DNA of 64,000 nucleotides from Phyllosticta citribraziliensis (GCF_038025025.1 NW_027117347.1:1798001-1862000); one strand, 5' to 3'; counted from the stretch's first letter, positions 1-64,000 are shown. The notes: generated by a model not told the origin, from the letters alone. A program made the numbers and translations.

Positions 1-2361
1 GCAGGGTCTGGAAGTTTTGATGCGAGTGGTGGTAACGCACTGACGCCCTCCTCCTCTTTGCCATCAGCCTTGCGCTCCCGCACTCTCTCGCCGTCCTCAC
101 CATCCTCCTCACCATCCTCACCATCCTCCTCCCTCAACTGCCCCAGCGCCGGCTTACTCCCCCGCGCCCCCGCCGACGGCGACGGCCGGTCCAGCGGACT
201 CGGAGCGACCGAGCGTGCCGCCAGCACCAAATCCGCGCTGGTTGACGACGACGAATCCGCGTCGACGAGCAGCGCCGCGTCGTCGTCATCGAGAAGCGCG
301 TCGTCTTCGTCGAGGACGTCAAAGTCGCCGGACGCTTCGTCGTCGGCGTCGGCTTCGACGTCGGTGGTGGAGGCGGCGGAGAGGAGTGTCGGGGAGGGGT
401 TGGGGTTGGAGAGGGGGATGGAGAGAGCGGGGAGCGGGGGGGAGAGGGTGGTGAGGGCGCCGGCGCCGGGCGCTGCTGTTGTTAGTGGTGGTAAGGCGGA
501 GTCGTTGGTGTTGTCGTCGATGTCTGCAGCGCGAGCGGCGGCCGTTTTGTCAACGTTGCCGCAGAGCAGACGCATCACGCCGCGCACGCAGCGGCGATCT
601 GCCGCGTTGGTGAGCAGCGCGTCCGCACCGTCGCCATCAACTCCATTCCCATTCTTATCCAGCTCCTCCGGCCGCTCGTCGCCCCACCCCACGCACCCGA
701 CGCTGATGCCCGGCCCCACGGCGTCCGTCTCGCACAGCTCGGTCAGCCCGTCGACGAGCGCGCGCAAACCGGCCGCGGCGGCGCGCTCGGCCAGCTGTTG
801 CGGCGGCAGCTTGTTCTTGCTGCTGCGTGCGCCGCGAGCAGGGCCGTCGGACGCGTCGTACACGGATGGAGAGTAGGTGTCGTCGGCTGGAGTGCCGGTG
901 TCGACGTCTTCGTCGTCGAGATATGCGTCCGGCGCCAGCACAACCAGGTGCTTTCGCTCGTTGGGCGGCAGCGTCGCCATCAGCGTCAGCGTGTGCATGG
1001 AATCGTCCAGTGCTCCGGCAGGCGACGGCGGCGATGGCGGCGGCAGCGTCGTTGGCAATGCTGTTAGGTCGTCTTCTTCGGCCCCTGTCCCTGACGGAGC
1101 GACGGGCGACGGCAATGTCGGCAGCCTCAGCGCTCCCATTGGACCCGTCGGCACTGTGGGGCTGGTGCTCATCTCGCCATTTTCACGGCACCGCACCGGG
1201 TGTGCGTGTAGTGCAGTGCTGGGGTCGAGTGGCAGAGCCGGGGGAGGCGGAGGCGGAGGGACATGAGAGGGTGGCGCGCTGGTGCTGGTCCCGGCCGTTT
1301 TGAACGATGTTGGTGAGGCGTTTGCGACGTGGCTTCGTGTCGACGAAGTGGCGGATTTTGGTGAGGTGCTGGACCCGTTCCGGTGCAGCGATTGCAGCTG
1401 TTGATGGCCATGGCCATTGACTCTCTGCTGCTGCAGTGGAATCAGGGGCGGGGATTGCCGGAAGTGGTGTAGAGCGTGGTGGACAGCGTGATAGGTGGCC
1501 GTGAAAGCGCGGTCGAGCGGAGAGGTGGGAGGAGCGGGTATGGGATTCGGAAAGACGGAGTCGGAGGTAGTCGTGCGGAGCCAGGAGAGAAGCGAGAGAT
1601 GAGGGCTCTGCGGCGTGGTGGGAGGCGGAACGGCTGAGCAGACGACGACAGAGACAGTTGCCGTTGGGCTGAAGACGGCGGCGTAGTGCATGGCTTCGGC
1701 CTGTGAGCGGAAGACGGGGAGGTTGGTGTAGATGTATTGGACACTGCTTGCTCTTAGTTCCACCTCTTGGTCTTCCTCTTGCCGCACTTGAGAGGGAACA
1801 GGACACGGATCATCCAGGAAGAAAAGATTCAAGACAACGAAAAGGACGGACTGGGAAATATCGAAAAGATTCTTGCGACATGATAGGAAATTGATGTGGT
1901 CAGGCTCCATCAAGAAAAGAAAACAAAATCGACTGTGTAACAGCCCAATTGGCCCAAAGAAAGCTTTTGCAGACGTCCCAGACAATCCAAGAAAAGCTCA
2001 AGTCCAAACGGACGTCTGTTAAACGACTTGAAATGGAGAAGAAGCAAAGGAAATGACCCACCGTAAATTCCTCCCAACGCACTCCAGCATCAACCGCTGG
2101 CCCTCATTGGCCGCGCTATCAGCAATAGTGACATATGCCCTACAACGTCGTCAGCGCAAACTCTACGCGCGCATCACAGCAAACACAAACATACCCAGCC
2201 TCAGCCAGCGCCTTCACAACCGCAGCGCCGGCGCCCGTCGCGCCGCCAAAGACGAGCGCGCCTTGGCCATTGAGCCACGACGAGGCGACGGGCCTGCCGG
2301 AATCGACGCGGACGTGCGTGTTGGGGTGCGTGTAGAGGCCATTGGACTGCGGGCGATTCAT
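1..2361 (-). CDS. Degenerate short-chain dehydrogenase/reductase (SDR)-fold protein with long low-complexity insertions; runs off the left edge of the window
   Basis: Manual splicing: ATG 2361, intron 2194-2140 (GTATGT..TAG), exon 2139-2062, intron 2061-1744 (GTGGGT..CAG), then an open frame to the window edge. The product reads ...ALVFGGATGAGAAVVKALAEAGAYVTIADSAANEGQRL...RVQYIYTNL...FSPTATVSVVVCSA...TYHAVHHALHHFR...KHLVVLAP, which follows fungal SDR Rossmann strands in order. Confidence 0.7.
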
Positions 2362-2728
2362 AATGATGTAAACGCTTCTCGTGATAGCTGGAGCAGCGCC
2401 TCCTCCGCAGAGCCGCCGTCGCGCCGGTATCGAGAGGAAATTGCGAGTCGGCGAGGCATTGGGATGGTGGAGAGTCGGCCGCGGAGCTGAGGTTGAATCA
2501 AACTCTAGACGGCCTTGGCGCGGGAAGCCAAATGTTGTGCTGCTGCCGCTGGAGACGAGCCCCGGAGCGGGAAGCGTGTGAGGGATTCCAGCTTTGGTTC
2601 GCGCGTGCGCCGGCGCTTGCCGTCCCGCCGCCGTCGCCCATGGCTCGCGTGGTGGGCGTGTGGCTGGTGTCGCGTCCTGTCGATTGCGGGTGGCTGACGG
2701 GAGGAGTTGGCTGTCGACTAGTTGGAGA

Positions 2729-2754
2729 TGGTGTTGGTGTTGGTGTTGGTGTTG
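2729..2754 (+). repeat. (TGGTGT)4 microsatellite in the divergent intergenic region
   Basis: Directly visible tandem hexamer. Confidence 0.85.
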
Positions 2755-3120
2755 AAACTCCCCGACGCGACGATCCGATCTGATCTGATCGTCCCTCGCC
2801 CATGTGGCCGGGGCGTGGTGCGAGGGCTGACGTCACCTCTTCGTGATCTCCACAAGCAGTCACCGGGCAAGCCTCAGGTCGAGTCCCGGCGTCTCTCAAA
2901 ACCAGGCACACGCCCACGACACCTCACCTCGATTGACTGAATGCTCGCCTGCCAGGCCGCGCGCCTCGTCTCGCTGCTCACAAAACCCATCCTACGCTCG
3001 CCGCCAGCTAGTCCCACCTCCCGCTTTTCCTGCGCCTAGCACATACACACATCGACAACCCCTCTCTTTCTGTCTCTCGCTCCCACCAGAACCTCTCCAC
3101 CTCTCCTCACTCCACACACC

Positions 3121-4279
3121 ATGGGCTCCCTCGCCAACGGCCACGGCCCAACCGCCGGCTTCCTCAGCTTCAACAAGCGGCCCCCGCAAGTCCACGTGCT
3201 GGGCGAAGACCCTGACTTCGACCCCACAACGCTGTCGACGCTGCGCGCCGAGGGCTTCAGCGTGCACTACCACGGCATGGCACCGAGCAAGGCGGCCCTG
3301 ATCGAGACGATTCGCGCCATCCCCGACGCGCTTGAGCTGGGCGAGCACTACGCCATCGTCGCCTACGGCGCCGCCGCCACCCTCGCCCTGCAGCTCGCCA
3401 TGAAGCCCATGCCGCGCTGCGTCGCCCTCGTCGCCTACTACCCCGACACCCTGCCCAGCCCCAACTACAAGTATCCCACCCAGCTCCACATGGTGCTGCA
3501 TGTCGCTGGCGATCAGCAGCTTGGTGGTTGCACGGTCAAGAGCTATTGGTACCGTGGGACCACGGTTGGCTTTGCCGAGGCCGACCTCGACGAGTTTGAG
3601 CCTGTCAGTGCGGGCCTGGCGTGGTCGCGCACGCTGGGCACCGTGAGGCGCGGGTTGAACATGAGCGTGGATCTGGAGAGCGTGTTGGAGGAGCATTTGA
3701 CATGTATGCAATTCACGGTGTAAACTTTTGGCTGCCAGTAGTCGCGCTAACCACCTCGGACCCGCAGACAAATTCTCCTCCAAGAACCCCGAAAAGACAA
3801 TGGCTACCATGGTACCGCAGCCGTACCTGAACCACGTCCCGACAGGGACGGGCGGCATCGGCCGTGGCCAGCTGATGCGCTTCTACCGCGACTTTTTCCA
3901 CCCAGGCCTGCCACCGTCCTTCAACATCCGCCTCATCTCGCGCACCGCCGGCGTCGACCGCGTCGTCGACGAAATGGTCGTCAGCTTCCGCCACACCCAG
4001 CACGTGCCGTGGATTCTACCCGGCGTCGCGCCGACCAACAAGAGAATCGACATTGCCATGGTCAGCATCGTCTGCATCAAGGGCGGCAAGGTCGAGAGCG
4101 AAAAGGTCTATTGGGACCAGGCGAGCGTCCTCGTGCAGGCCGGCTTGCTCAACCCCAACGTCGTGCCAAAGCAGATGCGCGACAAGGGCCTGCACCAGCT
4201 GCCCGTGGTCGAGGACAGCGCAAAGAAGCTGCTCGACGAGGAGGCCATGCCGAGCAACGAGCTGATTGACGAGTGGTAA
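3121..4279 (+). CDS. Dienelactone hydrolase-like / SnoaL-like (NTF2-fold) fusion protein (carboxymethylenebutenolidase-like)
   Basis: ORFs 3121-3723 and 3728-4279 are joined by intron 3704-3767 (GTATGC..GCTAAC..CAG). Motifs 'ALVAYYP', 'AGLAWSRTL', 'YLNHVPTGTGG', 'RVVDEM' and 'YWDQASVL'. Confidence 0.85.
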
Positions 4280-4340
4280 ACCGTCTCGTGTCACGAGTCA
4301 CGATTTACGCTTTTCCTCCCGTTGCAGACCCGCGGGCCAA

Positions 4341-5777
4341 TCATGCGATAAATTTGCACGTCGGCAGCCTGTACGTCTCCAACACCCAATACTTGCGCCT
4401 GACGCCCTCCCACTCTCCATTGGCGTCGAGGTTGGGGATGGGGATTTCCTCCCATTCCGTGTCGAAGCCGGCTTCGAAGAGGTCCATTTCGACAATCTAA
4501 TTCTCAAAAATTAGCGTTTACTTTCTTCGTAGGTAGATTTAATGCCAACAACGTACCTTTGTGTAGACGTCGTAGCACACCTTTCTGTCGGCGCCCAGGC
4601 CGTTGAAGAAGCCAAAGCGGCCCTCGCCGTCCAGCAGCCCAATGACGTACTCGCTGAAGAACTCGCGCAGTGCGCTGTACTCTTCGGCAAACGTGTCGAA
4701 GTAGATGGCGTCGAAGGTCATGTTTTGCTCGACCAGCTTGGGGACGACGTCCTGCCAGCGGCCCTCGTGGATGACGACGCCGGGCTTCTTGTCCCAGCCC
4801 TGCTCGCGCATGCGCTGCACGACGGCCGGGTGCGCCTCGATGATGTGGTGCGCGGCGGGCTGCTTTTGTTGGAAAATGCCGTCGACGATGCCCATGCCGT
4901 GGCCGACGTTGAGGACGCGCAGGCCGGCCTTGGGAGCCAGCAGCTCGGCGCTGCGCCGCATCAGCGACGTCTCCCACGCCATCATGACGCCGTTGTGGTC
5001 GGCATCGAGCAGCCGGTCGGCGGTAAAGGTCAGATCGGACGCCAGGTAGGCGTCGCTCTTGACGTCCTTGTTTTCCACGTCGTCGCCGTTTTGCTGCACC
5101 ACGACGCCCGATGCCTCCAGCTCTGCTGCGGCGTCTCCGTTGCTCTCGACCACGACGCCCGACGCGCTTAGCTCCTCGCCAGCATTCGGCACGACCTCGA
5201 ATCCCTCCTCTTCCAAGACTTCGACCCCGTTGGCATCTCCGTCGACCATGTCCTCGTCTTCCGACTCCTCGTCCCCGCCGCCGCTGAGGACTTGGTACTC
5301 ATCCAACCGCGCGAGCAGCAACTCCGCCCGCACACCGGCATCCACAATGAGCCCGTAGCACTCGGTGAGCCCCAGCCGCGCAGCCACGCACCCGGGCGTC
5401 TCGCCGCTGGCGTCCAAGTCATTCCAGACGGCGCCGTGCGCCAGCAGCAGCTTGATCGTCTCGGCCGCCTTGTCCAAATCCGCCTTGTCCGGCTGCCTCG
5501 CCGCATCGTCGTCGTCTTCGAATGCCAACAATGCTGCGTGCAGCGGCGTCAGCCCCGTCTCTGGGTCGGCCACGTTGGCCGGCGTCGTGCGGAGCATGTC
5601 GCGCAGCGCGGCCAGGTCGTGGTGCGAGGACGCCAGCAGCAGCGACTGCGTGGCCAGCGTTTCGTCGTCGGCGGCAGAGGTCGTGGGCGCAGCGTCTGTT
5701 TCTGCTCCTACCGCTGCTCCTTCGCGAGGGAGCTCGATGCCGAGGTCGGCGGCGGCGGCGGACAAGTCGGTCGACAT
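4341..5777 (-). CDS. RMT2: Protein arginine N-methyltransferase 2 (ankyrin + GAMT-like methyltransferase)
   Basis: Ankyrin segment 'GLTPLHAAL', 'GVMMAWE', SAM motif 'VLNVGHGMGIVD', 'FDAIYFDTF', 'FFNGLGADR'. The last exon after an intron (~4556-4499) ends ...YRLPTCKFIA* at 4341. Confidence 0.93.
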
Positions 5778-6606
5778 GGCGGGCGTGTTGGTGGGACGAG
5801 ACAGAGTGGGTGGGATTTTCGTTGGAGGCGTGGTTGGGTGCGTGGTCAGTTGGCCAGCAGCCGAGCGGACGAAATTGGCGGTGTTGGTGTGGGAGCGGGG
5901 TGGATTGGGCTGGGCTGACTGGTGGTTGGCATGTGCAAGTGGGCGGAGTGGAGGAAAGGGAGCGGAGACTTGAGGGTGCGAGGAAAAATCCGGGTGGCCA
6001 TTGCGGGGACCCTGGTTGAGCGGCGTGGCCTGTGCGCGCGAGGTTATTTGGACGACATGCAACTCTTTGTTACCCACCGTCCCCTCTTAAGTCTCGATTC
6101 GACATGCTATCGAATGCTCCTTCTCTGCTTCATGCCCCAAGGCTCTCAGACTACTTTGGTACCTTTGAATTGCATGAGTACTTTCCCCTAGCTGTCGTAT
6201 TCAATCACAAGATGAGGTACAACTCCAGGTCGCATCACGGCTACAGTCATCGTCGCCGAGAAGCAGCGTGTCTGCGGCAATGTGTTGAAGTGGAAGCTGC
6301 ACAGTTTTGTTAATTTCGTGGGAATCATATCATGGATTGGTTCCAACACTGGCTCCACGCCCGCCCGTTTTCTTTTCTGCGCCGTCTCCCAAATAAACCA
6401 CCTTTTGACTGTCGTCCCGAATTATGCGCCGCCCTTTCCCGACCGCTGAAGTTTCTCAAGAGCTCAAAGGTGTGAATGAATCGCGGCTTAAGTGGTGTGC
6501 GGTAGTCTTCATTGCGCCGTTCGTGTTGGAGAGTTTCGGTTTCTTCTGCTTGTTCATTAGCGATAAGGTCGCGCGAAGGGTGGTTCTCGAAATTCCTTAC
6601 AGCCAT

Positions 6607-7122
6607 TTATACTTCCGTTACTTTTTTGAGCCCCCTTTCCTCGGCCAACTTGACCATTTGAGCCTGGATTTCATTGAACTTCGCTTCGGCTTTGGCAAAG
6701 CTCTCCTGGATCGCCTTGAGCTCTCTGACCGCTTTCTTGTGGTCCTCCTTCGCGACATTGAAGTCGTAATTGGCATTGACGACGTAGCCAGAGCACAGGG
6801 AGACGACGCGCATGGCCTCGAAGACGTTCTCATCGTCGCCGGTGTCCTTGGCCGCTTGGATCCGCGCGCGGCTGCGAGCAAGCCAGGCTTCGTGTCGCGA
6901 GTCTGCCCTGGTCTTGAGAAACCTGGCGTGGCGCTGCTTCTCTCGACATTCGGTAGTCTTTTCGGCAAGCTTCCTCTCGAGATCGGCGGCGACGAGGGAC
7001 GCCTCGGTCATCTTGCAGTAGATGATCTGGACCTCGCTCATCTCGGAGTAGTCCTGGGTGGTCTCGGCAATTAGTCTTGCTTCGAGAGAGATCGATAGAT
7101 GGAGACTTACGGGAGAAGACAT
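6607..7122 (-). CDS. Small coiled-coil protein of unknown function (MxxP family member 1)
   Basis: 171-aa ORF. Likely in-frame intron 7110-7054 (GTAAGT..ACTAAT..CAG) after MSSP. Similar by eye to the genes at 7675-8165 and 18106-18625. Confidence 0.75.
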   Translation of the reverse strand: MSSPVSLHLSISLEARLIAETTQDYSEMSEVQIIYCKMTEASLVAADLERKLAEKTTECREKQRHARFLKTRADSRHEAWLARSRARIQAAKDTGDDENVFEAMRVVSLCSGYVVNANYDFNVAKEDHKKAVRELKAIQESFAKAEAKFNEIQAQMVKLAEERGLKKVTEV

Positions 7123-7203
7123 CTTGAGGAGAAGGAGAGTTCGTAGGGTGGTGACCGTGAAGTTGTTGGAGTGGAGAATGAGCTGAAAGGCGAGGTCGCG
7201 AAG

Positions 7204-7314
7204 CAGATTCGTCGAAGAGAAGGCTGGCCGCGAAGAGATCTTTTGCAGAGGAGATTCGTCGCACAGGAGATTCGTCGCAGAGGAGACTCGTCGCAGAAGA
7301 ATTTCGTCGCAAGA
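7204..7314 (+). repeat. Degenerate 16-bp minisatellite (consensus GAGATTCGTCGCAGAG), ~6-7 units, upstream of the 6607-7122 gene
   Basis: Units at 7204, 7235, 7251, 7267, 7283 and 7299 read directly. Confidence 0.8.
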
Positions 7315-7674
7315 GTGATCGGATCAAAGCAGTGGAGTGGAGTGGTGACCCGACCCAGCGCGCGACCGGATTATTTTTATACAGGGTGCGAATGTTGCGC
7401 CCGCAGCGACTAACCGCTTTGGATATACTGAAGTGAATGTGGTTTTGCCAATGCCTTGCCAGAAAGTGCTTTTTCACATTTGGGAAAGCCGGCCGGCGCC
7501 AAAGCCTTGGGGTTGAGCTTGCCGCCCACGGATCTACCATACAGGCGGCCATTTCGTTGCCCTCGTTGGACGCGTCCGCTTGTCCTCGCGCAAAAGAGAA
7601 GGAAAATTGCTGCATTTAAAAGGCACCGGCATCCATCCCCTCCGTCTACTTTTCTAGAATGAGTAGTCCATGTC

Positions 7675-8165
7675 TCATTCGACGTCACCGTCCGAGCCCT
7701 CCAACTCCTTCAACTTGTCCTGCACATCCTGAAGCTCCTTGCACGCCTCCTCGTACTCCCTCAACGCCTCCTGCTCATCCAACCTCGCATCAATGAAGTA
7801 CTGAGAGCACTGCGAGTTGACGCGAATCATGTCGGCGATTTCGGCCGGGCTGTTGTGGCGGAAGACCCTCCGGGCGCGGGCTTGACTGCGCGTGAGCCAG
7901 GCGTTGAACTGCGAGGTGGCGCGCGCTTGGTACAGCTCGAGGCGCCTCAGCTTGTGGACGACGTGCAGCTCGGCCTCGTCCTTGCGGTAGCGGAGCTGGC
8001 TGAGGAGCGACCTCTTGTTCTCAAGGGCTTTGGTGATCGCGGTGGCCTCGGTGGTCTCGTGTGCGATGGTGATGTCTCCGCCGGGCTTGATCTGAGGCTA
8101 CAAAGTGTTAGCTTTGTCTCTTTCTGAGCACTCAAGAAAGAATGAACACTCACAGGAGTGGCCAT
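7675..8165 (-). CDS. Small coiled-coil protein of unknown function (MxxP family member 2; not called as a full ORF in the track)
   Basis: MATP, then intron 8153-8098 (GTGAGT..GCTAAC..TAG), then PQIKPGG...LYQARATSQFNAWLTRSQAR...EYEEACKELQDVQDKLKELEGSDGDVE* with TGA at 7677-7675. Confidence 0.78.
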
Positions 8166-8657
8166 TTTGAAGTGGTTGATGGTCCGAATGGCTGGATCGC
8201 GTTCTCAGCGTTTGTGGGTTGTTTGGCTGTGGTCGGAGAACGGCGAGACGTGCTTAATGGTTAGGCTGGCCGCGCGTGTTCTCGGCGCAGAGATTTGAAG
8301 TGGGATCAGACAAGGAGCATTCATTTGACTAGACTGATGACCGTTGAGGGACAGTTGAGTAAGTCTTGTCAGAGGATGCAACGGTGATAGGGAGCATTTA
8401 CTTGCTTCACTTGACGATCTAGGATGAAAAACCAAGCACAATCACTCATCTTGAGACATGGGAGTAGGGAGTATCCAAATGAGTTGGCGCACCGAAGGGG
8501 GGATAGTCACAGTGGGAACTGAACGAGGCTTACATGTCTCGAAGGGACAGCGGGAGTGGGTATTCGAGTATGTTGACAAGTCCGAAAGGACGGTAACATG
8601 GAGCATTTGAGATGGCTCACATTTGCTCAAGGGATTTTGAAAGAAAGTAATCATACT

Positions 8658-9674
8658 CTAACTCTTCTGCAAATTACTCTCAGAATCGTACACCTGCACG
8701 ATGGTCATCGCTGGGGCAGCGCTCGCTATAAGGTTCGAAATCACGTCAAAACGCTTGGTGGCTCTGACCACCCCTTCTTGAGCCTCTCTTGCCTCTTCCT
8801 TTGCCTTCATCGCTTCCTTGGAAAGCTTCAAACCCTTTTTCTTGCCTGTTGCCTTTTGCTCCGTGGAATCCGCACGTTCTTGATACAGCTTGACCAAGGT
8901 CATCATGACGTTGCCTTCCTCCCGTATTTTCGCGAGTTCTGCTCGGAGTCTATCGTGAATGGCTTTCTCCCCTTTGATCCAGGCCGCTAGACCTTGACTC
9001 TTTTGTGGATTGGACAATCCCCATTGTTGGATCAGGCTGAAAACAAAATCGTCGTTCGTCTCTGGCGTCTGCCCTGGGAGTTCTGGCACAAGGTGGGATG
9101 GAGCTTCTTCAACCGTGGGTTCCGGTGGCACGTTCTCACCCACAAGCTCGGAATTGTCTTGGGGAGGGCTGGATGGCGCGTCTTCGACCGTGGGTTCTGG
9201 TGGCACTTTCTTTTCCGCAAGCTCAGGATTGTCTTGGGAAGAGCTAGATGGGACGTCCTCGACTGTGGGTTTTGGTGGCACTTTCGGCCGAGGTGGCGGC
9301 AGCATCTTCGTTGTGGGACTCATTGAACGCGGTGCTGAGTCGTCCGCCTTGTTGAGTGCAACTCCGCCATCAGAATCGTTGTAAGGTATTTCGTTGACCG
9401 TGCGGCTGGTTGAGACATTGTAGACCCTGGACCAGGGAAGTATTTCGTCTTCCGAATCGCTGGCTGAGTTCTCAGATTCTTCCGCGTTATCGAGTGGAAC
9501 TCCTCCCTCCAAATCGATGGGTGAGATTTCTTCAACTGTAGGGCTAGTTGGGGCCTTGTACACCCCAAAGGAGGGTGGCAGTTTGTTGTACACAGGGCTG
9601 CGCGGGCTCTGGGAGTCGTCAATCATTTGGCGAAAAAGTGAACTATTTCTCTGCGGACTTACAGGGCTAGCCAT
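8658..9674 (-). CDS. Pro/Ser/Glu-rich protein with internal repeats and C-terminal coiled coil (probable divergent MxxP family member 4)
   Basis: MASP (alternative ATG at 9683), then in-frame intron 9662-9609 (GTAAGT..ATTGAC..CAG). C-terminal 'LVKLYQERADS' resembles 'LELYQARATS' and 'FLKTRADS' of its neighbours. The 3' end may include further exons. Confidence 0.65.
   Translation of the reverse strand: MASPVSPQRNSSLFRQMIDDSQSPRSPVYNKLPPSFGVYKAPTSPTVEEISPIDLEGGVPLDNAEESENSASDSEDEILPWSRVYNVSTSRTVNEIPYNDSDGGVALNKADDSAPRSMSPTTKMLPPPRPKVPPKPTVEDVPSSSSQDNPELAEKKVPPEPTVEDAPSSPPQDNSELVGENVPPEPTVEEAPSHLVPELPGQTPETNDDFVFSLIQQWGLSNPQKSQGLAAWIKGEKAIHDRLRAELAKIREEGNVMMTLVKLYQERADSTEQKATGKKKGLKLSKEAMKAKEEAREAQEGVVRATKRFDVISNLIASAAPAMTIVQVYDSESNLQKS
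9075..9284 (-). repeat. Three in-frame ~75-bp coding repeats (KVPPxPTVEDxPSSxxQDNxELxxx)
   Basis: KVPPKPTVEDVPSSSSQDNPELAEK / KVPPEPTVEDAPSSPPQDNSELVGE / NVPPEPTVEEAPSHLVPEL. Confidence 0.85.
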
Positions 9675-10072
9675 TTTGGACATTTTAGAGGAAGAAGGAT
9701 GCGTGGTTGTTTGTAAAACTAAAAGACCGAAGGCGGAAGTCCTGAAAATTGCCCCCTCTAGAAGACTGTGCAGCCGTATAGACCGGGATCGATGGTAACC
9801 TTGTGTCCACGATGCAAATACTGGAGTTGAGCGAGTGGCGTAAAGTAATGAAAAATGAATGTTGTGTTCGAACAAGAGCACTGCCTCCGATCGACGGATA
9901 CAAATGTTGAGAAGCGTGCGGTGTGTCAAGGAATCAGACGACCATGAGTGCTGCCCCTTTCCATGTAGCTCTTTGCCTTAACAGCAGGAAGCTGCTCCAG
10001 GTACCGACCAACTAGTCGATGTCAGAACTCACACCTGCCCTGCTTGTACCCTATCTCTCATTCGGAAGGCAT

Positions 10073-13000
10073 CTACTCAGAACCATCGTCAATATCGAAC
10101 CTCTCAGCCTTGAAATCAAGCTGTCCGACCCCTCTGTTCTCCATTATCTTCATTCCACTCTTAGATTGTGTCCATCCGCCCAGATCTTCCTCCTCGTTCA
10201 AGTACACCCCAATTGGCAGTGACGCTCGACCCTCGGGCTCTTGCATCCCTTCATGTTGCGCCACTTCCAAATTGTGGCCCTCACTGTCATGATTCCTGCC
10301 CTCTGGACCACATCCTTCGCAGTAGCTCAGTGGCTTGCCATGTCTCAGCGGCTCCGAGCCAATGAGCACCTTCGCCGGCATTGCTGCGGTTTCGGGGAAG
10401 AAGCGCACGCTCCGTACCGTAGAAGTGGAGGGCAGGAATACAATGTCGCGTGGTTCAGCCACGGTAGGATCTTTTCGTGGTGGGTCTTTTCTGGCGGCAC
10501 TGGAGGGAGTAGCCGAATGCTGTGTCATTTTGCCTTTGCCAAATCCTTCAGGGAATAGGCCAACACGCTGCACATAGACCGCCTTCTCGCTTCGAGTCAC
10601 ATAAAGATACTCTGGTGTCCACGTCAAAGTCAGGGGAAGGCGGCGTACCGGAAACTTTCGCACAATTCCAAGAAGGATCTTTTCCCGGCGAATTTGCACC
10701 GGAACACTACGAGTTGGCCGTTTGTTGTCGAGGCGGTAGGTCGCGACAAACATGGAAACAAGGAGAAAGCCGGAACGGATGTCTATATCGCTTTGCGGCT
10801 TGTTCTTGGTTTTATTTCGTTGCTTTGGCTTGCGGTGGGCTTCGACGGTGGCGATGTGGAGGAATTTGCCACAGGGGGAGAAATGGCACTTGATGGAAAC
10901 CTGGCGGGTATAAGACTTTGAGGGCCTCAGTTTGCGGATAAAGTAAGTTTTTCTCTCGTAGTCCAGGAAGATGATGGTGCTCGGTCCAACAGGCCATACG
11001 ACCAAAGGATGCCTTGGGTGAATAGCAGGTGGAGAGTCAAAGAGTGGCAGGTGTAGGGGTTGTCTAAGCCGGAAGAGATGCTCCAATCCCGACTCTGACG
11101 TCCGGAAAATCTGAATGGATGCCTGGAGGTCTGTCCTTGTCTGCTTTTTGAGGTCTTGGAGTCGAATAGCTTGGATCATTCCAATTGGCAGGGTTTCGTT
11201 ATCGTCGCTCTCGCTGTCGTTCAGAGCGACATATGCCTCCTGGCCGTCAGAGTCATCGTCATGGAATCCCTTGCGGAACCGGGAAAAAATATTGCCTCCA
11301 AAGTCGCTCCCACTGCCCGGCTCTGACTCTGTCCCATCTGTTTGCTCTTCGACGGATGATTCGCTTGAAGAACTGTCGATATGCCCTTTGAAATGCTCAA
11401 GGAAGTTTTCGTCTGGCAAGATATCAGTAGCCTCGCTGGATGCTTCGCTCCAGCTCTCGTCTGCAGAGCTCCAACTATCTTCCGAGCTGATCGATGAGGT
11501 CTTATCGTTATGTCCATTCTCTTCACTGTCGGAACCGCCCTCATCAATGGGCCTTTGCTGCCTCGTCTCGAACAGATCTTGGACGTCCCTAACAGGGTCT
11601 CCATCTAGACCGCTCCTGGAGCCTTTTGTGCTATCTTTTCGACGAGTTGCAACGACTAGGATGCCTGGACGTGTTCTGAACTCCTCAAAGTTGATGGTAA
11701 TACGATCCTTTGGACTGATTCCAGGTTGCTGGGCAATGAACGCTCCCAGATTGTCTTGCACGAAAATAGCAGATCCAATACGTAGACTGCGACAGCCGTC
11801 CTCGAACGCAATCGGCTTCTCCTGGGTTCGCCTGGGACGCACGTCTCGATCTTCGACTGACAGATGAAATTGCCAATTCGCTTTCTCATCGACGTCAATG
11901 AATTGCCTCTTTTGTAAGATTGGAAAGTCTGTATCTTTGAGATTCCACGTCTCGCAGACAAATCGGAGGTGAGACTCTGCTGTGCGAGAACTGAAGCCTT
12001 TATTAGCAGTCACTTTTCTTTGAGAATGGGCCTCATGTGGACGTCTTGAGTCGAACTTACACAAACTGTAACATGTAGGCGAACTCCCCAGAGTCCGCAA
12101 AGCCATCGTAGCACTGAAATGTATTTTGAATGCTTCCAGGCTCGTTGCTTCCCAGTACGAAACTTTTGTATCGGCTTGACAGCTGAGACGTGAAACTATC
12201 TCCGCCCAAAGCATTGAACAAACATCTGTCTATCTCCCCTGGTAGTAGTGGGTTGATCGAATGGATACAATGTGGATTATCGCAACACCCACACTTGTAG
12301 AGATAGGACCACTCGTGGATGAATTCTCGATAATTCTGGCGTATCTGGTGCGCCTGGACTTCGGTATTCCATGGCGCGAACCGCTGAGGGTTCACCTTGC
12401 CTAGGGATAGTTTGTTGTAGGGCATTTCGCTGACCTGTAATTCCGAAAAGTGGCTTGCGACGAATTTGTACTGGAGGTGGGTCTGGTAGTTCGTTGAATC
12501 AAGGAAGCGAGACGCAAGGCTCTGTAGGTCTGGCGTTTGCTCAACTGCGTCAAGATGTCTCTTCCAGTATTTGGCAGAGTAGCGCAAGAAACCGTCCGAT
12601 TCGATAGATTCCCCGTCTGCTGTTTTCCACTCTCCATCGCGGAGTTTCAGGGGTTCCTTGAACCTCGGGTCGGAGAGGTAACGGACGCACACTTCAGCCA
12701 AGTGGTACTCTTCGATAGATGCGGTCGCGGTGGTTGAGGCGCCGTCTAACAGTATGTCAGGTCGGGAAATCAGAAAAGACTTTACTGTGGCATGAAACAA
12801 CTCGCAGAGAGGCGAATCGTCAATGCCAGTGTCCGTTGTCAAAATGAATGGAGGTAGAAGGCTTTCCAAAAGCAGTCTGTTAGGTCCAGCATCTGGGTCT
12901 TTTGATTCGGAGCTTTCCATCATGCAAAGTGCGTCTTTGAGCTCAGCGACTGAGACTCGACGCCGGGAGAAGCATACGATCGACAGGATTTTGCTGCAAC

Positions 13001-15095
13001 TACTGTTAGAACGATCAGGAATAGGAGATGATAGAAAGACCTTGCAATATCTCGATCCTTGCTCTGGTACGTGCGAGTGAACAGATGACTGTAGTAATCA
13101 TCTGGGGTCCAAGAGCTGCTTGTCTCCATAAACTGGCGGACATCTCGGCGGCTTCTGCGATTGCATACGTCGTCGATCATCAAACGAGCACAAAGGAAGT
13201 TTCCTCTGGCGGCGTCCCTTAAGTTCTGTGTCAGTTTGTCCAGGTCGTTCTGGCTGAGCTCAAACTTTTCGAACTTGGAGCGCTCTCTTTCAATGAATGA
13301 CTGCAGTGCCATTGAATTCTGGTCGCTCAGGCGGAGATGCACGTGGGACACCCTTTGGGCCTGCGTGAGGATGCCTTCACGGTCTTGACTGGAAACCCAA
13401 ACACGCACAGTGCCTTTCGGATTTGCGCTCGCCAAGGAGATCAAGCGGTTCAGTGCAGAGTCGGGACCATGAATGCTCCTTCTCTCTGGCACGTCTTCGT
13501 CGACCCCATCGATGAAAATGTACGTTCTCGAAAAACCGGCCGTTTCGATGATGGCACAGATCATCTTGACAATATTGTTCATCTCGTGCTTCGGGGTGTC
13601 CAAGAGATTTTGAATTGGGGGTGAAATGTCCTGTTTTGTTTTCCAAAGCCGCCTGAGCAGTTGAAGAGCGACATTCTGAAGCGTCTCCACCTCGGTGACT
13701 GTCTCGTCGAAGCGGTAGGAGAAGTATGCGACGGCTGGTGGCAGAGACATTTGCTTCATTCTCCGAACTAACTGAGAGCAGAGCACTGATTTTCCAGCAC
13801 CATGCTTCGCAGTCAGCCACATAATCGGATGCACAGTCGAGTTTGCGGTCCAATCCTGAAATTCCGGCGTGTGGTCGATCCAGTCCGATGCTTCCACAGG
13901 GTTGAGATCGAGGTGAGATGACTCTGTGCGCTCCACGAGTCCTTCAGAGGTACCGTCTCCAAGCCACTTTCTGGCAGATTTGTACAATTTCTCTTGGAGA
14001 ACGTCAGTCAGGAGCCAATGTGGTCTTGAGGTGGGGTTACGTTTGTCTCTTTCTTCCTCCCGCGCACGACGATTCATCATGTCTTTTACTCCGCCCAAGC
14101 GCGTGAAGCTTCTCTCATGTTGGTCAATCTTTTTGACCACTTCGTCAAAGTCACGCGTAGCTGAAGGGAGAAACGTCTTCGCCCAAAACTGCAACGCTTC
14201 AAGTTTGTAAGCATGGAGAATTTGCATCGGAATTCATCACTCACTGGGTCGTTTGCACTCTCTCCAGACAAGCGTACAAAATTTGACAACATTGAAACAT
14301 GAGTTGTAGAGTGCATCCCTTACTGAGTTGGAATCTCGGAAGAGGGCTTCGTATTTGTCGATCAGGTCGAGGTGTGTCTTGATGCGATCGAAATGCTCCC
14401 TGAACGTCTCGAGAATCTTCACTGCCCGATCCACGCTCTGGAGGACTTGATCAGCGCCTTCCAAATTTGAAGAAGATATCAACGGGTCAGTTACGAACGC
14501 TGATGACAATTTTCAAGCACCCCCAAATGATCGCACTTGGTGTTGGATCAGCCTGACAGATTGTGTCGATCACATTGTAGTGTCCGGTCAGGAATTCGAT
14601 GACGGGCTTGACGAATCGAAGGATGATTTTGGTTGACTTCTTGTCTGACGTTTTCCCCTCCTCGTTTTCTATCAGAGCAAGGAATGATTGTCTACTGACG
14701 GGGCCCTGTCTTTTGATTGTTTCGAGTTCGGCCAAAAGCTCTTTATCTTTTTTTGGGTCGCAGATGTTTCTTGCGTAATCATCGACAGCAGTCTCGAATA
14801 TCCTGATGGCCCCGGAAAACAGTCAGTCGGTTTGTCTGGGGAAAAGTAGGGGTCGAGGCTGGATAGCAAAAGTCGTGGCACGCGCGATCCAGAGTATCTG
14901 CGAATCAGGGCTTGAATGCTCCCTATGAGGTGTCGGCAAAGGCATACAGATGCTCCTATATTGACCTCTGATTTTATTGTGTGCCACGACTTTTGCGAAC
15001 TGGCCTTTGATGCTGCAAAAACGGCCTCACCTGCTGTTGGAAAAGGAGCCGCCGCCCGATAGGGAATTCGGGTTCGGGAAACCGCCAAATTTCAT
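10073..15095 (-). CDS. Large multi-exon NACHT (STAND) NLR-like protein: helical N-terminal domain, NACHT, long acidic/beta-rich C-terminus of unknown type
   Basis: Exons 14487-14735 ('VIDTICQADPTPSAIIWGCLKIVI'), 14237-14509, 12920-14227 (Walker A AKHGAGKS, Walker B IFIDGVDE, 'ARGNFLCARL'), 12057-12923 ('FLRYSAKYWKRH') and 10073-12214 can be joined by GT-AG introns without frameshifts. The exact start is uncertain; candidate ATG at 15095. Confidence 0.8.
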
Positions 15096-15626
15096 GATGT
15101 CTCAGTTGCGCAGTGAACATGGCCGGCTCGCCAGCCTTTTTTCTTTCTCATCTGGGCACACATACCTGAAGAAAAGGATCCGCAGATGCGCAGCAACGTG
15201 GGGCTTGGCGTCAGCGCGCCACCTTTTGATTGCTGTAATCGATGCCGTCTGAGCCTCAAAGCGGGGGTTGTGATCGCGCAACTGCCGCGATAAGCGGCTC
15301 TTTGGAGCCTGGTGGTGGGGGCCATGTCATTCAGCCTTGTTGTGGACTACGTGGTTGACTGGATTTCGATGAATGAAGATTTGAATGGCGTCTTTTGGAG
15401 CAATTGATTGGATAGAAGGGTTGAGCGTGTGGCAGAAATACAGCCTACAGCTCGCATTTACGATTTTGCGTGCAGAATCGCGTTGCGCACAGCCACCGAT
15501 GATATCGAGAGCCCCCAAAGTTTCGGCCTTAAGGAGCTCGCAGAGCGCTCTTGAATGATCAGTGTGCCGCCGACTGAGACACCTGTCCCCCACAAGCGAT
15601 CAATTCTCGATACCTCTGTCTCCATC

Positions 15627-17839
15627 ATGTCAGGAGAAGCAACAGGAGCCAGGGAAAGAAGTGATTCAAACGTCGAAGAAGTGAAGCGCATCAAGCGCGT
15701 GGACAAATAGTACTGTGACCGCTACCCGCAAAGTGATGGAGCTAACACAATGCGACAGCTTTGATTAGTAAGAGCGAACTCAAGATATTTGTCAGATACC
15801 TGTCTAACGGTTGATTGAAGTCGTACCTTTACGGAAAAGCAGAGGACATCGGCCAAGCCGCAGAAGAAAGAGCACAAGAATGGATTAGTGCTTGTTGTCC
15901 GAAGACACATAGGCGAAAAGGGGCGCCTGTCAAAGACAGACGTCGCAATCACCAGTCCAGCGTTGGCCACCGTTCTGGAGGAGCTTAATCCAGAAGTGGA
16001 AAGCTTGGAGCAGCTGGAGCCTCCTGTGGTATGTGCGATCCCGGGACTCTGTGCGTTTTGTGGGCTGAAACTGTGCAGGCCGATCCAGTGCTCTTCTACC
16101 ACTCACGCGGTGGACTGAACGACAGACTCCAAACTGAAAAGTCGAAAGACGATCGAAACGATGCACTGATCGATGCACTCGAAACCGCCCTTGAATACAT
16201 CCAGACTGATGAAGGGGAGACCGCCGCGAACATGGACAAGTTGCTCAGCAGGGGCGAGATAACTTGGGATCTTCTCTGGGCACTGTTCATTCCAGGCCGC
16301 CTTGTTTACCACTACCACGAGCTGACGCAACAAAAGCAGCTGGTTCGCTTCCGGAAGATGACCCAGAAAATGGATTATGGAGAAAGTCGATCGATGTACT
16401 GGAGTCTTGATTGCGACATGGTGGTTTTTGACGGTGAGAAGTTTGGTCTCGCCAAAATTAAGTTCTTCCGAATCCATCAGTACCCAGGAGCCCAAAGAAT
16501 CGTCGACCTTGTGGCATACCCATTGGAGTTTGTTGAGAACAAGGACGAGGTCTTCAACCATGCCGTGGCTCGAGGTATGCGCTATTCTGGCATCAGAAAA
16601 GCAACATACGTGGATTGCGACGGGCCCGCAATGAAGGAGATACTCAACGAAGACCTCAAAGAGAAACAATTCACCTTCCCAGTAAGCGAATCCCAGAATT
16701 TGCCTACGAAGCGTGTTGACTGGATGATAAGGCGTTCGGGAGGGCGATGATTGACGCAAAAAGCTTTCGGACATTCGAGCCCAACGCTACTTACAATTAC
16801 AACGTTTATAAGCAGCTGGCACCGGATCTCGACAGCGAGCTGTACGCGATTTGTAGTCCTGTCGTTATGGGATTCAGCTTTGGCACGAAGCAATGGGGTA
16901 AGTACCAGTAAACAAAATCACAGGGAAGCTTTGTTGAACGTACGCAGGCGGCCTGGGCATGGACTACTGCCATGAAGTCGCGTGGGGCAACGAATGCTTC
17001 CGTGACCTGGTGCTTGACCAAGACAAAAAGACGCTGGTACAAGCATTGGTGACACAACACAGCTCGAAGACCTTTGATGACATTGTTGCGGGAAAGGGGA
17101 AAGGGCTAATTGGGCTGCTGTGCGGCAGGCCCGGATGTGGTAAGACACTGACGGTAGAGGCGATCTCAGAGGAGACACGAAAGCCTTTATACGCTGTCAG
17201 TGCAGGCGAGCTTGGCACAAACCCTGCTGATGTTGACAAACGCTTGACCGAAGTTCTTGAGTTGGCAAGGCGATGGGGCGCAGTGCTTTTGCTTGATGAA
17301 GCCGACGTTTTCCTGCAACGCCGAAGCGACGCAGACATCGTGCGGAATTCGTTAGTGTCGATCTTCTTACGCCAGCTCGAGTATTACAAAGGGATTTTGG
17401 TACTCACCACGAATCGGATCGGCGCATTCGATGATGCCTTCGAAAGTAAGACATCCTTCCAACGAAATCGCAGTGGTGGCTGACAATCGCAGGTCGAATT
17501 CATTTCAGTCTCTACTATCCCGATCTCAACGCCGATTCCCGCAAGCAATTGTGGTCTTCGTTTCTTAAACGACTCAAAAGGGAAGCGCAGCTTGAGGTCC
17601 GCATCGATGCTGCTGAGATTGACGAACTCGCGCAACACGATCTCAACGGGAGGCAAATCAAGAACATCATCAGCAATGCTCTTTCAATTGCACTCCACGA
17701 GGGGTCTTCGAATGTCCGAATAGGTCACATCAGCACAAGTCTCAAGGTCCTCTGGGACTGGAGAAAGGCGGTGGAGCAAGAGGCGCCAGCGAGTTCTGCT
17801 TCTATTCCGGAGACTAAGACTGCCGGCCTAGCCTCGTAG
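15627..17839 (+). CDS. Fungal AAA+ ATPase with extended N-terminal domain (DUF7025/AAA type)
   Basis: 'EITWDLLWALF', 'DDIVAGKGKGLIGLLCGRPGCGKT' (Walker A), 'VLLLDEADVFL' (Walker B), 'LVLTTNR', 'LNGRQIKN'. ATG 15627. Several introns, including a 9-nt microexon at 15759-15767. Confidence 0.9.
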
Positions 17840-18105
17840 ACAGCACGGGGATATTGAGGGCCCCAGGCGTTATTGCACGTTTTATTCAGTTAGAACATAG
17901 CTATATTTCGAATTAGCGTCGTCTTGTCGAAGATGTGCGACTTACCTCCTAGAGCTACGCTTTGATGAAGAACAGGACAATTGAAGGCTCCCAAGTTTTG
18001 TGTCCGATGAGCTTGAAAGGGGCGGTTTTGATTCACCTAACAGCAGGCTGATCTTGAACAGCGACCGCTTCCACTCCTGTATGCTCCCAGGGCCTTGACC
18101 TGTGT

Positions 18106-18625
18106 CTACACCTCCTCGCGCTTCGCAATGTATTTCTTCAAGACGCCGATGATCTTCTGCGCATTTTTGAGCCGTTGCCGGATAATGCTCAAGTCTCTCA
18201 CCACCTTGTTGTACTCCTCGGCGGCTTCTTTTGCCTCCAGCTCGGTCTTATCCACAAAGTTCCTGACCATTCGAACGACATGCACTGCTTCACAAATCTG
18301 GGTGTGGTCACCCGTTCTTTCGGCGGTATCGAGGTGTGCTCTCATGCGAGTGCGGCAGCTGGTTTTTCTGTTGCGTGCTTGAGACTCCAGAAATTCGGAG
18401 TGGGCCTTCTTGGTTGTCAGAAGTCGGGTCGTCTCGTCTTCCTTGGATCGGAGTTGAAAAACGAGTTTGGCTTGCTGCGTCTTGAAGCGCTTCGCTCGCT
18501 CCAAACAAGAAGCACATGAGCTCGCCGGCAAGGTTTTGACTTTCTTCTGCTGATTGCGCGCCTTCGTTAGCACAGTCTGAACGATTTCAAAAGCTGCAAT
18601 GCTGTTGGCCCACCGGGCGGACCAT
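18106..18625 (-). CDS. Small coiled-coil protein of unknown function (MxxP family member 3)
   Basis: MVRP, then intron 18613-18550 (GTGGGC..GCTAAC..CAG), then QKKVKTL...HSEFLESQARNRK...TGDHTQICEAVHVV...EEYNKVVRDL. Aligns with the 6607-7122 product. Confidence 0.7.
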
Positions 18626-19643
18626 TTCCGAACCCCAGCATTCGCAACACAAGTAGCGAGCGACCGGAGAAAGCGCCGCAAGACAAAGACGACGCGAAAA
18701 CGCCAGCAAAATGAAAAGGTGAAGGTGTTGGCGGCAAGGCGCTGCGTGGTGGGCGCGCAGGTGGAGGTTGTTGACTGCGACGAGCAGGCGGCGAAGTCGC
18801 CAGTAGATGGCAGCAACACCACCGGCCATTGTGTGAAGCTCTCCTACAATGTGAAGTGAAACCATGTGAACGTCGAGCGTGTGCGAAAAGAAAGAATGAG
18901 TCGTGGCCAACCTGGATTCGAACTTGAAGCCAAACTCGCCCACCAATGCGGCAAGCTGTAGTAAATTACTTGGTCACATAAGGCTCGAATTGGATTGTTT
19001 TCGTGATAAATTAATCGAGGCCCAGGTGATTGATACCCGGCTACATAGGACGAGAATAAAGTAAAGCAAGCAGCAGGACAATACCATCACTCCTCGTCTG
19101 GCCGAGGAAAGAGGACGAGAAGACGGAAGGACAACAACATTCTTCGGCTGGCCAAGGAAAACAGAAGACGAGATGGTGAAAAGCAAAAAAAAAAAACTCT
19201 GTAATCAAGCAGCGCTAAGATTGAATCCTTAAGCCCAAATTCCAAGCTGAACTGAAGCAACTCAAATCCCTCGAGCGCACTGCTTGACGATCGTGCGCCT
19301 ATGCCACCGGCCGTCCTGGTACCGCCGGGCAACTCCTTACCCATATCTTGAGGAAGGGCTGACCAGGCCGTTTCCCCGCAATACAGTTGAGTAATTCATT
19401 ACAAGTGGTTATGAGGGCGACTTGTGGTCACCAGTGCCCCCAGCGCCAGACCTCGCTAACCCGAAGGCGCTATCCAACTCTGCCACTCTGCCATAGACGT
19501 AGGTTTGCTGCGGCGTTTGCATTTAAATGCTGCGCTGATTGTCTGCCTGCATTTCGGACACAGGCTCGGAAACACTCAAGCGTCGTTGAGGGAAAGTGGC
19601 CGGGAGCATTCAAGGCCGAGACTAAGCAAATAATAAAACGATT

Positions 19644-22600
19644 TTAACTAACGGACCTCGTCAGCTTAAATGTCAGTTGATCTGGACACGATCCCCCGAG
19701 ACCCGCCAGCTCTGTCTTCATCAACGTCATAGTTGCAGCCACCTTGCCCTTGTGTGCCTCAATTATGCCATCATAGAGCGCAAATATCTCCTTTTCGCAA
19801 GCTTCCTCTTTTCCGAGAACTAATCGGACCGACTGATCGTATGAGACGTGCCCAAAAGCTAATTGATCACTAGTCATGTCAATGTACCCTTCGAATATGG
19901 GCCCATTGTCAGCCGCTTCGACGTTGGAAGAATCAAGAGTGAGGGAGAATCCGGCGTCATCACTGGGAACATGCCAGCGCCCGTAAAGACCTTCAGCATC
20001 AACCATTTCGCCTCCAGCCTCAGCAGCGTCTAGAATGACTTCTCCCTCGTGTTTCTTTCTAGGGGGTGCAAGGGCACTATGTCGCAGTAGTAGCCTAGCA
20101 ACATCCATAGATCCCGCTCGGAAGGCAGCAAGAAATACCTCGGGCTGGTCATAGGCGAGATCGGCGTTGTGCCCGAGAAGAAACTCGACCACTTTATAAT
20201 GCCCACGTATGGCTGCGTTGCCAATGGGCGACAAATTGAACGCATCCAACCCTGACAAAGGGGAACCTGCTTCAACAAGCATGGAGACATCCTCCACTAA
20301 ACCATCATAACAAGCGAGATGCAATGCCGTTCTGCCGAATTTTGTTGTCTGAGTAGGGTCCGCATCAAAGCTCAGCAGCAATCGAATCATTTCCGTCGAT
20401 GACGCATCCGCGGCTGCGATCAAGGCGTTTTTGTAATAGCCCCCTGCTTGATTTACATCCGTTCCATTTCGGAGCAGGTATTCAGCAATGTCAAGGCTAC
20501 CTCCGTGAGCAGCCGCTTGTAGTGGGAATCCGTACAATCCGCCTTCTGCATCCAGGCTAAAGCCCATTACATGCCAACATTTGACAACATCCGTGAGCCC
20601 AAGGAGGGCAGCATAGTATATCGGGCTGGGATTCATAATCTTTCTTTTCACATTCCACCACAAAGGCCAATCTTCCCCGCAATGGTCAGTTATCTCAACC
20701 TCCCATGCCCAGTGTTTCCAATTTGATGATCTTAAAAGCTTTGACTCATATTCAAGGACATCAAGTGGCCTTTCAGTTTCCAAATAGACGTGTTTGAGCC
20801 AATATCCAGCAGCGTACACAAGGAACGGATAATTGCGCCATTGGAAATAATGAGGGGGCGGGAGTGTGGTGACGGGTTGCTCGAAGCTTTCTCGTGAAAA
20901 TGTCATGTTCAAGTCCTCGCCTTGCTTTCTGTCTCCAAAGCAATCAAAGCACAGATACCACAAGCAATGCCGACCGAGATTCATGTTCTCGCGGGCTGGG
21001 TCTGAGAAATCCGGCCACTCGACGGGATCCTGATGTGGTCGTAGAAGATACTCTTTGACCGAAAAATGGACAAAGTGCACAGTTCTTGTGTCAAAGTCCC
21101 ACCCTTGAGCGGTAACAAGTGATCCACAGGGTCGTTTGATGACATTTTCGAAAAAATCTTCATCGACACGGCCATCGACCCAGCAGGCTGGAAGCTTCTC
21201 TTTCGGGTATACTGAGCCTTTGTCTTCTGACTCCAGTATAAGGGCTTCCGCAAGCTCAGCCACGGTCAGCGGTCGGACAGCGTAAAGAACCCATCGAAAT
21301 ATGGCGGCGACACGGTCTCTGTCTCTCTTCAAGACTGATTTATGGAAAATCTTAGAGAGTTCCTTTTCATACAGCTGATCCATGCCTAGCGGCATCTCTT
21401 CCATGATGTTTTCAAGCTCATCTTCCGAGCAGGACGAGGACTGGATCTCTTCCTGCAAAAATCGTGTCCAGAGAAACATGCCATCGGATTTGTTGCATGC
21501 CTGATCTATCAACCGCGCGTGCAGTTGCTCGCTGTTTGGATGGGTTGACTCGAGAATTTCTTTGGAGTATGCGCGGATATCCGGTGTTGTGTCTTCAGGA
21601 GTGATCTGATGTTCGTAGAGTTTTGCGTCATTGGAGGAAGTGAAAGCGCTCAAGCCCTGCCTGATGTCGGGTATGTCTCTGCTGACAACAAGCACGCGTG
21701 CAGATGTTCCTTTGATGCTCTCTTTCAAATCTTGCAGAAATGTCTCCCTCGCCTTACTATTTCTCCATTTGATACTCTTGTCGACAGAAGAGCACTCGTC
21801 GAATCCATCTACAACAAAGGTAGTCTCATCAAGCACTTTTGCAATGCTCGTTACCAGTGGCCAAAGTCTCGAATTCGAGGACGGGTCAGCGTGGCTAGCC
21901 CCGCTAAGCAAGATTTTCTCCGCCGCTGGGATCGTTTCATCGCTCTGGTCGATCATCTGTGCAATCCAGGAGCGTAGGATCGCGTTGGTATCGTGCGATT
22001 TCTCAGAGTCAGAGGCAAAAAAATAGGCGACGCGTCTTGGAAACTTGTCGAGCAAGTAATCGACCACTCTCGCGGAGAGAATGGTCTTGCCAAAGCCGGG
22101 AGGGCCCTGAATCCACAATACCTGAGCTTGGTGAGGTCTCTCGGAGATCCATTCTTGGAACATCTTGGTGTCAAGGATCCAGTTGCAGGTGTCCCCGAAG
22201 CGCTCTCTGCGCGCTTGGTCGAGTCGCGCGTCGGTAGAGGGAGCATTCAGATGTTGTAAGAGCTTCTCACGTCTCGCTTTGACACCAACCAGTGATTCTT
22301 TGATCGGACTGATGTCAGCGTGGAGCGTTCCTACACCAGCTTGGATTGATTCAAGCGCCGCCAAGCTATCTTTTCATTGTGAGCAGAGTACCATGTGGAA
22401 TTCGATCATCCCATACCTTCTTGTGCGACCTTGTCAGAGAGGACATTAGCTGTAGTCTCATGTTCTTTGATGCTTTTCAAAAAGTCCGACGTTCTGTTCG
22501 TGTCTTCAGAAAAGCTGCGAAGCCATCTCTCTATCTTCACATTAGAGAAAGAATACCACAGCCATGATTTCTAGCGGACTGACTTGTTCTACTCTTGCTG

Positions 22601-23195
22601 TAGTACACACGGGCACCAAGCAAATACTTGAGAATTGAAATGTAAAGATCGATGATTGCCGAAGAAAGTTGTTCTTTGAGGTTGCTTTGATTCTTGAAAG
22701 ACATCTTCTCGATTTCGGCAAAGGTGGCGGCAGTCTTCGACACGATTTCAACACCCTCGCGCATCTGTTTGAACTTGTTCACATCGTTTACTGTTGCCTG
22801 CACGATGATGCGTCAGACCTAAGCGTCCAGATTTCGCTGGAGATGCTTACTTGAAGTATAAATCCCACGGCTGCCCAGGGAATCGACGCGTACCCTGGAG
22901 CGAGGGATATGGCAGCATCGCCAAGGGCTTTGAACTTCGTGATATGTCCGGCAATACTCGCGAGCGAGTCCTGGAGTTTGACTTCTTCGCCATCGTCTCT
23001 TGTGTATAGGACATGATCCTTGCTCTCGCAACGGTCAATTTGGGCCTCGATATCGGACAACAGGTTTGGCAGCAGCAACGATCCAGGCTGAAGGGTTTTC
23101 GAGATTTGTGTTTGTTCTGCTTTGGTGAGGTGTTGGAATGCTTCCTCCCAGCGTGAAGCAGGCCACGGCGGGCCGCCTGTGTCGACAGGTGGCAT
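19644..23195 (-). CDS. NACHT + ankyrin-repeat NLR-like protein with helical N-terminal domain and an extra C-terminal beta-rich domain
   Basis: N-terminus 'RWEEAFQHL..ASIPWAAVGFILQ', Walker A GPPGFGKT, Walker B FVVDGFDEC, 'SDGMFLW', 'VHFSVKEYL', ankyrin repeats 'GFPLQAAAHGG', 'NALIAAA', 'GRTALHLAC'. The 5' exons can be joined by GT-AG introns. Confidence 0.92.
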
Positions 23196-24242
23196 TGCGA
23201 TTGCTTGATCCCGAAGCGAACTGGACGACTGCGGCTCCGCAATATAAGAGCGGTTCTCCGACGGTTTTGGGGTCCAAAAGGCGGGCGCTTTGAAGCGTGC
23301 TGCGCAACCGAAGGCCCTGTTGCTGACTCCACAGTCCCCACACCGGACCAACACCGCCCTATCGAAAAGAACGCTGATTGCTCCGGCTATCTTCGAACGT
23401 TTGCAGATCCAAGCGATGTAGGCTGACGGAGAGAGACTTAGTGCAGGTATGTATTGGCTGATAAGGGCTACACGCGCGCACGCGCACACGAAAAAGGACC
23501 CGCAGCGCCTATCAAAAGAGAAAATGACTCCTGCAACTGCGACCGCACGTAAGAAGGCCCAACACACGATCAAAGTTGCGCCTTGGGGCTGCAATCTGTT
23601 GAAGCCAGGTCCGGTTGGTGCGCTGTCGCTCAGTGCCATAACTGCGCTTCCGGGGCTTTGATTTGCTGCCACAACCGTGCCTAGAAATTTTCAGGCTCCG
23701 ACGTACGCCGCGACGCAAATAAACTACTGGCCGAGCCGTTACTGATCAGTGTCCCACTCCACTTAGACGTCGACGTCTCGAAATCACCTTGGCTGACGGC
23801 ATTTGGGCCCTTCCAAATTGCGTTTGCGGTATTCTGACGATCGCGCCATCGCCATATTTTCGATTGCAGCGTGAAAAGCAGCGATTTCGGCTCGAGAATG
23901 CGGGAATCGACAGATTGGACAAGAAGGAAAGGTTGAGAGCGAGTCTATATGAACAAGGGGGTGGGTCCCCATAAACGTGTCTATCGTAGATATACAGGGC
24001 AGAGAGTCCAAAGCAAATCGTTCAAGCCGTCAAAACGAGTCCGTCTATGCTTCATTGACCCCCATTCGTCGCAGTCAATGCCGACGCCCATGGCCCATGA
24101 ACCGAGCGCCGAAAACGCCATGCTGTTGCACTTGCAGTCTAAAGCCAGTCCCGAAGAGAAGAGAGGTCGAAGAGGAAGATGAAGAAGGGAAGAAACTGGA
24201 AGGGTATCGATGAAAAGCAACGAGCAATGCCAATCACGTCCT

Positions 24243-25770
24243 CTACACCTTGGTCTTCAGTTTGACGCCGGCAACAGCGATTCTACTCGCGGCGATGACC
24301 AGACTGCCCGATATTTGCATGACACCACAGAATACCTTCAAGCCTGTGAAGCTGCCGTTGTTGGCGCTGACGATTTGGCCGCCGATCGGGTTGCTGATGA
24401 GGGCTGCGATGCTGATGGCTGCGAACATACTTCCGGTGCGAACGCCAATCTTCCTCACATCCGAGATTTGCGCAATGCACGCCGGAAGCATGCTGACGAA
24501 GGCTCCTGAGCCGAAACCGTAGGCGGCAGCAAAGACGATGAGGGCAGCGTTGGAAGATGCAGGAATCCAGAGGGCGAGGTCCAAGATACCGGTCGCCAGA
24601 CAGAGGACGATCATGACGTTGAAGCGGCCGATCTTGTCGCCGACATATCCAGGGAGCACACGGCCAAAGAGCGACAGCGCGTTCAGGATGGGAATGATGT
24701 AGGCGGCCAACCGGGTCGACATACCCTCGGCAGTAGCTTGGACGATGAGGTAGTTGATTGGGATGAACATGCCCATGAAGAAGAGAAAGGCGCCGAGGGT
24801 GAGGAGCACAAACGTCGGTTCCGTGAAAGGGAGGAGGAATTCTACCGGCTGGAAGGGCTTCTTCATAGGGGGGATGCGCGACTTGACGGTCAGGTTGGCA
24901 ACGACGAGCAAGCCCAGCATGAGGAATCCAGAAACGCGCATGGCCCAGCCGAAGCCGATAGAGGAGACGAGGTGGTCCGTCATGATGGGAAAGACGATGC
25001 CGCCGGTGGAGGATCCGGCGGCCATGATTCCAAAGGCGAGGGCGCGCTTGCGGAAGAACCACGTGGTGAGCGAAGACATGCCGGCGTAGAAGATCATGCT
25101 GGTTCCGATCGGGGAGCAGATTCCTTGGGCCAGGATGAACTGGTAGTACTCTGTGCAGAGGGACGTCATCATGATTCCGAACACGTGAAGCAGAGAACCG
25201 AAGAAGAGGATGCCACGCGGACCGTAGTTGTCGTAGAGCTTGCCGATGAATGGGCCCTGTCATGCGTTAGTTTTTTTCTTTGGACTGAGGTTGAGAGACG
25301 CTTACGCCAAAGAACATCATAAAGACTTCGAGCGAAGGAATCCACGACACGGTACTGGACGAGTAGTTTCTCAACATGTGCGTCTGGTAGTACTCCTGGA
25401 ACACGCCGACGGTGTTGATCCAGCCAAAGCTGCAGAAGAGACAGCAAAAACCACCGACACAGCAGAGCCATGCAGACAAGCCGCCGTCAGGGAAGGCCTT
25501 GGGATCCATCATGGGGTTGCCGGGCGGCGGAGCGGCTCCTTTCTCGACATCCTGGGGAGCCTGCGGGAGCGATTCCACTTCGGGCAGGATGCTGGCATCG
25601 GTGGCTTTGGGGTCGCGGTGTTCCTTGTGTGACGACAGGCTGGCGGCGTCGGCGGACATGGTTTGGCGGGCGTCGTGCTCGACGGCTTTGGCCTTGACAG
25701 ACTCGTCGGAGAGAGAAGGCATGGACATGGAGGGCTCGGTCATTTTTGGGGGGTTTGTGGCGGTCGACAT
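24243..25770 (-). CDS. MFS monocarboxylate-permease-like transporter (MCH4/MCH5 family)
   Basis: 'FPDGGLSAW', 'GVFQEYY', 'TTWFFRKRALAFGIMAAGSSTGG', 'GRVLPGYVGDKIGRFN'. Many hydrophobic segments and one intron at ~25305-25257. Confidence 0.9.
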
Positions 25771-28700
25771 GATGGATTGCCTCGTGACCGGGGGTTGGAG
25801 ATGGGTGCGAGACCTGGTGGACCTGTTCGGACAAAGGACGCAAGGAGAGGCAGGCGCGCCGGAGTGGGGTGGAGTGGTCGACGGGGCAGCGTAGTCTCTT
25901 CAGAAGTCGTCGACGAGGAGGATGGCGTACTGGGGATGCTGGATGAGCAGGCTGAGGCTGGGCGGGAGGAGTGCCAATTTATGTGGCTCGCAAGCCGTGG
26001 GACGGTGGCGCGCCATGATTTGGAGGCTTCAGTGTCAATGCAACCAGGGCAGCTCCGCACGCGTCGGGACCGAAGCGGACACAATGAAAAAAAAGACGTT
26101 ATGCAGCTCGGAGCGGTGCTGGAGTCGGAGTTAAGGGAGAGGGCGAGGGAGGTGACAATTCGACGGGAATAGCGTGCTGAGCGGCGCCGTCAGCAATTGT
26201 GTGTGGGTCGTGGTGGTGGTGGTGGTGGTTGTGGTTGGCCCCGGCCTAGTACTCGCCCTCGCCCTCGCCCTTGCGCCGACACCGAGACCGAACATCTACA
26301 CGTCGACCTCCCATCCCGTCGCAACATCACCACCTCCCATCGCCCATGCTCAAGATGAGACTGCCTCCATGCCAACACGGGCGCCAGAACCGCAATTCCC
26401 CAAGGGGCTGACTCGTCGACGACATTCCGACCCTTTTTCCTCGTCCATTTCGTCGTCCCGCCAATCACAACCCGCGTCGCCATGCACACTCGACCACAAT
26501 CGGTTTCCTTGGAACAACCCTATGCACGCCAGGCCAGCGACCAGCCTGGACGCAGGTCAGCCATGAGCCATCCGAGCGCCATCTGCATCACCGAGACAGG
26601 ATTCTCCACCCTTTTGGATTCGGCCCCCGCCCGCGCGCCCCTCCTCCTCCAGGCACTCGTCTGCCTCGTGATGCTGAGCCAGCGGCCGTGGAAAAAGGAA
26701 CCCCTCTCCGATATTGCGACGACCAAGCAATCTTGACGTGGCTGCTCGAACCTGAGATCGTGCTCACCTAGCTGGGCCGTTTGCCGGCTCGCGCGTCCTC
26801 TCGCTCGACCAACCACCACCGTTCCAGAAGCCAACAGCAGAACAAGCAACGAAGCCGACAGGGCTCTGTCTGCGCCGCCGCTATCGGCTGCAAGATTTCG
26901 CCCACGGCCCGTCGCAACTTTCCAGCCCCGTCATGCCCGTCTCTCGCGACCGAACGATCCTAATTCCACAGCTCTCGCGCCTGCTCGGTCCGCCCTCCCC
27001 GCCTGCGATGGACCGGCAGCGGGAGATGGTCCCCGCGTGAGCCCAAGAATCCCAGACAACGCGCTACGGGCCATCTGCCGTCCTTGGTCCTGTCTTTTGC
27101 GCCTGGCGGTCGCCCGCCGTGATTGGGTCGTGTTGCACGCCACAAATGCTTGGATGCGCCAGCCGAGACATGGCACTGGAGCATAAGGAACTTCCATACC
27201 TGGAGAGGTGCGCTCACGGTAGGAGTCGTGTGACGGGCTGACGGGCGGAGCGGAGAGACGGAGCGACGGACTGAGGCAATCCCGCATGGAAGAGATGGGG
27301 GGCGGGGCCAATCAGAGCACGTGTAGAGTCGCCGTGTCGGTGGTGTCATTTCTGACGCTGTTCTCAGCCCTGTCTGGCCTGAGTGTGACCTCGCTGTTGG
27401 TCTCTGGTTTGTTTTGTCGACTCCGTTTATTTGCTCTCCCTTTTTGTTTTTGGATCGAGGCATCTCCATCTTTCCGTGGTCCTCGCCCTCCTGAGCATTC
27501 TCCTGAGTCTTCGAAGGCACTCTTCCTTTTCTTCTTCCTCTCCTTTCCACTCTTCTTCTCCTTGCCACTCACACCCCGCTACTGACCCGACTTCTCGTCT
27601 TGACGCAACACCAAACCCACAGTCGATCATCAACTCGAAGCGCTTGGTCAGGACGCTGGATGTCGTGCAACCACCGATCTAAGCGAGCTGCGCATCGCAC
27701 GTTCCCTCTTTCCGCACCCTCAGGTCGGAAGGACCAGCGAGCTGGATTTCGTGGCAGAGCGCTCAGGCACGCCGGGGTGCGGGAGGCCTACGCACGGAGC
27801 TGGTATGGCGCTCAAATCCAACGCCATATCCACCCCTCTGCTCAAAATCAGTGGAGGATGAAGATTCAGGCTGGTTTTCCGTGGACCAGCCAGCTGCACG
27901 GCAACGTCAGTCAGTCAGTCTGAACCAGGGATGCGGCCCGCCGCCGCTGCAGCAAAGAGAAACGGGCACGACGTGCGCCCATTGATATTTATGTTGCTGC
28001 TGTGGTGCGGCCAGCGCAGCGTAGACGGCCCTTGGACGCAACGCAGCGACAGGAAGAAATGTGCGTTTCCAGAAGGACAGACAAAGACAGACGCAGGGGC
28101 AGAGCTTGAGGTAAGTACAGGTACGTAAGGTAGCCACCTCCTCACCAATCAACCCGCCGCGAGGCCCAGAAGCCGGTTCCCCTCGACGCGTACGAGCGAG
28201 CGACCGCACGACACACACTCGGCGCACGAAGCACGCGTATCGTACCAGCGACATGCGGACCGCGCCACTCTATTTCGACTCGTCCAGTCGATTCGATTCG
28301 CTCCAGCGCATCCACCGCATGCCGTGCAGCAGCTCCTGCTGCAAAAGAAGGAGAAGAACCGCGATGGCATCAGATGTTCGGCAGCAGCCCACTGCACCAT
28401 GTCTAAACAGACGCAGGCGCGGATGCATGTGCCTGCGCCTCTTTTCTCCCGCGCAAGGCGCGGTGTGTTGCAGGCGTCTCGCTGGCCGCGGAGATTTCCG
28501 TCTGCTGCCGGCCGCCCTTTTGAGATGGACGTGGGTCGCGCACCATTGTGTCAGGCGAGGCCAGAGCTGGAGACGCCATCGCTGCTGGTCGCGCATGCAC
28601 GTTGTCTGTTGGAGACGTCGACGCCGTCGGTGGCGCAACGGCCTGTGCGTTTGCGGTTGCTGGAGGGCTCGGCGTTGTAGCGAGCGGTGCGCCTTCGATT

Positions 28701-28954
28701 GGACGTCTGGAAGACCGTCAGCTGTAGTAGGTGTTTATAGGGGCAGTGACGTAGCGTCGAAAGAAGCTATGTACAAGACTGACCCCTCTCGCTCTCCAAG
28801 TAACCGGTTTAGCGCGTGAGTAAAATAAGTGGTAGGAGGGAAAAACTCTCCGAACAGCTACATGTGTACTTCTATCTTCTACGAATCAAATTCACATTGA
28901 GGGCGTCTATGTCTGGCATCTCCATATCCATTTCCATCTCCCAGTCCATTCTTT

Positions 28955-30285
28955 TCAAAACCCCTCGCCCAACATGACCGTCTCGCCACCACCGCCATAC
29001 CACAGCGTGCCCATACGACAATCCAACCCCTTCCCCTCGCCAACAACCCACTCACCACCATCCCTGATCCCCTTCGACCCCTCCCCATCCCTTTCCGCAT
29101 CATCATCATCATTACTCTCGTCCCTCGGCCAAAACTCCCTCTTCAACCACGCATTAATCTCCTCCACCGTCCTCATAAACGCCTGCACGCGCGGCCCATC
29201 AACACCCTTCGCCTCATCGCCATCAACGAAGAAGTCGCGCGCCTCAATGAACCGCGCAATTGTCAGGTGCGCGCTCGGCACGACGTAGCGGCTGCCAACG
29301 TGAACGCCGGCGCGCGAGGCGAGGTCGTAGAGGTCGCGGCGGAGGTGGTGGTACGAGAAGGCGTCGTCCTCTGCGCTGCGGGGGCGGCCGGCGTTGTCGT
29401 GCGTCGCGGGAGAAGAAGAGCGGCGGACGAGGCCTTCGCCGGCCGCGGGGAGGAAGGACAGCGCGAGGGCGGAGGCGTCGAACGAGAGGAGCGGCTTGAC
29501 GAGGCGGGCGCGGTGGGTCGAGGTGTACGAGGTGATGGTGGCGAGGTGTGGGCGCAGAGTTTCGATGAGTGGCGGGATGGCTTCGGGCGGTTGCGAGTGC
29601 GTTATTTCGAGCGCGGTCATGTGGAGGGAGGATGGTGGCATGTGCCAGAGGTCTGCGTGGTGCCGTGTGAGTGGGCTGGCTTGAGAACGAAAAGTATAAA
29701 GGTACAAAGGGAGCATCGATGTTGCCGACAATGGAAACCAAAAGCACAGCAAAGGCCACCATGAGCCAAAACAAGACCACACTTACTAGGCACAACGCTC
29801 CCCACCCTCCTCTGCACCTCCGCGACCAAATTCTTGATCTTCTGCGGCGGCCGGGCCCAAAACACCAAGCAATGCCGCGTATCCCTGAAGCCCGGCTCAA
29901 TGTCCGGACGCTCCAAGCGCAGCAAAATCGGATCGACACTGACGCCCTTGAAGTCGGACGAGAGCAGCTTCTCCTTCTGCTGTGCATTGCGGCCTTCACG
30001 GTGCGCCGAGTAGCGCGCCTGGAGCTGCTTCTGGGGATGTGTTAGCACGGAGATTCACTTTGGGCAGCAAGACCGGGCATTTCAAGTTCAGCAGACATGG
30101 GTGTTGGATGGATCTGGAGTATGCATGGCATGCGGAGGGCCTACCACATCACCACTAGCAGCATCAATGAGCGCATCATACGGATTCGACGATGACGACG
30201 CGCTGCCCGCGCCGGATGCCACGCCACTGAAGTCGTTGTACTCGGGCGTGACGGTGGGCTGGCTGGAGGAGTTGTTCGATGCCAT
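28955..30285 (-). CDS. 2H phosphoesterase (LigT / cyclic phosphodiesterase-like) protein
   Basis: Two HxT motifs, 'LHMTALE' and 'AHLTIARF'; 'DTRHCLVFWARPP'. Three exons from ORFs 30088-30411, 29617-30048 and 28955-29782; ATG 30285. Confidence 0.75.
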
Positions 30286-30363
30286 CGGATTCTGGATCCT
30301 AACGTTCCGATTCCAAAGCTCTTCTCTTCCTTTCTCTTCTCTCCCGTCCTTCCAGATGGACAA

Positions 30364-30610
30364 ATGGATGGATGGATGGATGGATGGATGCTCGTTCTGA
30401 CCAGATAGCAATCCCGTCTCAACGACCCAGCGCTCCCCGCTCTTTCCACTACCGTCAACCCACAGCTGACGAGCTCCGCTGACCGAAAGTCGGACTTACA
30501 AACAAGCTTCACCAAGCGCGCGACAGTCTCTTGGCGCAATAACAATCCGGCGAGTCGTGGTGATCAACAGCCGTTGGTCGGTCGGTCGGTCGGTCGGTCG
30601 GTCGGTCGGT
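30364..30610 (+). repeat. Two tetranucleotide microsatellites: (ATGG)n 30364-30390 and (GGTC)n 30576-30610
   Basis: Directly visible, upstream of the 2H gene. Confidence 0.85.
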
Positions 30611-31169
30611 ACGTGGGACGTTCGTTCGTTGTGGCCGAGGCCGAGGTGCGCGGTCGAACAGCGAAAGAGGTCCCTGCATGCCGCCAGATCGCCCGCTAGC
30701 GAGGAAGGGACGGCGCTATCTTTTTTGGCTGCGCCAAACACCAAATACCACTCGTCCACTGACGTTTTGGTGACCGCGCCACGGGCCCTGACCTGGTCGC
30801 TGTCATCTCCGCTGCTGCGCGAATTTTGATCAAGCCCGGGCACGACGCCGAGTTTTCAGTCGGTGAGACTGCCTGGCTTGGGTGGAGAAACTTGAAGGTA
30901 CTGGTGAGGTTGCATTGGATGGCTTGACTGTCAATGAGAGCCCGGCGCTGTCTCCGTCTTGTCGCGCAAAGACATCCAGGACTGTGTACAAACTGCCATT
31001 GGCGCTACGACTGGAAAACTATACACAGTGGTTGAAGCAGGCGTGTATGTACCTCGCGCATCCCTCGCCCGTCCCATCCCGTCTATTTTTCCTCCGACCG
31101 CTAGTAAGACAGAAAACAAGAATACACAATTACAAGAAACCGAAACGGCATTTACAGGTCGCTCAAGCT

Positions 31170-33881
31170 TCAGCCCTTCATGCCGTCCTTCAACCCTCCT
31201 TTCCATCCATTTTCTCCCGCGCTCATGCGCATGGCAAAGCTGATGGCGACTGCAACCAGCAGGCCGATGCACAGCGCCGTCGGTCCGTACTTGTCGTGAT
31301 ATCGGACCGCTCTCCTGTTCCGGATCTTGTCCACGCGCCACAGGTACAGGCCCATCGAGTATATGAGCGCAATGCACGCAACGATGGTGAAGGCCCAGGC
31401 AGATGCAAGAGCCACGCCGTCGCCAAAGTTGAGCAGCGTGGCCGCAATGCTGCCGAGGATGATGCTGAATTCCAACCACGACAGGAACGTTCGCTCGGCG
31501 GCGAAAAAGACCTTGGGCTCGACGCGCACTGGAACGTGGATTCGTTTTCCCTTTGGCGCCTTGAATCTCTTCACCTCTCCTACACCACGCGGCACGCCCA
31601 CGGTGCCATTGGACGCGACTGGCATGGGTGTGGCATGAGGCTTTGGAGTCAGGTTGCAGATGAAATGCCAGGTGCGCTCGGCGGCCAGAGTCACGTTGTG
31701 TTCCACGAGCTTGCGGCGATACGTCCATCCACCAACACGCTTGGCCTCCTCGAGGTCATCGGATTCATCCTCCGAGTCGTAGAGCGGGTAGTCGTCTTCG
31801 GGGTGGGGAATTGGACGTGCCGCAATGCGTTCTTCAATATCCAGCTCGTTGGGGCCGGGCTCGCGGTTGTTCGCGTGGTTTCCATTGACCGGAGGAGTTC
31901 CGTTGCCGTTCTGGAAAGCGAGGTCGCGGCGTTGCTCCTCGTCGTGCTGTTCCATCATGTCGCGAGCAGCACGAAGGCGCTTCATGCCTTCGTCGTCGGA
32001 TCCATCGTTTTCCGGGAGCACGAAGTTGTCCTCGATGTCTGATTCGTCGTCATCGTCAAATGGGCCGCTGGTCGAAATATCGGCAGACTGGTTGGGACGC
32101 TCGATCCCGAAGCGGTGGGAAATGGGCTTGCGGATATCCACGTCCATCTGCGGCATCCAAAACGGCAGGAGATGGATTCGCTTGGGCTGCAATGTAGCGG
32201 TTCCGTGAATGAACTTGCTGAACTTGGGTACCGCCTCGACCAAGTGGCTGGCAATGAGCTCACGGATCCATTGAGGTGGCTCCTGGCCCATCTGCGTCTG
32301 CAGCTTGACCTCCAAAACGGCGTACGGGAAGCGCTCGACGTCCTCGGGCGGCAGCTGGGAAAACGGATAGTCGATTCCAATGTCCATACGACGCCAATTC
32401 TTTCCAGCCCTTTGCCTTCCGTCCAGGTTGTCTTCGCGAGTCATTGTTAGCTCCGTGTCGAGTGAGATGCGCACACGAGCGTCTCCTGGCAGCTGAAAGG
32501 CTGTGCGGTTGTAGAAGCTCCGCGTGACGGGAACAAGCTTGCGTGTAATGACCCGGTATTGAATTTCACGAGCAAGCTGCTCCAAGTCGGCGATTTCCTT
32601 TTCACCCTTCTTCCCCTCCTTCCGTATCTTTTCAAAAGCTTGTTCCACAGTCATCTTGCCAGCCAAGAAAGCATTGACATTCTTCTCCTTGAGAGAGAAA
32701 CGGGCCTTGACGGACTTTTCGCCAGTCCAGTCTTCGCGGTGAGTTTTTCTCTCGACGAAAATGGTGTCGGTATCCATGCCGCCATACCAGCGGAGACGAA
32801 TGGCCTCGGCGCCCTCGGTCTTTTTGAGACGTCCCGTGTACAGCTCCCAGGTATCCGTGTTGTCGTAATAGATGGATGAGATGGCCGAGTCCTTGGGATC
32901 AAACTCCTTGCTAGCATTGAAGACGAGCACCGGGAGATGCTTAAGGATGATGAGCTTCAGCTCCGTGATATTGTCCGGGTGCACCCAATACTTTGTCGTC
33001 TGGCGAACAAAGTTTTGTTGCCCCCCGCCTGCCGAAGAGTCGCCCTTGGTTGGGTTACCGCGTGTGCGGACAAGGTCATAGAGTCTCGAAAGCTTGACAA
33101 TGAATTCATCATAGTTGTCCTTGAAGAAGGGCTTCGCGCGAAGACGCGTAGCAAAGACAGGCTTGAGGTGCCATGATGTCACTTTCTGCTGGTTGTCAGA
33201 AGGGTTCTGCGGATAACATTATCCACTTCCCAGGTCTGCGCCGCACAGCTGTGCCGCAACCCCGTCGTGCAGAATTTTTCTCCCCAACTTGCAAAGATCT
33301 CCGCAGGGTACAAGATCGAGGAGAATTGACTTACGTCGTGCTTTTTGATAATTTTTTGGAAACCGGTGTAGTTGAGCTGGGTAAACTTGGCCAGGTCGTG
33401 GACGTCGGCAATGATGTCGCTGAGATCCTCTTCAAGCAGCATAAAGTCTTCTTCGGAAGGTGCCTCGACCTGAGCTCCGTTGTTTGTCTGCTCCGCGCGA
33501 GAGATGACATCGCTGACCTCCTTCTCTGAAGCCTTGATGCGGCGGACGATTTCCTGACTCTTGACCTGCTGAAAAGTGTGGACCTTGTCGAGCTCCTGCT
33601 CAAGCTCGCGCACGAAGCGCTGCTCGTCCTCCTCATTCCATTCGGCCGGTGGCTTGCGCTTGCTGCCAGCAGACTTGGCGACGGTGGAGGCGTCTCCGGG
33701 ACTGGACTTCTTGAGGCTGTCCTTGAGGTCGTCGTAGGAGATGTAGTAGTAATAACAGTCCTTGATCAGCGAGGTGCGGAGCTGCTGGCCGAACCTGAGG
33801 AAGCAACAGAGCAAGTCGGTCAGCGATTGGAGGGCGATGCGAGCAATGACGGCAGCTGTTGCAGGGGAGAACGCACCTCAT
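31170..33881 (-). CDS. VTC4: Vacuolar transporter chaperone 4 (polyphosphate polymerase; SPX + VTC + DUF202 TM)
   Basis: MR|FGQQL SPX start, 'LNYTGFQKIIKKHD', 'FVRQTTKYWVH', 'IRLRWYG', 'FVERKTHRE', 'VPKFSKFIHG', 'EPKVFFAAERTFLSW'. Confidence 0.96.
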
Positions 33882-34787
33882 CTTGGCGCGGGACGACGGG
33901 AAACCGTGTCACGGAGCGGGCGGAGAGCAGAGGCAAACAAGGCGGCCTCGGAACAATGGAGGGTGGAGAGGAGAGGCGAGACAGACTCGAGACAGCCCGA
34001 ACCCAAGGGCAGAAGAGTAGAGAGGTGAGATGACACGGCGGACCGGAGTGCGGAGGAGAGAGACCCAAGAGTCTTGGTAGACCAGCAACGAGGGTCATGG
34101 CTGTTTCGCTACCACCCTGTCCAATCACGGCCGGCGCTTGCCCACGTTGCTGATCCGTGCCATCTGGTCCGCCCTTGCGACGGGACGTCAACACCATCAA
34201 CACCTCTACTCCATCTTTCTACATGTACTTGCTCTCTCGGCGGTCGAGAATTGAGTCGGCTACGTTGAGATCAGTGGCGACTGCGCGTCACGAATTGAAG
34301 GCGCAAATTGCCGGCCACAGCAGGGTGGCTTCTCTCATGTGGCTTGCCGCCGCAATGACCACTCCAGCCGTCCTCTTTTTCGGAAAGAAAAAAGCAACCA
34401 TGCTGCAAACAGCCAGCTGAGCCATTGTCTCTCGTCATGGGTAGGTATGAAAAACACCTGGCAGTCAGGTCCAGACAATCGGCAAAATACTAGTGAGGAG
34501 CTCTCGTTGGCGAGAAATTTTCTCGTTCCTGGGAATTGAATTGCATGTGATGATGGTCGATCCGCGGACTGTGCCACAGCACTGAGGCGTTGGCGATGAT
34601 TCTGCCGGCTGGAGTGCCAGACACAGGCTTGGTGATTACTCGAATAGTGCGAAGGAGTGAAATGCAATGCTCGAGCTCTTCTCCTTCGTAGCATGGGAGG
34701 TGATGATGCAGGAGAGTTGGTTTGGTCAGAGTCGAGGTCAAGATTAGACCTAGATTAGATCATCAGATAATCCGTGCACGGACCATG

Positions 34788-34815
34788 ACGCGACTCTCGT
34801 CAACGCGTCTGCGCG
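34788..34815. promoter_or_regulatory. Candidate MCB (MluI cell-cycle box) cluster upstream of MSH2
   Basis: ACGCGA at 34788 and ACGCGT at 34803, ~100 bp upstream of the ATG. MSH2 is an MBF target in yeasts. Confidence 0.45.
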
Positions 34816-34901
34816 TCTCCCGCCTCCATTCTGACCTCACCTCCGACATCTTGTCTCGACTCATCACCAACGCGCCCGCTGCGCACCTCCATTGAAGCAA
34901 C

Positions 34902-44505: not shown

Positions 44506-47448
44506 TCAGTTCCGCATGTAGGGGTGATAGCCCCTGTGGCCGCCTCTTCCGCCACCACGGTAGTTGGCGCCCGGCTTGCCGGCGTTCTTGGGACCTGTTG
44601 GCGCGTTCGCAGGAGCGTTGCTGGGCTGGACTGGCGTCGACGGACTTTGAGAACCACCACGACCCACTCCGCCACGGTAAGGCCCAAAGCCACCACGGCC
44701 AGCGAAGTTGCCGCGAGCGCCAGGAGCAGCACCCTGAGGACCCGTTGGCGGAATGTTTGGCTGGGGAACGTCATCATACATGCCCTCCCAGCTGGTGGGG
44801 CCACCTTGGTTGTAGCCCTGCTGGCCATACTGCATGCGGCGGGCCTGCTGCTGCTGCTCGTACTTTTGTTGCTCAAAGGCGAGTTGCTCCTGAGCGTTGA
44901 AGCCGGGTCGATTGGCAGCGGCCGCGGCGGCCATCATGGCAGGGTTTCCGGGGCCTCCTTGGAATCCGCCGCCCATGCTGGCTTGCTGCATCTGCTGTTG
45001 TTGCATTTGCTGCGCTTGTTGCTGCATCATGGGGCTCATGCCGCCGTTGGGAGACATTGGGTGCGGCGATCCGGATTGCGACATTTGCTGCTGGGACAAT
45101 TGCTGCTGGGACATCTGCTGCTGGGACATTTGCTGCTGGGACATCTGCTGCTGCATCATTTGCTGCATGGCCATATATTGTTGCATCCACTGCGGCATCA
45201 TCATCGGTTGCATCTGTCCGCCCATCATTCCGCCAGCCGCTCCGCTGCGAATCGCGTTGAGCATCGCGCTCACAGCAGCCCAATCCTTGGCATCCTTAGC
45301 TCTTGAGGTTCCTGGTGGACCGTCGCCGCCTTGCTGTTGGGCTTGCTGGTTATCGAATCCGCCGTCGCGAGGGCCGAATCGGCCGCGGTGACCAAACTTG
45401 GGTTCATCGCCGTCCTTCAGATTTCCTCGCGGCTGCGCCTTTTTGACCTCAATCGGCTTGCCGTGGATCTGAAGCGGTTGCTTGAGACAAGCGGTGACAG
45501 CTGCCTCGCCGTCGAATGTGACAAACCCAAACCCTCGAGGGCGGCCCGTATCCTTGTCGATCATAAGAGTGGCGTCGATGATGTTGCCAAATTGAGAGAA
45601 GAATTCTTTAAACTCGGCCTCGTTCGTCTCCTGGCTGACACCGCCGACGAAGATTTTGGCAGTCTTTTCCTGCTCCTCCCGAGGAATCGCTCTTTTGGGG
45701 TCAATCTGCTCCAATTAGTGGGGACTCGGCTTGAAAGGGGACGGATACTGACAATTTTACCATCCAAGTAGTGCTCCTTGACCATCACAATGTTTACCGT
45801 CTTCGGATCTTTAAATGTAAGGAAACCAAAGCCACGGGAGCGGCCGGTAGCTCCATCCCGCATCACAGTGCATTCAGCAACTTCTCCGAACTGAGAGAAG
45901 TACTCCCTGAGACTCTCTGCACACAATTAGCAATTAAAAAGGAAATATGGCTTGTCCAATCACTTACGATCTGTTGTTTCCCAGTTTAAACCACCAATGA
46001 ACATTTTTCTGTACCGTTGTTAGCATGCGCCGTCGGCAGTCCATTACGCGGCTTTTCTCGAAAAGTCTCAAAGAACAGGGCAGCGTGAGTCGGTGTCTCA
46101 ATTCTCCAGAAGTCGCGGCATTTCCGGGTTGGCGTCATCAAGTCTTCCAAATCGACGGGCGTCCTTGAGATAAAACGGAGGGCAGAATAGCTCAGTGTTG
46201 GCGGGTAGAGGGGCCGCTGGCGCGTTGCTGTTTCGTTGGATCCCAACGTGTCGAAGGGTGGATATGGCATCAAACGCCGCCGCTGGTGAAGCTTCCAGAT
46301 TCGCAGTCGGGCTGACAGTGTCGCAGCCACGTCCAATCGTCGCATGAGCACACTGATGGTCGGCGGGAAGCGTCTTTGTTTTGCTACGAACCGAAGGCCG
46401 TGGGTTCTGCCAGCTTCGCTAACGAAGAGTAGACCCAGACCATCTACCTGCTCGAAGCTATCCTCGCTGGTTGCTACGGATATTGTCTGGACAAGTTCTG
46501 CTCCCTAACGGTGGCAGATTCTGAGTTTCTTCTGTGGCTGACGAATCATAGGTGGCGTTCGAAGTAGTTGTAAAACCAGTCTCCGGTAATCATTCCGCCT
46601 CATTGATTCTCTTCGCTTGCTCGTTTCCCGTCTTCAACATCAAGGCGTAACTGAGCGACGTTTGCTTCCACAGGCCAGACAATCGTCGCCCCACAAGGAC
46701 GCTAACTTTGGACCACGCAGCCACAAGCTCCAGTTCGTTTCGCCGTCAGTTCAACCTCAGACTCTTGCGTTCTTGAACCACCAAATAGCTCATCAGGCGG
46801 AGTTTCCCGTGACGTTGCTGCGCCGGGAAAAGTAATTCAAACATCGCTGGTTTCAGGCCTCAACCATAACCTTGTAGCGCCGGAAATTCGCCTCCCACCG
46901 GAATTGCCAACGTTGTCGCTTCCAAAATCCTTGATGGGGGGCAGCGCCTGGAATCGCCGCAGTAGAGACACCGACTCACCTTTTTGCCGTGCTAGACGAG
47001 TGGGAACTGGGGCTATGGAAAAGAATAGACCAAAGAAAAGCAACCGAGCTACTCACCCATCCTCTTTGATACCGATCGGTTTGGAGTATTCATGTCCATT
47101 GCTCTCACCGTTACCATGTTGCATTGCTCCACTGTCGTCATTTTCCATCTGCAGGTCATCCGCATCTCCAGCGCCTTGAAAGTTATCAGGACCGTTGTGA
47201 TCTGCGCCTTGCTGGTCTTGGAGCACAGCGGGAGCTGAGACCTGCGCAGCCGTGGCGGCTTCCGGTGCGGGCTCTGGCTGGGCGGCGGGGGCAGAGAGTT
47301 GGGCGGGTTTGGCTTGGGCGTCATCATTATCGTAGCTGAGAAACAGGTCAGAAAACTCGCTCGATGCTCGGCCCCACACGGAATCTTGAAAAGAGCGAGC
47401 TCACAGGTCTGCGAAGAGATCCTCGTCGAGTTCCTCAGTATCAGCCAT
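44506..47448 (-). CDS. HRP1: hnRNP Hrp1/Nab4-like RNA-binding protein (two RRMs, Q/M-rich and RGG tail, PY-NLS)
   Basis: MADTEELDEDLFADL|YD..., KEDG|KMFIGGLNWETT, RNP1 'RSRGFGFLTF' and 'RPRGFGFVTF', C-terminal 'RGYHPY'. 1048-nt intron 47056-46009. Confidence 0.88.
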
Positions 47449-48066
47449 AATGAAATGAGGGCGATTCGAGGGAGATGCGGCTGGGACTCGAGACTAGGCG
47501 AGCAAGCCGAGCGCGCGCGGGCCGGGCTGCAAAGCTGGAGGATGTAACCGGCGGGTTCCGAAGGGTCCAGGGACGCGGGGAGAGGATGTCGCAAGAGCGG
47601 TGACAGCTCTATGCAAGCACGGTGAGCCTGAGGTGCGGTCACGGACTGGGTCGTAGGGTTGGCCGCAAACGAGGTCGCGAGGTGGAGTAGGTTGGAATGG
47701 CGAGGTGTGGTGAGGTGAGAGGAGGCGGCCGGGTCGTCGGGATTTCCTTGGCGTCATGGTCACGTGCTGGTGTCGGGCCGCGGCGGGCACGGACGGGGCC
47801 GTAGAGGGATGCATCGGATGCATGCCGGCCGGGGGGTCGGCGTCCGGGTCCGAGTGCCCCGCCCGGACTTGGCCTGGCCTGCCCTGCGTCCAGCCTCTGG
47901 GGACCGAGACCTGGACTGACGGACGTGACGTGTTTGGCTCGTCCTGCATCGCCGACAAGACAACAATGGCCGGGAAGAAGCAGCAGCAGGTAATCTTCCC
48001 TCATGCTCCGCGTCCTCCTCCTTCTAGGCCTGGGCTGCTCTGAGCTGACTTGCTTCACACAAGGAA

Positions 48067-50047
48067 ATGGTCCAGGTTGGTTCGTAGCCTCAAGCTCTCC
48101 CCGCGCCCTCAACGGGGACCCGTCCTGCTAACGCCATCTCCCTTGGCAATATAGACCGCACAAGGTATGAGCCTCGGGGCGTTTGTCGTCATGTTTGCTT
48201 ACGCCCCTGTCCAGCTCTGCATCCCCTTTCTGGCGCAACAACTCGGGCGCCTCCAAAAGCCATGAATCCAAGAAAGTCGTCGGCGCATCCTACTCTCACA
48301 CGGATATCCTGAGATTCGATTCCCTGTAAACCCTTTTCTCCCCCCATTCTCTCTCTACGACGCTCATGTTCCCCTCAAGATCCGTCTCGACTTCCTCCCG
48401 CCCGCGCACCGCGAATTCCAACGAAAGTCCCCCCGCAAGCCGTAGCGGGACCACCGTGAACTCGCCCGGCCGCAAGCCCTTTCCTCCTACGTACCTATCA
48501 AACGACCCTGATGCAGAAGAGGATGAAGATGAGGAGGATCAGGACATTACGTTTGATGATGACGAGGACGAGTTTGGGTTGCCCAGCATAGCCAGCATGC
48601 GGCGAAAGGGCAAACGGAAACCCCTCAGCAAAGGCAAGGATCCCGGAGGAACACACTCGCTCCACGGCTCTATGGACGGCGGATTGGGTACGGCACAGCC
48701 GTGGCGTTTGGACAGTGGTGACATAGCGGAGGAGCGTAACGGGAGCACGGTTCCGCTCTATCCCACAGCCAAACCGTCCGTCGGCAAGATCCTACGGCCG
48801 CAGTACAAAGACATTCTGCGCGACCCTGCCAATGCGCTCCACCTCATTGCACATCCGACGCTCCCTGTCAACTCGCCGCAAAAGGAGGTCGAAGCCCATT
48901 CGGCACGAATATCTCGAATCAACAAGTTTAAGCGAATCCTGCAGTCGAGCAACATTGCCATCCCAGAACTCAGGTCAACAGCATGGTCTGGCATTCCGGT
49001 AGAAGTCCGCGCGATGACCTGGCAGCTCTTGCTTGGGTACCTGCCCGCCAACTCTGAACGTCGCGTCGCGACCTTGGAGAGGAAGCGCAGGGAATATCTG
49101 GATGGCGTCCGTCAAGCTTTTGATAGGAGCGCCGCGGGCCAAGAAATGGGGATACCACCCTCTGCATCGACAAGTCGAAGCCGTGGACAGGGGCTTGATG
49201 AAAGCATATGGCATCAGATCAGCATCGACGTCCCCAGGACGAACCCGCACTTGGAGCTGTACAGCTACGAGGCAACGCAGAGATCGTTGGAGCGCATATT
49301 GTACGTTTGGGCGATTAGGCACCCTGCTAGTGGCTACGTGCAAGGGATCAACGACCTGGTGACGCCGTTCTGGCAAGTCTTTCTCGGAGCCTACATCACC
49401 GACCCTGATGTAGAGTGCGGCATGGACCCTGGCCAACTACCCAAAGCTGTCCTCGATGCTGTTGAAGCGGACAGCTTTTGGTGCTTAACCAAGTTGTTGG
49501 ATGGCATTCAAGACAACTACATTCATGCGCAACCTGGGATCCAGCGCCAGGTGGCAAGCTTACGGGACTTGACGACGAGGATCGACAAGACTTTGGCAGA
49601 TCATCTAGAGAGAGAGGGTGTAGAATTCATCCAGTTCAGTTTCCGATGGATGAATTGTCTTTTGATGCGCGAGGTCAGCGTCAAGAACACCATCAGGATG
49701 TGGGACACTTATCTGGTAAGTCAACTTCCAAGACCTTCGATGTCTCACACTAACTGTGATTGCAGTCGGAAGAACGCGGCTTTTCCGACTTTCATCTCTA
49801 CGTTTGCGCTGCCTTTCTAGTCAAGTGGAGCGACCAGCTGGTCAAGATGGATTTTCAGGAGATTATGATGTTTCTTCAATCGCTTCCCACGCGCAACTGG
49901 ACCGAAAAAGACATAGAATTGCTGCTCAGCGAGGCCTTCATTTGGCAAAGTCTGTTCCGGGGAAGCAGCGCGCACCTCAAGGGGCAAGGTTCACAGACGA
50001 AAGGGGGGAATGAAGGCAGCAGGGTAGGCATGGGCCCAGAAAGATGA
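48067..50047 (+). CDS. GYP1: TBC-domain Rab GTPase-activating protein Gyp1
   Basis: 'AWSGIP', 'QISIDVPRT', 'SGYVQGINDL', 'FSFRWMNCLLMRE', 'RMWDTY'. 5' microexons give MVQVDRTSSASPFW; a possible further upstream exon MAGKKQQQ starts at 47966. Confidence 0.93.
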
Positions 50048-50196
50048 GATATTTGTTTTGGAGGGCAGGCAGGCATGTGTTCACTTACAGGCGTTGATTT
50101 GGCGGCAAATCATGAGCGCACGGCGTCATTCCGCTGACCTTTTAGTACCAGTAATTGTAAATATATTGCCGATGAAGGGATGAGAGATGCCCTTGT

Positions 50197-51605
50197 CTAC
50201 GGCTTGATCTCTAAGCTGGCCAGATCCACCTCCGTTCCCGCCAGAGCTGCCAGGTCGACCAAGCCGTCGCGTGGCGGCACAAACTGCCTCAGCCCCACGC
50301 CGCCCTCGTCGAAGATGCGCGCCGCCTCCGTGTCCATGCTGTATGCCTGGCTGTAGACGACTTCGGAGATGCCGACCTGGGTAATCTTGATACTACACGT
50401 CAAGCACGGACAGGTGTCGCAATACAGGATGGTGCCGTCCTTGATGCGCTCGCGGCCGGCCTCGAGCAGCGCGTTCTCTTCGGCATGAAGACACAGACAA
50501 GTAGCAAGGCTGGAGCCGCCGGCCGCGGCGGCGTTGCAGCGCGGACAGCCACCGTCGGCGCAGTTGCGCATGCCGCGCGGCGTGCCGTTGTAGCCGGTGC
50601 TGAGGACGCGGTTGTTGCTGACGAGCACGCAGCCAACGCGGCGCTTCATGCAGTTGGAGCGCTGGGCCGCCAGCGACGCCAGCGTCATGAAGTAGGCGTC
50701 CCACGACGGTCGGAGCCGCGAGGGATTGGGTAGGTCGAGGGAGCGGAGAGAGGCGTGCAGAGAGGAAAGGGAGGGCGTGGCGTTCAGGAGGCGCAGCTGG
50801 GCGCGGTGGAGCAGTGCGGAGAGGTGCGTTGGTGCGGCGAAGAGGTGGGCGTCGTTGCGGACGACGAAGTCGGTCAGAGTAGGGGGAGGGAGTTGAGCGG
50901 ATATGCAGCTACATTTGAATGTTCAGTGTTTGAAGCCTTCAGGGGAAACGACTGCGGCCTACCGTGCCTTGAACCTCTCCCACCGCACGCTGACAGGGGC
51001 GTCGACGCTGACGAGCAGGAAAAACGGCCGCCGGAGCAACGCGTCTACGATGCTTTCGTCCCAGATGTCTGTCGTTACCCAGCGCTCTCTCCAGCGCTTG
51101 GTGACAAACTCGAGCAAGCTGTGGACGTTGGGGAACAGAGGCTCGTTTGCTTCTTCGTCGGTCGGCGTCTCACGTGGTGTTGAGTCTGGGACGTGTTCGT
51201 TCGTGGCAGACTTTTCTACTGGAGGGGTGGGAGAGGTCCTTTCGAGTCGAATCCGCTTGAAGCCATGTTCTGAGACTAGATAGTCCGATATCGAAGACTT
51301 CCCGGCGCAGATTCCTGGGATGTGTCAGTTCGAGATCTCGGATGCTTCGAGCGTTGATTGAGCAGCAAACGCGTCAATCACGCTGATTTCCGGCAAGATT
51401 TGGGTAGTGGATACTGAAAGGAATCAAACAGTGTGGGAATATGGGGAGGAAACGCGCTTCTGGGCCGGATATAAAATGGACTGACGCTGGTGATTGACGG
51501 CGTTGGAATTTGAGATGATCAAGTTGTATAGAGATTCGAGAGACGAAAAAGAGAGTACAATCCGAGACGAGAGACAAACATACCTCCACAGACGCCTATG
51601 AGCAT
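50197..51605 (-). CDS. DCD1: dCMP deaminase
   Basis: MLIGVCG|GICAGKS start, 'RPSWDAYFM', 'RSNCMKRRVG', 'GYNGTP', zinc motifs 'LHAEENAL' and 'PCLTC'. Confidence 0.93.
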
Positions 51606-51948
51606 TTTGTTCGAAAGTCAGGGGCTGTTATTGAAATGTGGTTTGGCAGCAAGTTGGAGTTGCGGTTGGACACCTCAGGCGACAGGCCGGCTAAACACCG
51701 GCGAGCCGTGAGCACGGATGATCCTTACATCATCTGGCCGCTGGCAGAGGGACAGCTGATGGCTAGCTCTCCTCTCCTCTACATCCTCTTGACGCGCTGC
51801 CGCTGATCTGCTGAGACAGGCAAAGCCGACTGACAGTACCACATGCGCGCCCTCTGACCTCACCTTTTACGACGACCTCATCCGTTGCGCCGTTTGCGCG
51901 CTCTCCTCACCGAATCTCACAACCAACCCCGCTCCAAATCCACGCGCA

Positions 51949-54341
51949 ATGGCGAGACCAGTCCAGTATGCGCCTTGGTCTTCGGACATCGAGCTCGCTT
52001 TCTACGCCTCGCTGGCATCGATCAAAGTGAATCATGACAAGCTCGACGACAGTTCCCGCAAGGTCTTGGGTCTTTATGAGATCAGGCCTCAGGATCCGCC
52101 AGAGCGCTCTTGCCGCATGCAGATCCTCGGCTCTGCCCTCACCACCGACGTGTGAGTCCCCATCATGAAGCTTTCTACCCTGGTGAAATCCATGCTGATG
52201 CGGTCGCAAACCAATACAGTGCTCCAAATGGCTACTTTCGCGCCGAAGGCATCATCCGCAACGTGAACACAAACGAGCAGTTCAAAGCTCTCGACCGCTC
52301 CGCCATCCTTGAGCGAGCTGGCCAAACGGTGCGCACGCCTTGGTCGCATACCTTGAAAAGACACTGACAATGCGCAGATTTGGGAGGCGATCAGTGACGG
52401 TACCATCTTCTCTTGTCCTTCGCTCCTTGCCTCATTCACGGTCATCTCGTTTGCGGACATCAAGAAGTACAAGTTCACGTACCACTTTGCCTTCCCCGCA
52501 ATCCACTCCGACGGTCCGTGGAAACACATCACCGAGCCGTCAAAGCTCACTTCCCCGGAGACCACTGAGCTCGTTGAGGCGGTTCAGACATGGAAGTACC
52601 GGATGGACCGAGAGTTGGACTCGCGCCAGCACGGATTCTTCCTCGCGAAGAAAGTGAAGCGCTCGAGCGAACTTGCGCACCGCGATGGACACGAGGACGA
52701 GCACGACGTCAAGTCTCCTGGAGCCCATCAGGTCATCGGCTACACATGGGAGATCGGAACTCTCGCCCAGTATGAGCAGGGCTTCTTCAACAGCACGGAC
52801 TTGAAGGACCGCTACGTCTGTTTCGCTGACCCTTCAACTTTTGAGGAGAATCCTGGCTGGATGCTGCGCAATCTCCTCGTGCTCGTCAAGCAGAGGTGGA
52901 AGCTTGAAAACGTCCAGATTCTCTGTTACAGAGATACCCACGCCGGTCGCGACATGCCTAGAAGTCTCATTTTTAACATTCAGGCTCCTCGGCCTACCAC
53001 CAGCATCGAACTCGACACTTCGCTGGACCCCACCCCTCATCCTCGCCCACCATCTCCAAAAACGCCAAAGATGCCCAAGGTTACCGGCTGGGAGCGCAAC
53101 GACACCAAGAAGCTCCAGAGCCGCATGGTCGACCTGGCTGCTTACATGGATCCCACGCGCCTGGCTGACCAAGCTGTGGATCTGAACCTGAAGCTGATCA
53201 AGTGGCGCATCGCCCCGTCAATCGATCTCGATGTCGTCAAGAACACCAAATGCCTTCTGCTCGGCGCCGGTACCCTTGGCTCTTACGTGTCGCGGAACCT
53301 GCTTGGATGGGGCGTGCGCAAGGTGACTTTCGTCGACAATGCCAAAGTCAGCTTTTCGAATCCCGTCCGCCAGCCTCTATTCGACTTCAAGGACTGCTTG
53401 GAAGGCGGAGCTCCAAAGGCAGAACGTGCCGCAGAGGCGCTTAGGGAAATCTACCCCGGCGTCGACTCCGAAGGACATGTCATGTCTGTTCCCATGGCTG
53501 GCCACCCAGTGGTTGACGAGGCCAAGACGCTGGCCGACTTCGACAAGCTGAAGAAGTTGATCGACGAGCACGACGCCATCTTCCTTCTGATGGACACGCG
53601 AGAGTCACGATGGCTGCCGACAGTCATGGGCAAGGCAGCAGGCAAGATTGTCATGAACGCTGCCCTGGGCTTCGACACTTTTGTGGTCATGAGACAGGGC
53701 CTGAAGGCCGGCGGACCAGAAGAGGCGGAGATGGGATGTTACTTCTGCAACGATGTCGTTGCACCCGCTGATGTGAGTCATTCTCACCGTTCCCTGAGAG
53801 CTATTACTAACGTGCGAGACAGTCACTCAAGGACGCCACACTGGACCAACAGTGTACAGTCACTCGTCCGGGAATCGCGGCAATTGCCTCGGCACTTCTT
53901 GTCGAGCTCTTGGTCTCCGTCGTCCAACATCCTCTCCGCGCACATGCCCCAGCGCCATCGAGCTCGTCAGAAAATCCTACCGACGCAGATTCCCGTGCCT
54001 TTGCGGCGCCTTCAAGTCCCGGCTCCTCCCCTTCGCGCCCATTCAAGCATCCCCTTGGCCTTGTTCCCCACCAAATTCGCGGATTTCTCTCAAACTTCTC
54101 CAACCTTTGCATCAGGGGCCAACCGTACGACTGCTGCAGCGCTTGCAGCGACCGCATTGTCGATCGCTACAAGGCCGAGGGCTGGGATTTTGTCAAGCGT
54201 GCTCTTAACCAGAAGGGCTGGGTTGAGGAAGTGAGCGGTCTCGCAGAGGTGCAGCGCCGCGCAGAGGAGCTCGAAAGGGACGGCATGGTCGAGTGGAGCG
54301 ACAGCGAAGACGACGGAGAGGGCGAGGGCGAGCTGATTTGA
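51949..54341 (+). CDS. ATG7: Autophagy E1-like activating enzyme Atg7
   Basis: '[11 protein letters not shown]', 'LLLGAGTLG', 'VSFSNPVRQ', 'DTRESRWLP', '[11 protein letters not shown]', '[11 protein letters not shown]', '[11 protein letters not shown]'. Confidence 0.96.
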
Positions 54342-55195
54342 TGAGACCGAGGACGACATTCACGACTGCTGGTACGGATATGATGGCACATGGCGAATGA
54401 GATACGAACGACGAACGATGAAAGCGAAGTGGATCCTCTCAGCCAAGCGTCTCTACGTTGCTTCCTTAACACTGGAACTTGCTCTCGCGATTTGAGGCCC
54501 TTGAGCATCATGGCTGGTTGGATCTCGTTTTTCTTTTCCCCCTTTTCTGTATCATAAAGGACTGGCGCTGCATGGCGTTTGATGATGGGATCTTCTCCAC
54601 GGCCTTGCTTCTTTGTGGCTTCATGGCGTGATGGGGAACGGCCTCGCGGTCTGGTAGGTAGGGTCTGGCTTTCGCAGCTTTGAGGTTTCGAGTTTAGATT
54701 CCCTTTTCCGGTGATGAGGGAGGCGTTGGTGGGTAAGATAGGGCTCGATAGCTAGCAGTATCACGTAATGGCTTGAACGATCGCAAGTGAAAATCAAGAG
54801 ACTGATCCGAAGCACTCTGTCGGCTTGTCTCACATGAGTTGTGACATGCCTGTCTGCGTCCTTTTCTTGTGGTACGAGTCCATTGTCCCAGCGTCGCCGT
54901 TATCAAGCCAATATGCTCTCCCTTTCCTCAATGGTCTCATTTACAGTGCACCACAAATCCACTTGGTGACAAACATCCAAGGCTTGACTCACTGCTTTTG
55001 CTGCCCTGCCCTGCCCTATCCGATTCCAAGAACGCCCCGGCCAGGAGATGTGTATCCGCTCAACCATTACGCGAACAAAAAGAGAAGGGAAGAAAGGAAA
55101 AGAAGCTCAAATTGTGCAGGGCCCACCCCAATAATCCGACACGCTCGCGCAATGCAAAGAAAGAGTTGGCAAAAACCAAGCTATCATCAATGCAG

Positions 55196-56775
55196 TCACG
55201 ACTCATCGACCTTGGCCTTCTTCGCCTCGTCCCCAGCCGCATCCTTCATCTCAGCATCGTCATTCTTCCTCTTCGAACCAGCCGACGCCGAAGCGTCCGC
55301 CGGCTTCGCAGCACTGTCGCCGCCGTTCGGTGCGGGGGCAGGCTTCTTGCGCTTGATAAGGCTGGAGATGTCGCTGGCGCCCTTGAGCTTGCCCTCGAGC
55401 TCCTTCCGTTCCTGCTCCGAGGGCTGGCCGAGCAGCTCGCTCAGCACGCCGGCGATGGGGTTGCTCGCGTCAGGGGCACCGGCCGGGTTGCTCGGGGCGC
55501 TGAGCGAGATGGCGGGGGCACGGAGTTCGGCGAGCTGGTTGTGGCGTGTTAGTTTGATTTGTTCTCATCTGGTGCGAGGTACGGTAGGAGAGGGAAGCGG
55601 GTAGGTGCTTACGCGGTCCTCCATGTCCTTGACCATCTCCTTGACGTCGAGGACGCGTTGGCGCAGGTCAGCGGCCTCTTCGGGTGCGGCATTGGGTAGC
55701 TCGGCTTCGGTCTTGGTGATGCGCAAGTTGCACGAGGCGATGGCCTTTTCCATTTCGGCAGCGGCGTCGGCGCGCATGTCTTCGTCGACTTTGGCATCCT
55801 TCGGGTTCACCTTGCCGCCTGTGTATGCGTCAGCTTTGCGCCCCGAAAGCGTGGATGAAAACACTTACCATTAGCTTCGGCTTGCGCTTGAGCCTTGCGG
55901 ACCTCGGTCATGGAGCCAAATTCGAGGGCTAGCGAGAGGAAGTAGTGGCCTTCGGCAATGACGCTCGATTCCTCGGGGTAGAGCTTCTGCTTGATCTCCA
56001 GCGCGGCGCGGAAGTCGTTGACGGCTTCAACAAAGTTCTCGTTCTCCAGGCCAATCTCGGCCTGCAAGTGGCGCGTCTCTGCGAGCTTCTCCAGCACCTT
56101 GCGCTCCTCGGGGTCCAACTCTTTTGCCGGCGCCTTTCCCTTGCCCTTGTCGCCGGTGGTGTCTCGTGCACTGGACTGTAACGCCTCGAGCTGTTTCTCC
56201 AGCAAGCAACGCGCGACATCGAGAATCTCGTAGGCGTTGGAGAAGTCGTCCTCTTCCTCGAGCGCGTCGGCCTCGGCTTCTTCGTCTTCCTCGTCGGATT
56301 CAGTGTCCCAGTTCTCGTCGCCGGTGATTTGGAAAAACGGCTTGTTCTCGACCGTCTGGTCGTTGGTGTCTGCCTTGCCGTCCTTCTCCTCTACCACGGC
56401 CTCTACTACCTCTTCTGCCAGCTTCTGCTCCCCGCTCGGCAGCGCTTCTTCAGCCTTGGTGTTTCCGTCGCCATTCTTCTGCTGTTTCTTGGGCTTCTTC
56501 GCTGGCTTTTCCTCGCTGGCGACTCTGCCGCCGAGGACGTCACTCTTAGCGACTGCGACCTTGTATAGGCAGCGGCCGTAGCGGAAGTATAGCTCGGCGT
56601 TCTCGGGCGCCATTTCGCCATTCAGTTCAACTTGGACTTCGGTCGCTTTGGAGTAAATGTCGGCAGCCTCATCGTAGTTCTTGAGGCGGTACTGCAGCTC
56701 CGCAGCGGCGAGGAGAGCAGAAAGCTTGTCCTGCGAGTGATCGGACTCGTCGCGGATGGTTTCGAGGGATGCCAT
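55196..56775 (-). CDS. NASP/Sim3/Hif1-family histone chaperone (SHNi-TPR)
   Basis: 'ADIYSKATE..NGEMAPENAELYFRYGRCLY', an acidic insertion, 'DDFSNAYEILDVAR', 'AEIGLENENF', 'IAEGHYFLSLALEF' and a basic C-terminal NLS-like tail. Confidence 0.88.
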
Positions 56776-56920
56776 TGTGTCGCAAGTGTACGCGGATGAG
56801 AGTGAGCAGTGTTTGGTGACCAGAAAGCCGACGTGTGGTGTGGGTTGTTGTGTTGCGAGGCGGCGGTGGTGGTGGTGGTGAGGAGCTGTCCAGCTGAAGG
56901 GAAAGTTGAGCCGAAACGAA

Positions 56921-56951
56921 ACGCGCCCGCGCGCTTGCAATCGCGACGCGT
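56921..56951. promoter_or_regulatory. Candidate MCB elements in the ~250-bp bidirectional promoter of the NASP-like gene and DPB2
   Basis: ACGCG at 56921 and ACGCGT at 56946. Confidence 0.5.
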
Positions 56952-57029
56952 CTTCCCGGTCCGCCTTGATCAACGACACCACTCCACTTCTCCACCACCA
57001 CGGAAGCGCAGCGCCTCTGATCCAGGAAA

Positions 57030-64000: not shown

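Follow-up and report, generated by a model that had tools for sequence, protein, structure and literature searches.

The stretch of Phyllosticta citribraziliensis DNA analysed here (64 kb, hereafter the window) contains a low-GC island at 6 to 24 kb, where GC content is 0.50–0.55 as against 0.58–0.64 in the flanks. The island holds four small genes (g1–g4) interleaved inside 17 kb with two NACHT NLR genes and one DUF7025-AAA ATPase gene, and housekeeping genes lie outside it. Pfam matches at the locus bear out the original prediction that small genes surround NACHT and AAA genes here. Counted from the first letter of the window, the features are as follows.

6607..7122, minus strand: g1, hairpin family member, 152 aa; exon 1 7122..7111 (MSSP), intron 7110..7054 (57 nt), exon 2 7053..6607 including the stop codon; deposited protein P0001 is identical to the model.
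7675..8165, minus strand: g2, hairpin family member, 144 aa; exon 1 8165..8154 (MATP), intron 8153..8098 (56 nt), exon 2 8097..7675 including the stop codon; deposited protein P0007 is identical to the model.
8658..9674, minus strand: g3, 320 aa, not a detectable family member; exon 1 9674..9663 (MASP), intron 9662..9609 (54 nt), exon 2 9608..8658; deposited protein P0011 is identical to the model.
10073..15095, minus strand: NLR1, NACHT (NPHP3_N-type) STAND gene; Pfam NPHP3_N 8.3e-23, NACHT 4.3e-05.
15627..17839, plus strand: DUF7025-AAA-AAA_lid_13 ATPase gene; Pfam DUF7025 1e-22, AAA 5.3e-18, AAA_lid_13 4.6e-09.
18106..18625, minus strand: g4, hairpin family member, 151 aa in the model proposed earlier, pI 10.1; exon 1 18625..18614 (MVRP), proposed intron 18613..18550 (64 nt), exon 2 18549..18106 including the stop codon.
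19644..23195, minus strand: NLR2, NACHT-ankyrin STAND gene; Pfam NPHP3_N 5.6e-31, Ank_2 4.6e-31, NACHT 3.3e-09.

On the minus strand NLR1 comes immediately before g3, g2 and g1, and NLR2 immediately before g4, so that each hairpin sub-cluster stands immediately 3' of a NACHT gene (NLR1>g3>g2>g1 and NLR2>g4). The ATPase gene, between the two sub-clusters, is divergent from NLR1 and convergent with g4. These three larger genes are context and stand outside the hairpin family; six introns of NLR1 are backed by RNA joints, and those of the ATPase gene by RNA in runs X1 and X2. Pure chance co-location does not predict the same-strand arrangement of the two sub-clusters, and this counts against an account by co-location only.

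The four minus-strand starts named in the original prediction (MSSP at 7122, MATP at 8165, MASP at 9674 and MVRP at 18625) are all present, and each gene carries the sequence signals of the architecture claimed for it, a 12-nt first exon followed by a phase-0 intron of 54–64 nt with a branch site. In every case GT stands straight after the 12-nt exon and a CTAAT, CTAAC or TTGAC-type branch site lies 9–20 nt ahead of the AG, and the four introns are similar to the RNA-confirmed 47–70-nt introns of neighbouring genes. The pattern ATG-N6-CCN-GTRRG occurs four times on the two strands of the window, exactly at the starts of g1–g4, where shuffled sequence would give 0.39 and none of 100 shuffles reaches four, the pattern having been picked post hoc and three of its four sites being paralogues. 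The g1 intron is in frame and open, and retention of the g2 intron would break the frame. An intron appears to be required in g4 as well, because its main ORF has no Met ahead of the homologous core; the one proposed reads GTGGGC...CTAAC...CAG. The earlier gene models are identical to the deposited ones for g1, g2 and g3 and differ for g4, where P0005 and P0010 keep the 5' splice site but begin at an upstream ATG and splice to different 3' sites.

By sequence comparison, g1, g2 and g4 are true, strongly diverged paralogues. The alignable cores reported for these three genes are real (BLASTP E 3e-11 for g1–g2, 4e-10 for g1–g4 and 0.021 for g2–g4), at pairwise identities of 22–31%. Searched against 990 six-frame ORFs, a profile made up solely of the other-species sequences P0003, P0004 and P0008 recovered g1 at 2e-32, g2 at 3.7e-16 and g4 at 2.5e-15, far above the next ORF (0.96) and the best reversed-sequence control (0.18), and each of the three is thus a significant match to a profile built without the sequence under test. 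Conservation is strongest in the turn-proximal half (g1 residues ~41–120), where EAWLxRxRARIQ, the DTGD turn and EAxRV lie. Taken in blocks of 10 residues, mean pairwise BLOSUM62 is 0.71–1.79 over g1 residues 41–120, 0.07–0.85 over residues 1–40 and 0.04–0.53 over residues 121–150. The claim of an old, highly diverged paralogue cluster is therefore sustained for three of the four genes, and not for g3.

That fourth gene is, by the same kinds of comparison, a separate gene with the start architecture in common and no detectable sequence kinship. It had been joined to the family through the string LYQERADS, a claim that is not borne out: hhalign gives g3 probabilities of 0.12% and 0.07% against the family, BLASTP against g1 gives E 1.5, the g3 ORF is missing among family HMM hits even at E ≤ 10, and the LYQERADS likeness is a 10-column match at chance level. 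It is still conceivable, if unlikely, that g3 is an extremely diverged or chimeric fourth member, which would have retained the ancestral 12-nt exon with the intron after it, and a hairpin at the C-terminus, while gaining a disordered proline-rich insert and losing recognisable sequence similarity. Its start (M-A-S-P and a 54-nt phase-0 intron, one of the four pattern matches in 64 kb) and its position beside g2 on the same strand are consistent with such an origin, as is its C-terminus, where AlphaFold2 predicts a shorter helical hairpin (helices 205–258 and 268–300, pLDDT up to 94); residues 1–190 are disordered, with 25-aa proline-rich repeats (a 75-nt repeat in the DNA). However, besides the failed searches, LYQERADS lies ~8 residues ahead of the turn in g3 whereas the similar family string lies ~22 residues ahead of it, and the nucleotide similarity around the starts is largely Kozak and splice-site consensus. 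The start of g3 itself has a further in-frame ATG at 9683, which would give MSKMASP.

Among the proteins searched, the hairpin family appears so far to be known only from the genus Phyllosticta. Searching g1 by phmmer against 1.84 billion representatives returned six hits at E ≤ 1e-3, 140–202 aa long; the five that were looked up are all named Phyllosticta and come from three species, and the query's own record is likewise so named. A word-index search adds a fourth species, P. citrichinensis (P0002), in which the g1 orthologue has 83% identity. The restriction to Phyllosticta rests on single-sequence phmmer and word-indexed searches, and more distant relatives may exist, since the word-indexed profile search missed the known members P0003 and P0004. 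One metagenome locus match was rejected as a bacterial false positive. In Pfam no family matches more than one of the seven members and none falls below E 0.009, and the best result of a PDB profile search is 0.036, for a designed helical construct, in agreement with the earlier remark that no domain is recognisable. The label ‘undescribed’ holds in that there is no Pfam family and no paper, but all four genes are already deposited as hypothetical proteins of Phyllosticta citribraziliensis. The hairpin family at this locus is genuine, undescribed in that sense and, within these searches, confined to one lineage; its interest is modest.

Transcript data treat the four genes unevenly. Contigs of both RNA runs, X1 and X2, skip the g3 intron, and the expected microexon junction was found there. 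No spliced joint is listed for g1, g2 or g4 among the RNA contigs of these runs; the sole contig crossing g1 and g2 (X1, 8313 nt) is colinear with the genome, both introns and the spacer DNA included; in X2, g2 has depth 0 and most of g1 has 1.85, and RNA depth over g4 is at most 2.5. Such unspliced, thinly covered sequence might be expected if the small ORFs were not functional protein genes at all, being instead annotation artefacts in read-through or 3'-UTR RNA of NLR1. This is very hard to credit given that at least four Phyllosticta species conserve the ORFs at the protein level, with a position-specific pattern, that GC3 is high (0.66–0.86 vs a regional GC of 0.50–0.55), and that g2 and g4 need an intron to connect the start codon with the conserved ORF. 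Contigs also drop rare variants, so that a missing spliced joint is not proof of absence.

Each hairpin gene would encode a soluble protein of ~145–152 residues, free of a signal peptide or membrane segment, whose probable fold is a single long antiparallel coiled-coil hairpin of two helices of ~65–70 residues. For g1, AlphaFold2 predicts such a hairpin with confidence (helices 6–75 and 78–143, pLDDT 87.3, on a 7-sequence alignment), as had been suggested earlier, and in g1, g2 and g4 no 19-residue stretch exceeds a hydropathy of 0.91, with GRAVY between –0.64 and –0.79.

The structural matches of this predicted hairpin are generic. Foldseek with the g1 model returns nothing at E ≤ 1e-3; its best rows are the PI3K p85 inter-SH2 coiled coil (TM-score 0.71–0.79 on the query), likewise an antiparallel two-helix coiled coil and in p85 a binding platform, but at E ≥ 0.012 and 11–13% identity, and the p85 domain sits between SH2 domains whereas the hairpin protein is standalone. 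In ESCRT-III, PspA and Vipp1 a hairpin is followed by further helices that mediate polymerisation. The long alpha-helical hairpin core is shared, and Foldseek lists Vipp1 and VIA-align PspA 1-144; however, the Vipp1 TM-score (query) is only 0.38–0.48 at E ≥ 0.028, the PspA Z of 9.9 is within the noise range for helical models, none of the corresponding Pfam models reaches E ≤ 0.1 for any of the seven members, and the 152 residues of the g1 model form two helices only, with no post-hairpin helices. The HeLo and HeLo-like pore-forming effector domains of fungal NLR systems are marked by a Pfam HeLo-type match and a hydrophobic N-terminal helix; the hairpin proteins have no such Pfam match, and the N-termini of g1, g2 and g4 are polar, within the hydropathy maximum given above.

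At the top of the VIA-align list stand the YscO homologue CT670 (Z 13.0), YscO (12.9) and FliJ (11.1) (YscO/CT670/FliJ, PDB 4mh6, 3k29, 3ajw; 130–148 residues aligned), each a single antiparallel coiled-coil hairpin of ~130–160 residues with little else, though by the tool's own note a Z below ~13 for long helices may mean merely a common arrangement. Stalk subunits of V-type and F-type ATPases are matched as well (Z 9.4–10.2), and with the DUF7025-AAA gene lying between the sub-clusters one might imagine the hairpins as stalk-like elements that partner the neighbouring hexameric AAA ATPase or are its substrates, entering its ring in the manner of FliJ, YscO or a rotary-ATPase central stalk. 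Such a role seems highly improbable. The same list holds unrelated hairpins at Z 10–12, and the dynein stalk, colicins and SMC arms appear in it too; the three top matches are bacterial, at 5–12% identity and rmsd 4.2–4.9 Å, with no sequence relation to the hairpins and no secretion system context at the locus. The Foldseek result points the same way, and the neighbouring ATPase is of the classical AAA family, neither rotary nor of the type III secretion kind.

We therefore favor, with moderate confidence, an explanation in which g1, g2 and g4 are three diverged paralogues of a small Phyllosticta protein family, the 12-nt first exon and short phase-0 intron being a structure that all three may have inherited. 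The turn-proximal half of the hairpin is conserved and its open ends are free to vary, and this distribution of conservation suggests that the hairpin may be a binding module or adaptor, its turn-proximal surface contacting a partner, rather than an enzyme. The hairpin genes would lie beside the NLR and AAA genes through a common fast-evolving, low-GC accessory island, and not through demonstrated functional coupling. Small NLR clusters are common in fungi (PMC12258605).

A closer tie to the neighbouring genes can be imagined, in which the hairpin proteins are dedicated STAND partners (guardees or decoys, adaptors, or hairpin effectors) and the cluster forms one non-self-recognition unit. The interleaving of g1–g4 with the two NACHT NLR genes and the AAA gene in 17 kb would suit it, as would the position of each sub-cluster just 3' of a same-strand NLR gene, the strong divergence of the paralogues and an X1 contig that spans NLR1 through g3, g2 and g1, though a contig running across several genes is not proof of a single transcript. 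In fungal NLR-partner gene pairs of the HET-S/NWD2 type, the two proteins signal via a short motif common to both. The present locus resembles these pairs in having small genes adjoining NACHT NLR genes in a filamentous ascomycete, but the N-termini of NLR1 (123 aa) and NLR2 (114 aa) show no similarity to g1–g4 by blastp or blastp-short (best E 0.96), so that NLRs and small proteins have in common no signalling motif such as known pairs have. The hairpin proteins, moreover, have no HeLo-type or other Pfam effector domain and no hydrophobic segment, and no fused NLR-hairpin form occurs among the six library-wide phmmer hits. The kinship of NLR1 and NLR2 is remote (29% identity over 59 residues), and the arrangement therefore did not arise by recent duplication of a module; NLR-type genes are broadly distributed in fungi, whereas the hairpin hits come from one genus. 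Taken with these differences, a dedicated partnership seems quite doubtful.

Against the favored account of an accessory island with a binding-module family, a more specific proposal has only a slim chance of being correct, namely that the hairpins might serve a fungal NLR/AAA non-self-recognition island as accessory subunits specific to this lineage. Every NACHT gene would then be followed by at least one same-strand hairpin gene (NLR1>g3>g2>g1, NLR2>g4), and the conserved turn-proximal surface would either dock onto the NLR or be acted on by the AAA ATPase. If this were true, fungi would possess in the hairpin proteins an NLR-associated adaptor or guardee of a new class.

These data best support a family of soluble coiled-coil hairpin proteins that is restricted to one lineage and has inherited a 12-nt first exon and a phase-0 intron. 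The original prediction had placed four minus-strand genes (g1–g4) in one coiled-coil family around NACHT and AAA genes. The M-x-x-P starts and the sequence signals of 54–64-nt introns with a branch site are present at all four positions, and the small genes do lie about two NACHT STAND genes (NLR1 and NLR2) and an AAA gene as it described.

Gene starts and neighbouring genes (window coordinates)
7122, minus strand: start codon of g1; first exon MSSP, implied intron 7110..7054 (57 nt; GTAAGT...ACTAAT...CAG)
8165, minus strand: start codon of g2; first exon MATP, implied intron 8153..8098 (56 nt; GTGAGT...GCTAAC...TAG)
9674, minus strand: start codon of g3; first exon MASP, intron 9662..9609 (54 nt; GTAAGT...TTGAC...CAG)
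About 10073–15095, minus strand: NLR1 (NACHT/NPHP3_N), followed by g3, g2, and g1 in that order
15627–17839, plus strand: DUF7025-AAA-AAA_lid_13 gene (the AAA gene)
18625, minus strand: start codon of g4; first exon MVRP, proposed intron 18613..18550 (64 nt; GTGGGC...GCTAAC...CAG)
19644–23195, minus strand: NLR2 (NACHT-ankyrin), with g4 directly downstream

Read on the minus strand, all four genes begin with an ATG and nine further bases followed by GT, and the implied introns are similar to the 47–70-nt introns of adjoining genes that are confirmed by RNA contigs. The pattern ATG-N6-CCN-GTRRG occurs at exactly four sites in the 64-kb window, namely these four starts (shuffles expect 0.39, and 0 of 100 reach four), while the looser ATG-N9-GTRRGY occurs at nine sites versus 3.1 expected; these counts are for a pattern defined after the fact, at sites of which three of four are related by descent. 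The intron is needed in g2 and g4 because otherwise the start codon and the conserved reading frame do not share a frame, or that reading frame has no methionine before the core. The introns of g1 and g3 are multiples of three and open, and would yield a protein even if retained; g3 has a further in-frame ATG at 9683.

Membership in the family is narrower than the shared start. BLASTP relates g1 to g2 (E 3e-11, 28% identity over 92 residues) and to g4 (E 4e-10, 31% over 85 residues), with g2 and g4 at E 0.021, and the alignable cores of these three genes are thus real. As an independent control, a profile built from relatives in other species (P0003, P0004, and P0008) was run against the six-frame ORFs of 40 aa or more in the window (990 in all); it recovered g1 (2e-32), g2 (3.7e-16), and g4 (2.5e-15), the next ORF scoring 0.96 and the best reversed ORF 0.18. 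Judged from sequence, the kinship of g1, g2, and g4 is one that goes well beyond coiled-coil composition. The fourth gene, g3, has a BLASTP E of 1.5 against g1, hhalign probabilities of 0.12% and 0.07%, and no HMM match at E≤10, and the 'LYQERADS' segment held to tie it to the others is a 10-column match at chance level. Since g3 fails every sequence test, the window holds three members of the family, not four.

The product of g3 is predicted to be disordered over residues 1–190, with helices at 205–258 and 268–300, and its disordered part contains 2.5 copies of a 75-nt repeat (window 9096–9285) whose units are 25 proline-rich residues. The orthologue in Phyllosticta citrichinensis (P0012) is shorter by 24 residues, which fits one 25-residue unit fewer. 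With its family-like start architecture and predicted C-terminal hairpin, g3 might be a relative that is chimeric or has diverged beyond recognition, an origin that we consider unlikely; we treat g3 as an adjoining gene outside the family.

All four proteins are already deposited as hypothetical proteins of P. citribraziliensis, and the deposited g1 (P0001, 152 aa), g2 (P0007, 144 aa), and g3 (P0011, 320 aa) are identical to the predicted models. A phmmer search with g1 against 1.84 billion representative proteins gave six matches at E≤1e-3 (140–202 aa); the five that were looked up, and the query's own record, all carry the name Phyllosticta, and the family is so far found in P. citribraziliensis, P. 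paracitricarpa, P. capitalensis, and P. citrichinensis. A word-indexed profile search returned six proteins only, without the known members P0003 and P0004, and so cannot bound the family. The M-x-x-P start is kept in g1, its P. citrichinensis orthologue (P0002), P0003, g2, and g4; two P. capitalensis proteins are without it as annotated (MAST..., MAVL...). Among seven members, each Pfam family matched at most one and none fell below E 0.009, and the best match of a profile search of the PDB was a designed helical construct at 0.036. Literature searches found no paper for DUF7025 and, for Phyllosticta with NACHT, no title about these genes among the matches listed. The description of the family as undescribed and without a domain holds for Pfam and for paper titles, and is qualified by the deposited records of all four genes. 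A metagenome match (L001) to a narrower alignment, A4 (one confirmed locus among 479 pattern matches), was set aside as a chance pattern match and not a relative, because it lies on a high-GC bacterial contig, where a large membrane-transporter-like ORF matches through its C-terminal tail.

For g4, the deposited models P0005 (202 aa) and P0010 (228 aa) take an upstream ATG as their start and keep the 5′ splice site after MVRP but differ at the 3′ site, so that three 3′ splice sites compete across these and the predicted model. The latter is preferred here, on sequence rather than RNA, because only in this model does a branch site stand at the usual spacing from the acceptor, and because, at 151 aa, its length is like that of the paralogues. 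The added 68-residue Cys/Arg/Leu-rich N-terminal extension of both deposited models (window 18613–18828, minus strand; ATG 18828) is not matched in the paralogues and has the appearance of translated 5′ UTR.

Contigs from two runs taken to be RNA (X1 and X2), compared with 6400–19000, skip GT..AG introns and behave as cDNA. The g3 intron (9609–9662) is skipped in both runs, and the expected microexon junction is thus borne out for g3; no spliced joint is listed at g1, g2, or g4, with an X2 depth of 0 at g2 and 1.85 across most of g1, and poor cover of g4 (depth at most 2.5). Rare variants are lost from such contigs, and transcript ends cannot be read from them; splicing of g1, g2, and g4 is neither confirmed nor excluded by these results. 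One 8313-nt X1 contig is colinear with the genome over 6400–9608, with g1, g2, and the spacers unspliced, and is then spliced through g3 and NLR1; it is suggestive of minus-strand read-through, or of transcripts that overlap one another, over 6400–14805.

By contrast, the contigs are interrupted in the promoter region between the divergent NLR1 and AAA genes, leaving loose ends at 14854 and 14885. In X2, one contig stops at 6605, two bases below the g1 stop codon (6607–6609), and passes there into adapter sequence; this may mark where a transcript of the following downstream gene ends, and the g1 stop codon is directly followed by an ATG. The presumed promoter or 5′ UTR of g1 contains a 16-nt tandem repeat (4.2 copies, 86% match, 7245–7311), 120–190 nt ahead of the start codon. 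Within the AAA gene, at 15710–15820 on the plus strand, a 9-nt coding microexon (15759–15767) stands between 49-nt and 53-nt introns; exactly these nine letters stand between the joint sides in X1 and X2 contigs, and the reading frame passes through (...VDK-YFD-YRTFTEK...). In the 5′ part of NLR1 (14803–15095, minus strand), the first coding exon is 65 nt (15095..15031), encodes a Gly/Asn/Ser-rich 21-residue peptide, and precedes a 228-nt intron whose joint is present in X2 only; the remainder of the N-terminal domain has no Pfam match at E≤0.01.

AlphaFold2, given the seven-sequence family alignment, predicts g1 to be one long antiparallel hairpin (pLDDT 87.3, pTM 0.66; helices 6–75 and 78–143). 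The helical hairpin anticipated for the family is thus recovered in the model, and neither proposed identity was adopted: ESCRT-III/PspA, as no such Pfam family matched any of the seven members at E≤0.1 and Foldseek against the PDB gave no match at E≤1e-3 (best rows the p85 inter-SH2 coiled coil, axonemal proteins, Vipp1, and YscO), and HeLo, given the Pfam result and hydrophilic g1, g2, and g4 proteins (pI 7.7, 5.9, and 10.1) with no membrane-like segment. VIA-align against 48,161 chains placed the YscO homologue CT670, YscO, dynein stalk, colicins, and FliJ at Z 11–13, which the tool itself rates as a common arrangement for long helices, and a YscO/FliJ reading was likewise not adopted. The best ESM Atlas scores, 0.80–0.84, are under lead level. 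A two-copy prediction of g1 scored 0.00, run without controls or the family alignment, and speaks neither for nor against self-association. Conservation is highest in g1 residues 41–120, the turn-side half of the hairpin, and lowest at the open ends; this turn-proximal surface is probably where the family acts, as a putative binding module.

The family would belong to an accessory island that evolves fast and gathers NLR genes as well. GC is 0.50–0.55 at 6–24 kb versus 0.58–0.64 in the flanks, which carry an ankyrin-containing ORF, MFS, VTC, MutS, ATG7, and other conserved genes. Across the window, two patches are low in GC (0.48–0.55 versus 0.55–0.64 elsewhere): 6000–24000, containing the NLR, AAA, and hairpin genes, and 38000–44000, containing a HET-domain ORF (39047–40915; Pfam HET 3.7e-29). 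Between NLR1 and NLR2 the relationship is a distant one (E 5e-05, 29% identity over 59 residues), and the first 123 residues of NLR1 and first 114 of NLR2 have no similarity to the g1–g4 proteins (best E 0.96). Small NLR clusters are described as common in Sordariales (PMC12258605). It might be supposed from the two tandems of an NLR followed by hairpin genes that the two are functionally linked, but nothing tested here supports this beyond position, and we consider such a link unlikely.

As a genus-restricted orphan, this would be one more uncharacterised coiled-coil family among lineage-specific fungal genes, not a surprising one, and of use for Pfam-type curation and for correction of the g4 gene model. 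To our knowledge, neither partners nor triggers are known for most fungal NLRs; if it were true that the hairpins partner the flanking NACHT or AAA proteins, a small dedicated adaptor encoded beside them would provide a tractable handle on fungal NLRs.
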